In this document: positions 1 through 64,000 of the stretch, in pieces | Layout of the letters: each line of letters begins with the position of its first letter | Position numbering within the stretch: position 1 is the first letter of the stretch | IMG/VR virus record: IMGVR_UViG_3300047198_000026 | Span: 38,593 to 102,592 of that record | Length of the DNA stretch: 64,000 nt | Source: a virus | Direction: 5' to 3' (one strand) | The notes under the pieces: generated by a model | Database searches by the model: none | What the model was told of the DNA's origin: nothing | Seen by the model: the letters and a program-made list of their open reading frames with translations, nothing else | Program-made: the position numbers and the translations under genes

Positions 1-195
1 AATTTACCTGAGTGTCAAGGCTGTGAATTTATAACCTTTTGTCAAGGTGGTTGTCCTTATAGTCGTAAGTTGACTTACGGAACTTACGACAAGAGAACTC
101 CATTTTGTGAGGAGCTGAAAACTCTTTACCCAAGGGTGCTTGAATTGGCTAAAAAATGGAAAGAATACCAAGAACGTATAATGAAAGGAGAATAA
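1..195 (+). CDS. 3' end of a radical SAM/SPASM protein (truncated by window edge)
   Basis: Frame 1 reads NLPECQGCEFITFCQGGCPYSRKLTYGTYDKRTPFCEELKTLYPRVLELAKKWKEYQERIMKGE*. This is a SPASM CxxC..C.GGC motif closely matching the C-terminus of 4279..5313. Not in the ORF track. Confidence 0.85.
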   Translation, partial: NLPECQGCEFITFCQGGCPYSRKLTYGTYDKRTPFCEELKTLYPRVLELAKKWKEYQERIMKGE

Positions 196-197
196 AT

Positions 198-1373
198 ATG
201 TTAGTTTCCAATGCGTCATTAAACTTGACTCAAGAATGTAATTTAAGATGTGAATATTGTTTTACGTATGGGCACACATCTAAACGGATGAGTTGGGCTG
301 TCGCAAAAAAGAGCGTAGATTTTCTTTTCAATAATGCTAAACGTACAAAAGAAAATAAAATGGTTAGAATAGATTTTTGGGGAGGGGAGCCACTATTAGA
401 ATGGAATTTGTTGAAGAAGATAACTTTGTATGCAGAAAGTGTATCGAAAAGAACCACCATTCCTGTGCATTTTGGTGGAACGACCAATGGTACACTCCTA
501 ACTGAAGAGAAATTTACATTTTTGGGAAAACATGGTATTAAGTTTTTGGTATCTCTTGATGGCACGGCAGAAAGTCACAATAAATATAGGGTATTTAGAT
601 CTGGTAGGGGGTCTCACGCTCTAATAGTAAAAAATATGAAGAAGGTTTTGAAGAAATGGCCTGATTATGCTGTAAGATTATCCCCTTATCCAGAAAGTAT
701 TAAACGATTTTATAACGACATTAAATTCTTAATAGATCTGGGTTTTAGGAATGTAATGTATAGTCCTGTATTTGAGGCAAACTGGAAAGAGAAAGATTGG
801 AATAAATGGGAAGATGAAGGTTATAAAGTAGTGGATTTATTATCCGAAAAGAAGAGAGAAGGGATCAATATTTTTATTCATCAGTTTGATGAATTTTGTG
901 GTCAGGAGTTGGATCAAAAATACCCTTGTGGAGCGGGGAGGCATTATATTGGGATTGACATAGATGGAGGAATATATCCTTGTCATCGATTTTGTAAATT
1001 TGATGGAAAATCTTGGAAAGAAAAGGAAACTTGTATCGGTCATGTAGACTTGGGTATCATTAATCTTGAATTTATAGATAGGTTTATTAATTTTAAAACC
1101 TGTGAAGGATGCGAGTTTGCTAACACTACTCCTTGCTGTGGTGGTTGCCCAGCGACTAATTATGATCTCACAGGAGATATAAATACACCCACAGATAAGA
1201 ATTGTAGATGGATTAAGGTACAAACCAAAATTTCCAGATACATGATGGAGAAAGAAAATCTGAAAAGAACAACCCCACAAGCGGTTATGGATTTATTAAG
1301 ACGGCTTGAAATGCGGGTGGAGCAAATAGAAAAATATATCGAGGATAAAAACAATTTATCCACGGTTACTTGA
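198..1373 (+). CDS. Radical SAM/SPASM peptide-maturase-like protein
   Basis: CNLRCEYC, FWGGEPLL, TTNG, SLDG, and SPASM CGAG...GGIYPC...CxxC...C.GGC. Start moved from 156 to the ATG at 198 behind an AAAGGAG RBS. Confidence 0.92.
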   Translation: MLVSNASLNLTQECNLRCEYCFTYGHTSKRMSWAVAKKSVDFLFNNAKRTKENKMVRIDFWGGEPLLEWNLLKKITLYAESVSKRTTIPVHFGGTTNGTLLTEEKFTFLGKHGIKFLVSLDGTAESHNKYRVFRSGRGSHALIVKNMKKVLKKWPDYAVRLSPYPESIKRFYNDIKFLIDLGFRNVMYSPVFEANWKEKDWNKWEDEGYKVVDLLSEKKREGINIFIHQFDEFCGQELDQKYPCGAGRHYIGIDIDGGIYPCHRFCKFDGKSWKEKETCIGHVDLGIINLEFIDRFINFKTCEGCEFANTTPCCGGCPATNYDLTGDINTPTDKNCRWIKVQTKISRYMMEKENLKRTTPQAVMDLLRRLEMRVEQIEKYIEDKNNLSTVT

Positions 1374-1416
1374 GCTTGCTGAAAAGTGGAAGAGATATCA
1401 GGAGCATATGTTGTAA
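1348..1416 (+). pseudogene. Remnant copy of a radical SAM C-terminus
   Basis: Reads KTIYPRLLELAEKWKRYQEHML*, versus KTLYPRVLELAKKWKEYQERIM at 118-183. No start; in-frame stop upstream at 1327. Confidence 0.75.
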
Positions 1417-1487
1417 GGAGTCATGAAACGGTAGAATTTATTCCTCCAGATGGGAGCTTTTTCAATTATTTTAATTAGAGAGGGAAT

Positions 1488-2738
1488 ATGACTGAATTTC
1501 CAATTACCAGATGTAGTATTAATTTGACTAGGGCCTGCAATCTTAAGTGTGCCTTTTGCTTTACCTACGGATGCCGTCCTGGCAGAATGGGATGGGAAAC
1601 GGCCAAGAGATCGGTCGACTTCCTATTTCACAATGCCGAGAAGGCCACCATCCAAGAAGGAAAGACTGTTGAGATAGGATTTTGGGGAGGGGAGCCACTA
1701 TTAGAATGGGAATTATTGAAGAGGATAACCCTGTATGCGAAGAAGACGAAACCCCCATCAGTGAATCTGATGTTTGGTGGAACGACCAATGGTACACTCC
1801 TGACCCCTGACAAATTTGCCTTCCTGGATGAACACAAGATATTCTTTATGGTCAGTATAGACGGGCAAGAGAAGAGCCACAACCTATACCGTAAGTTCCA
1901 TGATGGAAGGGGTTCACATTCAGTGGTAATGAAGAACCTGGAGTCCATCCTAAAGAAATGGCCTTTCTATAGAGCCCGGTTGTCTCCCAGTGTGGAAACA
2001 GTCCCTGACTTCTTTGAGAATATGAAATACCTCTTTGACTTTGGATTCGAATATGTTATGTTCTCTCCTGTCTATGAAGGCAATTGGACTCCTGAGGTGT
2101 GGAAGACATATGAGGACCAATGTAAGTTGGTAGTGGATTACATGGTGTCAGAGAAGGCCAAGGGAAGGAATTTGAAAGTAGAACACTTCGAATCCTATAA
2201 GGGTTCTGACAATTCTAAATGGCCATGTGGGGCTGGAAGGTTCTATGCGGGAATAGACATTGATGGGGCCATCTATCCTTGCCACAGATTTAACAAGTTT
2301 AATGACATGCGACCATGGACTGAAAAGGAAGTTTGTATTGGACATGTGGATGTTGGAATCACCAAACCAGACTTTAGAAAGTTATTCACCACAGACTGGA
2401 AGCCTGAATGTGGAGAGTGTCCAAGACTTAAGGACACACCTTGTCATGGGGGATGTTACGCAGTGAACTTCGACTTTACAGGAAAGATTAATACACCCCA
2501 TCTAGGACTTTGTTCCTATGTTGAGATGCAAAGAAATGTCTCAAAATACTTGGAAGAGAAACTTCCTTCCCCACCCCAACAGGGAACAAGGGGTTGTATT
2601 TGTTATAATATGTGTTACGCTGAGGGAACAGACCAAGAGATTACTCATAGGGACAAATCGAATGATATGACGTGCGTGTGCTATAACGCCCAATATAATG
2701 GGCCTTTGGATGAGAAAATTGCTAGGAGGCTTATATAA
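1488..2738 (+). CDS. Radical SAM/SPASM peptide-maturase-like protein with Cys-rich C-terminal tail
   Basis: CNLKCAFC, FWGGEPLL and SPASM motifs; paralog of 198..1373. Tail is CICYNMCY...CVCYNAQY. Confidence 0.93.
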   Translation: MTEFPITRCSINLTRACNLKCAFCFTYGCRPGRMGWETAKRSVDFLFHNAEKATIQEGKTVEIGFWGGEPLLEWELLKRITLYAKKTKPPSVNLMFGGTTNGTLLTPDKFAFLDEHKIFFMVSIDGQEKSHNLYRKFHDGRGSHSVVMKNLESILKKWPFYRARLSPSVETVPDFFENMKYLFDFGFEYVMFSPVYEGNWTPEVWKTYEDQCKLVVDYMVSEKAKGRNLKVEHFESYKGSDNSKWPCGAGRFYAGIDIDGAIYPCHRFNKFNDMRPWTEKEVCIGHVDVGITKPDFRKLFTTDWKPECGECPRLKDTPCHGGCYAVNFDFTGKINTPHLGLCSYVEMQRNVSKYLEEKLPSPPQQGTRGCICYNMCYAEGTDQEITHRDKSNDMTCVCYNAQYNGPLDEKIARRLI

Positions 2739-3545
2739 GTGATAGCCATTCTTATTCAAAAAGAGCCCTATCCTATCCATGAGGGCCATAAGGCCGTAAT
2801 CAACTATGCCCGGTCTTTGGGTGATCCGATAGTTATTATGCCCCCTCACGCAGGTATGTGGCATAAATACCTAAAAGGGGGAATAGAGGAAGTAGGAGAA
2901 GAGAATATTGATGTTAGGATAAACTCTATAAAAGAATTAGGTATTCCAGTTGAGCGAATGCGCCCTGTCTCGGTTCACAAGGATATAAGACAAAAGGCAT
3001 TAGATTTTGCCTCTGCCTTTATGGAACCTTATAAAGACACATTAATTTTAGACAGGTATATTCAAGTGGCAACCTTGCTTGTGGCAGGGACACACCTAAG
3101 ACGTAAGATATGGAAAGACCAGATGTTGAAGTCCAAAATCCCCATTGAAGCCGCGGCTAGGGGTCCGTCAGTGATATCCTTCTTTCTTGCCCAAGTAAAT
3201 CCCAAGTTGGGTAGGCCCCCTTGTTATGTGTACCCTAAAATAGTTAAAGACCCTCGTACAGGAATTCAATTCCAGAGTTCTATAAATCAGATTTTGGGTT
3301 CACACAGGCCAGCCTTAGAAAGACTTCCCATGGTGCTTGGAGAATTTAAGGATAGGTTGAAAGTGGGAAGAAATTTAGAATTAGAGAAGGAGATTAATGG
3401 ATCTTACTACTATACTCCCTGGAAAATCCAGGAGATTGCTGTGTTTGAAGGGGGTATGGTTCCTGGAAGATTAGAAGTTGTATCCTTTAGGTTTCCCTGT
3501 TTAAGAGGGAGTATACTAATTGAGGTAACTGAGTATTATCAGTAA
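2739..3545 (+). CDS. HIGH-family nucleotidyltransferase, divergent pantoate--beta-alanine ligase (PanC)-like
   Basis: IHEGHKAVINYAR..GD.IV resembles the PanC HIGH region; PKIVKDPRTGIQFQSS resembles the PanC P..R..DGLA.SS motif. Confidence 0.55.
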   Translation: MIAILIQKEPYPIHEGHKAVINYARSLGDPIVIMPPHAGMWHKYLKGGIEEVGEENIDVRINSIKELGIPVERMRPVSVHKDIRQKALDFASAFMEPYKDTLILDRYIQVATLLVAGTHLRRKIWKDQMLKSKIPIEAAARGPSVISFFLAQVNPKLGRPPCYVYPKIVKDPRTGIQFQSSINQILGSHRPALERLPMVLGEFKDRLKVGRNLELEKEINGSYYYTPWKIQEIAVFEGGMVPGRLEVVSFRFPCLRGSILIEVTEYYQ

Positions 3546-3565
3546 CAGGATGGAGGAACTAAGAG

Positions 3566-4282
3566 ATGTTTCAGTTAAAGGGTTGTTCAAGGTTAATACC
3601 TAGGGGAGGAGTTGTCATTCGTGGGATGTCCTATATAGACGTCAATGATGTCCTTCTTGAAGACAGGATGGCAACTAAGAAGTTTTTCGCTGAAGATTAT
3701 GAGTACGGTGAGGCCGTTAGGAGAGGGTTAGCTCATTATAGAACTATGGAAATAGGTAGGCAATTTATTGTTTACGTTTATAAAAATCTGGACCTTCTAG
3801 GATGCCTCCTAAGTTTTGAACTACTTAATAACATGGATGGATATGGTAAGGGAGACTTTAATCATTCCCAATTAATCTATCCTAAATACAGGCATACCCA
3901 ATTTTCTAGGTACTCATCACTAAACTTTAGGCACATGATGTTCCGGTCTGGAGTAGCCAATAAAATATATGTCTATGCTCCCTCTTCTAGATCAAAATCG
4001 CATTCCTTTCTAGATGCGATGGATGTGTCTAAAATGCCTTGTGCATCAGGATTACCATTTGAATTTATTGATATCCGATTTTCGGAGCACATCTCAGTTT
4101 CAAAAAGATTACATCTTGAGGGAGTCCCTTTTCTTATTCTGGAATTTGATGGTGAGAAATATAGGAAGCTGACTTTAGATGATTTTGCAGAGAGTGTCCC
4201 CAATAAGGGTAAGGAACTTGTAGCCCAGTGGTTATCTGAGGCCGACCATGCGTCTGAATTGGTCAGAGGAGAGGTAAAATGA
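3566..4282 (+). CDS. Hypothetical protein, possible GNAT-like fold
   Basis: GGAGG RBS; LIYPKYRHTQFSR is reminiscent of GNAT motif A. The fold call is weak. Confidence 0.4.
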   Translation: MFQLKGCSRLIPRGGVVIRGMSYIDVNDVLLEDRMATKKFFAEDYEYGEAVRRGLAHYRTMEIGRQFIVYVYKNLDLLGCLLSFELLNNMDGYGKGDFNHSQLIYPKYRHTQFSRYSSLNFRHMMFRSGVANKIYVYAPSSRSKSHSFLDAMDVSKMPCASGLPFEFIDIRFSEHISVSKRLHLEGVPFLILEFDGEKYRKLTLDDFAESVPNKGKELVAQWLSEADHASELVRGEVK

Positions 4283-5313
4283 TGCCTGCGTTGATGCTAT
4301 ATATAAATATCTCTAATGCTTGTAATCGGCAGTGTGATCATTGCTATTCCTCCAATACTGGTGAGAAGATGAGTAAAGAAACAGTTGGGGAAGTGGTTAA
4401 GTGGGCTAAAGGTATTTGCGAGGAGGAGAAAGTTAAATATCTCAAATTAATTTTCTTAGGAGGGGAACCTCTAAATAATATAGATAACCTTTTGCTGATG
4501 GTTGACTTATTCAATAAGCACCTTCCTCAGCTTCAAGATCCTTTTTGGGATACTAAGTATATGTTGTCCACGAATGGTGATTTGATCACTGATTCTATTC
4601 TAAGAGAACTGAAGAGCAGGAGAATTTGGGTATCGCTGAATCCGTCAAACAGTAGTATGGGAGACCTTGAAGATAAGATATTAAAGGTTAAAGAAGTGAA
4701 TGGAGGGTGTGCATTACTTACGGTGTTAAACGACGCGAATTTGCCAAGAGCCGTGGATCTGGCTAAATTGGCAGTTAGGCATGCCTGTTTTATTAGAATG
4801 AATAGGATGTTTCAAGGGTCATCAGATCCAGAATACATTAGAGAGTACGGTAGTCAATTGGGCAAAATGATGGACATCTTCCTTGCTGCCAAGAGGGTAG
4901 CCTGGCCTAACTGGATGGTAGATTCTACTATGCCTGTAAGGTTTGCTGACATTTATTCCCAGACAACCAGAAATTGTTATTCTTGTGGTGAGTGGCTCTT
5001 TACCATCGATTGGGATGGGATGATAAGAAGTTGTAACGCTGATCCTGATACGGTTATTGGGTATATTAGAACTCACAAGCATAGGAAGGATTTTAAATTC
5101 CCCCATAGGTGGAGTGCTGCAAATCTTCCAGAGTGTCAAGGCTGTAAGTGGATTGTTTTGTGTCAGGGTGGATGCCCTTACTGTAGAAAAGTAGCGTATG
5201 GTACGTACGACAAGAAAACTCCATTTTGTGAGGTGCACAGGGATATCTGGCCTAAACTTATGGAACTTACGGAGAGATGGAAATTAAGTCATAGTGGGTT
5301 GTTTACACGATGA
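4279..5313 (+). CDS. Radical SAM/SPASM protein
   Basis: CNRQCDHC, FLGGEPL, STNG, and SPASM C...DGMIRSC...CQGC...CQGGCPYC. Confidence 0.9.
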   Translation: MMPALMLYINISNACNRQCDHCYSSNTGEKMSKETVGEVVKWAKGICEEEKVKYLKLIFLGGEPLNNIDNLLLMVDLFNKHLPQLQDPFWDTKYMLSTNGDLITDSILRELKSRRIWVSLNPSNSSMGDLEDKILKVKEVNGGCALLTVLNDANLPRAVDLAKLAVRHACFIRMNRMFQGSSDPEYIREYGSQLGKMMDIFLAAKRVAWPNWMVDSTMPVRFADIYSQTTRNCYSCGEWLFTIDWDGMIRSCNADPDTVIGYIRTHKHRKDFKFPHRWSAANLPECQGCKWIVLCQGGCPYCRKVAYGTYDKKTPFCEVHRDIWPKLMELTERWKLSHSGLFTR

Positions 5314-5323
5314 GAGGAAAAAT

Positions 5324-5743
5324 ATGGACAATAAATATGTAGCAGGCTTGTTTGATGGAGAAGGGTACATAACAATATCTAGGTATAAAAGACCAGAAAC
5401 CGGTACCATGCACTATAGTCCTCAAATTGGAATATCAATGTGTTGGAAACCAACTCTAGAAGAGATGAAAGAACAGTTTGGTGGGTCTCTTCGTAAGCAC
5501 AAGTTGTTGAAAGGGAAGACGATCTGGAGATGGGTAATCTATAATGGACAGGCCAAGAACTTTTTAGAAGTCATCCTACCTGAACTAAGGGAAAAGAGGT
5601 CTCAGGCAGTTCTAATTATGGATTATTATATAAATCTTGAATCTAGGGGTAAGTCTAAAATTCGGTTATCCGAGTCTGAAGTTGGAACTAGAGAGAAGTA
5701 CTATCGCGATCTCAAAGGTCTAAAGAAAATGGAGTGGGTGTAA
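5324..5743 (+). mobile_element. Free-standing single-motif LAGLIDADG homing endonuclease
   Basis: YVAGLFDGEGYI motif and typical FGG / ILP.LREKR.QA segments. ATG at 5324 follows GAGAGG. Confidence 0.85.
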
Positions 5744-6465
5744 TGTCCTGGCAGAAGGCATGGCCAAAGGTCTGGGCAGCGGCTGCCACATGTGCTGTTG
5801 ATGTAGTTAGTGGAAGCACAGAGCAGATACGGGCCAACTGGAAAGCAATAGAAGACTGGACTAAGAAGGGTCACTATAATATGGACAACGTGACCAGCGC
5901 TGGAGCCCACGTATTGGGACAAGTAGGAACTCTGGCAGTGTCCTCTACCTCTCAAATTGCTACCATATCAGCCCCGGGAACGGGAGCATGGGCTTGGGAT
6001 ACAACGAAAGGGGAATTACAGATTCTAACGTCAGGAGGAGTTTGGGAAAGTGCCACCGCTTCAGCCTTCTCAAGAGTGAGAAAAGTCCATACGGGGATTT
6101 CAATACCAGATTCAATTTGGACATCAGTACCTTGGTATGACTCTACTGCTCAAAGAACCTACGACGGACTATCCGAATTTGGAAGTTATACAGTATTTAC
6201 TGCAATTAACGCTGGTTACTATTTAGTTCGAGCATCTGCCCACTGGGCTGCTGCTACAACCGATTACCAAAAAGCTATTGGGATTTTTAATGGTGCCTAT
6301 GCTACTGCAATAGGAAGACGGTTTAGTAGGTGGAAGAGGACCACTTCGGTAGTTGATGTTGTTCAGATGGCTGTAGGTGACCAACTCTCAATAAAGTGTT
6401 GGCAAAATAGTGGGGTAGCCTCTAGTATTGATGAGGCTAAATTGAGCATCACGAGGTTGAGTTAA
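5743..6465 (+). CDS. Tail fibre/virion protein with C-terminal C1q-like domain (paralog 1)
   Basis: FTAINAGYYLV...MAVGDQLSI C1q-like pattern; N-terminal NW.AIEDW...H shared with the next two genes; TAATG overlap. Confidence 0.65.
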   Translation: MSWQKAWPKVWAAAATCAVDVVSGSTEQIRANWKAIEDWTKKGHYNMDNVTSAGAHVLGQVGTLAVSSTSQIATISAPGTGAWAWDTTKGELQILTSGGVWESATASAFSRVRKVHTGISIPDSIWTSVPWYDSTAQRTYDGLSEFGSYTVFTAINAGYYLVRASAHWAAATTDYQKAIGIFNGAYATAIGRRFSRWKRTTSVVDVVQMAVGDQLSIKCWQNSGVASSIDEAKLSITRLS

Positions 6466-6466
6466 A

Positions 6467-7183
6467 ATGAGCTGGGACGCAAGTGTACCTATTAGTGGAA
6501 CACGAATTGTTGATATCCCTACTGTACATGGAGCTAATTGGACTGCCATTTCAGACACTTGGGGATTGGAGCATCAAGTATGGTCAGTGGTTGCATCAGG
6601 ACGACATAAGCCAGGAATATCTGGGTTAGTTGGTTCTATAGCATCTTCGGCATTACCCCTAACTGCTGAGGAAGGATGTGTGGTTCTTGATGATGCCTCC
6701 TCTGGAGTGGGATGGGTTTATTCTGGGGGCAAATGGCAAATGCCCTCCTCAGGATTTGCCACCGTTCGTGTACATGTTTATAGAGGAACTAACCAGACCA
6801 TATCCGCGGGAACTACTGCCACAGTGGGATTTTCCACCTCAGGAGTGGACAGTATGGCATCATTTAATACTACAACGTTTACCTTTACATCTCCCGCAGA
6901 CGGCTACTATCTAGTGAATCCCGTAATCAGTCTCACTCCAGATGTGGCAAACAAAGCAGTTTACCTTCAGGTTCAACATCTGGATTCTCTAGGTACTATT
7001 CGGTATACAGTAACAGAGAGCAAAGGGACTTTGTCCACAGATGAATTCAGCATGGAGGTTTCACCCGTTCTTTATCTATCAGCAGGAGATTTGATTAAGA
7101 TAACATTCTATCATAATTCAACGTCAATGGCCATTCAGGGAGGAGCAGAACGCACCTTCCTTGATATTTACCGTATGTCATAA
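6467..7183 (+). CDS. Tail fibre/virion protein with C1q-like domain (paralog 2)
   Basis: FTSPADGYYLV...LYLSAGDLIKI plus the shared N-terminal module. Confidence 0.7.
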   Translation: MSWDASVPISGTRIVDIPTVHGANWTAISDTWGLEHQVWSVVASGRHKPGISGLVGSIASSALPLTAEEGCVVLDDASSGVGWVYSGGKWQMPSSGFATVRVHVYRGTNQTISAGTTATVGFSTSGVDSMASFNTTTFTFTSPADGYYLVNPVISLTPDVANKAVYLQVQHLDSLGTIRYTVTESKGTLSTDEFSMEVSPVLYLSAGDLIKITFYHNSTSMAIQGGAERTFLDIYRMS

Positions 7184-7192
7184 GGAGTGTAA

Positions 7193-9058
7193 ATGTCCTT
7201 ATTTAGAACAGGATATCCGTCATCTATCCACAAAATATATGAAATTCCTGGTGTAACCCAAGAAAACTTTGATGCTATAGAAGACTGGTCTGGTATTGAG
7301 CATTCAAGTTTGACCTCTGCTTCTTCTGGGCAACATGTGGCTGGGGGAGCAGGAGTCGTTTATGTGGGTAAAACACTGGACATTTCTGAATTATCTCCGG
7401 CCTCTGGGGCTATGGTTAGGAATCGTCAGACGGGTACCTTTGGGAAATACGACGGATTAGACTTCTATGGGATATGGGCAAATAAGTACTCTCGGGCTCG
7501 GGCCACCTTGTCAGGGGCGGTATTTCCCCTAACGGCAGACTGGCAAGGTAGGTTTGACTGTAACCAGATTTTGTGGGACTCCTTACATGAATTTCACATT
7601 GATCCAGCGGACGCATTATCTGGATCATTTACTCCCTGTGCCGATGGGTTCTATCATGTTATTGCTAGTTTTGCCATCTCAGCAGCTAATACACAAGTAA
7701 CAACTAACACATCACGACCCTCTGGAAATGGAACTGTACAGTGGATTCCCAGTGGATATGGGGTAGGTTATAATTATAAGAACGTGTGGGAATATCCTAG
7801 TGTTAGCGACGAAATGCACTATTTTAATGAGTCAGCAACATCTGGAGTATATGATTCCTTTAATCTATCTCCCGCAGCCACTGGAGGACCTGCAGGATCT
7901 TCTTCTGTTGTTATAGGAGCAACTTGGAGAGTTCGGCTTCGGAATGGAAGTTGTGCTTGTAATAATACGTGTTACCATGATATTACCACCTGCACTTGTA
8001 ATAATTCCTGCTATGAAGATACGGCCTGCACCTCCTGTGATATGACATGTTACCAACAGGGAAGTTGCACATGTAATAACTCGTGCTATGGTCAGGCTGG
8101 ATGTACCTGTAATAACACCTGTTATAGCCAAACGTGCACGACCTGTAATGCCACCTGTTATAGTCAAACGTGCACATGTAATTATACCTTATATGGACCT
8201 CATTGTAACACATGCTACATTACGTGCTATTGGTTTGCTTGGTGCAAAGGTGATCAGAGCTGCACCTGTAATAATACCTGTTATGGGGGATTCACCTGCA
8301 CCTGTAATAATTCATGCTATGGACAATCCTGTACCTGTAATAGCACTTGTTATCAACAGCAATGTGCCTCTTGTTATAATACTTGTTATGGGTATAGTGG
8401 ATCTTGCACCTGTAATAGTTCGTGTTATGGACAAGGCTCTTGCACTTGTAATAATTCTTGCTATGGTGATACCCCTTGTTCCTGTGATGTAACCACCTAC
8501 GGGTATTCTCATTCGTGTGAATGTGATGCGTCTCAGTATCTAGGAGTTTTCCAAATTGCTCCTGAGATATATGATTCCGCTTTAGGTTGGGCAAGGGGGA
8601 CACTAACATCCATAGCTGGAACAGCATATGGAGAATATACATATGTATGGGACACTGACCCTTTTAGAACCGCCGACTGGACAGCTGAGACTGCCTCAGG
8701 AATTACAAGTATAGCATATCGCCTGTTTACTCCCTACACGGCTGCCTGTGGAGTGTCGGCTGATGTGAGCCAATTTTATTTAAGCCAATCTTGGTTTCCT
8801 GTAAGACCCGTGTTGCGTTTGCAGATAGTAACGAATGAAGCAAATGCGTCCTCTTCGGTGGTGGCCCAGACTCAAGAGACCATTGCAGAAGCAGGGGCAG
8901 AAAGTTATCAAACTGTCTCTCTATCCACTATAGTTCCTCTCAAAGGCGGAGACAGGCTTAGTTTTAAGGTTAGGAAAACCCGAATTGATGATATGAGTAC
9001 AAATAATTATGCCTATTCCTTTGTGAGTGTGCATCGGTTAGGGGGTCAGTGGATTTAA
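7193..9058 (+). CDS. Tail fibre/virion protein, C1q-like, with nested Cys-rich repeat insert (paralog 3)
   Basis: Shared N-terminal module; the C1q-like halves FTPCADGFYHV and VPLKGGDRLSF are separated by ~370 aa that include the Cys repeats. Confidence 0.7.
   Translation: MSLFRTGYPSSIHKIYEIPGVTQENFDAIEDWSGIEHSSLTSASSGQHVAGGAGVVYVGKTLDISELSPASGAMVRNRQTGTFGKYDGLDFYGIWANKYSRARATLSGAVFPLTADWQGRFDCNQILWDSLHEFHIDPADALSGSFTPCADGFYHVIASFAISAANTQVTTNTSRPSGNGTVQWIPSGYGVGYNYKNVWEYPSVSDEMHYFNESATSGVYDSFNLSPAATGGPAGSSSVVIGATWRVRLRNGSCACNNTCYHDITTCTCNNSCYEDTACTSCDMTCYQQGSCTCNNSCYGQAGCTCNNTCYSQTCTTCNATCYSQTCTCNYTLYGPHCNTCYITCYWFAWCKGDQSCTCNNTCYGGFTCTCNNSCYGQSCTCNSTCYQQQCASCYNTCYGYSGSCTCNSSCYGQGSCTCNNSCYGDTPCSCDVTTYGYSHSCECDASQYLGVFQIAPEIYDSALGWARGTLTSIAGTAYGEYTYVWDTDPFRTADWTAETASGITSIAYRLFTPYTAACGVSADVSQFYLSQSWFPVRPVLRLQIVTNEANASSSVVAQTQETIAEAGAESYQTVSLSTIVPLKGGDRLSFKVRKTRIDDMSTNNYAYSFVSVHRLGGQWI
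7952..8539 (+). repeat. 16 imperfect C-x(1-2)-C-x3-[C/x]-Y coding repeats (consensus CTCNNSCY)
   Basis: Counted by hand: 46 Cys in 196 aa. DNA units such as tgcacctgtaataat recur. Confidence 0.95.
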
Positions 9059-10701
9059 TGACTACTTCTAATATTCTAAGTCAATTAGGACAAGTTCTCT
9101 CCCAAGCAGGGGCTTCACAGAATGCCCCCTTAATTATAGACAAATTTAATATAGGGTTGGTGGATGAGGAAGTCCTTTCGAAGTACCAATACAGTCCACA
9201 GGCCTGTGTTGATTGTCAGGATGTAGAGTTATTTCCTAGGGGTACTCTTAGTAGAAGGAAGGGTTTTGATAAATTAAATTCAGCTCCTTGGTATAATGCA
9301 CCCATCAATAAAATATTTCAATGGCAGACTATAGATGGAGTAAGCCTATTCCTTGCCTTTTGTCCAGCATCAGGGTCCACTAGCGCGGATATCGGCTCAA
9401 TTACGATTACAGGCTCTTTTGTCCTTACTCCGATATTATCTGTGTCTTCTGCGTCTGCAAGTTGGGATCCAGAATGGACGGATGTAATTTCAGTAACAGC
9501 CTATTCGGGCTCTGCTGTATTTGTTTATCCAAATACTGAGGTGCCATACGCTTGGAGTGGGCAGGCTGGTTCATTGGTTGAATCCTTATCGGCCTCTTCT
9601 CCAAGTGGAGCAAAATATTGTGCGAGTTATGGAAATCACCTTTTATTAGCTAATGTTTTAGATGTTAACGGAACTCGTCGGGGATCTAGAGTGGTGTGGT
9701 GTTATCCGGGCAATCCCGGTTATTGGCCTGCTACCTACTATCTAGATTTTGATGCCGATGATGGAGACGAGATAACCTCAATTTCATCTTTGGGTAACTT
9801 GGTAGTCGTACAGAAAGAGACAAAGACTTTTGTAATGCACTACACTGGTGATGTGGACATATTTAAAGGGGAAAGGATATCAACATCTACTGGGTGTGTG
9901 GCCCATAATTCTGCAAGAGAATTTAAAGGGGTATTATACTTCTTGGCAGTGGACGGAGTTTATAAATTTGATGGTGTTTCCCCTCCAGTAGAATTGTCAG
10001 GAAACATTAGAAACCACTTTAAGCAGTTGAACAATCAATACCGGCATATGAGCCAGACGACTGTTTTTCCTGATAAGGACCAGGTTTGGGTGTCTGTTCC
10101 CTATGGATCCTCTATATTTCTAAATAGGATCTACGTTCTAGATTTTGTACAATCGGCCTGGACTAAGTTTAACATCTCCTGTGCATCCTTGAGCCTTATT
10201 CGATATGGAGCCAACTTGGCTTATGAAAACTTTCCCTTGGATTATGGAAACTATGACTTAAAGATAGGAGACGCATATGGGGCTCGATCGGAGATCATTG
10301 TTACTGGAACCTATGACGGATTTATCAATAGGTATGGATTATTTAATACGGATAATGGAGTCCCTGTCATAGCCTATTGGACTAGCTGCTGGCTAGATTT
10401 TGGGATGCCCAACTACAATAAGAGAGTTGTCAGGGGGACTGTCTGGTTAGAGAAGGAAGGAGATTATGACCTATCTGTTTTTGTCTTTGCTGACTGGGAC
10501 GATGTCACTCCTATTAAGACATTTACTGTATCTCTGTCAAGTACTGTTCCAACTATCGAGAAAAGACTTGACTTCACTAGGAACTTACGATCCTTTCAAT
10601 TTACTGTCACTACTTCTGGGGCTACGGCCTCTGGATCTCCTTTTAGGATTCATAAGATGGCTTGGGATTGGGTACCCAAGGGGAGGACTCAGGTCAAATG
10701 A
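9058..10701 (+). CDS. Tail tubular/nozzle protein (T7 gp12 / P22 gp10-like beta-propeller)
   Basis: G.LSRRKGF near the N-terminus, beta-rich, GCVAHNS...VLYFLAVDG, LDFG.P...KR. Lies just before the ejection-type genes. Confidence 0.7.
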   Translation: MTTSNILSQLGQVLSQAGASQNAPLIIDKFNIGLVDEEVLSKYQYSPQACVDCQDVELFPRGTLSRRKGFDKLNSAPWYNAPINKIFQWQTIDGVSLFLAFCPASGSTSADIGSITITGSFVLTPILSVSSASASWDPEWTDVISVTAYSGSAVFVYPNTEVPYAWSGQAGSLVESLSASSPSGAKYCASYGNHLLLANVLDVNGTRRGSRVVWCYPGNPGYWPATYYLDFDADDGDEITSISSLGNLVVVQKETKTFVMHYTGDVDIFKGERISTSTGCVAHNSAREFKGVLYFLAVDGVYKFDGVSPPVELSGNIRNHFKQLNNQYRHMSQTTVFPDKDQVWVSVPYGSSIFLNRIYVLDFVQSAWTKFNISCASLSLIRYGANLAYENFPLDYGNYDLKIGDAYGARSEIIVTGTYDGFINRYGLFNTDNGVPVIAYWTSCWLDFGMPNYNKRVVRGTVWLEKEGDYDLSVFVFADWDDVTPIKTFTVSLSSTVPTIEKRLDFTRNLRSFQFTVTTSGATASGSPFRIHKMAWDWVPKGRTQVK

Positions 10702-10901
10702 AAGTGGCAATACGAAGAGTGTCTGAGTGGGCCTCAGGGAATCTTGACAACCTGAACAGTATTCTTCTTGAGCATGAGCATGCTATTAACGCGAATACAT
10801 TTGGAACCTATGTATCCTGTGCCGGAGCATCTGGTGTGTCTATCGGGTACATTGCTATAAAAGACGATACAGGCACAACTAGGTTTATACCAGTATGGTA
10901 A
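10698..10901 (+). CDS. Small tail-associated protein
   Basis: ATGA overlap with the nozzle gene and GGAGG RBS. Confidence 0.5.
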   Translation: MKVAIRRVSEWASGNLDNLNSILLEHEHAINANTFGTYVSCAGASGVSIGYIAIKDDTGTTRFIPVW

Positions 10902-10921
10902 GTAATAAAATTTAAAAAAGG

Positions 10922-12121
10922 GTGATTAAAATGGGAGATTATGATATGGGATCTTGGGATGTGGGTATTGATTATCAACCTCAATATGATTGGAGTCAAT
11001 ACGCTTTCGATCCATATGCTGGATACGGATATGATACAGGAGAGGCTGCTCCAATAGACTGGAGCCAGTATATGAATCAGCCTACAGACACTTCCTCGAT
11101 GGAAAACTACATTGGTGATTATACCGGAGGAGGAGGAACTCCCATTCCAGGTTATGTTTCTACCCAAGGGATTGGTGGGGGTGGAGGAGTGTATGGTGCT
11201 GCTGATGCTGCGGGTGGAGGAATTGGTCAGTATGCCAATTTAGCAACAACCATAGCCGGAATTTTGGCCAAACTAAAGGGTGGAACTGGCACAAAAAGCA
11301 CCGGCACTAACCAAGCTGCCGGTGCTATTCAATACCCTCCCCAGAAGGCTGCCGGATTGCAAGGAGCCCAGCAGGCCATTAGTAATTTGAGGATTCCAGG
11401 AGTTAATCAGGTCGATTTGGCCTCTTTGCTTGGACTAGGTCAAAAGAACCTTACCACTATGCAGCAGCAAGTTATTGATCCAACGACATATTTAGCCCAA
11501 CATGGAGCCCAGTTTGTTGACCCAACCCAGTATCAAAATATGGTTAATATGGCTAACAAGATGTATGGCCCTGATTACTTGAGACAACAGATTGCTCCTT
11601 TAATGAGTAATGCTGGAATTACAGGTGGGGCAGACTTAAGTAGAGTGGTTGATCAATCATCCAATATAAATCAAATGAGAAACCAGGCCATTATGACTGC
11701 CTTACAAAATCAAGCAGGGGCAACAACTCAACAGAATATTCTTAACCAGTCAGCAAAAACAGGAGCCATGGGAGCCCTTCCTGGATTCCTTGGACAACAG
11801 GCTGGTTTAGTTTCAGACCCATATAGCCAAGCTTTAAATATGTCAACTGCTGGGGGACAAATGACCTTGGCTGACTTTTTAGCCTTGGCCAATGCGTCAT
11901 CCCCAACGGGCAGTACCCAAGCCGGAACTCAAACTCAGGCATATGGTCAACAGAATCTTCTCCAACAGTTAGGACAACTTCTGTCTTCAACAGGGGCAGC
12001 AGGTTCAGTTCAGCAACAGGGACAGTGGAATCCAGTAACGGGACAATACCAATATCCCCCACAGCAACAGCAGACTAGTGTAATTAGTTCACTGCTTAGC
12101 GCACTTGGACTAGGGGGCTAA
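10922..12121 (+). CDS. Putative internal virion/DNA ejection protein
   Basis: Gly/Gln/Ala-rich low-complexity sequence in the position typical of podovirus ejection proteins. Confidence 0.55.
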   Translation: MIKMGDYDMGSWDVGIDYQPQYDWSQYAFDPYAGYGYDTGEAAPIDWSQYMNQPTDTSSMENYIGDYTGGGGTPIPGYVSTQGIGGGGGVYGAADAAGGGIGQYANLATTIAGILAKLKGGTGTKSTGTNQAAGAIQYPPQKAAGLQGAQQAISNLRIPGVNQVDLASLLGLGQKNLTTMQQQVIDPTTYLAQHGAQFVDPTQYQNMVNMANKMYGPDYLRQQIAPLMSNAGITGGADLSRVVDQSSNINQMRNQAIMTALQNQAGATTQQNILNQSAKTGAMGALPGFLGQQAGLVSDPYSQALNMSTAGGQMTLADFLALANASSPTGSTQAGTQTQAYGQQNLLQQLGQLLSSTGAAGSVQQQGQWNPVTGQYQYPPQQQQTSVISSLLSALGLGG

Positions 12122-12142
12122 TTAAATAGAAGAGGTGTAATT

Positions 12143-13834
12143 ATGGCAAATACAGTACCAACAACTGGAGATAATATGTATGGATGGCCTGGAGTAGGTC
12201 AATCAAACACTCCTTTATTACAAGAAATGCTATGGAATGCCATCAAGGGTTCCCTATCAGAAATGGGGAAACCCCCACAGGGAGGGGCTTATACTTTACC
12301 AGGTCCTCCTACTCCTCCGGTGGCTCCAGTAGCGCCAGTAGCTCCTACTCCGATAGCTCCTCCTGTTATAAAACAACAGGTGAGAACTCCGGCTCAGAAG
12401 ACAGCAGCAGCTGCTCTTGCGGCCCCAGGGGGAGTTCCCTCTACACCTGATAAGCTACCGCCTGCCACTGAAGTACCAAAACCTGCTCCAGCGCCTGAGA
12501 TTCCCTATGGAGGATTGCCTGGTGAACTTCCACCCGAACCAGATGTGGCCGGTAGAATAACCAAGGCCTATGAACAGGCCTATCCAGAGAACCTTGAAGA
12601 CGTCTTGCCCAGACAGTCGAGGCCAGCAGGTGGAATGGGAGATTGGCTTACTAATATGTCTATGGCTGCAGCCGGTCAGGATCCCGTAGCCTATAGGCGT
12701 CAGCAACAGTCAGAGGATGAGGCCAAATGGACTCAGGCAGTTAATTACAAATTGCAAAGGTCCAAGGGGCAATATGACTTGGAAATGAAGAAAGCCGATA
12801 TGGATATGCAAAAATATGAGAGGACGAAGCAGGATGCTCTGGCCTTATTGACCCAGCAGTATAATGCTGATCCCGAGAGGGCTATGAAAAGTGAGAAGTG
12901 GGTTAGCGACTTCTCCAGAATACACATGCCCGGGGCCACTCCTGAACAGATTAAAGACTATGTTAATACCAGAAAGGACCCCAAGACGGGTCAATTAGTT
13001 GGTCCTAGAAATGCTTCTGAGAAATGGGCCGATGATACCTTTGGAAAGTATGTTGCCATGAAGAGCATGTTCCCAGATATGGATGATGGGTCAGTTAAAG
13101 CCTTGGCTGCTGGAATACAGGGATATAATGCTATGGAGCAAGAGTATCAGAAAAGGCGTAAGGAATTAATGAAGCAGACAGATAGTGCTTCTAAGAAAAA
13201 GAAGCTTGATCAGCTTGATGAGGATTATAGTGACTATGTGGAGGCCACGAAGGGATTACGGAATAAAGACCTTTTGGCAATGCAGAAACTTGCTGCACAA
13301 TCTCAGGCCAGTTTTTATAGGGCCCAAAAGGACCTAGCTGATGCCCAACTCAAGCAGTGGAAAGCCCCCCCTGTGAGTGCCCAGATTTTAGCCTTGGCAG
13401 ATCCCTCAATCAAGGATCCTACTATGGGGGCTATGACAGCTCAAACATACATGAAGGGGGCTCAAACAGCTATTCCAAAGGTGTATAAAGCTACAGTTGG
13501 AAAACTGAATTTAAATAAGGAAATTTTTACCCCTACTGAACATGAATCCCTATACACTATGGGAAAAGGGTCGCGTATGTGGTTGATTCAAGGAATGATG
13601 ACAGCCGCGATTCCTCCAGCTGAGAAACAGAAACTTTGGAAGCAGCTTGGATGGCCGGCCAACGATTTCGAATACTATAAATTATCTCAAAAGGATAAAA
13701 ATCTTTATTTGGCTGAGTCTCAATATGCCTATCAATTATTGCAGGAGGCTGATGCCAAGCCTGATGAGGTAATCAGGGGTATTATCAATTATGGACAGGT
13801 ACTCCGAGGGGGTGCGCCCCTCCCAACAAAATAA
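12143..13834 (+). CDS. Putative internal virion/ejection protein
   Basis: Pro-rich N-terminus, helical coiled-coil body, and synteny. Confidence 0.55.
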   Translation: MANTVPTTGDNMYGWPGVGQSNTPLLQEMLWNAIKGSLSEMGKPPQGGAYTLPGPPTPPVAPVAPVAPTPIAPPVIKQQVRTPAQKTAAAALAAPGGVPSTPDKLPPATEVPKPAPAPEIPYGGLPGELPPEPDVAGRITKAYEQAYPENLEDVLPRQSRPAGGMGDWLTNMSMAAAGQDPVAYRRQQQSEDEAKWTQAVNYKLQRSKGQYDLEMKKADMDMQKYERTKQDALALLTQQYNADPERAMKSEKWVSDFSRIHMPGATPEQIKDYVNTRKDPKTGQLVGPRNASEKWADDTFGKYVAMKSMFPDMDDGSVKALAAGIQGYNAMEQEYQKRRKELMKQTDSASKKKKLDQLDEDYSDYVEATKGLRNKDLLAMQKLAAQSQASFYRAQKDLADAQLKQWKAPPVSAQILALADPSIKDPTMGAMTAQTYMKGAQTAIPKVYKATVGKLNLNKEIFTPTEHESLYTMGKGSRMWLIQGMMTAAIPPAEKQKLWKQLGWPANDFEYYKLSQKDKNLYLAESQYAYQLLQEADAKPDEVIRGIINYGQVLRGGAPLPTK

Positions 13835-13843
13835 GGGGTTAAT

Positions 13844-16800
13844 ATGTTATCTATAAATTCCTTTGATCAGGCCAGTGTTGCAGAACCCTCCTCAAGATGG
13901 GGAGCCCAAGGTCCTGCTATTCAAGCAGTAGAGCCTGGTTATGCTGAATACGGCTGGGCTAAGATGCGAGAGACTCTTTCAAAGAGATTGGGTACCTTAG
14001 ACTACTATGCAGACAAGATTTCTTCAGGTCTGGGTATCTCTAAACCCGAAGTCTTTGAGAGATGGTCACAAAGCCTTAAACCAGAGGATATGAAGCTTGA
14101 TACCCAATCCTTCGTCAAGAAGCTGATTGGGGCTGCCGCAGGGGCAGCAGTCGATTTACCTGTATACGCAGGGGCATCTGCCCTAGGATCTCTTGCCCTA
14201 GGACCAATTGCTGGCCCAGCAGCTGCCTTTGGAGCCATTGGGGCAGCCGAAGGGGCGCCAGAAGGTGGTCTAAAAGGAGCACTGACACAGGGAGCCTTGG
14301 GTGCTGGAACCGGTGCAGGCTTTGGATTAATGGGAAAGCTTGGACTTGGGCGCCTTGGTAGGTCTTTAGGAACAGGAAGTCTATTTGCTGGTGGTGATAT
14401 AGCTGGTAAGGCTGTAACAGGACAACCACAAAGTTTTGAAGATGTTGCTCAGTCTGGAATATTAGGACTTGGAATGGGGGCTATGGGAAGGGGTAAACCT
14501 CGAGAAGTAGCACGCCCAGGAGAGGCACTACCCAGACCTGGTCCTGGAATACCCGATGAGAGGGCTGGTACGGCTCCTGGTATGGGACTTCTTCCAGAAG
14601 AAGCCCCTAGAGGATTAGGTCCTCGAGCAGGAGCCCCGGGAACTCCTAACCTTTTGGATATTCTTGGGAGATCTCAGCAAGAAGCTCCTATTGACCTTCA
14701 AACAGCTATGGGTCTTCGACCAGGAACCGCAGATATCCTTGGACTTACAGGGCAAGGACAAGTTCCATCTGTCATTCCTAAGGGTATGAAATATGATAAA
14801 GGTACTATAATTAAAGAAGCAAAACTTCGTAATCGGGCTACTTCAGACCAAGTAAAGGATTTAGTTCGCTTTGGGGTAGAGGAAGAGGATGCAAAAACAC
14901 TCACCACAAGGGAAGCTGCCCAAATTATTAAGTCATCCAGGAAGAGCTCAATTATGAAGACAGCCAAAGGCCTGGATGTGTTTGACAAAATGGCAGAAGA
15001 ACCTAAGACAGAAGGAAGATGGGAAAAGCCGTCTGCCTATGGATTTGACGCTGATACTGCTATCAAAGAGGGAATGGACAAAAGAGTAGATGGAGATACC
15101 CTTTGGGCCAGAAGTCAATGGACAAAATGGCAAAGACTGGATAACAGGTTTGAGGCAATAAAGAATAAGAAAAGAGTATCCGACCGGATGGAGAAGGCAG
15201 ACCTTGTCACAAAGATGTCTGAAATCAAACATCAATTGGAAGGTTATGCTGGATTTGAAAAGGAGGCAGAGGGATTTTCTGGGGAGACCAGACTGATGAA
15301 GAAGGAAGTTACTAAGTTACTTAGTGAGGTTGAGAAGGAACTTAGACCCCAAGGTCCAAAGATTTTAGCCCCTATCAGAAAGGCAATACTCGATCGTGGT
15401 TTCACAGAAGAGGATGTGGCCTTAGCAAAGAGAACAGCCCGAGATAAGATTATCCAGAACAAAGGTGTGACCAACCTTACCCATCGCATTTCGCCAGAGG
15501 GCAAACTTGAGGCCCTCTCAGCAGAAGAAAGAGGGAAGATTACCAGCGTTGAGGCCCCTAAAGAACCTCCGGCAAAGGTCTTTGAGAGACTACCGGGAGA
15601 ATCTGACAAAGATGCTGCTGCCAGATTTGAAAAGGAATTTGGGGCAGAGGTAGTAGAAAAAGAGCCCAGAGAACCAACTGTCGTGTCAGAGGAAGTTCCT
15701 GTACCCAGTACTGAATTAGATGCAGAGAAGGTATTACTAGAGTCTGTGAAACGCCGAGCAATGTATGATAAGTTACCCAAAAGGACCAAACAACAGTTTG
15801 ACGCTTTACTCTTACAGAATGCCAAGAAGATTGAACCCACAATAACAAAAGTAGGTCAGGCTTGGGAACTGGCTGATAAGTTATCTGAGTCTAAGGGAAG
15901 GGCCTTCGAAGGAGAAGTTACTGAGAAGACAGTGGCTGCGGAAGCTGGAAAGGCTAGGAAGGAACCTAAAATTGTAGAGCCAGATGAGGAACAGACGAAA
16001 GTTGGGATGGCCAGGACGGCCATAGAACGTAATGTGGCCGAAAGAGAGAGTATTGAATATGCTCAAAAGCCAAGACAAACCCGTAAGGAAAGTCAGGACA
16101 CTATTGCCTCAAGAGGGCGTTCGGCTGCTGACCCCATTGAAGCCACCACGGACCTTACTCCAAAGACCCATACTGGTGAGTGGTTAAAGAGATGGACCGA
16201 TTGGTATTACAGGACTTTTAGGAATGAAGACCCAGATCAACTTAGGGAAAGATTTAATATCGCTTATAGAACACAATTAGAAACTAGGATGCCTGCTATG
16301 ATGGCATATCCAGGAGGTCCTGGAAAGTTGATTCCCTTGAGCGATTTTATGGGTCAGATGATGAATTCACAGGATCCAAATCTTAAGATGATTGGAGAGA
16401 TGGGAGCCCGGAAGCATGTTATGGCCAAGGACAATCTGGTCAAAGACCAAGAAACCGTGGTCACAATGGAGGCCATCAAGAAAAGGGCTTTGGGAAGAAT
16501 GACTCAGGAAGAGTGGACAAAGAAATTATGGGATTTGGAAAAGACCTTTAAGACGGATGATCCTGATGTTGGCGCTTGGAGAGATGTTGTAAAAGCCAGA
16601 GAGGAGTACTATGCAGAATTAAGGGGGATGAAAGCCAGGGGTATTTACCGTCTGGACTACATCATCCCACACAAAATTGACATGTCGGAGGCTTACTTAA
16701 GATTCAGGCAGTCTGTATTAGGGGCAAAGGAATATGAAAAACTTCCTAAGGACGTAAAAGAGTTTGCCAGTGAGCAGGAGATTGGCTTAGTTAAGAGTAT

Positions 16801-18724
16801 TATGCAGACCAAGAAAGAGTACAAATTCCTAACTGATTCAGAAAAGACACTTCTTAATCAGAATATATTTAGGAAGGCAGGCTTCTGGACTTATGATATG
16901 ACTCCTAAGGATATTAAGCAGTTCTTTCCCAAAAAGGTTTTTATAGGCCATGAAATTGAGAGGAAGCCCGGGGTTAAGATGCCCCTGATCGATCCTGAGG
17001 AAGCCGTAAAACAATACTTGACCACAATGAGGTATAAGTCTGCTAATGACTGGTTTTTGAAGAATATCCATGATGTTTACGACAATATGCCTGAGAAGAG
17101 TGTGCCAGGTACGCCAGGATGGCAGGCTGACCAATATGTAAACTCTATGCTTTATGGTAGAGATATGTTTGAGTCTACTGCCAAGAGAATGCTGGAACCA
17201 GTAAATAGACTATTAGGAACCCACCTAGGAGATACAAATCTTATTCAGAAGTCGATATCTTTTACCCGAGGTAGAGTGGTGGCAGGTGTCTTAGGACCTC
17301 AGTCAGCTATGAACCACGTTATCAACTTAATGAATACTTGGGCTGAGTTTGGAACAGGCCCTGTGGTGAAAGCTCTTAAGATGAAGATTACTGGTGAATG
17401 GAAGAGTATTCCTGGTATGACTGAAGCGTGGGATCTTGGAAAGATTGGTGGAGGGTTCTTAGAGCAGGAAGGCTTAAGATTAGATCAGGTTAAAGTTCGT
17501 ATGCCCGATGGGTCAATTGTCAGTGGGAAAGATCTTGGATTAGGTAGGGGAAATGTAACCAGAGCCCTTGACACTATGACCAATTTGGCCCTAAGCCCAT
17601 TGCATGCCATTGTAAACTTCAATAGAGGAGTGGCCTTCTTGGCCTCTTTAGAATCTCAGGCTAAAGCAGGAGTACCTTTTAGAGAAGGGTTGCGTTATGG
17701 ATTGGCAGACAATGTAAGATTAACCCCTGATAGGGAAGTTCCATTTAATGTATACAGGGCCTGGATGGATGTTGGCAAAACTCAATTCCACTTTGGAAAG
17801 GATTTTCAGGCCCCTATCTATAATAACAACCTGGCCAGAATGAGCACGTTCTTCTGGACGTATCCAACCAGGATGGCCCAGTTCTTTTCAAGAGGAATTA
17901 GAGAGGCAGGTTTAATGGGAGACGAGGCCAAATTCTTTAGGTATGTAACCCAATTAGGAATGCAATTATCTTTACTACCATTAGCCATGGGGGCAGCTGG
18001 AATGACAGTAGGACACGTTCTAGGACCAGCTGGAATAGTTCCCTTCAAGCTTGTATCTTATCCCTGGGAAGTCTTAAAGAATGTGTACAATACAACTATG
18101 GGTAATGCTACAGATAAAAGGAAAGCCTGGGATGATCTAAAGGATGAGGCAATGATCTTTGCTATTCCTGGATATGCGGGATGGTTTAAGAGAGCCCAGA
18201 GAGCCATTGATTCGGCCACTGCAGGAGTAAAAGAAACCAAAGGTGGATTTGCAGTTGAGGAAACCAATGGTTGGAGGGAGTTTATGGGATTTCTTGGTCT
18301 TCCCTCAACAAGGGGAGCAAAGGCCTATGAATTGACAAAACAGATGAGAATCGATTCCGAAGAGTATCAAGTGCAGAAGTCTAAGTTTACTGAACAGGGA
18401 ATCCAAGCGATTAATGCAGGTAGTACTGAGAAATTTATGAAGGCTGTTAAGGATGGACAGGATGCGGGGATAGATATTAGCCCCAAGTCCATTATGCAGG
18501 CAAAGACTGACAGGATGAAGTACTCCTACCTAGAAAAGACTATTCAGAGATTGCCCAAGAAACTCCGTCCGATGTACATGGAAAAACTGAAGGCCTTGCA
18601 GGCAGAAGAGCCGGCCTTGGCCATTAGCCCGAGGGCCAAGATGATAGCTGGCAGTAGGCCATTATGGAGCCATGCTCCTATTGAAAATACGATGAATATT
18701 CTAGACCAAATGGGGAATGATTAA
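13844..18724 (+). CDS. Large internal virion/DNA ejection protein (1626 aa)
   Basis: Gly/Ala-rich hydrophobic N-terminal segment, charged middle, helical C-terminal part; size and synteny fit. Confidence 0.6.
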   Translation: MLSINSFDQASVAEPSSRWGAQGPAIQAVEPGYAEYGWAKMRETLSKRLGTLDYYADKISSGLGISKPEVFERWSQSLKPEDMKLDTQSFVKKLIGAAAGAAVDLPVYAGASALGSLALGPIAGPAAAFGAIGAAEGAPEGGLKGALTQGALGAGTGAGFGLMGKLGLGRLGRSLGTGSLFAGGDIAGKAVTGQPQSFEDVAQSGILGLGMGAMGRGKPREVARPGEALPRPGPGIPDERAGTAPGMGLLPEEAPRGLGPRAGAPGTPNLLDILGRSQQEAPIDLQTAMGLRPGTADILGLTGQGQVPSVIPKGMKYDKGTIIKEAKLRNRATSDQVKDLVRFGVEEEDAKTLTTREAAQIIKSSRKSSIMKTAKGLDVFDKMAEEPKTEGRWEKPSAYGFDADTAIKEGMDKRVDGDTLWARSQWTKWQRLDNRFEAIKNKKRVSDRMEKADLVTKMSEIKHQLEGYAGFEKEAEGFSGETRLMKKEVTKLLSEVEKELRPQGPKILAPIRKAILDRGFTEEDVALAKRTARDKIIQNKGVTNLTHRISPEGKLEALSAEERGKITSVEAPKEPPAKVFERLPGESDKDAAARFEKEFGAEVVEKEPREPTVVSEEVPVPSTELDAEKVLLESVKRRAMYDKLPKRTKQQFDALLLQNAKKIEPTITKVGQAWELADKLSESKGRAFEGEVTEKTVAAEAGKARKEPKIVEPDEEQTKVGMARTAIERNVAERESIEYAQKPRQTRKESQDTIASRGRSAADPIEATTDLTPKTHTGEWLKRWTDWYYRTFRNEDPDQLRERFNIAYRTQLETRMPAMMAYPGGPGKLIPLSDFMGQMMNSQDPNLKMIGEMGARKHVMAKDNLVKDQETVVTMEAIKKRALGRMTQEEWTKKLWDLEKTFKTDDPDVGAWRDVVKAREEYYAELRGMKARGIYRLDYIIPHKIDMSEAYLRFRQSVLGAKEYEKLPKDVKEFASEQEIGLVKSIMQTKKEYKFLTDSEKTLLNQNIFRKAGFWTYDMTPKDIKQFFPKKVFIGHEIERKPGVKMPLIDPEEAVKQYLTTMRYKSANDWFLKNIHDVYDNMPEKSVPGTPGWQADQYVNSMLYGRDMFESTAKRMLEPVNRLLGTHLGDTNLIQKSISFTRGRVVAGVLGPQSAMNHVINLMNTWAEFGTGPVVKALKMKITGEWKSIPGMTEAWDLGKIGGGFLEQEGLRLDQVKVRMPDGSIVSGKDLGLGRGNVTRALDTMTNLALSPLHAIVNFNRGVAFLASLESQAKAGVPFREGLRYGLADNVRLTPDREVPFNVYRAWMDVGKTQFHFGKDFQAPIYNNNLARMSTFFWTYPTRMAQFFSRGIREAGLMGDEAKFFRYVTQLGMQLSLLPLAMGAAGMTVGHVLGPAGIVPFKLVSYPWEVLKNVYNTTMGNATDKRKAWDDLKDEAMIFAIPGYAGWFKRAQRAIDSATAGVKETKGGFAVEETNGWREFMGFLGLPSTRGAKAYELTKQMRIDSEEYQVQKSKFTEQGIQAINAGSTEKFMKAVKDGQDAGIDISPKSIMQAKTDRMKYSYLEKTIQRLPKKLRPMYMEKLKALQAEEPALAISPRAKMIAGSRPLWSHAPIENTMNILDQMGND

Positions 18725-18726
18725 TA

Positions 18727-20367
18727 GTGGCCTATAGTGGAAATACCCTTTCCGATTGGCTGAGTAAACCCACCGGACCAACGGCAGAGGAGTATATTGG
18801 TATGAATTTGAATCCGAATACCTTTACTCCCTTGTATCCAAGTTCTGGGGGCAATCTGAACTCACTTATACAGAATCCAGCTGGCCTTTCTCCATTGAAT
18901 CAGAATACCCAAACGACACAGGGGTATAATCCTCAACCAACCAGCATGTCTCAGAATACATTGACTCCCTCTAAAACTCCCACTCCTACTAGTCAATCTG
19001 GGGGAGGAACTGATTGGACATCTATTCTAGGAGCTCTTGGAGGGGTAGGTGGCCAAGCTCTTTTAAACACATATGGAGGAGATCTAAGAAATCTATTGGG
19101 GTTGAGTAACACTTTAGACATGAGCCAGTACTCAGGGGGTAATTTTGGTTCACCCCTTGCTGGTGGACAGTTGGGTAGTGTTGGAGGTATGGATGTTGGA
19201 AGTATAGCAGGCCTCCTAAAGGGGGTTCTAGGTGGTGTTTTGGGTGGCGGGGGTCCAGACGCCTTTCCAACAGGCCAATTGTTAAGTGCCATTCTACCAA
19301 GCCCCATGAGCCTCTTTAATATTGTTCCAACGGGCCAGGGAAGTCCAAGCGACGCACCTTCTTGGTTTAACTATACAATAGGTGCAATACCATTCATAGG
19401 TGATATTTTAGGTAATCTAATATTTGGAGGAGCAGAACCTGATCCATTGCCACAAGACGTACAATCAAGTTTAAGTATGGATGCTGTACGCCAGAGAATT
19501 CAAGAACAACTTGTGTCAAAGTATGGAAGCACAATACAATTTAGCCCTGAGGAGATCTCTCAATACTATCTTACCCCAGAAGGGGGAGGAAGAAATGCAG
19601 GATGGACATGGGCAGATGTTGCTAATCCACTTTTGACTTCTCCTGCTGGTGCTATTAGTAATTGGGATATGAGAAAATTACCTGCGACATATACTCAAGC
19701 CCAAATGGATCTTGCTTCATATAGTCCACCGTTTTATGACTCAGAATATGGATGGGGGACTGCTGGAGGAAAAGGTTGGCTTCCGGAAATACAGAATATG
19801 ATAGATCAAAAATTGGCAGAAGCTGGTGGAATCCCTAAATATCTTGACCAAGTAACAGGTAAAGAAGATTATAATGCAGCTATCCAAGCGGAGGCGGCTA
19901 AATATGGAGTAGATTTAACTAAACCCCTTACATCCCCAACCATGTCCTATGCTCCAGATCCCTTTTCTGGATCTTCTATGGAGGTACCTGGAGAAGTGTA
20001 TACCCCAGAAGTACAAAAACTATTGGATGCTGTCTTTGGACAATATTCTAATTACTATAAACCTCCTGGAGCTCTCCCATATGAGACCTCTAGGGATGAT
20101 GCCACGGGGTGGGATTGGGTTGGAGATATTGTAGGAGGTCCATCCTATCAAGATCCTAATGTACCATGGTGGCAGAATCCTCCTATAACTCCATTTATGA
20201 CAATGACAGGGCAAGATTATAAACTGGATCCCACAGAGCTAAATGCTACATCGGTTGGAGGATACTGGTCATTTATGACTCCGCAAGAGAAGGCTTGGTA
20301 TGTCAATCAATACCTGCCTATAATGCAGGCCAAAGCTCTAGGACCAGATTATGGAAACGCACAATAA
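18727..20367 (+). CDS. Putative virion/ejection protein
   Basis: Gly-rich amphipathic segments; follows the large ejection gene. Confidence 0.45.
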   Translation: MAYSGNTLSDWLSKPTGPTAEEYIGMNLNPNTFTPLYPSSGGNLNSLIQNPAGLSPLNQNTQTTQGYNPQPTSMSQNTLTPSKTPTPTSQSGGGTDWTSILGALGGVGGQALLNTYGGDLRNLLGLSNTLDMSQYSGGNFGSPLAGGQLGSVGGMDVGSIAGLLKGVLGGVLGGGGPDAFPTGQLLSAILPSPMSLFNIVPTGQGSPSDAPSWFNYTIGAIPFIGDILGNLIFGGAEPDPLPQDVQSSLSMDAVRQRIQEQLVSKYGSTIQFSPEEISQYYLTPEGGGRNAGWTWADVANPLLTSPAGAISNWDMRKLPATYTQAQMDLASYSPPFYDSEYGWGTAGGKGWLPEIQNMIDQKLAEAGGIPKYLDQVTGKEDYNAAIQAEAAKYGVDLTKPLTSPTMSYAPDPFSGSSMEVPGEVYTPEVQKLLDAVFGQYSNYYKPPGALPYETSRDDATGWDWVGDIVGGPSYQDPNVPWWQNPPITPFMTMTGQDYKLDPTELNATSVGGYWSFMTPQEKAWYVNQYLPIMQAKALGPDYGNAQ

Positions 20368-20378
20368 GGAGAAAGAAC

Positions 20379-20687
20379 ATGCCAACTTGGCTATGGATTA
20401 TAATTGTTAATGGGGTTATCTTGGCCTTAATTGGCTATATCTGGAATAATATGGAGGGCAGAGTGAAGACTATGGAACGAGATGAGAAGGCGTATACAGA
20501 CAAACTAATTGACCATCCCCTTCTAACCGCAGATATACATGAGAAAATCTGTGATAAAAGAACAGAGGCTATCAAAATGATTGTGGAAGACTCAGAAAAG
20601 AGGACGGGTCTCTTAATAGAGAATGCTATTCTTAGAGCCTTTAAGAATGGGAAGAATGGAAAGAAAAGTAGGAAAGTGAAAAGGTGA
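20379..20687 (+). CDS. Small membrane protein (single N-terminal TM helix)
   Basis: MPTWLWIIIVNGVILALIGYIW; AGGAG RBS before the ATG at 20379. Confidence 0.6.
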   Translation: MPTWLWIIIVNGVILALIGYIWNNMEGRVKTMERDEKAYTDKLIDHPLLTADIHEKICDKRTEAIKMIVEDSEKRTGLLIENAILRAFKNGKNGKKSRKVKR

Positions 20688-20798
20688 CAGCTGGTAGGAA
20701 AACGAGGAGTTTAAAAAAGCCGGGATTAAAGTACCCCAGGTCGAGAAATTCACGAATTTTCAAACTGTAGCCGAGTAAATAAAGGAGGGCACCCCCAT

Positions 20799-21008
20799 AT
20801 GACCGATATGAAACTTACCGAAGAGGAGACAAAGATAACTCAAAAAGCCTTTGGAGTTTCCTTGGCCAATGAACGATTCAATAGATATGAACTCTATAGG
20901 GGGAAAGAAAACTTTAATGAGGCCGGATCCAAGAAGCGATTTGATATATTGAAAACGGTTATCAAAGACCTAAAAAACTACTGTGTAAACTGTGGGAGTG
21001 ACAATTGA
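20799..21008 (+). CDS. Hypothetical protein
   Basis: AAGGAGG RBS; 69 aa ORF. Confidence 0.55.
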   Translation: MTDMKLTEEETKITQKAFGVSLANERFNRYELYRGKENFNEAGSKKRFDILKTVIKDLKNYCVNCGSDN

Positions 21009-21213
21009 TCACGATTTTAAGGAGGAGGAAGAAATGAGCGTATTAGAAGAGAAGATTAAGAGGATGAATGCCCTAGTGGAGTCTGATGCCAAAAAGATAT
21101 TGGCAGAATTGCAATCACCTGATGTTGAGACAGCACCAGATCACGAGGCCACAGATCGCGAGGGAAGCAAAGAGGCCCTCTTGAATACTGCCCACGGGGC
21201 AGGGGAAAGATAA
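20992..21213 (+). CDS. Hypothetical acidic protein
   Basis: ORF with an internal GGAGG RBS before MSVLEEK, so the true start may be internal. Confidence 0.5.
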   Translation: MGVTIDHDFKEEEEMSVLEEKIKRMNALVESDAKKILAELQSPDVETAPDHEATDREGSKEALLNTAHGAGER

Positions 21214-21244
21214 ACAAAAAACTGTTGGTTAAGGAGGTAGAAAT

Positions 21245-21601
21245 TTGATATGCCCTAACCTACACCGCCAAAGATGCGCGATTGAGTTTTTGACTGCTTT
21301 AAATTTAGACAATTTTGACTATGCCAAAGAGGTTTTGGAAAACTTTCTATATGACCTTTCGGGGTCATTGGGAATGACAATTTTTATGGGACCCTTCGTA
21401 GGAAATGATGAAGATGAGGCTACAGGAGAAACAGGACCCTCGGCTTTTATCGGATGGACTACCAGCGGGTGCCAAGTACATGTTTGGCCTAGGTCAAAGT
21501 TCATTTCGATTGACGTTTATTCCTGCAAACCTTACTCTGTATCTACAATCCTAGACTCTATAGACCAATGGCTTCAACCAACCCAACTGGAGGTCCTCTA
21601 A
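21245..21601 (+). CDS. speD: S-adenosylmethionine decarboxylase-like proenzyme
   Basis: WTTSGCQVHVWPRSKFISIDVYSCK resembles the class I AdoMetDC ESH.SIHTWPE...DVFTC motif. Confidence 0.65.
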   Translation: MICPNLHRQRCAIEFLTALNLDNFDYAKEVLENFLYDLSGSLGMTIFMGPFVGNDEDEATGETGPSAFIGWTTSGCQVHVWPRSKFISIDVYSCKPYSVSTILDSIDQWLQPTQLEVL

Positions 21602-22002
21602 TGAAAAAGTTATTCTCAATTCTATTGGCGATTTTCATCCTAGCCTTGGCTCCTTTGGCCATGGCTGCTCCCTCAAAGTCTTTTACACAAGCCAAGGAGA
21701 TAGCCCTAAAAGGACAAAAAGACATCCAAGGAGACTTTTCAGTTACCACTAAGGTAACCAAGGATGGCAAAATGTATACCTTTTATATCGCCTATTTACC
21801 AATTGATAAGTTGATTGGGGGCATGGTTTCTAGTGGAAATAGGAAGTTGGCCGTGGTTTACAACGAAGAGGCGGACAAATACTTTGCGGCTTTATTTGAG
21901 AATATGGAAATTATGGATCAGCAGGAATTAACAGCTGACCAAGCAGATAAATTTATGGAGGAAATTCTGAAGAATATTCAGAAAAGCGGGATACCTGTAT
22001 GA
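21601..22002 (+). CDS. Exported protein with signal peptide
   Basis: MKKLFSILLAIFILALAPLAMA signal; TAATG overlap. Confidence 0.7.
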   Translation: MKKLFSILLAIFILALAPLAMAAPSKSFTQAKEIALKGQKDIQGDFSVTTKVTKDGKMYTFYIAYLPIDKLIGGMVSSGNRKLAVVYNEEADKYFAALFENMEIMDQQELTADQADKFMEEILKNIQKSGIPV

Positions 22003-22538
22003 AAAAACTTTATATGCTACTGACCCTAATTATGGCCTTTTTCCTCCTGACCCCTATAGCAATTGCCCAAGGGCCAATTAAGTCATTTGACCAGGCTAAG
22101 GATTCGTGTATAAGGGAAGGGGTAGAGGCTGTTGAAGTAATTCAAACCCGGGATCCTGGTGGAAACATAGTTACACTGTCATTTCCCTATAAGGTTATTA
22201 AGAAAGCTGGAATAGGAGTATGGGGATTTTGGACCTTTTACACCTTAAAATACTATCCCTCAGTAGATTCAGTTGTAATCCTAATTTATAAACCTGAGTT
22301 TGGGTCTGTTATCATTCTTCGACGGGATTACGGTTTATACTGGGGTATTTTAGAACAGGAGCATGGCTTGATTGTTTGGGAGTTATATGACCTCTCTAAA
22401 GAAGCTTCTGATGGAATGGTTTGTGTGCTTCTAAAACCCATGGATAGGCTTGTAAACAATCCAAATTGGGAGTTTACTCCCACAGAAGAAATGAGACCAG
22501 ATCTTTGTTGGAAAGTAGAAGGAAAAATAAAAAAATAA
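21999..22538 (+). CDS. Exported protein with signal peptide, distant paralog of previous gene
   Basis: MKKLYMLLTLIMAFFLLTPIAIA signal; P.KSF.QAK shared with 21601..22002. Confidence 0.7.
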   Translation: MKKLYMLLTLIMAFFLLTPIAIAQGPIKSFDQAKDSCIREGVEAVEVIQTRDPGGNIVTLSFPYKVIKKAGIGVWGFWTFYTLKYYPSVDSVVILIYKPEFGSVIILRRDYGLYWGILEQEHGLIVWELYDLSKEASDGMVCVLLKPMDRLVNNPNWEFTPTEEMRPDLCWKVEGKIKK

Positions 22539-22552
22539 GGGGGTGAAATAAT

Positions 22553-23959
22553 ATGACTAGAAGAATCGTAGAAAGATTAATTGTTGGTGATACTGAACCG
22601 GCAAGTGGACAGTTACATGTAAGTCCAACTACTCCTGATAGCAGAGGATTGGTTTTAACGGGAACCCGAAAGGGAACTCAGACAGCCAACGTATTTGAGT
22701 GGTATGATACGTCGGATGCTTTAAAGGGCTATGTGAACGCAGCAGGTATGTTATCGGCTGCAGTCTTTGAAGTGTCAATTTTGACGTCGGCTGCCACACT
22801 ATCAGCTACCTCTGTATATGCTGGAGACATGAATACGTCAACCTTTTCAGGGGGTACTTGTAGAACTACAAACTTGTCAGCTACAACCCTGTCAGCAGGT
22901 AGTATCTATGCAGGCGCCATGAATACGTCAACCTTGTCAGCTACAACGGCATCAGCTACAACCCAATATGCTACTACTATGTCAGCTAATTCGCTGTATG
23001 TAGGAACATGGTGGAACGTAGTGACCTTGTCAGCTACAACCCTGTCAGCAACTAATGCCTATGCAGGTGCAATGTATACGTCAACCTTCTCAGGTACAAG
23101 TGTGTCTGGGGATAGGATGTTTAGTCCTAGCATGTCAGGTGGATCTATATATGCAGGTGCAATGTATACAGGAACCCTGTCAGGTGTTAGCGTGTCAGCT
23201 ACAACCCTGTCAGCAGGAAACGCTTATGCAGGATCCATGTCTACATCAGTCTTGTCAGCTACCACAGGGTCAGCAGACTCTATGTATGTTGGCGAACTGT
23301 ACACTAAAAACTTGTCAGCATCAGGTATCATCAAAGCAGCATCCTTGTCTGCTACCAGTATGACAGCTACAACCATATCAGCTACCAATTTGACGACAAC
23401 TGGGTTGTCAGCTATCGGTACATTCTATACGGCCACAATGTCGGCTGTAGGAGTGTCAGCTGGCAGTATGACAGCTAGTACTATCCAAGTGGCAAACTTG
23501 GTGGGTACAGTCAAGTTGTCTGCAACAGCTATAGATGTTGCCAAGGCAGGCGGAAGAACGGAAGTCTCTATCGATACTATCGGCACAACGGATGCCACTA
23601 AAACTACACTTGGAAGTTGGGCCTTCGCTGCTGGTGAAACGCAAGTGTTTGATAGTATGGTCTTAGCTAGATGTACTGTAGGAGATGTAGGTTCTGCAGG
23701 TGCTTGGAACTTCAAAGCAGCCTTTACAACTGATGCAGTTACCTTAAGTGCCGTCTTACTAACCGGAAACACGTTTAGTGGAGGCGCAGTCGGAGTAGAA
23801 GCAATTGGGTCTACTGTTTTAACCTGGAGTCCCAGTCTAGGAGTAAAAGCTCCTCCTGGAGCAGGTGCAGGAAACACAGTTCTACTTACCGTAATAGGCT
23901 CTGCAGGAGATACAATTTCCTGGACAGCCCACACGACCAGATTTGTATTAGCAACATAA
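22553..23959 (+). CDS. Ser/Thr-rich fibre-like virion protein with 5-residue periodic repeats
   Basis: TLSAT/SIYAG/AMNTS pentads over ~220 aa; DNA repeat tgtcagctacaac. Confidence 0.6.
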   Translation: MTRRIVERLIVGDTEPASGQLHVSPTTPDSRGLVLTGTRKGTQTANVFEWYDTSDALKGYVNAAGMLSAAVFEVSILTSAATLSATSVYAGDMNTSTFSGGTCRTTNLSATTLSAGSIYAGAMNTSTLSATTASATTQYATTMSANSLYVGTWWNVVTLSATTLSATNAYAGAMYTSTFSGTSVSGDRMFSPSMSGGSIYAGAMYTGTLSGVSVSATTLSAGNAYAGSMSTSVLSATTGSADSMYVGELYTKNLSASGIIKAASLSATSMTATTISATNLTTTGLSAIGTFYTATMSAVGVSAGSMTASTIQVANLVGTVKLSATAIDVAKAGGRTEVSIDTIGTTDATKTTLGSWAFAAGETQVFDSMVLARCTVGDVGSAGAWNFKAAFTTDAVTLSAVLLTGNTFSGGAVGVEAIGSTVLTWSPSLGVKAPPGAGAGNTVLLTVIGSAGDTISWTAHTTRFVLAT

Positions 23960-23987
23960 GATAGCCAGATGACCTCTGGCTATCTTA
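23957..23987. terminator. Perfect 13-bp inverted repeat (terminator or RNA stability hairpin)
   Basis: TAAGATAGCCAGA-tgacc-TCTGGCTATCTTA at the stop of the fibre gene; lacks a long U-tract. Confidence 0.45.
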
Positions 23988-24050
23988 CTCTCATATGAGA
24001 CAAAATACCTACACTTATTGATAAGTGCAGGACTATGGAGGTGATGAATT

Positions 24051-24437
24051 ATGGGAACCGGAACGTATACATCAATGGGAAGTGGTGGTGGCATTCGCCC
24101 CATGAGGATGATAGGAGGCTACGATCTTAAGATCGCAATAGGTAGTTTTACCTTTTCAAGCACCTATGCCTCAGGGGGAGAATCACTACCAGCAACCAGC
24201 ATGGGATTACAGAAGGTGATGTCCTGTGTCTTCTCTCCCTCTCTTTCAGCTGTTCATGCGTTGAACGCAAACAAGGCCCTTTTCGCTTGTTATGACTACA
24301 CAAATGAAAAGGTTATAGCCTTAGGAGCGTCAGCACAGGCAGCAGCCGATGGGTCGGGAGCTGGTGGAATGTCCGAAGTGGCCGTTCCAACAGACCTTTC
24401 AGGCTTTACCGTTAGGTTCATAGCCATCGGTTATTAA
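24051..24437 (+). CDS. Putative small virion structural (decoration-like) protein
   Basis: GGAGGTG RBS; small beta-rich protein with YASGGE.L and a C-terminal RFIAIGY strand. Confidence 0.45.
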   Translation: MGTGTYTSMGSGGGIRPMRMIGGYDLKIAIGSFTFSSTYASGGESLPATSMGLQKVMSCVFSPSLSAVHALNANKALFACYDYTNEKVIALGASAQAAADGSGAGGMSEVAVPTDLSGFTVRFIAIGY

Positions 24438-24516
24438 CCCGCCGTCAGCCTAGAACATTTTAGGCACATCTTGGCATTAATCTACAACAAGTGCCAAAAC
24501 CCACAAAAACACAGAC

Positions 24517-24544
24517 GCCACCTTGGGCGCCAGTCCGAGGTGGC
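24517..24544. terminator. GC-rich hairpin before the glycosylation cluster
   Basis: GCCACCTTGG-gcgccagt-CCGAGGTGGC, a 10-bp stem with one G-U pair. Confidence 0.35.
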
Positions 24545-24565
24545 AAATGTGTATAGGAGTGTGGT

Positions 24566-25600
24566 ATGAATGATGACAAGAAACTTCGAATTAAGTTCAT
24601 TGCCGGAGACGTCAGTGGACCCGCCTACCACGATATTTTCATTCCTTCCAAATATTTTGAGCAGTATAACCTGCTCTCAATCGACAATAGCCCAACCATA
24701 AGTGATAGTAATGTCAATGACATAGACATCATAGTCTTCCAGAGGCAATACCATCCTGAATCGGTGTTTATGATCAAGCAGTTAAAGGCTAGGGGTAGAA
24801 CCACTATCTTTATCTGTGATGACGATGTTTGGGCCCTACCTAAGGTAAATCCTGCCTATAGCACCTATAAAGGACTAGTCCTCGATCGATACCAATTGAT
24901 TATGGGACTTTGTGATCAGGTCACAACCTCTACAGAATGGTTGCGCAAAAAGTGCCTCCAATTCAACCCCAATGTTTATGTCCAACGAAACCTGGTAGAA
25001 CCAACTATTACTGACTTTTTGACCCCGGGAAGAGACAATCCCGAGGAGGTCAGAATCCTTTGGACTACTACCCCCCACCATGCTGCCGATGCTATAATTG
25101 TCGGACCTGCCTTAAGAACACTCTGCAAAAAGTATAAAAACTTAAAAATCATCTTCTTTGGTTGGCATCCCCCAAAGACCTATGACTGGATTCCAAGTGA
25201 CCAATATGAGCACTACGCCTTTGTCAATGTGGACGCCTTCTATAATAGTGTGGCAAACTTGGATGGAGACATCGGAATTATACCCTTGGAGGATAACGAC
25301 TTTAATAGGGGCAAGACCTGTAGGAAATTCCAAGAATATTCAATTCTTAAGATACCATCTATGGCCTCTCCTGTGGGAAACTATGTGGATATTCCAAACG
25401 ATGTGATTATCAGAGCTTGGAAGAATCAGTGGACAAGTTGGATTGATCAGCTGTCCATTCTCATTGAGAATCCTGACAAGAGGCAAGCATTGGCCCAAAG
25501 AGCTTTTACGTACGTCCTTGAAAATCATGACATCAATCTCCACATTTTTGAGAGAGCTGAAAATTATAAATCTGTTTGGAGGAGGGTGAACGGAAAATGA
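24566..25600 (+). CDS. Glycosyltransferase (GT-B, GT4-like)
   Basis: IIVFQR, ICDDDVW, DIGIIPLEDNDFNRGK..KFQEYS..KIP..ASPV. Confidence 0.85.
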   Translation: MNDDKKLRIKFIAGDVSGPAYHDIFIPSKYFEQYNLLSIDNSPTISDSNVNDIDIIVFQRQYHPESVFMIKQLKARGRTTIFICDDDVWALPKVNPAYSTYKGLVLDRYQLIMGLCDQVTTSTEWLRKKCLQFNPNVYVQRNLVEPTITDFLTPGRDNPEEVRILWTTTPHHAADAIIVGPALRTLCKKYKNLKIIFFGWHPPKTYDWIPSDQYEHYAFVNVDAFYNSVANLDGDIGIIPLEDNDFNRGKTCRKFQEYSILKIPSMASPVGNYVDIPNDVIIRAWKNQWTSWIDQLSILIENPDKRQALAQRAFTYVLENHDINLHIFERAENYKSVWRRVNGK

Positions 25601-26010
25601 GTTGCGAGTTATGTTTGGGTAGGCGGGGAGAAGCACTTAAAATTGTAGGTCACCACCTATCATATAATCCGGAAGTTCTCATGTACCTTTGTACTAAATG
25701 CCATAACTTAATGCATCTATATTCCGAAAGTCCCATGGAAGAATTGAATAAAGTTCAGGAAGTGTGCAAGCAGTATGGTGCTAATTGGACTAACGGAACG
25801 GATAAATACCTTAATTCAGAATCATATAAGGAGAAGCGTAGAGTTAGTGGGCGAAAATGGAGGACGGATAATTTAGAGAAATCGAGACAACTACAGAGAG
25901 ACTGGTATCATAGAGTAAGAAAATTTAATCCTGAGCATAAAATAAAGAGGAAGGAATGGGATTCCAAACGGAGAAAGGTAAATGGGAAAGAAATACAAGA
26001 AGGGACATAA
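25597..26010 (+). mobile_element. HNH-like homing endonuclease
   Basis: CELC...GHHLSY...LCTKCHNLMH followed by a basic helical tail; inserted between two GT genes. Confidence 0.65.
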
Positions 26011-28180
26011 GAAGGGTAACAAGCAGAATCGAGAGGCAATGATTACCACCAGTGGGGCCAGTAGTCAGATGGCTATTAAGAAAATTATGCCTGGTCAGGA
26101 TGTAGGACTAATTGGGGCCTCTAAAGAGAATATTAGTGTTCTCCAAACTGCCTTTGATTGTTGTACAGACAAAGTTCTGGTTGAATATGGGCCTTACTTC
26201 CTAAAGGAGAAGTATGGGATTTTTGTTACCCCAGAAGAAAAGTGGAAGGAAATTTGGGATTTAGTTCCCAGTTACATCATTCTATTTAGATGTGGAAACA
26301 AGGATACCTCTCCCATCTCCGAACTGATAGAGTTTTTAAAGAAGTCTAGAAATGATTATGGTATTCCTGTTCATTACTATGCCGATGATTTTATCTTTTT
26401 CTCCAATCATGGAGCCCCTTTGACTCTAGCCCAAATCTGTGACAGTATCATTGTGTCCACCCCTACCTTAAAAGACTGGTTAAAAAAAGAGGCTAAAGTC
26501 CCTAACCGTGTTTCTGTAGTCAAAACCCATATGGATTTGCCCACCTTTGACACCCTCTCCCCATATATGTTATCTGGAGAAAGGAAGGTACGTATCCTTT
26601 TAACTAGTGGGGGACGACTGGGAACCTTACTGATGTATCAGATTGCCGAGTTGATGGAAAAGAATTGGCAGAAGTATCAGAATGTAGAATTAGTTCTGTG
26701 TTCTGAAGGAGTGGCTCAGTTTAGATCCATTATCAATAAATTCAGGCATCTGAACAAGAGGTATTTAGAATGGATGCACCTGCATAATTTTTATGGGCTT
26801 ATGAAATCCGTAGATATCCTTTTGTATCCTCCTCTTCCAGGTGACCTAGATTATATGCTCCCAAAAGAGCTCCAACCCCTCTGGCTTGATAGCAAAAGTG
26901 AGTTGAAGTATTGTCTTGCCGGGGCTGCTAGAATACCCCTCATTGCTACCCCCACGGCCTCTTATGTTAGGGCAATAAAGCACGGAGAAACAGGTTTTCT
27001 TGCTGCTACAGCTGAAGAGTTTCTATTTTTTATTGACCTATTAAAGGATAATCCGGATTTAAGAAATCAGATTGGTCAGGCTGCAAGAGAGCATGTGGAG
27101 GATGAGTATCATATAGCCAAGAGGTATGAGGAGTTTAGGGACTCTATTGTATCTAACAGAGGGTCTGTCCCCTCTCCAAGTAAGAAGCTTTTAATTCCTA
27201 GAATTGATGGGGGACCCGGGGCCTTCGTCGATTCCCTTGAAAGGCAATTGCCCACTGTTAGCTCAGACAAGTGGGAAGTTGTCCCCTTTGTTGTACCCCT
27301 AATTACGAAGGCTAGTGACTCTGCTCCAGGAGAGGCAATTATGGTTATTGCCTATTTGGGGGCCGGGGAGGCTAGAGTCCTGAAAAAGGATTACCCCTCT
27401 ACCAAGGTTATAGTCAGGGTTGATGGGTTGCCAACTGTGTCTTATTTACCTTATCAATTTAAACCAGACCAAAATATTAAGCCAGGGGATATCCATCCTA
27501 ACAACTTAAAACAAGAAGTGGAAGCTATTCAGGAAGCCGATGTGGTAGTCTGGCAGAGTGAGTATTGCCGAAATCTATGGAAACCCTATGTGGATACCAC
27601 CAAGGGTGTTGTCATCCATAATGGAGTGGACTTGGATACCTTTAATACGAAAGTAGTTTCCTATCCTTATTCTAAAGACAAACCCAATCTGCTTCATGTC
27701 AATTGGTCAGTCTTCCCCCACAAGAGGATTGACCTCCTAGAAGAGGCCATTAGAGCCTTTCCAGATATACAATTTACCTTAGTGGGGAATTACTACGGAG
27801 TGGATATGGCCGAAACCATTACGCGGTTTATGCCCTTTGAGAATGTCACCTATGTAGGACCCGTTAAAGATGTATCCTTATTGGCCCAGTTATATAAGGG
27901 GGCCGATGCCCTTCTCTTTACATCAGAGATGGAAGGTAGCCCTAACACAATTCTGGAGGCCACAGCCTGCGGATGCCCTACCATCTATAATGTTAAGACC
28001 GATGTGGTCAAAGAGATGTTGGGAGAATGGTGCTATGGGTTTACTACAATAGAAGACATCCCCACCCAGTTGTTAGCCATTCAAACGAATAAACAGCTTA
28101 TCCAGACCTCCCTGGCCAATTTGGCAGAGAAGTTTAGTTCTGAGAATATGACTAGGAATTATCTTAAGGTGTTAGAATGA
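25982..28180 (+). CDS. Tandem two-domain glycosyltransferase (GT4-like x2)
   Basis: KSELKY..AGA..IP.IATP in the first module; VIHNGVD and EGSPNTILEATACGCP in the second. Confidence 0.85.
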   Translation: MGKKYKKGHKKGNKQNREAMITTSGASSQMAIKKIMPGQDVGLIGASKENISVLQTAFDCCTDKVLVEYGPYFLKEKYGIFVTPEEKWKEIWDLVPSYIILFRCGNKDTSPISELIEFLKKSRNDYGIPVHYYADDFIFFSNHGAPLTLAQICDSIIVSTPTLKDWLKKEAKVPNRVSVVKTHMDLPTFDTLSPYMLSGERKVRILLTSGGRLGTLLMYQIAELMEKNWQKYQNVELVLCSEGVAQFRSIINKFRHLNKRYLEWMHLHNFYGLMKSVDILLYPPLPGDLDYMLPKELQPLWLDSKSELKYCLAGAARIPLIATPTASYVRAIKHGETGFLAATAEEFLFFIDLLKDNPDLRNQIGQAAREHVEDEYHIAKRYEEFRDSIVSNRGSVPSPSKKLLIPRIDGGPGAFVDSLERQLPTVSSDKWEVVPFVVPLITKASDSAPGEAIMVIAYLGAGEARVLKKDYPSTKVIVRVDGLPTVSYLPYQFKPDQNIKPGDIHPNNLKQEVEAIQEADVVVWQSEYCRNLWKPYVDTTKGVVIHNGVDLDTFNTKVVSYPYSKDKPNLLHVNWSVFPHKRIDLLEEAIRAFPDIQFTLVGNYYGVDMAETITRFMPFENVTYVGPVKDVSLLAQLYKGADALLFTSEMEGSPNTILEATACGCPTIYNVKTDVVKEMLGEWCYGFTTIEDIPTQLLAIQTNKQLIQTSLANLAEKFSSENMTRNYLKVLE

Positions 28181-29034
28181 AAATTCTAATAGGTATCATG
28201 GTGATTGACAGGCCTATAATGACAGACAAGTGCTTCCAACATCTGTTTGCCCATACTGATAGGAGCCAGTATACACTAGTGGTCATAGACAATAACTCCA
28301 ATGATCAGACTAAGGATGTATTGCTGAAGTACCAGAAGGATATTGATTGTCTAGTAACCAACCCATTCAACGTGGGAACGGCCTTCGGGGTGAATGAGTA
28401 CATGGCTTTTAGAAAGCCAGGTCAGCATGTTCTAAACGTAAATGTAGATGCCCACATTCTGGTGGACGATTGGCTACAGATTATGCTGCAGGTCATAAAC
28501 TATCCAGACATAGCCACTGCCAGTGGCCGAAGGTCTTCGTATTGGTCTGACCCCAAGCGATTCACATACTTCACAAAGAATATTGGGGTAGTTGAGAGGG
28601 ATGGTGTCATCCTTGAACATGACGTGACCCTAAACCAAACCATTTTCCCATGGACAATGATTAAATCCTCCGTTATTGAGCAGATTGGGTATATGAATGA
28701 GTCTACTTGTATCGATGACCTAGACTATACAGCCAGGATTTCAGGATTGGGTTTAAAGAATGTGTATGTCCCCGACGTGGTGATTTGGCAACCCCATACT
28801 ACTGAACAACACAATGAAGGGCAAAACCACCCTGAATACAAGGCTAATCGAGAAATGGTGGATTCCCATTGGCCTATGCTAATAGCGGCAGAACAAGAGT
28901 ATAAGGTGTTCAAAGTTAAATTGTATAAGGGGAGCAGGTTTGTTCCTGAAAGTATAACAGAGGAGTTTTACCAAAGGGCTTCTGACAGAAACTTTGACTT
29001 CTTTAAAAACTACAAGAGGAACCATGAAAAGTAA
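28177..29034 (+). CDS. Glycosyltransferase family 2
   Basis: VVIDNNSND, N.G.A.G.N, IGYMNE..DDLDY..R. Confidence 0.85.
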   Translation: MKILIGIMVIDRPIMTDKCFQHLFAHTDRSQYTLVVIDNNSNDQTKDVLLKYQKDIDCLVTNPFNVGTAFGVNEYMAFRKPGQHVLNVNVDAHILVDDWLQIMLQVINYPDIATASGRRSSYWSDPKRFTYFTKNIGVVERDGVILEHDVTLNQTIFPWTMIKSSVIEQIGYMNESTCIDDLDYTARISGLGLKNVYVPDVVIWQPHTTEQHNEGQNHPEYKANREMVDSHWPMLIAAEQEYKVFKVKLYKGSRFVPESITEEFYQRASDRNFDFFKNYKRNHEK

Positions 29035-30361
29035 AATAATCATCCTGTATTATCCAAGACTCAACTGGATGACTGAACTTGACAAAGGTTGGCACCGGTT
29101 TCCATATGCGGTATGGTCCTTGGTTCCCGGGCTGACGGCTGCTGGCTATAATGTGATGGTATTTGATGGAAGGCTGGATGAAAGGGAGAAGTTCCTTGAG
29201 GCCCTAAAAATGAGACCCTTATTCGTGGGCATTAGCAGTCTAACTGGGGTACAGCTCTTAGATGGTCTGTGGGCTGCCAAGAAAGTAAGAGAGGAAGACC
29301 CCACTATCCCCATAGTATGGGGAGGATGGCATGTGACCCTATCACCAGAGGAAAGCCTGAAAGAACCCCTAGTGGACATTGTAGTGGCTGGTAGGGGGGA
29401 AGACTTGGTGGTTGAGGTGGCTAAAGAACTAGAAAGTAGGTCACGTGACCTAGCAAATAGGTTATTCAAACAGGAAAAGGCATTTGACATATTCCCCAAG
29501 ATTCCGTTCCACCGTGTGGACATCAATAGGTATGGTCCCTTATTTGGGTATCTAACCTCCACGGGTTGCGTCTGGGGGTGTACCTTTTGTGCTATCCAAC
29601 AGGTATATAAGCACAAGATGTTTTTTAAACCCATGGATCAGGTAATTGAAGAATTGAAATACATCGTAGATAATTACAAAGGACTCCGCCACATTGATAT
29701 AGATGACGAACTATTTTTTATTAATACTGACAGGGTAGAGGAGTTCTGTGACAGGTGGGGTTTTTATGGAGGGATCCCAATGTCTGTATTGGCCCATGTG
29801 AATATAATGGTGAAATATAAGACCAGTATCTGGAATAAGATAGTGCTGGGGGGATTTTCTCATATTCTCATAGGGGCAGAAAGTGGGAATCAAACCGTGT
29901 TAGATAGGCTCAAGAAGCACCAGACACCAAATCGGATGTTGGAATTTGCAGTCTTGACAGCTAGGCATGGTATAGCTCCTGAATTCTCTTGCATGACCGG
30001 ATTTCCTGATAGTGATGAGTTAGACGATTTTAAAGACACAGTCATGTTTCTAAGAGATGCTGGAAGTCTTAATCCTAGGACCTTATTCAAAATGTTTTGG
30101 GCCCGACCTTATCCTGGTACAGAACTGTTTAAATCCTATGTTGACTTAGGAATTAGGATGCCCCAGAATTTTAAGCAATGGGGGGATTACACTCTACGAA
30201 CAACTCCTAATTGGGTTAGTAGGGAGCTTGAAGATAAGGTTCATTTCTTTACTGGTATGTTTCAGCCGGCTTATGGTTGGAATTATGACTGGGATTTGTT
30301 TATGAAAGAATTTGAAAAAGCGAGGAGTATGGGACCAATACCTGTCCCTGCACAATTATAA
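29024..30361 (+). CDS. Cobalamin-binding radical SAM enzyme (class B methyltransferase-like)
   Basis: IVWGGWHVT, GRGE, TSTGCVWGCTFC, GAESG, PYPGT. Confidence 0.9.
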   Translation: MKSKIIILYYPRLNWMTELDKGWHRFPYAVWSLVPGLTAAGYNVMVFDGRLDEREKFLEALKMRPLFVGISSLTGVQLLDGLWAAKKVREEDPTIPIVWGGWHVTLSPEESLKEPLVDIVVAGRGEDLVVEVAKELESRSRDLANRLFKQEKAFDIFPKIPFHRVDINRYGPLFGYLTSTGCVWGCTFCAIQQVYKHKMFFKPMDQVIEELKYIVDNYKGLRHIDIDDELFFINTDRVEEFCDRWGFYGGIPMSVLAHVNIMVKYKTSIWNKIVLGGFSHILIGAESGNQTVLDRLKKHQTPNRMLEFAVLTARHGIAPEFSCMTGFPDSDELDDFKDTVMFLRDAGSLNPRTLFKMFWARPYPGTELFKSYVDLGIRMPQNFKQWGDYTLRTTPNWVSRELEDKVHFFTGMFQPAYGWNYDWDLFMKEFEKARSMGPIPVPAQL

Positions 30362-30363
30362 AT

Positions 30364-30876
30364 ATGATAACTCCTAATATATGGTGGGGTGTTGATACTC
30401 AACCTCACCCAGCAAACAGAAGACCAGACATAGAAAAAGCCTTACAGGAGATATTTCCCCTAGGGGTATTTACCTATGTAGACTTGGCCTGTGGAGATGG
30501 GGATGTGATTAAGTATTTGGCTAAACAGTTTCCTGAGTCTAGTTTCGTAGGAGTAGATATGAACTGTCCTGGAAGAGAAGACCTGCTTTATACCCCTCCT
30601 AAAAACTTGACCTTTGTTGAGGAGTTGTGGCAAGAACATATTGACACCCACCCTTCTTATGATGTGTGTTCTTTGCTTAATACCTATCGTAATTGGCCTG
30701 ACCAGTATGAAGAAGAAAGAATATTTTTTCATAGTTGGTTAGACGGTTACGTAAAATATTTTATATGTTCTGTGGGTGGGGAGGAAGAGTGGAAAAAACT
30801 TCCTTGGTCTTATCGGGTAATCGGAGAAGACTTTATGTGTCCATTACTGTTATGTAAAATAGGAGAAAAAGAATGA
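30364..30876 (+). CDS. Class I SAM-dependent methyltransferase
   Basis: VDLACGDG motif I and FVGVD. Confidence 0.75.
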   Translation: MITPNIWWGVDTQPHPANRRPDIEKALQEIFPLGVFTYVDLACGDGDVIKYLAKQFPESSFVGVDMNCPGREDLLYTPPKNLTFVEELWQEHIDTHPSYDVCSLLNTYRNWPDQYEEERIFFHSWLDGYVKYFICSVGGEEEWKKLPWSYRVIGEDFMCPLLLCKIGEKE

Positions 30877-31811
30877 AAGTTGGCTGGATACTAATAGGAA
30901 ACGAGGACGTCCCCTCAGCAAGAATTATGGGAATCAATGTTCACAAGTGGATGGGGGACAACGGAATTGAATCCACTATCCTTTACAGACCCCCCTCCTA
31001 TAACCCATTTCTTTTTCAGTCACCTCAAATTGAAGAAGTCATTGACACTAAAGGGGTTGATTACCTTATCTTTCAGAAGGTATGTCTGGGAAAGTCTGTG
31101 GAGTATATGAAGAAGGCAAAGGAGAAGGGAATTAAGACGATTTACATTCTGGATGACTTAATCTCTGAGGGAGTTCCTCTTTGTAAGGAGGCCGATATCA
31201 TAGTTTTGGGATCTGCTTACATTAATTTGGCCTTACAGGCTGCCGGGGTGAATCGCGAAGTGGTCATTATGCCAGATGCCTATGAGACCTCTAGAGACCT
31301 TTATAGGAGGGAGTACAATCCCTATCCTAGAAAGGACAGAGTGGGGTGGTTTGGAACCATACTGCATTTGCCCCAAGCTAATGAGATGCGATCGTTGGTT
31401 GAGGGATTGGGGTATGAATACATAACCATTTCGAAGGATCCTAGTGCCAATCGGCAATGGTCATTGGACACCATCTGGACTGACCTTTTGGAAATGGACA
31501 TAATCCTCATTCCATATTTGGGAAAACTTCCCGATTATGAGAAGGCCAAGGGAAACAACAGACTGACCCAATCGATGGTTCTTGGACTGCCAGTTATTGC
31601 TTCACCCATACCAGTTTACTTGGGTATAATCAGTCCCGGGAGGAATGGGTTTATTTCTTTTAACAATGATGCTAAGGACTTTGAGAACTATCTAAAGGTC
31701 TTGAAGAATTGGGAAGTGAGGAAGAAAATAGGTGAGAATGCTCGGAAGGACGTAGTTGACAGATTCTCGATCGATACAATCGGGAACATATGGAAGGAGG
31801 TTTTGAAATGA
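30873..31811 (+). CDS. Glycosyltransferase (GT4-like)
   Basis: SAR.., IFQK, YILDD, KGNNRLTQSMVLGLPVIASP. Confidence 0.82.
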   Translation: MKVGWILIGNEDVPSARIMGINVHKWMGDNGIESTILYRPPSYNPFLFQSPQIEEVIDTKGVDYLIFQKVCLGKSVEYMKKAKEKGIKTIYILDDLISEGVPLCKEADIIVLGSAYINLALQAAGVNREVVIMPDAYETSRDLYRREYNPYPRKDRVGWFGTILHLPQANEMRSLVEGLGYEYITISKDPSANRQWSLDTIWTDLLEMDIILIPYLGKLPDYEKAKGNNRLTQSMVLGLPVIASPIPVYLGIISPGRNGFISFNNDAKDFENYLKVLKNWEVRKKIGENARKDVVDRFSIDTIGNIWKEVLK

Positions 31812-32125
31812 AGATAGTAGGATCTATACTTGCAATTATTATGCTACTTGGGGCTTTTTTTGGTGTCTATCGATTCCTAGAGGGACATTACGCCTTGGCT
31901 ACTGAACTTAAGAATACCCACGAGTATGCCCAGAAGGTTGAAAAGCGCCTTGATTTTAAAATCTCTGATGACCAGAGGATTTCTTTTCAGAAAGAGAGGC
32001 GGGAGATTGAGGAGAGAAACTTGGGACAGCCAATTGAAAAGTGGGATAAGCGGGATAGAATAAGGTACGAGGATTTAGGGGACATGTTGGACAGGGTTAA
32101 GAAAAACATAGAAAAAATGATGTAG
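31808..32125 (+). CDS. Membrane-anchored coiled-coil protein
   Basis: N-terminal TM MKIVGSILAIIMLLGAFFGVY; ATGA overlap. Confidence 0.55.
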   Translation: MKIVGSILAIIMLLGAFFGVYRFLEGHYALATELKNTHEYAQKVEKRLDFKISDDQRISFQKERREIEERNLGQPIEKWDKRDRIRYEDLGDMLDRVKKNIEKMM

Positions 32126-32135
32126 GAGGTTTGAA

Positions 32136-32699
32136 ATGAGACCAGAGAGTGAACGTTTAAGACTTCGCTTAATTGATGAAGCCGACATTGAGTGGTTAAG
32201 AGAAACCAGAAATAAAAACCGTAACAACTTCTTTTCTGCAGAAGAGATTACTAAAGAACAGCAGAAGGCATGGTATGAGAGGTACAGAGAATCAAACATT
32301 GACAACATGTTTATTATTCAACTTAAGGATGGAAGGTCTGTTGGAACCATTGCTCTATACAACATTGATATGGGAACTAGGTCTGCCGAGTTGGGTAGAG
32401 TTCTCATTCTTGACGAGTTCCGGGGACACGGGTATGCAGAGGAGGCTGTGAGGGTACTGGCAGAGTGCGCCTTTAACCTCTTTCGTTTGTATAGGATTAG
32501 AGTCCAGACGCATATGGACAATTTGGATGCCATAGCCGTATATGCCCGCGCCGGATTCAAAACTACTACCAGGCCAATCATCCTCCTCGAGAAGATCAAT
32601 CCGAATTACGATCCCAAGAAGCCCTTGGTATTGGAGAGTTATGACGACATGTCTCCAGATGGCCATGAGTCAACGGCAAGTAATGTCAGGGGGGAATGA
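32136..32699 (+). CDS. GNAT N-acetyltransferase (RimL/PseH-like)
   Basis: AELGRVLI..EFRGHGYAEEA...N..AI..Y...GF. Confidence 0.85.
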   Translation: MRPESERLRLRLIDEADIEWLRETRNKNRNNFFSAEEITKEQQKAWYERYRESNIDNMFIIQLKDGRSVGTIALYNIDMGTRSAELGRVLILDEFRGHGYAEEAVRVLAECAFNLFRLYRIRVQTHMDNLDAIAVYARAGFKTTTRPIILLEKINPNYDPKKPLVLESYDDMSPDGHESTASNVRGE

Positions 32700-33469
32700 T
32701 GACTCAATGGGGATCTGTATTAGACACAGTAGTCTGTCTACCAAATTATAATTATGGAGAATTTTTAGAAAGGGCTATACAAAGTGCTTTAGACATGAAT
32801 CCCATGCCAGGGGAGATCTCCATTGTAGATGATGGGTCGACAGATAACAGTGTGGACATCATTAAACGATACCACAAGAGGTATCCAAATATCATCAAGT
32901 ATGGTGTTTTAGAACGTAATTCCGGTGGGGGTGAAACACCTCTAAATGAGGCTATACGGATATCCAAGGGCAAATTTATAGCCCCCATGGGCTCTGACGA
33001 TACTATATTTCCTGATTATTTTGCCAAAGTATTACCCCAGTTTACCCGTCCCACGATAGGGGTCGTTAGAACGGGAATGAATGAGATATACCGAGTAGAG
33101 GAGAAAGTAGTATATCCCCGAGCCTGGGTAAGTAATGATAGGGTTAAGGACTTATTAGAAGCCAATCGGGTTTATGGGTGTGCTTGTTATAGAAGGGAAA
33201 TGTGGGAAGACCTAGGTGGATACGACGAGAAAGGAATGTTGGGAGATTGGGATTTCTGGATTAGGGCAGCCATCCGCGGATGGGAGTTTGCTGATTCTTA
33301 CAGCCCGGGGATTAACTATAAAAAGCATGGTAGTTCTTTAGCCGCTAGTCCACGTATATATCCTGCCATGGTGTATTTGGCCAGGAAATATGAAAGTCTA
33401 ATCAGGGAAAAACAAGTAACAGAGGGCCCTCTGGTAGAAATTCTCAATAAACAAGGGAGTCAACAATGA
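32696..33469 (+). CDS. Glycosyltransferase family 2
   Basis: LPNYNYG.FL..AI.S, IVDDGSTD, GGYDE..DWDFWIR. Confidence 0.9.
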   Translation: MMTQWGSVLDTVVCLPNYNYGEFLERAIQSALDMNPMPGEISIVDDGSTDNSVDIIKRYHKRYPNIIKYGVLERNSGGGETPLNEAIRISKGKFIAPMGSDDTIFPDYFAKVLPQFTRPTIGVVRTGMNEIYRVEEKVVYPRAWVSNDRVKDLLEANRVYGCACYRREMWEDLGGYDEKGMLGDWDFWIRAAIRGWEFADSYSPGINYKKHGSSLAASPRIYPAMVYLARKYESLIREKQVTEGPLVEILNKQGSQQ

Positions 33470-34347
33470 AACTAGAAGACAAGGTTGTGATGGTGACAGG
33501 GGGTGAGGGATTTATAGGGAGCCACCTAGTAGAAAGACTGGCCAAAGAAAACCCAAAGGAAATTAGAGTGGCATTCATACGAGACATCGATCTGTCTAAT
33601 CCACCTGAAGTTAGACAGATGTTTAGTGGAAATACTAAGCCAGACGTAGTTTTCAATCTGGCGGTAGTTGGGTTGATGTCATCCTTACAGGATCCTGCCT
33701 GGGTGGTTAGAACGAATGTAAATATGACCCTTAACCTGTGTGAAGCCCAACGAATGGGGTGCTTCAACACCTTAATACAGTTTTCGTCCTCTGAAGCCTA
33801 TGGAACGGCTATTTCTTGTCCCATGAAAGAAGATCATCCAGTTAACCCAACTACTCCCTATGGGGCTAGTAAATTGGCCACTGACTATATAGCCTTGTCA
33901 TACCAGAATACATTTGGTTTAGACACCTCTGTGATAAGGCCCTTCAATGTCTATGGCCCCGGGAAGAACTCTGGATTAATACCCAAAACCATAAAAGGGG
34001 TTCTTGGAGGGGGTCGTATCTATGTTAACGGAAGTGGTGAGCAAACACGAGATCTTACCTATGTAACTGACACTGTTGAAGCTGCCGTAAGAATTTGTGA
34101 AAATGAAGCAACACGGGGGAAAATAATTAATATTGGGTCAGGTAGGGATCTGTCAATAAATTATATAGTAGAGACAATAGCAAAGGAACTGGAGTATTCT
34201 GGACCGATCATACATAGGGAAGAAAGGTTGGGAGAGGTTAAGAGGCTGGTGGCTGATATAGGATTGGCTAAAAGTTTAATTGGTTATGCCCCCTCCGTAA
34301 GTTTCGAAGAGGGGATAAAACAAACAATAGAGTGGTATAAGAAATGA
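33466..34347 (+). CDS. NAD-dependent nucleotide-sugar epimerase/dehydratase
   Basis: TGGEGFIG, SSSEAYG, YGASK, RPFNVYGP. Confidence 0.9.
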   Translation: MKLEDKVVMVTGGEGFIGSHLVERLAKENPKEIRVAFIRDIDLSNPPEVRQMFSGNTKPDVVFNLAVVGLMSSLQDPAWVVRTNVNMTLNLCEAQRMGCFNTLIQFSSSEAYGTAISCPMKEDHPVNPTTPYGASKLATDYIALSYQNTFGLDTSVIRPFNVYGPGKNSGLIPKTIKGVLGGGRIYVNGSGEQTRDLTYVTDTVEAAVRICENEATRGKIINIGSGRDLSINYIVETIAKELEYSGPIIHREERLGEVKRLVADIGLAKSLIGYAPSVSFEEGIKQTIEWYKK

Positions 34348-34547
34348 AAGTCGATTTGAGTTCCGAAGAGATCACATGCCTTTTGTTCTGGTATAGTTGC
34401 TATCAAGATGAGGTGCAACCAGAACCTGTTGATAAAACCTTACTGGAAAAGCTTAGGAAGTGGCATAATCTAGATAGGGAATTGACTGGGGGAGAGAGGA
34501 AGGCTTACTCTGGAATACCTAAGTACCAGCCGGGAGAAAAACCATGA
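34344..34547 (+). CDS. Hypothetical protein
   Basis: ATGA overlaps on both sides. Confidence 0.5.
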   Translation: MKVDLSSEEITCLLFWYSCYQDEVQPEPVDKTLLEKLRKWHNLDRELTGGERKAYSGIPKYQPGEKP

Positions 34548-35224
34548 AGATTATTACTGGGGCTTCTAGGGGAATAGGAAAATATTTACTGGAGAGGTAC
34601 TTAATTGATGGGGAAGTTGTATGTGGTACTTTTTTATCTACCCCTCCTACACCCATTCTTTCCAGATACTATACTAAGGTGGATGTCTCAAACTATTCAG
34701 AAGTTTCTTCCTGGATAGACTCACTCTCCCTGTTTGAGGATACAACGCTTATAAACTGTGCAGGAATAAATTATAATTCCTTTGCCCACAAAGCCGATCT
34801 TGACGAGTGGGAGAAGATCATAAGAGTAAACCTGATTGGAACCTTCAATGTTATCCGGGCTGTACTTCCTGAAATGAGAAAGAAGGGGTATGGAAGGATA
34901 ATCAACTTTTCGTCTATTGTCGATCGGTTAGGGATCCCGGGCACAAGTGCGTATGCAGCCTCAAAGGCTGGACTCCTTGGCTTAACGAAAGTCTTGGCTG
35001 TTGAAAATGCCTCCAAGGGAATAACCATTAACAATCTAAATCTTGGATATTTTAATGTAGGAATGGGGTTTGATGTACCCCCAGAATTGAAACTTAAAAT
35101 TGAGGAGAGGATTCCTACTAAAGAGTTTGGAGACACAGAAGACATCTATAGGGCTGTTAATTTTTTAATTGAGAACAGCTACATAAATGGAGCCAGTCTT
35201 GACATTAATGGGGGCTTACAATGA
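34544..35224 (+). CDS. Short-chain dehydrogenase/reductase (FabG-like)
   Basis: TGASRGIG, INCAG, YAASKAG. Confidence 0.9.
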   Translation: MKIITGASRGIGKYLLERYLIDGEVVCGTFLSTPPTPILSRYYTKVDVSNYSEVSSWIDSLSLFEDTTLINCAGINYNSFAHKADLDEWEKIIRVNLIGTFNVIRAVLPEMRKKGYGRIINFSSIVDRLGIPGTSAYAASKAGLLGLTKVLAVENASKGITINNLNLGYFNVGMGFDVPPELKLKIEERIPTKEFGDTEDIYRAVNFLIENSYINGASLDINGGLQ

Positions 35225-36042
35225 GATTAGAGAATGTTCATAAACACCTTGAAATAGAGGCAAAAGAAATTGACCTGGGGAAGGATGTTCATTTTGGCGA
35301 TAATATCTCTATCTCCCTAAACGGGACCTTTAGTATGGGAGACCATAGCCAGTTGGGAGACGATATACAGGTTAGGGGAAACAATGTAAAGATCGGTAAA
35401 TACCTATTCCACACTTCTGGATTAAGGGTAGGAGGGGGAGGATGTCAGAACCCCACTGCCAACCTGTCCATTGGGGACAGATGTACCCTCCATAATAACT
35501 CTATCAATATAGCTGAACCAGTTAAGATTGGAAACGATGTAGGGTTATCCCATGACGTGACCCTACTGACCCATGGCTATTGGTTATCTGTCCTAGATGG
35601 CTATCCTGCCAAGTTTGCAGGCATTAAGATTGGGAATGGGGTGATTGTGGGATACAGAAGTGTGATAATGATGGGGGTTGAAATAGTAGATAATGTGGTG
35701 ATAGGGGCTCAAAGCGTGGTTACGAATAACCTTAGAATAAAGGGGGTCTATGTAGGGAATCCAGCGAAGTTTATTAGGGGGATCCTCCCTCCAACTAGGG
35801 AGGAGCGGGTAACAATGTTAAGAGAGATTATAGATAGATACCTGCCAGTGGCCAGATTCCATGGTATTGAGCCGGAGATAAGCATTGAGTACCCTCTGAT
35901 CTATTTTAAGGAGTTCTGTTTCAATGTTGAGACTTTTGAATATCTGGGGGAGGAAGACGGAGAGACAGACGACTTTAGGGACTACATTAGGAGATGGGGG
36001 ATCAGAATCTATACTGAAAGGCCATTCAGGAGTATGGTATGA
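35221..36042 (+). CDS. Left-handed beta-helix acyltransferase
   Basis: Hexapeptide repeats (IGD/IGN/IVDNVVIGAQSVV) and GNPAK. Confidence 0.85.
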   Translation: MRLENVHKHLEIEAKEIDLGKDVHFGDNISISLNGTFSMGDHSQLGDDIQVRGNNVKIGKYLFHTSGLRVGGGGCQNPTANLSIGDRCTLHNNSINIAEPVKIGNDVGLSHDVTLLTHGYWLSVLDGYPAKFAGIKIGNGVIVGYRSVIMMGVEIVDNVVIGAQSVVTNNLRIKGVYVGNPAKFIRGILPPTREERVTMLREIIDRYLPVARFHGIEPEISIEYPLIYFKEFCFNVETFEYLGEEDGETDDFRDYIRRWGIRIYTERPFRSMV

Positions 36043-37082
36043 AAACTGTTCTGGTTCTTGGAGCCGGCGGACCTGCGGGAATCAATTTTATAGAGAGCCT
36101 TCTATTAACAAAGGACTATAATGTGATTGGGTGTGATGTAAACCCTTGGCATCTAAAGCTGATTGAAAGAAGGTTTGATATTAAAACATACCGTGTGGAT
36201 TACCTTACCTCCCAAGACGCTAGAAGAGTGGCTGACCTCAATTGGGTAATGCGTAAGGAATCCGTTGACTTTGTCCATGCCCAACCTGATTTCGAAGTGG
36301 AGTTTCTCTCCAGAAATAGGGAAAAGATAAATGCGGTAACTTTTTTACCAAGTAAGGGAACTATAGAGGCATGCCGGAATAAGTATACGACGGCAGTTCT
36401 TATGAGGGGACTTGCTCCTCTAACCAGTCTGGTAAATGAGAATACCCTGGCAAGCCAGATAAAAATGATTCAAGACGTATCAGAAGAGAAGAGGGTGTGG
36501 CTTAGAGCAGTGAGGGGGGCAGGTTCAAAGGCAGCTTTGCCTATCACTACTCTTCGGCAGGCACTGGATTGGATACACTATTGGAAGGAAACGAAAAGGC
36601 TGGAGTCAAGTGATTTTATGGTAAGTGAGTTCCTGCCCGGGAAGGAGTATGCTTTCCAGTCAGTTTGGTTGAATGGGGAACTCATCACTTCCATGGCAAG
36701 GGAGAGAATGGAATATCTTATGGGTAACCTATTTCCCTCTGGGCAATCGTCTTCCCCATCAGTAGCAGTTACGGTCCACCATGATAGGGTGAATGTCATA
36801 GCCACTCAGGCCATGTGGAATATTGATAAAAGAGCCCATGGAATCTTCTGTATTGACATGAAGGAAAATAAGTATGGGATGCCTTTGGTGACAGAGATTA
36901 ATGCAGGTAGGTTCTTTACGACATCTAACTTCTTTTCTCACTATGGGGCTAACATGCCCGACACATACATCAAGTTGGGATTTGGGGAGTCTGTGGGAGA
37001 GTTGCCAAAATACAATGCCATCCCTAAAGACATAGTGTGGGTAAGAGGAATTGATACCCTACCTTATGGATTTGAATTATGA
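36039..37082 (+). CDS. ATP-grasp enzyme
   Basis: GAGG.AG N-domain, NKY, GAGS loop, EFLPGKEY, TEINAGRF. Confidence 0.8.
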   Translation: MKTVLVLGAGGPAGINFIESLLLTKDYNVIGCDVNPWHLKLIERRFDIKTYRVDYLTSQDARRVADLNWVMRKESVDFVHAQPDFEVEFLSRNREKINAVTFLPSKGTIEACRNKYTTAVLMRGLAPLTSLVNENTLASQIKMIQDVSEEKRVWLRAVRGAGSKAALPITTLRQALDWIHYWKETKRLESSDFMVSEFLPGKEYAFQSVWLNGELITSMARERMEYLMGNLFPSGQSSSPSVAVTVHHDRVNVIATQAMWNIDKRAHGIFCIDMKENKYGMPLVTEINAGRFFTTSNFFSHYGANMPDTYIKLGFGESVGELPKYNAIPKDIVWVRGIDTLPYGFEL

Positions 37083-37834
37083 GATGCCAAATAGAGGTTA
37101 CAAATTACTGTAATTTTAGTTGTCATGGGTGTCTAAGGAATACCATGAAGAGACCCTTGGGTCTAATGTCCATGGGAACCTTTGAGAATTCTTTAAGCTT
37201 GTGTAGGAGGTTGGGTGTAGGAGAAGTCTGGTTACATAACTGGGGGGAACCCCTGCTTCATCCATATCTCGTTAGGTTGGTACGGATTGCCTCAGAAAAT
37301 TTTAAAGTTGGATTTACAACCAATGGATCTCTACTTAATAGTTATATCCTGAATAATCTGGCAGATTCCGGTCTTACCTATCTTGATCTCAGCGTCAATG
37401 TTAACACTCCACCAAACTTGTTATGTCAGATCTTTAAGATGTATGAACTGGGGAATAGGTTGGGCATACAAACATCTTTACGGTGTGTCATTTTTTCAAC
37501 CGAGGAATTCTGGAGGATAAAGGCCATTGTGGATGATATCCTAAAGGTTAAATGGCAGAGGGGAATGGTTCATAGTAAGAAGGCCCTCCGGACTGCCAAT
37601 TGTCCAGCCATAGACACTATGTTTGTAATCTACTGGGATGGGACTGTGGTTCCCTGTTGTCAGGTAGCAGATGGAGAGATGATGTATACAACTGTTTCAT
37701 CTAAATACGCATATAGAGAAATCCTTGAGGGAATCCAAAGTATCTACTGTGATCCCCCAGAGTACTGTAGGACCTGTACTGAGGTCAAGTGTAAAATTCC
37801 TGTGGGTTATAAATTAGGAGAAGAGCATGCATGA
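37079..37834 (+). CDS. Radical SAM protein with SPASM/twitch-like tail
   Basis: EVTNYCNFSCHGC, WGEPLLHP, TTNG, WDGTVVPCC. Confidence 0.88.
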   Translation: MRCQIEVTNYCNFSCHGCLRNTMKRPLGLMSMGTFENSLSLCRRLGVGEVWLHNWGEPLLHPYLVRLVRIASENFKVGFTTNGSLLNSYILNNLADSGLTYLDLSVNVNTPPNLLCQIFKMYELGNRLGIQTSLRCVIFSTEEFWRIKAIVDDILKVKWQRGMVHSKKALRTANCPAIDTMFVIYWDGTVVPCCQVADGEMMYTTVSSKYAYREILEGIQSIYCDPPEYCRTCTEVKCKIPVGYKLGEEHA

Positions 37835-38543
37835 GGAATTAGATCGGTTTGTAAGTATCTATTCTAGTGAATTCCAGTCCCTCCACCATAGAAAGTTAAA
37901 GCAATACAGATATAGGGTCATGTGCCCTTTCTTTCTAAACGGAAGATGCTTAGACTTGGGATGTGGTGATGGGACTATAACTCAGTGGCTGGCCAACGCC
38001 TTTGAAGATCTAACGGTGGTAGATGGATCGCAGCAACTTTTGGATCGATTGTCCCCTTTTCCTAACCTCACAAAGATACATGGGTATTTTGAGGACCTTC
38101 CTAAATTGCTTCCTCCCAACAAGCTTTACAATACAATAATCCTATCCCACAGTTTAGAACATATTGAAAAGCCTAGAGATGTCCTGAATGACATTAAGAC
38201 TTTTCTGGATGGTAATGGAAGAGTTATAATTGTGGTCCCCAACGGTAATTCTCTTCATAGACAGTTGGGAGTGAAGATGGGGTTATTGAAGTATAGGTGT
38301 GAACTACATGGTCCAGAAAGGGCCGTGGGTCATAAGAAGGTTTATACTCTGGATGCCTTAAAAAGCGAACTTCAAGATGTGGGGTTTAGTGTGGTGGCCT
38401 CCGGGGGATTCTTTTTAAAAACCTTATCGGCTAAACAGATGGATGAGAGTTGGACGGAAGAAATGATGGATGGTTTCTATGAGTTGGGTAAAGACTATCC
38501 AGAGATGGATGCGGAGATATTTGCCATATGCGAGCTTCGTTAA
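37827..38543 (+). CDS. Class I SAM-dependent methyltransferase
   Basis: LDLGCGDG, SHSLEHI, VPN. Confidence 0.88.
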   Translation: MHEELDRFVSIYSSEFQSLHHRKLKQYRYRVMCPFFLNGRCLDLGCGDGTITQWLANAFEDLTVVDGSQQLLDRLSPFPNLTKIHGYFEDLPKLLPPNKLYNTIILSHSLEHIEKPRDVLNDIKTFLDGNGRVIIVVPNGNSLHRQLGVKMGLLKYRCELHGPERAVGHKKVYTLDALKSELQDVGFSVVASGGFFLKTLSAKQMDESWTEEMMDGFYELGKDYPEMDAEIFAICELR

Positions 38544-39790
38544 AAGACAGGATACTTCTAGTTAATCCACCCTACTCCTTACCATGGACATATGAGGGGG
38601 TTGGCCATTTAGGTCTAGGCTACATTTCCAGTTACCTAAAGTCAAAGGGTTACAGGAATGTAGAGATTATTAGTGGATCGTTCTCCGAGTTGAATTCCCG
38701 ATTAGAAACGTTCCAACCCCACTACGTAGGGATTTCAGTTCCCTTTACCGTATCTTACCCTAACGCCTTGAAGGCTGCCATGCTGGTGAGGATGGCCAAT
38801 GACACTACTATCGTGGTTATGGGGGGATGTCATCCCTCTGCCTGTCCAGAGGAAGTGTCAGAGAATGAATGTGTGGATTATGTGGTGAAGGGTGAGGGTG
38901 AAGAGGCTTTCCTATTGCTGTTAGAAGGAATTGAGAGTCCAATTATAGAACGCCGTATAAAAGACTTGGATGCCCTGCCATTTCCTGATAGACCCGAGTT
39001 TAACAAAGAGCGCGTGGGCATAGTAACCTCAAGAGGTTGCCCATTCAACTGCTCCTTCTGTTCTGTCAGAAGTTCTTGGGGGAGTACTTGGCGAGCTAGA
39101 AGTCCAGAGAACGTGATAAAGGAAATTAAATCCCTGAATGTCCCTTTCATCTCATTTGAGGATGACAACCTGACATTGGACAGAGATAGGTCAGAACGTC
39201 TTTTCTCCTTGCTGAAAGAGTGTAAGGTTCAATGGAACACTCCTAACGGATTATATATTAACTCATTAGATAAGGACCTATTAAAATTGATGAGGGACTC
39301 CGGGTGTGTGTCCGTGAACTTGGCAATCGAAAGTGGAGATGACTTTATTAGAAATAAAGTGGTGGGTAAAAACCTAAAGAGGGGAAAGATAAAAGAAGTG
39401 GTGGCTGACTGTAGAGAACTGGGGATATTGACGTTGGCCTATTTTGTCATAGGGATGCCTCTGGAGACCTTTGATAGTATGTGTAGGTCATTAGAGTTTG
39501 CCCAAGAATTGATGCCAGATGCCATCAACGTTATGATTGCCACCCCCTATCCCGGAAGTAGGCTTTATGACGACTGTGTGGCCAAGAACTACCTTCTATC
39601 CACTGACTATAGTACCTTTAACGTTCAGACAGACTGTGTAATAGAAACCCCTTATCTGAAGGCTGAGGATGTCAAGAAGTTCAGGGGTTTCTTTTTAAAA
39701 GAGTTTGCCCTTTATCATGATGCTCATAGCCCTGTTCCCACGGAGGAGAAGAGGAGGATAATAAGGAGAAGAGATGATTCAACTATTTAA
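38528..39790 (+). CDS. Cobalamin-binding radical SAM enzyme
   Basis: MGGCHPS, GEGE, TSRGCPFNCSFC, IESG, PYPGS. Confidence 0.92.
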   Translation: MRASLKDRILLVNPPYSLPWTYEGVGHLGLGYISSYLKSKGYRNVEIISGSFSELNSRLETFQPHYVGISVPFTVSYPNALKAAMLVRMANDTTIVVMGGCHPSACPEEVSENECVDYVVKGEGEEAFLLLLEGIESPIIERRIKDLDALPFPDRPEFNKERVGIVTSRGCPFNCSFCSVRSSWGSTWRARSPENVIKEIKSLNVPFISFEDDNLTLDRDRSERLFSLLKECKVQWNTPNGLYINSLDKDLLKLMRDSGCVSVNLAIESGDDFIRNKVVGKNLKRGKIKEVVADCRELGILTLAYFVIGMPLETFDSMCRSLEFAQELMPDAINVMIATPYPGSRLYDDCVAKNYLLSTDYSTFNVQTDCVIETPYLKAEDVKKFRGFFLKEFALYHDAHSPVPTEEKRRIIRRRDDSTI

Positions 39791-40883
39791 ACCAGTATAT
39801 CCGAAAGAAACCGCAGACGCTGTCTGCACAATCTTGAACTCTGGATGGACCGGTCTGGGACCACAGACTCAAGAGTTTGAAGTGGAGTTTGCCAACTATG
39901 TAAGGGCAAAGTATGCTGTTGCCTTTAACTCTGGAACAGCTGCCTTGAAAGCCGCTTTAAATTTCCTTCCCCCATCTTCGAAACTCTATTATGTCATCAC
40001 CTCTCCTCTCACATTCATTAGCGCCGTTCATGTCATCGATCAGGAGTACTTTACTCCATTATTTGCCGATATAGAACCTGCCACTGGTAATATTGATCCA
40101 AACTCCATAGAGAGTTTGTGTAAAGAACATAAAGATCACATAGCAGCCGTGATAGTAACCCACTATGGAGGTCAACCTGTAGATTTGGACGCGATCCATT
40201 ATCTATCAGGGAAATACGGATTTAGAGTTATAGAGGATGCAGCCCATGCTTGTGGGGCTAGGTATCAAGGAAACCTGATTGGAGGAACATCAGAGTTCTG
40301 TTGTTTTTCCTTTCAATCGGTTAAGAACCTTGCTATAGGGGATGGAGGAATGGTGACTACGGATAACGAAGAGGCAAGAGATCACATGAGGAAGTGGAGA
40401 TGGTGTGGGATCGATAAGTCAACTGCTGATAGGACAGGCTCCTCTTACAGTTGGGACTATAATGTCCCCTTCGTGGGAGAGAAGGCCCATATGAATGACA
40501 TCATGGCAGCTATCGGATTGGTGCAACTGGCACATCTGGAGGAAGGAAATATGTATAGGAGGTTATTGGTAAGTTTGTATTACAATGAGTTACACGGGAT
40601 TGAGGGGATAACCCTATTACCCACACTATTTGACAGGCTGTCATCCTGTCATTTAATGCCCATACTGGTAGACAAAAGGGATTTATTGATGGAGAGGTTG
40701 AAGGAGAAGGGGATTCAGACGGGGGTTCACTACCGCCCAGCTTACTACTATCCAATGTACAAACAGGATTCTCTGCCAAATGTGGAGGAGTTCTTCCGGA
40801 AAGAACTGTCTTTACCCCTACATTTAGAACTGACGCCAGAGGATGTGAATTACATTTGTAAGGAAATAAAGGAGGCGATATGA
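39774..40883 (+). CDS. DegT/DnrJ/EryC1/StrS sugar aminotransferase
   Basis: NSGTAAL, IEDAAHACG, SFQSVKNL..GDGG. Confidence 0.92.
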   Translation: MIQLFKPVYPKETADAVCTILNSGWTGLGPQTQEFEVEFANYVRAKYAVAFNSGTAALKAALNFLPPSSKLYYVITSPLTFISAVHVIDQEYFTPLFADIEPATGNIDPNSIESLCKEHKDHIAAVIVTHYGGQPVDLDAIHYLSGKYGFRVIEDAAHACGARYQGNLIGGTSEFCCFSFQSVKNLAIGDGGMVTTDNEEARDHMRKWRWCGIDKSTADRTGSSYSWDYNVPFVGEKAHMNDIMAAIGLVQLAHLEEGNMYRRLLVSLYYNELHGIEGITLLPTLFDRLSSCHLMPILVDKRDLLMERLKEKGIQTGVHYRPAYYYPMYKQDSLPNVEEFFRKELSLPLHLELTPEDVNYICKEIKEAI

Positions 40884-41215
40884 AAGTGAAACCTAAGGAA
40901 GAACCACAGAAGAATATTGTAGTAGGAACTCCTATAACAAGTGATACCCCAGGAGAGGACCAAGAGGCCTACCTAAAAGTAACCTCTACAAAAGACATCC
41001 TGATTAGGGGGGGTAAGAAAATTATTACAGAGATAACTAGTGTTAAAACTCTAGCCTTGGGGGGGATTTTTGTCTTACTCTTTCTACAAAAGATTGATGC
41101 TATGTGGGGGATTATTGGAATTACAACCCTAACTGGAGTTAGGGAAATCCCAATTGATGCCATTGTAAACCTCTACAAAAACAAAATCAATGGGAAAAAT
41201 GGAGGTAAAAAATAA
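40880..41215 (+). CDS. Holin-like membrane protein
   Basis: Two short hydrophobic segments and a basic C-terminus; precedes the spanin-like pair. Confidence 0.45.
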   Translation: MKVKPKEEPQKNIVVGTPITSDTPGEDQEAYLKVTSTKDILIRGGKKIITEITSVKTLALGGIFVLLFLQKIDAMWGIIGITTLTGVREIPIDAIVNLYKNKINGKNGGKK

Positions 41216-41610
41216 TGTTTACATGGATAGGAAATCATTGGAAGCTATTGGCTTTGGGGTTAGCCGTTCTTCTCATTGCCTACGGAGTCTGGAGCCGAAC
41301 AGATAAAACGTTATTCGACATGCTAGCCCGACAATACCAGCAAGTAGAAAGTAAAGTTGTTGCTGATCTCCAGAAGGAGAAGGCTCAATTGAAACAGGAG
41401 AAAGCTACCATCCAAAATCAATTAACCCAAGTACAAAAAGACAGGATCGCGTTACAGGCTAAATATACAGACATAGAAAGGAGGTATCATGAACTGCAGG
41501 ACAAGTTTTCAAAAATTGTTGTTCCCACTGATATTGATGAGCTTATTGCTGATCTTCGCAAACGTGGCTACGGCAGTGCCACCCGTGCCCCCCGTCCTAG
41601 TGGTAAATGA
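41215..41610 (+). CDS. Inner-membrane spanin-like protein
   Basis: N-terminal TM followed by a long coiled coil. Confidence 0.55.
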   Translation: MFTWIGNHWKLLALGLAVLLIAYGVWSRTDKTLFDMLARQYQQVESKVVADLQKEKAQLKQEKATIQNQLTQVQKDRIALQAKYTDIERRYHELQDKFSKIVVPTDIDELIADLRKRGYGSATRAPRPSGK

Positions 41611-41947
41611 GGGAGCTTGGTTTAGTTATGAAGACATTCGCCAGATAGATAAGGACAAACAAGAGCTAGACATTCTGAAGGACATTGTAACTACCTTAGA
41701 AGAAGCCAACCTTAATCTAACTAAACAGAATGAGGATCTCATAAAGGAAGCCAAGTACCAGAAGCAGCTTACGGACATAGCTGAAAGAGAAGCAGCTGCT
41801 TCAGATAAGGCATTTCAGCAGATGAAAGAGATCTCTGACAAATGGCAGGAGTTGGCCAAAGCTACGCAAAAACCAAAGATAAGTTTTCCTCAAATACTGG
41901 GGGGAATAATTGCAGGGATTATAGCGGGGATATTCATAGCCAAATGA
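41489..41947 (+). CDS. Overlapping spanin partner-like protein
   Basis: Overlaps the previous gene by 122 nt; signal peptide, coiled coil and C-terminal hydrophobic helix; no lipobox Cys. Confidence 0.45.
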   Translation: MNCRTSFQKLLFPLILMSLLLIFANVATAVPPVPPVLVVNEGAWFSYEDIRQIDKDKQELDILKDIVTTLEEANLNLTKQNEDLIKEAKYQKQLTDIAEREAAASDKAFQQMKEISDKWQELAKATQKPKISFPQILGGIIAGIIAGIFIAK

Positions 41948-42330
41948 GACAGCCATTTGTGAGACCTAAAAAAATAACGATTGGGTCCTGGAAGTATAGG
42001 ATCCACTATATAAGTGGGGATAAGAAGAAGAACCCATTGGAGGGACGTAGTTGGGCTGTAGTGGATATTGGATCCAGAGATATCTGGGTTGATAAATCCC
42101 TAACGCCCAGAGAAGTAAGGTTTGTTTTAGTCCATGAGGTACTACATGCAGTTTCAGATGCTATTGAGGGAAGAAATAACAAATTTAGGAAGGAAGAGTA
42201 TTGTAGACCATTTACCTGCTTTTTGATCAATGCCTTGGAGAGTTCAGGTTTATTTCCAGAATATCCTGGAAAGGTTATAGAAAAGGCAAAGGATAAATGC
42301 AATCCAAAGGCCATAGGTAAGATAAAGTGA
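41944..42330 (+). CDS. Small HExxH metallopeptidase-like phage protein
   Basis: IWVDKSL...VLVHEVLHA; ATGA overlap at 41944. Confidence 0.6.
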   Translation: MRQPFVRPKKITIGSWKYRIHYISGDKKKNPLEGRSWAVVDIGSRDIWVDKSLTPREVRFVLVHEVLHAVSDAIEGRNNKFRKEEYCRPFTCFLINALESSGLFPEYPGKVIEKAKDKCNPKAIGKIK

Positions 42331-42558
42331 GCCCAGAAAGATATGGCCTATCCTTTTATACTCCCACCATTTTCTCTTCTCAAACTCCTTACACCATCCA
42401 AATTCAGGTTCTAGGTGTTCCACATATGTCATGGAAAGACCACTAGGGTTTAGACGTTCTGCAATTCTCAGCTTGTCACATCTCTCCTGTTTCTCATAAG
42501 AAATCCAATATGTACATTTCCGGCAGTTAACGTGGACCTTATTTTTTGAAATTTCCAT
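42250..42558 (-). CDS. Small Cys-containing protein with MEISKN N-terminal tag
   Basis: GAGG RBS, CRKC motif, C-terminal hydrophobic segment. Confidence 0.55.
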   Translation of the reverse strand: MEISKNKVHVNCRKCTYWISYEKQERCDKLRIAERLNPSGLSMTYVEHLEPEFGWCKEFEKRKWWEYKRIGHIFLGSLYLTYGLWIAFILCLFYNLSRIFWK

Positions 42559-42663
42559 AGGGTTTCTTCCTCTTATAAAATTCTGGATACGATTTCCTTA
42601 ATGACTTCAGAATTTCCTCTGCTGTGGCAGGTTCAGCTACATGTACCTTGGGTTTTATTTTTT

Positions 42664-44448
42664 TCATACTATCCTTGAGATTCCATCCTTGTCTCTTCTG
42701 ACAAAAATCTCATGGTCAAAGGAGCTCTTAAAGACGTCCTGATGACTAATAACAACGATCGTTCCAATCTCTTTCTTCATATCCTTAAGAAGGTCAAGTA
42801 AATCCTCCTGCCCACTCTTATCAATCGATATGTCCAAAACCTCATCCAGTAAGAGAAAGTCAAACGCGTTTACCCCAAGATCCAAGGCCCACCGGCGAAT
42901 GGCAAAGAGCATTACTGCATTTATCCTTGCCCTCTGGCCATCTGACAATCCCCAGTAGTTCACCTTCTGATCGTCCATTTTAATAACAATCTCAATCTCC
43001 TCCCTAAAGGCGCCACTCTTTAATTCCTTTTGGGGGGCAATCTCTAAGGAGAGTCTCTCTGATGTAATTTTAGAGAGATACATATTGGCCAGAAATTGTA
43101 AACGTCCAAAGGCCTTCTCAATGATAAAGGACACTACCCCAGCTTTACTGAATACCCACTTTAGGTAGGAAAAGAGATCAATGTCCTTGGCCACCTGGAC
43201 CTTTCTGGCCTCTAGCATTTGCTGTGAGTTGCCCATTTGTTGGAGGTCCTCCTGCTGTTGTAGGAGGAGTTTATCATAGGGAGATACCTTGGCTTGTTCG
43301 TCAGCAATCTGTTTATTAATGGACTGGATACGCTCTTGAGATGATTTGACGTCCATCTCATACTTCAGCTCCTCCATCTCAATAGACTTGAGCTGCTGTT
43401 GGAGACTAAAGAGGGTATTGGTCATTTCTGTAGCCTTGGCTATTCTATCCCTCTGGGATTTAAGCTCCCTATCATACTTGTTAATCATTCTCTTCCAAGA
43501 ATCCAGTTGGGACTGCATAGCAGCTTTTCCCTGTTGTAGGGGCACACACTGGGAACAATCCTCTATGGGGCCTTTACCCTGCATCAGGTTGAACATATTG
43601 TCATGCTGATTCATCAGGACAGCCCGATCGGCGGACACCATGGCTATTCGCTCATTGGCCTCAGTAATGGTGGGTCCACATTGGGATTCCAAAACAGTGA
43701 CTTGGTTCTTAATATTCTGTTTGACAACGCCAGAGGGAGGACTCCCTGTTATTGATGTATCTCTTCCGTCTTCCAACCCTTTGATCTTGAGGGCTTTGGC
43801 TTCGTCGAACTCATCTTGAGCTTTTCTGTAGGTTGACGCTCTTTCAATCCCTTTCTGGATTTCAGATTTGATTGTTGCCAATCGTCTTTCAATATCGCCG
43901 TATTCGAGGTCGAGGGTGTCGTGGTTTTTACCTGCTTTCTTGTAGGCCTCGTCGATCTTGTCAAGGTTGAGGATACCTTTGAAGAGTTCCTTCTTACTGG
44001 TGTCAGTGGAAGCACCGAGAAACTGAACCTGCCCCTGAGAGAAGGCGGTTGACCTAACAAAGGTGAAGTAATCACTTCTAAAGGTGCTTTCAATGATTCT
44101 CTGAACATCAGTCTTGTTACCAAGTTGTGAAACGCCTCCAATTGAAAAAGCAAGGTTTCGCGGTCCTCGTTCGATAATGTAATCTGTTTTTCCATCAGTT
44201 ACCTCCAATTTAACGTAACAACTGTCTGTTCCCCATCGGACAACATCCTGACCAGTTAGTCCTTTGGTGGTCTTGTTGAAAAGGGCCCAGCAGATGGCTG
44301 AAACAATACTGCTCTTCCCTGACCCATTACTATCCCCATTCTTGTCATTGAATCCAGAAATGAAGTACAGCCCGGGCTTTGAGAAATCGATCGTGGCCTC
44401 CTTGAAAGATAGGAAGTCTTTGATAACAAGGGATTTTAGGTGGAACAT
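42664..44448 (-). CDS. SbcC/Rad50-like ATPase (T4 gp46-like)
   Basis: Walker A NGSGKSS, coiled coil with CSQC hook, LSDGQ signature, LLLDE, ISH. Confidence 0.93.
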   Translation of the reverse strand: MFHLKSLVIKDFLSFKEATIDFSKPGLYFISGFNDKNGDSNGSGKSSIVSAICWALFNKTTKGLTGQDVVRWGTDSCYVKLEVTDGKTDYIIERGPRNLAFSIGGVSQLGNKTDVQRIIESTFRSDYFTFVRSTAFSQGQVQFLGASTDTSKKELFKGILNLDKIDEAYKKAGKNHDTLDLEYGDIERRLATIKSEIQKGIERASTYRKAQDEFDEAKALKIKGLEDGRDTSITGSPPSGVVKQNIKNQVTVLESQCGPTITEANERIAMVSADRAVLMNQHDNMFNLMQGKGPIEDCSQCVPLQQGKAAMQSQLDSWKRMINKYDRELKSQRDRIAKATEMTNTLFSLQQQLKSIEMEELKYEMDVKSSQERIQSINKQIADEQAKVSPYDKLLLQQQEDLQQMGNSQQMLEARKVQVAKDIDLFSYLKWVFSKAGVVSFIIEKAFGRLQFLANMYLSKITSERLSLEIAPQKELKSGAFREEIEIVIKMDDQKVNYWGLSDGQRARINAVMLFAIRRWALDLGVNAFDFLLLDEVLDISIDKSGQEDLLDLLKDMKKEIGTIVVISHQDVFKSSFDHEIFVRRDKDGISRIV

Positions 44449-45416
44449 AACAACTCCTTGGCTACCTTAATAGCCTCATCTTTGTCAATAATGGTGTTAG
44501 ATTCTTTAATAAAATTTTCTACTGTAACCTCAATGGGTTCCGTTGTCTTCTGCTCGAGACGCACGGGCTCTTCGGCCAATTCGTATTTGACTGTGACATT
44601 GGGTCCAAAGTCAGGTAACACAATTCCCCTCTCCTTTACTACAACTTGGAAATAGGCCCTTGGAGAGTCTTGTATATTCTCTAACATAATATCACAGTCT
44701 TCCTGACTTCCCACTAAGGGAAGTGTCCTGAACTGGGGAGAGTCAATAGGAACAAATTTCATCATAAAGGAATCCTTCAACAGATAGACCCCTTTGTCCT
44801 CTCCAGCATCCCCATGGTTATTCTGCATTACTGATCCAAGATACATAGCAGAACCCCACATCTGCCTCTTATGGATATGCCCTAGAAGTGACATGGTATA
44901 CGTTTGAAAAGACGATACGGCGACTCCCTCAGTTAGGGAGAACCCCAGCCCTGTTTTGGCCCCCATCACTGGCACATGCCCTAAAAGCAGATCGGCTTTG
45001 ATAGGTGGTAAAGGTTGTCCCCAAGGCACCATTACCACACGGTAGCTATCAAATACCACTTCTTTTACAGTGTCTACTACCGCAACTCCACTCATAGACT
45101 TAAACGGCTCGAAGAGGTTAATCCCCCTATGGATATCATGGTTCCCCACGATTAGCCAAACACACTTGGTGTGTTGTCTCAATTTGTCTACAATCCTGTA
45201 GGCTGCATCATAGATAACCTTGGGGAGGGTCTCTCCTAACTGATTGAACAGATCTCCCATGAAGACAATCCTGTCAGCCTGATACTCGTCTGCGACCTCA
45301 CAGACCTTATCTATGACCTTTTCTTGCTCTGCTAGTCTACTGTTGCGCCCATCAGGAAGGGTATAGGAATACTGTCTATATAAATCGATGTGAATATCCC
45401 CGAATAGAAGAATCAT
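44436..45416 (-). CDS. SbcD/Mre11-like metallophosphoesterase nuclease (T4 gp47-like)
   Basis: GDIH, GDLF, GNHD, GHIH motifs. Confidence 0.92.
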   Translation of the reverse strand: MILLFGDIHIDLYRQYSYTLPDGRNSRLAEQEKVIDKVCEVADEYQADRIVFMGDLFNQLGETLPKVIYDAAYRIVDKLRQHTKCVWLIVGNHDIHRGINLFEPFKSMSGVAVVDTVKEVVFDSYRVVMVPWGQPLPPIKADLLLGHVPVMGAKTGLGFSLTEGVAVSSFQTYTMSLLGHIHKRQMWGSAMYLGSVMQNNHGDAGEDKGVYLLKDSFMMKFVPIDSPQFRTLPLVGSQEDCDIMLENIQDSPRAYFQVVVKERGIVLPDFGPNVTVKYELAEEPVRLEQKTTEPIEVTVENFIKESNTIIDKDEAIKVAKELLCST

Positions 45417-45426
45417 TTCTCTCTCC

Positions 45427-45621
45427 TTATCCTGGAAACCAGGACAGATTACTCTTTCGTTTGCTGGGCACTTTTAAACTGGGTTCCTTCGTTGGCTTCA
45501 GGGGTTTAATCCCAATGTCTGGAGCCTTCATCCCAAGTTTGGGCATCTTAAAACTGGGAATCTTTAAGTCCTTTGGTTGTTTTACCTTAGGCATCCTTAA
45601 TGATAATCCTTTAGTTTTCAC
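45427..45621 (-). CDS. Small Lys/Pro-rich basic protein
   Basis: GGAGGTG RBS; repeated [KR].P[KS] units. Confidence 0.5.
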   Translation of the reverse strand: MKTKGLSLRMPKVKQPKDLKIPSFKMPKLGMKAPDIGIKPLKPTKEPSLKVPSKRKSNLSWFPG

Positions 45622-45635
45622 CTTTCTTCACCTCC

Positions 45636-46058
45636 TTATACTATCTCAATAGTAACTTCCCCTTCTTTAAGGCCATCCTGTAATTTGGTCAGGAAGGCAT
45701 TAAATGCATCTCTACTGTGTTCAATGAAGTCATCATCCTCTTTGGTTCCCAAAAGCACGCAACCTTCTGTGTCCTCTGGCCGGTTGCCAATGTGAATTCG
45801 GATACCTTCGAAGCAGGGAACATTTTCTATTAAAGGCATGGCTTTCCCGAAATGAGGGGAATAAGTAATATCAATAGTGTAATTTCCCCTAGGGATACAG
45901 GTTTCCCCATAGACCTTTGCAGAGCAGCCATTGTCCTCGATCTTCCGATCCGTGTCCTCAAGGGTGTGACACTCAAACTCCCCATCTATGGAGAGGTCCC
46001 CCAAGGTGCTCCTATCTGTGAATGTATGTCTCTCAAGTTTTAATTCCATCTTTCTCAT
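45636..46058 (-). CDS. DUF5675-family putative endolysin/peptidoglycan peptidase
   Basis: CHTLED...IPRGNY...NVP.FEGIRIHIGN..DTEGCVLLG. Confidence 0.75.
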   Translation of the reverse strand: MRKMELKLERHTFTDRSTLGDLSIDGEFECHTLEDTDRKIEDNGCSAKVYGETCIPRGNYTIDITYSPHFGKAMPLIENVPCFEGIRIHIGNRPEDTEGCVLLGTKEDDDFIEHSRDAFNAFLTKLQDGLKEGEVTIEIV

Positions 46059-46254
46059 CTCCTATCAAAACAGCTAAATCCTCAGATGCAACATGGAATC
46101 CGGAATCGAACCACGAGCCCCCTTCCCTAATGCAGCGTTCAGACTTTGATTGTCCCTTAAGACAAAAAACCCTATTGCCTTTCCTTCCCATGTGCCTACA
46201 CTTAGAGCACTTATCGCCAAAAAACTTCTGAGTCATTTCTACGGTAGCTTTCAT
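46033..46254 (-). CDS. Small Cys-rich hypothetical protein
   Basis: GGAGG RBS; CSKC...C...C. Confidence 0.5.
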   Translation of the reverse strand: MKATVEMTQKFFGDKCSKCRHMGRKGNRVFCLKGQSKSERCIREGGSWFDSGFHVASEDLAVLIGDEKDGIKT

Positions 46255-46441
46255 GGTTTCTTGTTTCCCTCCTTATGTCATCAAAGATTCGTAGTGCCCT
46301 GTCGTAGTCTAGATAGAGTTGTTCCCTCTTAAATCGATCTATTTCTTTGACCAGATCAAAGCACATCTTCCAGTTAGGACAGTTCTGGATCCCACAGAAG
46401 ATACAAAAGTCATCAAACCGCTCATTTGGACTTAGTTCCAC
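46211..46441 (-). CDS. Small Cys-rich protein with (M)ELSPN tag
   Basis: GTG start at 46441 behind GGAGG, in frame with track ORF 46211..46492. Confidence 0.55.
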   Translation of the reverse strand: MELSPNERFDDFCIFCGIQNCPNWKMCFDLVKEIDRFKREQLYLDYDRALRIFDDIRRETRNHESYRRNDSEVFWR

Positions 46442-46538
46442 ACTCAGACCTCCATATACATTCCGAACAGTGGTACGTAAATCCTTGATCAATCCACAGT
46501 TGGTATTTGCACGTAACTAGATTAGGACTTAGTTCCAT
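46422..46538 (-). CDS. Small Cys-rich protein with MELSPN tag
   Basis: ATG at 46538 behind GGAGG, in frame with track ORF 46422..46646. Confidence 0.55.
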   Translation of the reverse strand: MELSPNLVTCKYQLWIDQGFTYHCSECIWRSECGTKSK

Positions 46539-46761
46539 CTCGCCTCCACTCTCTCCATCCATACAGGTCAAAGAAAATGTAGAATAGCCAGATGACCGCT
46601 GACCCCCAGTCAGGTCTGAGAAAGATAAAATAATAGGAGAACCCAAAAGCAGTTCCCTCCCAGACTAACCAGCAGTAGTCATTTTTCTTGATGTTCAGAA
46701 AACACCCAAAGATAGATATGGCTGAGAAAAGCCACGGCCAAATTTTAATTATCAAGTCCAT
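46522..46761 (-). CDS. PnuC-like small membrane protein
   Basis: SIFGCFLNIKK..CWLVW...YGW.EW; three hydrophobic helices. Confidence 0.55.
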   Translation of the reverse strand: MDLIIKIWPWLFSAISIFGCFLNIKKNDYCWLVWEGTAFGFSYYFIFLRPDWGSAVIWLFYIFFDLYGWREWRRDGTKS

Positions 46762-46875
46762 ATTCTTATCCTAATACCCCAAAAACCTTTAGGGCAATTA
46801 AAAGGGTAACTGCTGTGCTCAAGATAGCAGCTAGAGTTCTGATGAGTTCAAGTCTCTTTTTCATCACTCTACTCC

Positions 46876-47172
46876 TTACGGCTTGTCGGTGGCCTTAAGC
46901 ATTTCATCCATCACTTTGGCCACTGCGTCCTCTTCAACTGGCACCTTATCACGCGCCATCTTGGCCATATGACCAATAAAGGCAGTGAATAGGATGAAAG
47001 CAGGAATCAACTGTAAGAGGATAATAAATGCTCCTACACAGATGAATATCCACAAGGATACTCCTGCCTTGGATACATCAATACTTCTGGCAAACAGGAT
47101 GTCAACGCCCAGAAGTAGACCAATAACCACTCCCACAATCACGTCTACAAATCTCCTAAGTAACGGGCTCAT
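46876..47172 (-). CDS. Membrane protein
   Basis: Two long hydrophobic segments; GGAGG RBS. Confidence 0.55.
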   Translation of the reverse strand: MSPLLRRFVDVIVGVVIGLLLGVDILFARSIDVSKAGVSLWIFICVGAFIILLQLIPAFILFTAFIGHMAKMARDKVPVEEDAVAKVMDEMLKATDKP

Positions 47173-47378
47173 TTTGTCCCTCCTTTGATCTTTGCCATAG
47201 ATTTGCTACGGCTAGCTCTGTTTATCATACAGCCTATGTAGCCTCCTCTGTGAATGAAGAAGCACTTTATGTCATGTGCCTCACCACAGGCATTACACAT
47301 CCGCATCCTGGATTTTTTTGGTTGGATCGTATAGCAATTTGACCAGTCGGTATCCCAGTTAGTTTGTACTGTTTTCAT
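47169..47378 (-). CDS. Hypothetical protein
   Basis: GAGGAG RBS; CNAC motif. Confidence 0.45.
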   Translation of the reverse strand: MKTVQTNWDTDWSNCYTIQPKKSRMRMCNACGEAHDIKCFFIHRGGYIGCMINRASRSKSMAKIKGGTK

Positions 47379-47385
47379 TTTCTCC

Positions 47386-48393
47386 TCACACCTTAAAATA
47401 TGGCAGGGCCCACTTGGAGTCCTCTAAAACCTCTGGGTGTTCTGCCACTATAACCTCAATGTTATTCTCATAGAAGTTGTTGCCCTGGTAAGTCCACATC
47501 CCATTTTCAATCTGCTCTACAATTCCCAAGTCTTTCATCATAGGAACAAGGCCACTTTCTTTGCTAACCCCCTTACTCCAATACATATCCATCGTACATT
47601 CTCCAAACGGAGGAGTTAGACTGTTCTTAGTGCACTTGCAGGTTAGTGTCACCCCAATAGGTCTTTCCTTACCTTTCAGGGTAATCTTCTTTGGCTTTCC
47701 CATTTCCACCCTAACAGAAGCCTGAAAGAAAACCCCCTTGCCCCCTGTAGTGGTATAGGGCGTCTGGAAGGGATTGGGGTTAGCAATAATGTGGTTCGAA
47801 ACGAGGAAGATGGCTTCGGTATCCCTTATTCGCGTTCTTGCTGCTCGCATTAGGGCTTTAATCCTCTTGGCCCTTCTACCCATATCCTCTGTCTTGCCCA
47901 TTGTCTTCATCTCATCGAGAGTGGACAGGATGGCCAAGCTGTCAAGGCACATGAGGACCCTAGGTATGGGTTTCATCTCCAGAACTCCATCTAGAACCCT
48001 TCCCAGTGAGGTGGCAAACTCCTCAATAGTCTCAGGAACATTCCTTATAACTGAGGTGGGATCTACCCCATGCAGTTTGGCAAAGCCAGCATCCCATCGG
48101 CCCTCGGCATCAAACACAATCACCTGACCTCCCAGCGCCTGCATTGCAGCACAGGCCTTAAGAATCAGTAGTGTCTTGCCTGTACTTGGATCTCCAAACA
48201 GTTCTGAGATCATGCCTCCAGGCCAGCCTTTCTTTGGATCTCCAGACACAATATAGTTTAGGGCGTAATTACCTGTATCTAAAAACCAGGAAGGACCCAT
48301 CTCCCCCTCATTATTCGAGTCCAGATAACCCCGTAGTTGGTCTACCGTTTCCTGTAAGGATGGGGAATCCTTTACCTCTTTCTTTTTTACCAT
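47386..48393 (-). CDS. recA: RecA/UvsX-like recombinase
   Basis: LDTG..ALN, G.P.G...E.FGDPSTGKT, DAE, DSLA, GGKG..F.ASVR. Confidence 0.9.
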   Translation of the reverse strand: MVKKKEVKDSPSLQETVDQLRGYLDSNNEGEMGPSWFLDTGNYALNYIVSGDPKKGWPGGMISELFGDPSTGKTLLILKACAAMQALGGQVIVFDAEGRWDAGFAKLHGVDPTSVIRNVPETIEEFATSLGRVLDGVLEMKPIPRVLMCLDSLAILSTLDEMKTMGKTEDMGRRAKRIKALMRAARTRIRDTEAIFLVSNHIIANPNPFQTPYTTTGGKGVFFQASVRVEMGKPKKITLKGKERPIGVTLTCKCTKNSLTPPFGECTMDMYWSKGVSKESGLVPMMKDLGIVEQIENGMWTYQGNNFYENNIEVIVAEHPEVLEDSKWALPYFKV

Positions 48394-48661
48394 CAGCTTC
48401 CTCCTTCAATAGATATCCCCTATGAGCACAGGCAGTTAAAAAGATTCCTATATGACAAGTCTGTGAATACTCGTGCTCTAAAGGACATCCTCTGGGCCAG
48501 TGCTTTGTTTTTCTTGCCCTAGCTGGACAACTAATACAGGCGCATCCTGACTGTAAGTTATGGCATAAGTCATGAGGTTTTACCACCAAGGATCCCAAGA
48601 TGTCCTTCATTACTGTTAGACTGGGTACCGGTATCGCCTCTTTTTTCTTGAATGGACACAT
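48311..48661 (-). CDS. Cys/His-rich hypothetical protein
   Basis: GGAGG RBS; multiple Cys residues. Confidence 0.45.
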   Translation of the reverse strand: MCPFKKKEAIPVPSLTVMKDILGSLVVKPHDLCHNLQSGCACISCPARARKTKHWPRGCPLEHEYSQTCHIGIFLTACAHRGYLLKEEADGKKERGKGFPILTGNGRPTTGLSGLE

Positions 48662-49011
48662 GCGTATTTTCTAGCCTCCTCTGGCATAAATTCTAATAGA
48701 TGTTGAAGAGCGAGTGGTCTATGCTCTTTTAGCCATATAAATACTCGTAATGGATTTTGATGTGCAGATCTACCAATATAAAATTTATGATGCCCTGCAC
48801 ATAAGGCAATCCCATTATCAATGTCATATCGTAAGGGTTCAAACCTTTTGTCTATGACGTGGTGTGCCTGTACGTACTTTGTTGCCGGGCACCATTCGCA
48901 CTTCCCGTCTGCACGTGCTCGCACGTCTTTTGACCATGCAGCCAACCTCTTTCTTCTTTCCGTTTTTTCCGGATTTCTTTTTCTCATATGTGTACCGTGC
49001 CTCATTAACAA
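48616..49011 (-). CDS. NinG/HNH-like nuclease
   Basis: WSKDVRAR..KCEWC...AHHVI...LRYDIDNGIALCAGHH. Confidence 0.7.
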   Translation of the reverse strand: MLMRHGTHMRKRNPEKTERRKRLAAWSKDVRARADGKCEWCPATKYVQAHHVIDKRFEPLRYDIDNGIALCAGHHKFYIGRSAHQNPLRVFIWLKEHRPLALQHLLEFMPEEARKYACVHSRKKRRYRYPV

Positions 49012-49366
49012 ATTCCTGGAAGATGTCAGGATTTGACATCATCACCTGAAATAGTCCTGCCTCTAATGTTTGTATCTTTTGATGAGGAAGTCTTAGGTCG
49101 TACCGCTTGTTGATGGACTCCAAAAATTCGTGCAACAAGGTCGTCAATAAGTCCCTCGGTTTCAGGGAGTATTCTAGTTGGATCTCGTTTTGGTAATGCC
49201 AGATGGCCCCTAAACTTGACTCTCTTCCCAGTAACTCTGGGTCGAAGTGTAGCGTGTGGGGTACTGACACCAAGTCCACTATCTTCCCCTCCCACTTTTC
49301 CCGTAAGTCCTTGGTAGGCTTCACATGTCCTCCTTTTCTTTCCACATTTTTCTTTCTCACAGACAC
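48839..49366 (-). CDS. Degenerate HExxH-type phage protein (related to 41944..42330)
   Basis: NEIQLEYSL...TTLLHEFLESI...LEAGLFQV; start probably the internal GTG (VKPTK) behind AGGAGG. Confidence 0.5.
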   Translation of the reverse strand: MSVRKKNVERKGGHVKPTKDLREKWEGKIVDLVSVPHTLHFDPELLGRESSLGAIWHYQNEIQLEYSLKPRDLLTTLLHEFLESINKRYDLRLPHQKIQTLEAGLFQVMMSNPDIFQEFVNEARYTYEKKKSGKNGKKKEVGCMVKRRASTCRREVRMVPGNKVRTGTPRHRQKV

Positions 49367-49413
49367 TGGTATGCATTCTTTGTTGTCGCTTCTTACACCA
49401 GATGTAGCTCATG

Positions 49414-50088
49414 TTAAATACTCGTATTTGAATGCCGTTTGAACTTGTAGACCTTTAGGTAGAGAGCTTTTAGGTCTTTAACATCCTTCTCACAATGGTC
49501 CATGATATAGGATAGGGCGGTTTTATCTCCTTGGATGGCCCGAATCCAGTATGTGGCAAACCAGTTAGTCTTCATTGAAGCTCCCACAAGAAACCTTGAG
49601 GCATTAACCAAGCGATTGCTACTTAAGGCAAACTTATATTTGATGATGGGCCAAACGTCCTCCATAGCACATTCCCCATATCCTGGAAAGTCTAGATCCT
49701 GTGAGACAGCTCGACTTCTTAAAAATGGGATATCAAACTTTCCATCTGACGAATAGAATCCGATCAGCCTGTCATATTCCCTGACATCCCGACAGAAATC
49801 TTTCATCACCCCATAGTCAGGTTGGTGCTTCTTATCATAGAGCTCCCCTTTCGAAACTATCCTAGAGGTGATCTTCTCTGTATTCAAATCAAGAAGTGCA
49901 TAGCATATCACCACCCCAAAGTCAGCTTTCAAGTTGGACGCCTCTATATCTACGATAGCCGTGCGTTCCATACTTGGGTTTTCTCGTACATAACAATTTG
50001 GGTGTTGGAGATACTGTATCCCATGAGCATGGCAGCGATGGGCTGACATCCACACTATTTCTACCTTCTTTAAGCGCGCAATGTTCAT
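49414..50088 (-). CDS. RNase H-like 3'-5' exonuclease (DnaQ/YprB type)
   Basis: DIEAS, FDIPFLRSR, HCEKDV. Confidence 0.8.
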   Translation of the reverse strand: MNIARLKKVEIVWMSAHRCHAHGIQYLQHPNCYVRENPSMERTAIVDIEASNLKADFGVVICYALLDLNTEKITSRIVSKGELYDKKHQPDYGVMKDFCRDVREYDRLIGFYSSDGKFDIPFLRSRAVSQDLDFPGYGECAMEDVWPIIKYKFALSSNRLVNASRFLVGASMKTNWFATYWIRAIQGDKTALSYIMDHCEKDVKDLKALYLKVYKFKRHSNTSI

Positions 50089-50270
50089 TAGATTAACTCC
50101 TCTATAAACGTGACCTTTTTGGTTTTGATTTCCTTAAGTTCATAGATGCCAACCTTCTTGTCACTCTCAATGTTTTCCATCCTCTCATTGGCTAACAAGA
50201 ACCTCTCGTCTTTCTCCCCTTCCCAGTTGACATAAATTGTCTTTGGAAATTCCTTTTTAGATATGCTCAT
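50088..50270 (-). CDS. Hypothetical protein (starts MSISKK)
   Basis: AAAGGAGG RBS before the ATG at 50270. Confidence 0.5.
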   Translation of the reverse strand: MSISKKEFPKTIYVNWEGEKDERFLLANERMENIESDKKVGIYELKEIKTKKVTFIEELI

Positions 50271-50381
50271 AACTCTTCCTCCTTTCATTCTCATATTGTG
50301 ATTGCTTTTCTCTCGTCCATCCACTACTAAAATGTGTCACAGACCATCAACCTCCATTTATATTTTCCCCTTACCCACTCC

Positions 50382-50609
50382 TCAGCTTTCGCCTACATCC
50401 TTTGGTTTAAAACTTCCACAACACCCATCATTCTCTTCCATATAACCAAAATGGTACCTAACCCGATCCCACTCCTGAAAGTGCTCAACAGTTCCCGTCC
50501 GGAGCGTTGTATGCAGTTTAGCTCCACACATAGGGAGAGTATGATAAATTCCAACAAAGTGCCTACATTCCTTACAAGATGTTACGGTCTCATTCTTACT
50601 TATTTCCAT
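50382..50609 (-). CDS. Small Cys-rich protein with MEISKN tag
   Basis: TAATG overlap with the SSB gene; CKECRHF...C...CC..F. Confidence 0.6.
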   Translation of the reverse strand: MEISKNETVTSCKECRHFVGIYHTLPMCGAKLHTTLRTGTVEHFQEWDRVRYHFGYMEENDGCCGSFKPKDVGES

Positions 50610-51682
50610 TACCTCATTACCCTCTTGGCTGCCTCTCTTCTTGCCTGCATAGCCTTCTTCTCTGCATAAGCGGCTTTACAGGAGTCTAACCACCCGTCAT
50701 CCTTACAGATTACCGTACAGTCGGGGTCATTATCCTCATACTCACCGAAACAAACCGGGGGTTCCTCTGTGGGGGAAGTCCCGATCGTTGATTCTGGGGC
50801 GACTGGTGCCCTAGCAGGGGCATCCTTGGGGGTATTCCAGGCTGCAAATGGGTCTACAGGTGGAGGGGGAGCTGTGACTAATGGTGGTGACACCACTGTT
50901 CCCCACCCATCAGGTGTTGATTTAATCTCATAGGGGGGTGTTGGAGATCCGGGAATCTTCCAGTTAGTCTGTCTGAGTTCTCTCAAGGGATCATATTCAC
51001 CCCTCTGCACTGCCTCAAAATCCTCCTGAGGAATATTGTAGTGGTATCCTACCTTCTCAAAGAACTTTGATGTTTGAGGACCCAACCAGCTAGGAAGGAA
51101 TCTGACTTCTGTCCTCTGGGTAGCCAGTTTGGACTGGTAGAATGTCTTAATCTTTCCAGCCTCCATATTAGCCACTACATTGGTCAGATTGTACCTAGGA
51201 TCATTAATAAGGTGATGTAGTACCTGAGGATCTGGTATTGGAGACATCTGTGCTCTTGCTTCCACATGGTAGGTCGGCCTGGATGACGTCGATCCGGCAA
51301 TCTTTGTGATAAACAGATTCTTACCAAATTGTGGATGCATGAAGTTCTTCCATTCTGACAAGGCGTCCATCTGACCGGCGATCAACTGATCGAAGATAGA
51401 CTTACCATACTCAAATACCACTATCTCACTGGGGTTAGTCATAAAGATGATGTTCGAATAGAACTTCAGACTCTCATTAAGAGAGCTGGCCTTGGCCCTA
51501 ATAGGGGTATCCTTTGTGGATTTGTCGAACAGAATCTCCTTACATAGGGAGCACAACCGGCAAGGCTGTTTGTGGTAAGCTGGGCAGACTATGCCCTTAA
51601 AATCCTCCTTGATTCCTTGGCTCCTGTTGTAGAGCCTCTTCATCTCGTCCTCATACAAATCTCTATTGTGGTTATTTTCCAT
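50609..51682 (-). CDS. Single-stranded DNA-binding protein (gp32-like)
   Basis: CP...PCRLC Zn motif, FEYGKSIFDQL, F.HP..G, Pro-rich linker; adjacent to a UvsY-like gene. Confidence 0.6.
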   Translation of the reverse strand: MENNHNRDLYEDEMKRLYNRSQGIKEDFKGIVCPAYHKQPCRLCSLCKEILFDKSTKDTPIRAKASSLNESLKFYSNIIFMTNPSEIVVFEYGKSIFDQLIAGQMDALSEWKNFMHPQFGKNLFITKIAGSTSSRPTYHVEARAQMSPIPDPQVLHHLINDPRYNLTNVVANMEAGKIKTFYQSKLATQRTEVRFLPSWLGPQTSKFFEKVGYHYNIPQEDFEAVQRGEYDPLRELRQTNWKIPGSPTPPYEIKSTPDGWGTVVSPPLVTAPPPPVDPFAAWNTPKDAPARAPVAPESTIGTSPTEEPPVCFGEYEDNDPDCTVICKDDGWLDSCKAAYAEKKAMQARREAAKRVMR

Positions 51683-52190
51683 TTTCTTCTCCTTTGCTCT
51701 TTGACCTTTTGCCTCTTGGAATTTGACCTTGAGTTGCTTCGAACTCGCGGGTCATGTTTTCAAACACGTTGCCATAATACTTCTCTTCACCTCTAGTCTT
51801 ATGGAGTTCAATGAGAGCTTGGTGTCTCTGGCGAAAGCCATCCTTGGCCAACTCTAACATTGTCTCCATGTATTCCAATTCAATGAGTCTTCGTTTGGCC
51901 TCTACCCAGCTGGGTTCTTCTGACAAATAGTCATCTAAAACCCTTTCTGTAAGGCGGAGCTTGGGGTCCTCGGTTAGCATCTTTGACCTATAGGATTTGC
52001 ATAGGGAGGCCTCGAGGGCTCTAACCCTTAATTTTTCCTTCCTAACCTTTTTGGAAGCCCTTGCCCATAATGACCCATAGAAGTGGAACTTACTTGGTTG
52101 CCGGGCGATCTCGGCCTCGAGACGGGTCTCGTCGATCTCTAGTTCCTGACCCACTTTCGTCTCTAGGGGTTTTGTTTCTTCGTCTGGCAT
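51672..52190 (-). CDS. UvsY-like recombination mediator
   Basis: LEIDE..L..E..RQP....YG..., LTE..., F.QR...L helical pattern. Confidence 0.55.
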   Translation of the reverse strand: MPDEETKPLETKVGQELEIDETRLEAEIARQPSKFHFYGSLWARASKKVRKEKLRVRALEASLCKSYRSKMLTEDPKLRLTERVLDDYLSEEPSWVEAKRRLIELEYMETMLELAKDGFRQRHQALIELHKTRGEEKYYGNVFENMTREFEATQGQIPRGKRSKSKGEENGK

Positions 52191-52308
52191 CTTTTCCTCC
52201 TTTCTTAACTTTCTCCTTTGGAATGAAGTATGCGATACATTGCGTCCTTTCGGGATACCTCACACACATTGGATTACACGTGAAACCACAAGCACATCGT
52301 TCTTTCAT
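52090..52308 (-). CDS. Small Cys-rich hypothetical protein
   Basis: GAGGG RBS; CAC..C..C...C. Confidence 0.4.
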   Translation of the reverse strand: MKERCACGFTCNPMCVRYPERTQCIAYFIPKEKVKKGGKDARRRNKTPRDESGSGTRDRRDPSRGRDRPATK

Positions 52309-52362
52309 TTATCCCTCTCTATCTTATAGTACTTTCGTCCCTGTAAATTGCCATTCTGACGG

Positions 52363-52824
52363 CTACCTCTTTGTGGAGTAGAACTCTCTAATAATCTCAA
52401 CAGCCTCATCCAATGTGTCAGCCCATGCGTGAACACACCCCGTAATCATTGGGTGTCGGATATAGTATCCAGGACCTCTAATTGCTATCACAGTCTTGTG
52501 CTGCACATAGGCCCAAGCGATCTCCATTACTGTCCCAATTATTGGACGGTCTGTTGGTTCAATGGAGAAATTTACCAATACTATGTCCGCCTTCACCACA
52601 GCCTGAAAAGATTTAGGAAGGAGAATTTCAGACTGATGTTGGTCAACCAGAGCATGAATCTTTCCAGCATCCCCATCGGCCTCTTTTAAGCTTTCCCTAT
52701 CAAATTTGCTGGCACAGGGATCATCAATCTCAAACTTCTCTCCCAACTTCTTACTCACCTCTCGTCTCCACTGGTGGGTCCTGGGATCCTCAGTAATTGG
52801 GCCTGCTAAATACACCCTTTTCAT
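52363..52824 (-). CDS. Nucleoside 2-deoxyribosyltransferase / dNMP N-hydrolase family
   Basis: VYLAGPI, ADIVLVN, GTVMEIAWA...K.VI. Confidence 0.8.
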   Translation of the reverse strand: MKRVYLAGPITEDPRTHQWRREVSKKLGEKFEIDDPCASKFDRESLKEADGDAGKIHALVDQHQSEILLPKSFQAVVKADIVLVNFSIEPTDRPIIGTVMEIAWAYVQHKTVIAIRGPGYYIRHPMITGCVHAWADTLDEAVEIIREFYSTKR

Positions 52825-53165
52825 TTTTTCCTCCCCATATCCACGTACTGGCGTCTTTTCTCTTTCCAGATTGTGTTACCCTGCTTATCGTGGGTTCTCA
52901 CATAGTTCTTCAGTTCTGTCCTTGGTAAGTCCTTAAGACCCGTCTCACTTCCTGCCATTGGCTTGGCCTCGGTCAATGGGGGAGTGGGATCTGGCAGACT
53001 ATGCTTAATGGCATCCACGTTCATTGTCACATGGGGAGTGCCAATTAGCCTGTAGATGTTGGTAGATCCACAGAACTTACACTCTGTAGCCTTATGGCTC
53101 TTCCATACCTCAATGCTCTCAAACACCTGCCCACATTCCAAGCATTCGTATTCGTATATCGGCAT
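52821..53165 (-). CDS. FmdB-family zinc-ribbon protein
   Basis: MPIYEYECLECG..FE...C..CGS. Confidence 0.85.
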   Translation of the reverse strand: MPIYEYECLECGQVFESIEVWKSHKATECKFCGSTNIYRLIGTPHVTMNVDAIKHSLPDPTPPLTEAKPMAGSETGLKDLPRTELKNYVRTHDKQGNTIWKEKRRQYVDMGRKK

Positions 53166-53177
53166 AATATCACCTCC

Positions 53178-53483
53178 TTAAATGTCTCCGTTTTGTTCCC
53201 TTTTCTCTTCCTCATAGGGTATAACATAAAGCTGGAAAAATACCTGCCATGCCAAATGGTAAGCAACATCCCAATCGTTATGTGTATATGGCTTAACAAA
53301 CCTCAGCATCTCTTTATAAATCTCGTGGGCTGTAGTCCATCTGGGATTGGCCTTCCACTGGTCAACCATCTTCTTATAATAGTAGTAACACTTGTCCCCT
53401 GGCTCCCACTCTCTGTCTTCCGTCCCAAACTTCTTAAGCCTTTTATCCACCATCTCTCGTCTTTCTGGTTTTATAAATGGCAT
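53178..53483 (-). CDS. Conserved phage hypothetical protein
   Basis: MPFIK...R...PGD..Y...PYEEEKR..NGDI pattern. Confidence 0.65.
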   Translation of the reverse strand: MPFIKPERREMVDKRLKKFGTEDREWEPGDKCYYYYKKMVDQWKANPRWTTAHEIYKEMLRFVKPYTHNDWDVAYHLAWQVFFQLYVIPYEEEKREQNGDI

Positions 53484-53484
53484 A

Positions 53485-53757
53485 TTAATCTCCCCACTTT
53501 TTACTTGACTTTCTACTTGGTCCGAAATGTTTCACATCCCACTCCCACATGTCTGTAATTGCTTCCTCAAACTCCCAATCAGCCTGGAGAACGCACTGTA
53601 TTAGGAACACCGGTCCCAAAAACATGACTGCTGCTAATTCTATAATAAGTAGAATTGGAAGGATTAAGAACACGATCCCCAATACCCACCTAAGGATGCT
53701 CTTCTTCCAGTCATACTCCCTCCACCATTTAGGTTCTTGATTTTCACTTATCTGCAT
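53485..53757 (-). CDS. Membrane protein with MQISEN tag
   Basis: ATG at 53757 behind GAGGAG; long hydrophobic helix. Confidence 0.55.
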   Translation of the reverse strand: MQISENQEPKWWREYDWKKSILRWVLGIVFLILPILLIIELAAVMFLGPVFLIQCVLQADWEFEEAITDMWEWDVKHFGPSRKSSKKWGD

Positions 53758-54094
53758 CTTTCTTCTCCTCATGTAAGTCATCCCACTCATCTCCCATTCC
53801 CCTAAGTTCATAAGTTAAGAGGAAGGTTAAACAACAGTAGGCATGGGCCAAATGGGGAAGTCCCCATTCTTCATCTATCTCTTCTCCCATCATCCAAGCC
53901 AGAAGATGCCTGCGTAGAGCAGCATACACTCTACTATATTTAATCCCCTTCTCCCAGTTTCGATCATCATACTTTTTTGCTCCATGCGTGAGAACCTCGG
54001 CCAGAGCCTCTTCTACTTCCGGAGGAATCAAATCCATCCTGAGCTTTCCTGAATCGTTCTTCTTTCCAAATTTATCTTCTTGTCCTGCTACCAT
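53744..54094 (-). CDS. dATP/dGTP diphosphohydrolase-domain protein
   Basis: KNDSGKLRMDLIP...GAKKY..RNW.KG...RHL..W..GE.D.E.GL.HLAHA. Confidence 0.8.
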   Translation of the reverse strand: MVAGQEDKFGKKNDSGKLRMDLIPPEVEEALAEVLTHGAKKYDDRNWEKGIKYSRVYAALRRHLLAWMMGEEIDEEWGLPHLAHAYCCLTFLLTYELRGMGDEWDDLHEEKKDADK

Positions 54095-54105
54095 ATCCTC
54101 CTCCT

Positions 54106-54330
54106 TTATTCTTTTTTCTCCCTTAAATCTTCCACTACTATCGCTTTTGCTCCCTCTTTCCTCTCATAGGTTATATGCCACTCATCGGTGCGGAGTTCTC
54201 GTATGGAAAATGAGACCATGCTCTCAACTAACCTACCTATTTCATGATTCTCCCCAATGACAATCCTCTTGTAGCTTTCCCAGTCATTACGGTCCTTAAA
54301 GACCCTAATCTTATTCGTAGACTTTTCCAT
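54106..54330 (-). CDS. Hypothetical protein (starts MEKSTN)
   Basis: GGAGG RBS; overlaps the upstream stop. Confidence 0.5.
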   Translation of the reverse strand: MEKSTNKIRVFKDRNDWESYKRIVIGENHEIGRLVESMVSFSIRELRTDEWHITYERKEGAKAIVVEDLREKKE

Positions 54331-54598
54331 CCAAACTTTCCTCCTTCCTATATGACGATTCCCGTGAATACCCCAATCTCCTTAAATACTTCCTCATAGC
54401 GTCCTTCTCAACTGCATATCGGTAGGCAGGATTCTCTATTTCCTTTCTAGACTTAGACATCTCATAGACCTTAATCACCGCTTCCTGGATAAGATCCTCT
54501 CTATGTGACGCAGCTGCTGCATTCTTTCTATAGAGACTTTTGTAGGTTGACCTACATTCTTTGTAAAGACTATCAAGGTCTGTAAGCATTTCGAACAC
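54311..54598 (-). CDS. Sigma-70 region 2-like small protein
   Basis: REDLIQEAVIKVYE...AYRY...MRKYLR. Confidence 0.45.
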   Translation of the reverse strand: MFEMLTDLDSLYKECRSTYKSLYRKNAAAASHREDLIQEAVIKVYEMSKSRKEIENPAYRYAVEKDAMRKYLRRLGYSRESSYRKEESLDGKVYE

Positions 54599-54687
54599 TC
54601 CTCACACTTAAACATAACCCCCCTGCTCTTCTTCCACTTTAGTAATTCAGGGAATTCACATTGTCTTAGGTTAGGACTTAATTCCAT
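54475..54687 (-). CDS. Small Cys-containing protein with MELSPN tag
   Basis: GAGG RBS; CEEC..C. Confidence 0.5.
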   Translation of the reverse strand: MELSPNLRQCEFPELLKWKKSRGVMFKCEECSKCLQTLIVFTKNVGQPTKVSIERMQQLRHIERILSRKR

Positions 54688-54847
54688 TTGTTTCCTCTAC
54701 TCCCCATCCTCGCCTTTTCCTCTCTCCTAACTCACACCCACCTTCTTTCCTATATATGCAGTCCTTACAACTCACTCCGAAGAAGTCAGGGAAAGAACCC
54801 CTTGGATTTTGGACTATACAGAAAACATCATTAGGGCTTAATTCCAT
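54671..54847 (-). CDS. 58-aa Cys-containing protein with MELSPN tag (not in ORF track)
   Basis: Translated by hand: MELSPNDVFCIVQNPRGSFPDFFGVSCKDCIYRKEGGCELG...NGIKS*; GAGGTG RBS. Confidence 0.6.
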   Translation of the reverse strand: MELSPNDVFCIVQNPRGSFPDFFGVSCKDCIYRKEGGCELGERKRRGWGVEETNGIKS

Positions 54848-55033
54848 TTAGTACACCTCATTGAATCTTCTACATTCCTTATGTATATAATACTTTCGTG
54901 GGGTGAGGGTTAAAAAACCACCATGCTTTATTATCCAGTCCGTACTCACTGGAACTTTGAACGATGGATCCTCGTCATCCCTCCACGAATTGTCATGGAC
55001 TAAGAAGTATCTTGTGTTAGGACTTATTTCCAT
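54848..55033 (-). CDS. Small protein with MEISPN tag
   Basis: Start overlaps the end of the polymerase gene. Confidence 0.55.
   Translation of the reverse strand: MEISPNTRYFLVHDNSWRDDEDPSFKVPVSTDWIIKHGGFLTLTPRKYYIHKECRRFNEVY

Positions 55034-64000: not shown

Follow-up and report, generated by a model that had tools for sequence, protein, structure and literature searches.

The window, the whole 64,000-nucleotide stretch under study, comes from a freshwater-sediment viral contig at least 102 kb long and opens inside a late structural operon. The open reading frame positions of the original prediction were confirmed, as were its four SPASM radical SAM genes in two paralog pairs, with 51% (rSAM2/rSAM3, type B) and 40% (rSAM1/rSAM4, type A) identity within pairs and only ~22% between them (Table 1). 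Its gene list for this cassette missed a homing endonuclease, which is inserted between rSAM4 and the fibre genes.

The genes are arranged in two modules. The upstream module consists of a fibre gene (666 aa), a leaderless 97-aa array protein, the GNAT-like orf222, rSAM1, and rSAM2; the in-window module consists of rSAM3, an HxGH protein, a GNAT-fold protein, rSAM4, and three C1q/TNF-like fibre heads. The rSAM1 gene starts at L003:19124, upstream of the window, in an ATGA overlap with the stop of orf222, and such ATGA and TAATG overlaps between genes indicate operon coupling. The type-A remnant that follows in another frame is 64% identical to the end of rSAM1 over 25 aa (E 9e-10 in a small tblastn search) and marks an old rearrangement of the cassette. 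In related phages, the virion structural protein downstream keeps its synteny with the cassette; its orthologs come after the array fibre in L005-L007. The cassette contains neither a protease gene nor an exporter gene.

Table 1. Features at the start of the window
Feature	Position	Strand	Basis
rSAM1 C terminus, type A short SPASM radical SAM	1..195	+	TIGR04085 28.6 bits (cut-off 27)
rSAM2, type B radical SAM/SPASM, CteB/PapB-like	198..1373	+	PF04055 E 5e-15; NF047865 PapB 252 bits
Type-A rSAM C-terminus remnant, other frame	1345..1419	+	tblastn
rSAM3, type B radical SAM/SPASM	1488..2738	+	PF04055; PapB model 233 bits
HxGH (HIGH-signature) nucleotidyltransferase-like protein	2739..3545	+	Weak matches, motif, synteny
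GNAT-fold protein, degenerate acyl-CoA motif	3566..4282	+	AF2/Foldseek, synteny
rSAM4, type A short SPASM radical SAM	4279..5313	+	PF04055 E 9e-11; TIGR04085 35 bits
Free-standing homing endonuclease, inserted in cassette	5294..5743	+	PF00961 LAGLIDADG_1 23.5 bits (cut-off 23.1); phrog_5046 E 8.5e-26
C1q/TNF-like fibre-head paralog 1, without insert	5734..6465	+	phrog_13989 virion structural protein E 1e-8
C1q/TNF-like fibre-head paralog 2, without insert	6467..7183	+	Weak BclA_C and tail-fibre PHROG matches
621-aa fibre-head protein, nested insert with Cys array	7193..9058	+	AF2, Foldseek
Cys array, 16 units, proposed substrate	7952..8539	+	Repeat architecture, ortholog comparison
Downstream virion structural protein	9049..10701	+	phrog_3287 E 3e-31; synteny

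Radical SAM enzymes and their accessory proteins

A search against radical SAM subfamily profiles, suggested along with the original prediction, returned PapB as the best NCBIfam match for both type-B enzymes, each score falling below the cut-off of 340 bits. The enzymes carry CX3CX2C and SPASM motifs; rSAM4, with CX3CX2C and CX2CX5CX3C motifs, had no NCBIfam family near its cut-off in the profile search. Type A is a short, novel SPASM subfamily and type B is CteB/PapB-like. Type A matches the aromatic cross-linkers DynA, YhhB, and XyeB, as well as anSME and PapB, all similarly weakly. The top models for type B are, by a wide margin, all thioether formers: PapB, SCIFF, CcpM, the CXXX-repeat family, QhpD, and CteB. 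Since all of the family scores fall below curated cut-offs, the reaction type cannot be transferred from them with confidence.

Among solved structures, the type-B profile (alignment A3, led by rSAM3) is most closely related to CteB (5WGG; E 1e-54). The match spans CteB residues 99-443 only, indicating that the N-terminal RRE is absent from type-B enzymes. C-terminal tails of type-B enzymes hold one to three substrate-like units. The tail of rSAM3 (about positions 2592-2700) has two, CICYNMCY and CVCYNAQY, and these motifs are kept in the homologs of L005-L007, L009, L011, L014, and L016. No substrate-like tail was evident on reading the C-terminal sequence of rSAM2.

Two further proteins accompany the enzymes. 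The gene described earlier as a "PanC-like" ligase does have a conserved HxGH motif, but its matches are weak and reach only the HxGH nucleotidyltransferase superfamily (TIGR00125, E 0.002; PF01467, E 0.02), with an Atlas score of 0.87 to viral cytidylyltransferase-like clusters. The motif is kept in three aligned large-phage orthologs and reads GLHDGH in the L016/L018 ortholog, and the gene has a conserved position directly after the type-B enzyme. The possible GNAT holds at the level of fold: its AF2 model (pLDDT 83, pTM 0.84) has 93 PDB matches at E ≤ 1e-3 in Foldseek, and ranks 1-49, those listed, are GNAT-type acyltransferases or GNAT-like proteins. The gene always lies directly 5' of the type-A enzyme with an ATGA overlap, and this synteny extends to L005-L008 and L016.

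Cysteine arrays in fibre proteins

The 16 Cys repeats noted in the last fibre gene occupy residues 254-449 of the 621-aa protein, a tract of 196 residues with 46 Cys. Each unit has the form C-x-C-[N/D]-x-x-C-Y, and the units are laid out as a hairpin of eight, a turn (WCKGD), and another eight. Arrays in other proteins follow the same plan of n units, a Lys-Gly-type turn, and n units, the largest having 20 (10+10, P0003), with units of 11-13 residues that read C1-[S/T]-C3-[N/D]4-x-[T/S]-C7-Y8-G. In a set of 479 units drawn from 50 proteins, Asn occupies position 4 in 54% and Asp in 30%, while C7 and Y8 are present in 82% and 84%, respectively. Compared with a 70%-identical ortholog, the array of the 621-aa protein keeps 45 of 46 Cys, 19 of 21 Tyr, and 16 of 19 Asn. 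AF2 produces no fold for the array (pLDDT <50) and so offers no structural argument on which residues are close together.

The flanks of the array are modeled confidently by AF2 and match TNF/C1q in Foldseek with a probability of 1.0. Relatives of ~240 aa match both ends of the protein only. The product of 5734..6465 is homologous to the flanks and that of 6467..7183 is 26% identical to residues 8-182; the three predicted tail-fibre-like genes are paralogs with a C1q/TNF-like fold.

A second protein with the same repeat is encoded 1.5 kb before the window starts (L003:18156-18449), adjoining a GNAT-like gene and a type-A enzyme of its own. It had been noted that no small leader-bearing precursor is visible in the window; the 97-aa protein, small, Cys-repeat-based, and leaderless, is found just outside it. 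A small precursor upstream had also been named as evidence against a virion substrate, and this applies in part, in that a stand-alone repeat protein is found there. Because it is leaderless and built from the same repeat, we regard it as a second substrate rather than an alternative one.

Linkage of arrays and enzymes across genomes

The proposed co-occurrence of repeats and radical SAM enzymes over phage and metagenome contigs is seen in both directions. Of 15 array-bearing viral records, 14 encode a PapB-like enzyme, the sole miss being a 7.6-kb fragment, and so do all five that are at least 90% complete. A radical SAM gene is present at 53 of 65 metagenome array loci when recoded stop codons are read through, and at 30 of the 32 with enough flank; the other two have such a gene elsewhere on the contig. 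The enzyme mostly adjoins the array gene directly, but on two contigs it is 22 and 34 kb away. Conversely, arrays occur at 13 of the 16 loci that encode close homologs of type B, the three misses being cut contigs, compared with 0 of 64 distant viral radical SAM loci (Fisher p 2e-12). All viral contigs with type-A homologs (6/6) have arrays. This linkage spans unrelated genomes of 37 to 254 kb in which the host proteins of the arrays differ.

Could the arrays be metal-binding or disulfide modules that need no enzyme, with the cassette serving some unrelated chemistry (on cofactors, nucleotides, or the host, for example) and only carried along genetically in the tail module? Cys-x-Cys motifs are frequent in metal-binding proteins, and a unit with three Cys and one Tyr could also bind metal or form disulfides after lysis. 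The 12-residue period and C-x5-C spacing of the arrays resemble the disulfide-bonded beta-helices of insect antifreeze proteins, and the apo sequence is not folded by AF2. The two-way linkage over unrelated backbones, the substrate-like units in the enzymes' own tails, and the placement of the enzymes in a peptide-modifying SPASM clade make this explanation highly improbable.

It is also conceivable, if unlikely, that maturation is confined to small stand-alone repeat proteins (yielding a classical secreted RiPP or a small fibre accessory) and that embedded arrays are unmodified and held by metal or disulfides. The 97-aa protein, encoded just ahead of a GNAT-like gene and rSAM1, would fit, as would G004 (37.7 kb), whose sole array is a stand-alone 204-aa protein adjoining a type-A enzyme, and the many metagenome loci where a small array gene is followed directly by a type-B enzyme. 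However, G002 (100% complete), G003 (98%), and G012 (95%) keep the full four-gene cassette beside, or about 4-5 kb from, a tail protein whose open frame of 511 to 679 aa contains the sole array, and searches of these three genomes detected no stand-alone array. In G012, the array is a 2+2 insert in a homolog of the central tail fibre J (phrog_31, E 5e-35). Stand-alone and embedded arrays also have common units, hairpin layout, and position after a fibre gene, and neither kind comes with a leader, protease, or exporter.

The predicted large virion substrate is supported by the two-way co-occurrence, by complete phages with an embedded array only, and by the lack of an RRE, protease, or exporter. 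Genome comparison strongly supports the repeat tract within a large virion protein, and not a leader-bearing peptide, as the probable target of the SPASM enzymes, and we infer that the arrays are their substrates. The term "RiPP-like" suits the enzymology but not a system with no leader, cleavage, or export. Overall, the original prediction is partly supported: strongly for its substrate, whereas its chemistry (thioethers, possibly replacing disulfides) is conjectural.

Candidate chemistry and comparison with known systems

As arrays and enzymes travel together, we propose that the phage uses chemistry known from peptide antibiotics to staple parts of its own virion, of which our literature search found no description. 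The best explanation, to which we assign a probability of roughly 0.6, is enzymatic Cys cross-linking of virion proteins, probably by thioethers to Asn/Asp. The late structural operon would co-express array-bearing tail proteins with dedicated RRE-less enzymes. The type-B enzyme would bind a repeat Cys at an auxiliary cluster and remove a hydrogen from the side chain of the conserved residue 4 (Asn/Asp), giving one Cys-S-to-carbon (ranthionine-type) bridge per unit across C1-x-x-N/D or N/D-x-x-C7. A second, different link or modification might be installed by the type-A enzyme and its GNAT-fold partner; however, G004 has type A alone and G005 type B alone, suggesting that each type may serve in place of the other instead of both forming a two-step pathway. 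Covalent stapling would yield a redox-inert rod or ladder that projects from the fibre head or tail tip. We infer this bond type and ladder function; if correct, such a ladder would be of use in sediment that is anoxic and reducing, in which disulfides would not hold.

Less probable than Cys-to-Asn/Asp thioethers, though the most credible of the alternatives, is a different chemistry on the same arrays: Cys-Tyr or Tyr-carbon (cyclophane-type) links, alpha-thioethers (sactionine), epimerized residues, oxidized Cys, or an acyl or nucleotidyl group added by the GNAT-fold and HxGH proteins. Tyr8 is conserved like the Cys, both accessory enzymes are conserved in the cassette, and type A, with no close characterized relative, matches aromatic cross-linkers and anSME about as weakly as PapB, with all family scores below their cut-offs. 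Against this stand the exclusively thioether-forming top models of type B and an Asn/Asp three residues from two Cys, which corresponds to known acceptor spacings (PMC9389541, PMC13692751).

The first of these spacings is that of NxxcB/NxxcA, a streptococcal RaS-RiPP system in which an NxxC motif is cross-linked between Cys and the beta-carbon of Asn, with Asp tolerated (PMC9389541). Its N/D-x-x-C equals positions 4 to 7 of the phage unit, and the likeness is one of spacing; unlike the arrays, NxxcA is a leader peptide with a single motif, controlled by quorum sensing. The second belongs to CrpC/CrpA of Methanococcus voltae (TIGR04463; Dieter et al. 2026, PMC13692751), where CrpC forms ranthionine links at C-X-X-Q/D motifs of a 29-kDa Cys-repeat protein. 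As in the phage, a SPASM radical SAM gene adjoins the repeat gene, Cys precedes an amide/acid acceptor by three residues (C-x-C-N/D in the phage), and the array has low AlphaFold confidence. In contrast to the phage system, CrpC has an RRE, CrpA has a 47-residue leader-like N terminus, the unit is 17 residues, and the system is cellular (PMC13692751), whereas the phage unit is 11-13 residues in a symmetric hairpin and the phage arrays are in tail proteins. rSAM2 scores 68 bits on TIGR04463 (cut-off 525).

The closest models for type B in sequence and solved structure, the ranthipeptide maturases PapB/PapA (freyrasin) and CteB/SCIFF, have three [4Fe-4S]-binding motifs and install the same Cys cross-link several times over a repeated motif, PapB linking Cys to Asp or Glu (PMC9413430). 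The phage enzymes differ from them in lacking the N-terminal RRE, in the 252-bit PapB score against a cut-off of 340, and in the tail with substrate-like units, which has no counterpart in PapB or CteB; the phage arrays differ in being leaderless, in reaching 20 units, and in a motif other than CX3D/E. QhpD/QhpC (quinohaemoprotein amine dehydrogenase, TIGR03906) has a single small substrate subunit with no repeats or phage context, unlike the arrays, and its model gives the type-B enzymes 154 and 138 bits (cut-off 453); here, too, a radical SAM/SPASM enzyme forms Cys-to-Asp/Glu thioethers, in a subunit that stays in a larger assembly.

Radical SAM genes in the late structural operon

The original prediction had placed at least four SPASM-type radical SAM (rSAM) genes, forming two paralog pairs, beside a Cys-repeat tail fibre, and had proposed that the phage staples this fibre by radical chemistry. 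All ORFs were found at the predicted places, which confirms this observation. The interpretation finds partial support, with the fibre's repeat array being a strong candidate substrate on comparative-genomic grounds. The pairs are rSAM2 and rSAM3 (type B, 51% identical) and rSAM1 and rSAM4 (type A, 40%), with ~22% identity between pairs. PF04055 matches rSAM2, rSAM3, and rSAM4 with 56, 59, and 43 bits (Pfam cut-off, 29.5), and the SAM-cluster motifs (CX3CX2C) read CNLRCEYC, CNLKCAFC, CNRQCDHC, and CNRNCEGC. The SPASM model TIGR04085 (cut-off, 27) scores 35.3 bits for rSAM4 and 28.6 bits for the rSAM1 fragment, both type-A proteins contain the CX2CX5CX3C SPASM core, and type B can be aligned with both the PapB model and CteB as far as their C-terminal ends.

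Coordinates of the features discussed (window positions unless a locus is named; L003 is upstream sequence of the same record)
Feature	Position	Strand	Remarks
Portal protein	L003:9275-11146
Homing endonuclease, free-standing, LAGLIDADG-type	L003:13787-14170		Directly after major head gene
666-aa fibre	L003:16156-18156
97-aa array protein	L003:18156-18449		Just outside window; 18 Cys, 13 Tyr
rSAM1 (type A)	1-195		SPASM end; gene start at L003:19124
rSAM2 (type B)	198-1373
Type-A C-terminus remnant	1345-1419	+	25 residues in a frame other than rSAM2's, 64% identical to rSAM1 C-terminus, ends in stop; overlaps rSAM2 end, just 5' of rSAM3
rSAM3 (type B)	1488-2738
HxGH protein	2739-3545
GNAT-fold protein	3566-4282
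rSAM4 (type A)	4279-5313
Homing endonuclease, free-standing, LAGLIDADG-type	5294-5743		Between rSAM4 and first fibre head
Plain fibre heads	5734-6465, 6467-7183		Paralogous to both ends of the 621-aa protein
Array fibre head	7193-9058		621 aa
Relative of 666-aa fibre C-terminus	L008:9539-9985		Precedes stand-alone array in 37.7-kb phage
Type-B gene with apparent intein	L014:2287-5040		917 aa
Over-long type-B homologs	L140:2493-5027, L158:3205-5586		845 and 794 aa
rSAM genes on recoded contigs (examples)	L179:1607-3094, L183:1284-2762		Full length once read through

Subfamily profile searches confirmed the rSAM/SPASM assignment, with every named subfamily scoring below its cut-off. For rSAM2 and rSAM3, the PapB ranthipeptide maturase model scores best in NCBIfam, with 252 and 233 bits, followed by the SCIFF, CcpM, CXXX-repeat, nif11, and QhpD maturases. 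The PapB family cut-off (NF047865, 340 bits) is reached neither by the rSAMs here (252, 233, and 61 bits) nor by any rSAM homolog in 15 viral records. rSAM2 likewise falls below the cut-offs for SCIFF (TIGR03974, 183 of 425 bits), CXXX-repeat (TIGR04115, 175 of 350), and CrpC-type enzymes (TIGR04463, 68 of 525), and rSAM4 matches PF04055 and the SPASM model with no named NCBIfam subfamily. The best solved relative of the type-B profile is CteB (5WGG; E 1e-54), aligned over CteB residues 99-443; type A matches CteB, ChlB, and anSME weakly. Judged by sequence, all of these enzymes fall in the peptide-modifying SPASM clade, with type B closest to thioether formers. Because type B starts at the radical SAM core and its CteB alignment begins only at residue 99, it has no leader-reading RRE.

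The source record is linear, with 102,592 bases and an estimated completeness of ~50%, and the window covers positions 38593-102592. Near-identical DNA occurs in freshwater-sediment metagenome runs, two of which may be the source; six others, from separate studies, contain 21-39% of the sampled words. Upstream of the window (L003/L004) lie genes for the portal, a scaffold-like protein, the major head protein (phrog_1328; E 7e-39), virion proteins, and a 666-aa fibre, indicating that the rSAM/array cassette is part of a late structural operon. The portal protein ends in a Gly/Pro/Gln-rich low-complexity tail of ~90 residues. A scan of window positions 1-11000 for promoters and terminators gave no excess over shuffles, and positions 1-9100 had no megablast match among GenBank phages.

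The phage carries two modules. The upstream one runs in the order 666-aa fibre, 97-aa array protein, GNAT-like gene (orf222), type A, type B; the in-window one runs type B, HxGH, GNAT, type A, endonuclease, two plain fibre heads, array fibre head. The orf222 stop and rSAM1 start overlap as ATGA, an arrangement identical to that between the GNAT-fold gene and rSAM4, and the 97-aa protein start overlaps the 666-aa fibre stop as TAATG. The type-A remnant at the boundary between the modules shows that this junction was rearranged, and marks a past cassette replacement or duplication. Each of the two endonuclease genes is free-standing; weak homing-endonuclease homologs are found at other positions in the related loci L005 and L006.

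Two further proteins accompany the enzymes. The HxGH protein, originally described as PanC-like, matches cytidylyltransferase-like families weakly and keeps its N-terminal HxGH motif in all aligned orthologs, so that the description is fair only at the superfamily level. The possible GNAT was borne out as a fold: its AF2 model (pLDDT 83; pTM 0.84) has GNAT acyltransferases as top Foldseek matches (probability 1.0; target-normalised TM 0.5-0.66). By sequence family there was no assignment, with no Pfam match even at E 5; the acyl-CoA motif A (R/Q-x-x-G-x-G/A) is degenerate, with YRHTQFSRY or a similar segment in all homologs, and a homolog search with the GNAT-fold protein gave only the self-match. 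A thioredoxin-like identity (ESM Atlas 0.89; TM ~0.3) was rejected, as the AF2 model and Foldseek favour the GNAT fold. The upstream orf222, which follows the 97-aa protein gene, is a divergent paralog of the GNAT-fold gene.

A symmetric repeat array in fibre heads and stand-alone proteins

As predicted, the array fibre head is rich in cysteine, with 46 Cys in residues 254-449 and 16 units such as CTCNNSCY. Its AF2 model has confident beta-sandwich flanks matching TNF/C1q ligand domains with probability 1.0, and residues 254-440 fall below pLDDT 50. AF2 thus gave the array no fold and no geometry. Many relatives, ~240 aa long, align with residues 1-170 and 475-619 alone, indicating that the array is part of an insert nested in the fibre-head domain. 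Pfam, NCBIfam, and PHROGs hold no model for the array or for stand-alone array proteins, and tblastn of the 621-aa protein gave no match among GenBank phages. Two scans of GTDB species genomes returned no relative of the array proteins and hence no lead to a host or prophage. For the 621-aa protein, a word index gave 12 homologs, and 1.84 billion cluster representatives gave only 95 matches, ~25 of which cover the array; an alignment of the array alone was too variable to serve as a search query.

The consensus drawn from 479 units in 50 proteins reads C1, S/T, C3, N (54%), D (30%), or Y (10%), any residue, T/S, C7 (82%), Y8 (84%), and G, with a period of 11-13. Most arrays have a single long linker, usually containing K-G or K-x, exactly at the center. 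Units on the two sides number 8+8 in the 621-aa protein and in L008 (a complete 37.7-kb phage), 10+10 in the related array protein P0003, 4+4 in the 97-aa protein and five others, and 2+2 in the J-like protein and in L017. Including a leading CYxCHxCDT unit in the count makes three further arrays symmetric, and one ortholog has 10+8. A two-armed structure is the natural reading, because an array inserted in a loop must bring its two ends together. Compared with a 70%-identical ortholog, the array keeps 45 of 46 Cys, 19 of 21 Tyr, and 16 of 19 Asn. The remaining positions vary, and beside the turn there are gains and losses of entire units.

Embedded arrays sit in tail proteins of 500-740 aa. 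The hosts of arrays include C1q-like fibre heads, a central-tail-fibre-J homolog (phrog_31; E 5e-35) with 2+2 units, a family ending in YEYPWT or YRYPWT with the array at the C terminus, proteins with PKD/VWA or F5/8-C domains, and stand-alone proteins of 60-200 aa. One stand-alone protein qualifies the original statement that no small precursor is visible: none lies inside the window, but the 97-aa array protein is encoded upstream of it. This protein is leaderless, as array-type units run from residue 6 onward; in the candidate substrates, the repeat starts at residue 3-6 and has the unit C-x-C-N/D-x-x-C-Y, as against CX3D/E in PapB-type precursors. A 204-aa stand-alone protein in L008 shares its N terminus (MGMP) and C terminus (KYAPDVWL[FL]Y), and its gene likewise follows a homolog of the 666-aa fibre C terminus. 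The 666-aa fibre has internal tandem repeats of ~60 residues (...SGTSAYFSS...DDSTLLFGKTLA.VVASGGG...), and over its final 130 residues it shares 52% identity with the protein encoded just before the stand-alone array in L008. This conservation of the fibre C terminus before a stand-alone array suggests that the array protein may dock on the C-terminal end of the fibre.

Linkage of arrays and enzymes

The co-occurrence of rSAMs and repeats that the original prediction named as a test holds in both directions. Among viral records with arrays, a PapB-like rSAM is present in 14 of 15, the lone miss being a 7.6-kb fragment, and in 5 of 5 that are at least 90% complete; the distance is mostly 0-5 kb, with 22 and 34 kb in two cases. 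Conversely, where viral loci carry a type-B homolog of at least 34% identity, an array lies no more than 10 kb away in 13 of 16, and contig ends truncate the remaining three; the corresponding count for loci with more distant viral rSAMs is 0 of 64 (Fisher p 1.8e-12). Viral contigs found with type-A homologs have arrays in 6/6. Metal binding by the arrays is a minority alternative to their proposed enzymatic cross-linking.

In metagenome loci with arrays, an rSAM is found in 38/65 under table 11 and in 53/65 after stop read-through, from which only presence/absence was counted because read-through always lengthens ORFs and makes automatic code choice unreliable. Among loci with a downstream flank of 2 kb or more or an upstream flank of 6 kb or more, the count is 30/32, the two exceptions being the contigs with the enzyme farther off (22 and 34 kb). 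Many table-11 misses are 25%-GC contigs with genes full of in-frame TAG or TAA. Array/type-B contigs with recoded TAG are L145, L147, L188, L191, and L196; those with recoded TAA are L163, L167, L170, L171, L176, L179, L181-L186, L189, L190, L192, and L193. Their rSAM genes have 12-14 in-frame TAG or 33-43 in-frame TAA per ~495 codons and are full length once read through. In homologs, the columns aligned with these stops hold Ala, Gly, Thr, Lys/Arg, Val, or Leu/Phe, which suggests no one obvious amino acid for the recoded codon. Recoding of TAA would be unusual for phages.

Three phages of 106-110 kb keep the core of type B, HxGH, GNAT, and type A. So does a 44-kb phage that has no array other than the 2+2 insert in a J-like protein. 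A complete 37.7-kb phage has only a stand-alone array, GNAT, and type A, and a complete 69-kb phage only a C-terminal array protein and type B.

Candidate chemistry and the substrate-like enzyme tail

The conserved Asn/Asp of the unit stands three residues after C1 and three before C7, which equals the spacings C-X-X-Q/D of CrpC (PMC13692751) and N-x-x-C of NxxcB, where Asp is tolerated (PMC9389541); PapB joins Cys to Asp or Glu (PMC9413430). By analogy, the most likely candidate reaction is the formation of one or more Cys-to-Asn/Asp side-chain thioethers per unit, favoured because type B is nearest to thioether formers, the spacings match those of CrpC and NxxcB, and PapB acceptors are Asp/Glu. 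Such thioethers would give a stapled ladder independent of an oxidising environment. Tyr-based links, alpha-thioethers, or other chemistry may be formed instead, and the evidence speaks least against these for type A.

The system is not a RiPP system in the strict sense, in which a leader or follower is cut off the precursor and a peptide is released: the arrays carry no leader and the cassette no protease or exporter gene. Together with the lack of an RRE and the position of arrays within folded tail proteins, this points to protein-level recognition of the unit itself. The boldest reading, to which we give a probability of roughly 40%, is that phages of anoxic habitats possess a new hairpin ladder of 2+2 to 10+10 Cys/Asn/Tyr units, placed in fibre heads and tail tips or in a stand-alone fibre partner. 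Two distinct leader-independent rSAMs would cross-link it covalently, possibly between the arms; a GNAT-fold pseudo-enzyme and a nucleotidyltransferase-like protein would assist them, and the type-B tail would be a built-in template or itself modified.

The system resembles ranthipeptide maturation in its enzymes, and the closest precedent is CrpC/CrpA, in which a SPASM enzyme acts on a Cys-repeat protein. It falls outside every named family, with scores below the cut-offs, no RRE, and a different motif, and it further differs in its viral structural context, symmetric hairpin, substrate-like enzyme tail, and conserved GNAT-fold and HxGH partners. Full-text literature searches returned no description of phage tail or virion proteins being modified by radical SAM enzymes, nor any under phage-encoded RiPPs or ranthipeptides. 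To our knowledge, the substrates established for radical SAM cross-linking are small secreted peptides and a handful of proteins (QhpC; CrpA in 2026). Should phages use radical SAM enzymes on their own tail proteins, virion assembly would include a new step of enzymatic, oxygen-sensitive covalent maturation, the first radical-SAM-dependent maturation of a virus particle. This would give a reason for peptide-maturase-like radical SAM genes in phage structural modules and a redox-independent substitute for disulfides in extracellular proteins of anoxic environments. The hairpin array may also be a new structural motif, as no fold is predicted without modification; if the reading is correct, it would represent a protein fold not seen before, one adopted solely by the modified chain. 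Leader-independent enzymes acting on a short modular unit within folded proteins would be attractive for protein stapling.

Type-B enzymes except rSAM2 carry a C-terminal tail that holds between one and three substrate-type units. The rSAM3 tail consists of GCICYNMCY, a loop of ~20 residues, and CVCYNAQYNG; this layout also occurs in the related loci L009 and L011, whereas the tails in L005-L007 and L016 have a single unit and that in L014 has three. The tail may be self-modified, a product mimic, or a docking element. In a separate feature of type-B genes, that of L014 looks to be interrupted within the SPASM region by an apparent intein with LAGLIDADG motifs, and the homologs in L140 and L158 are likewise over-long and possibly intein-bearing.
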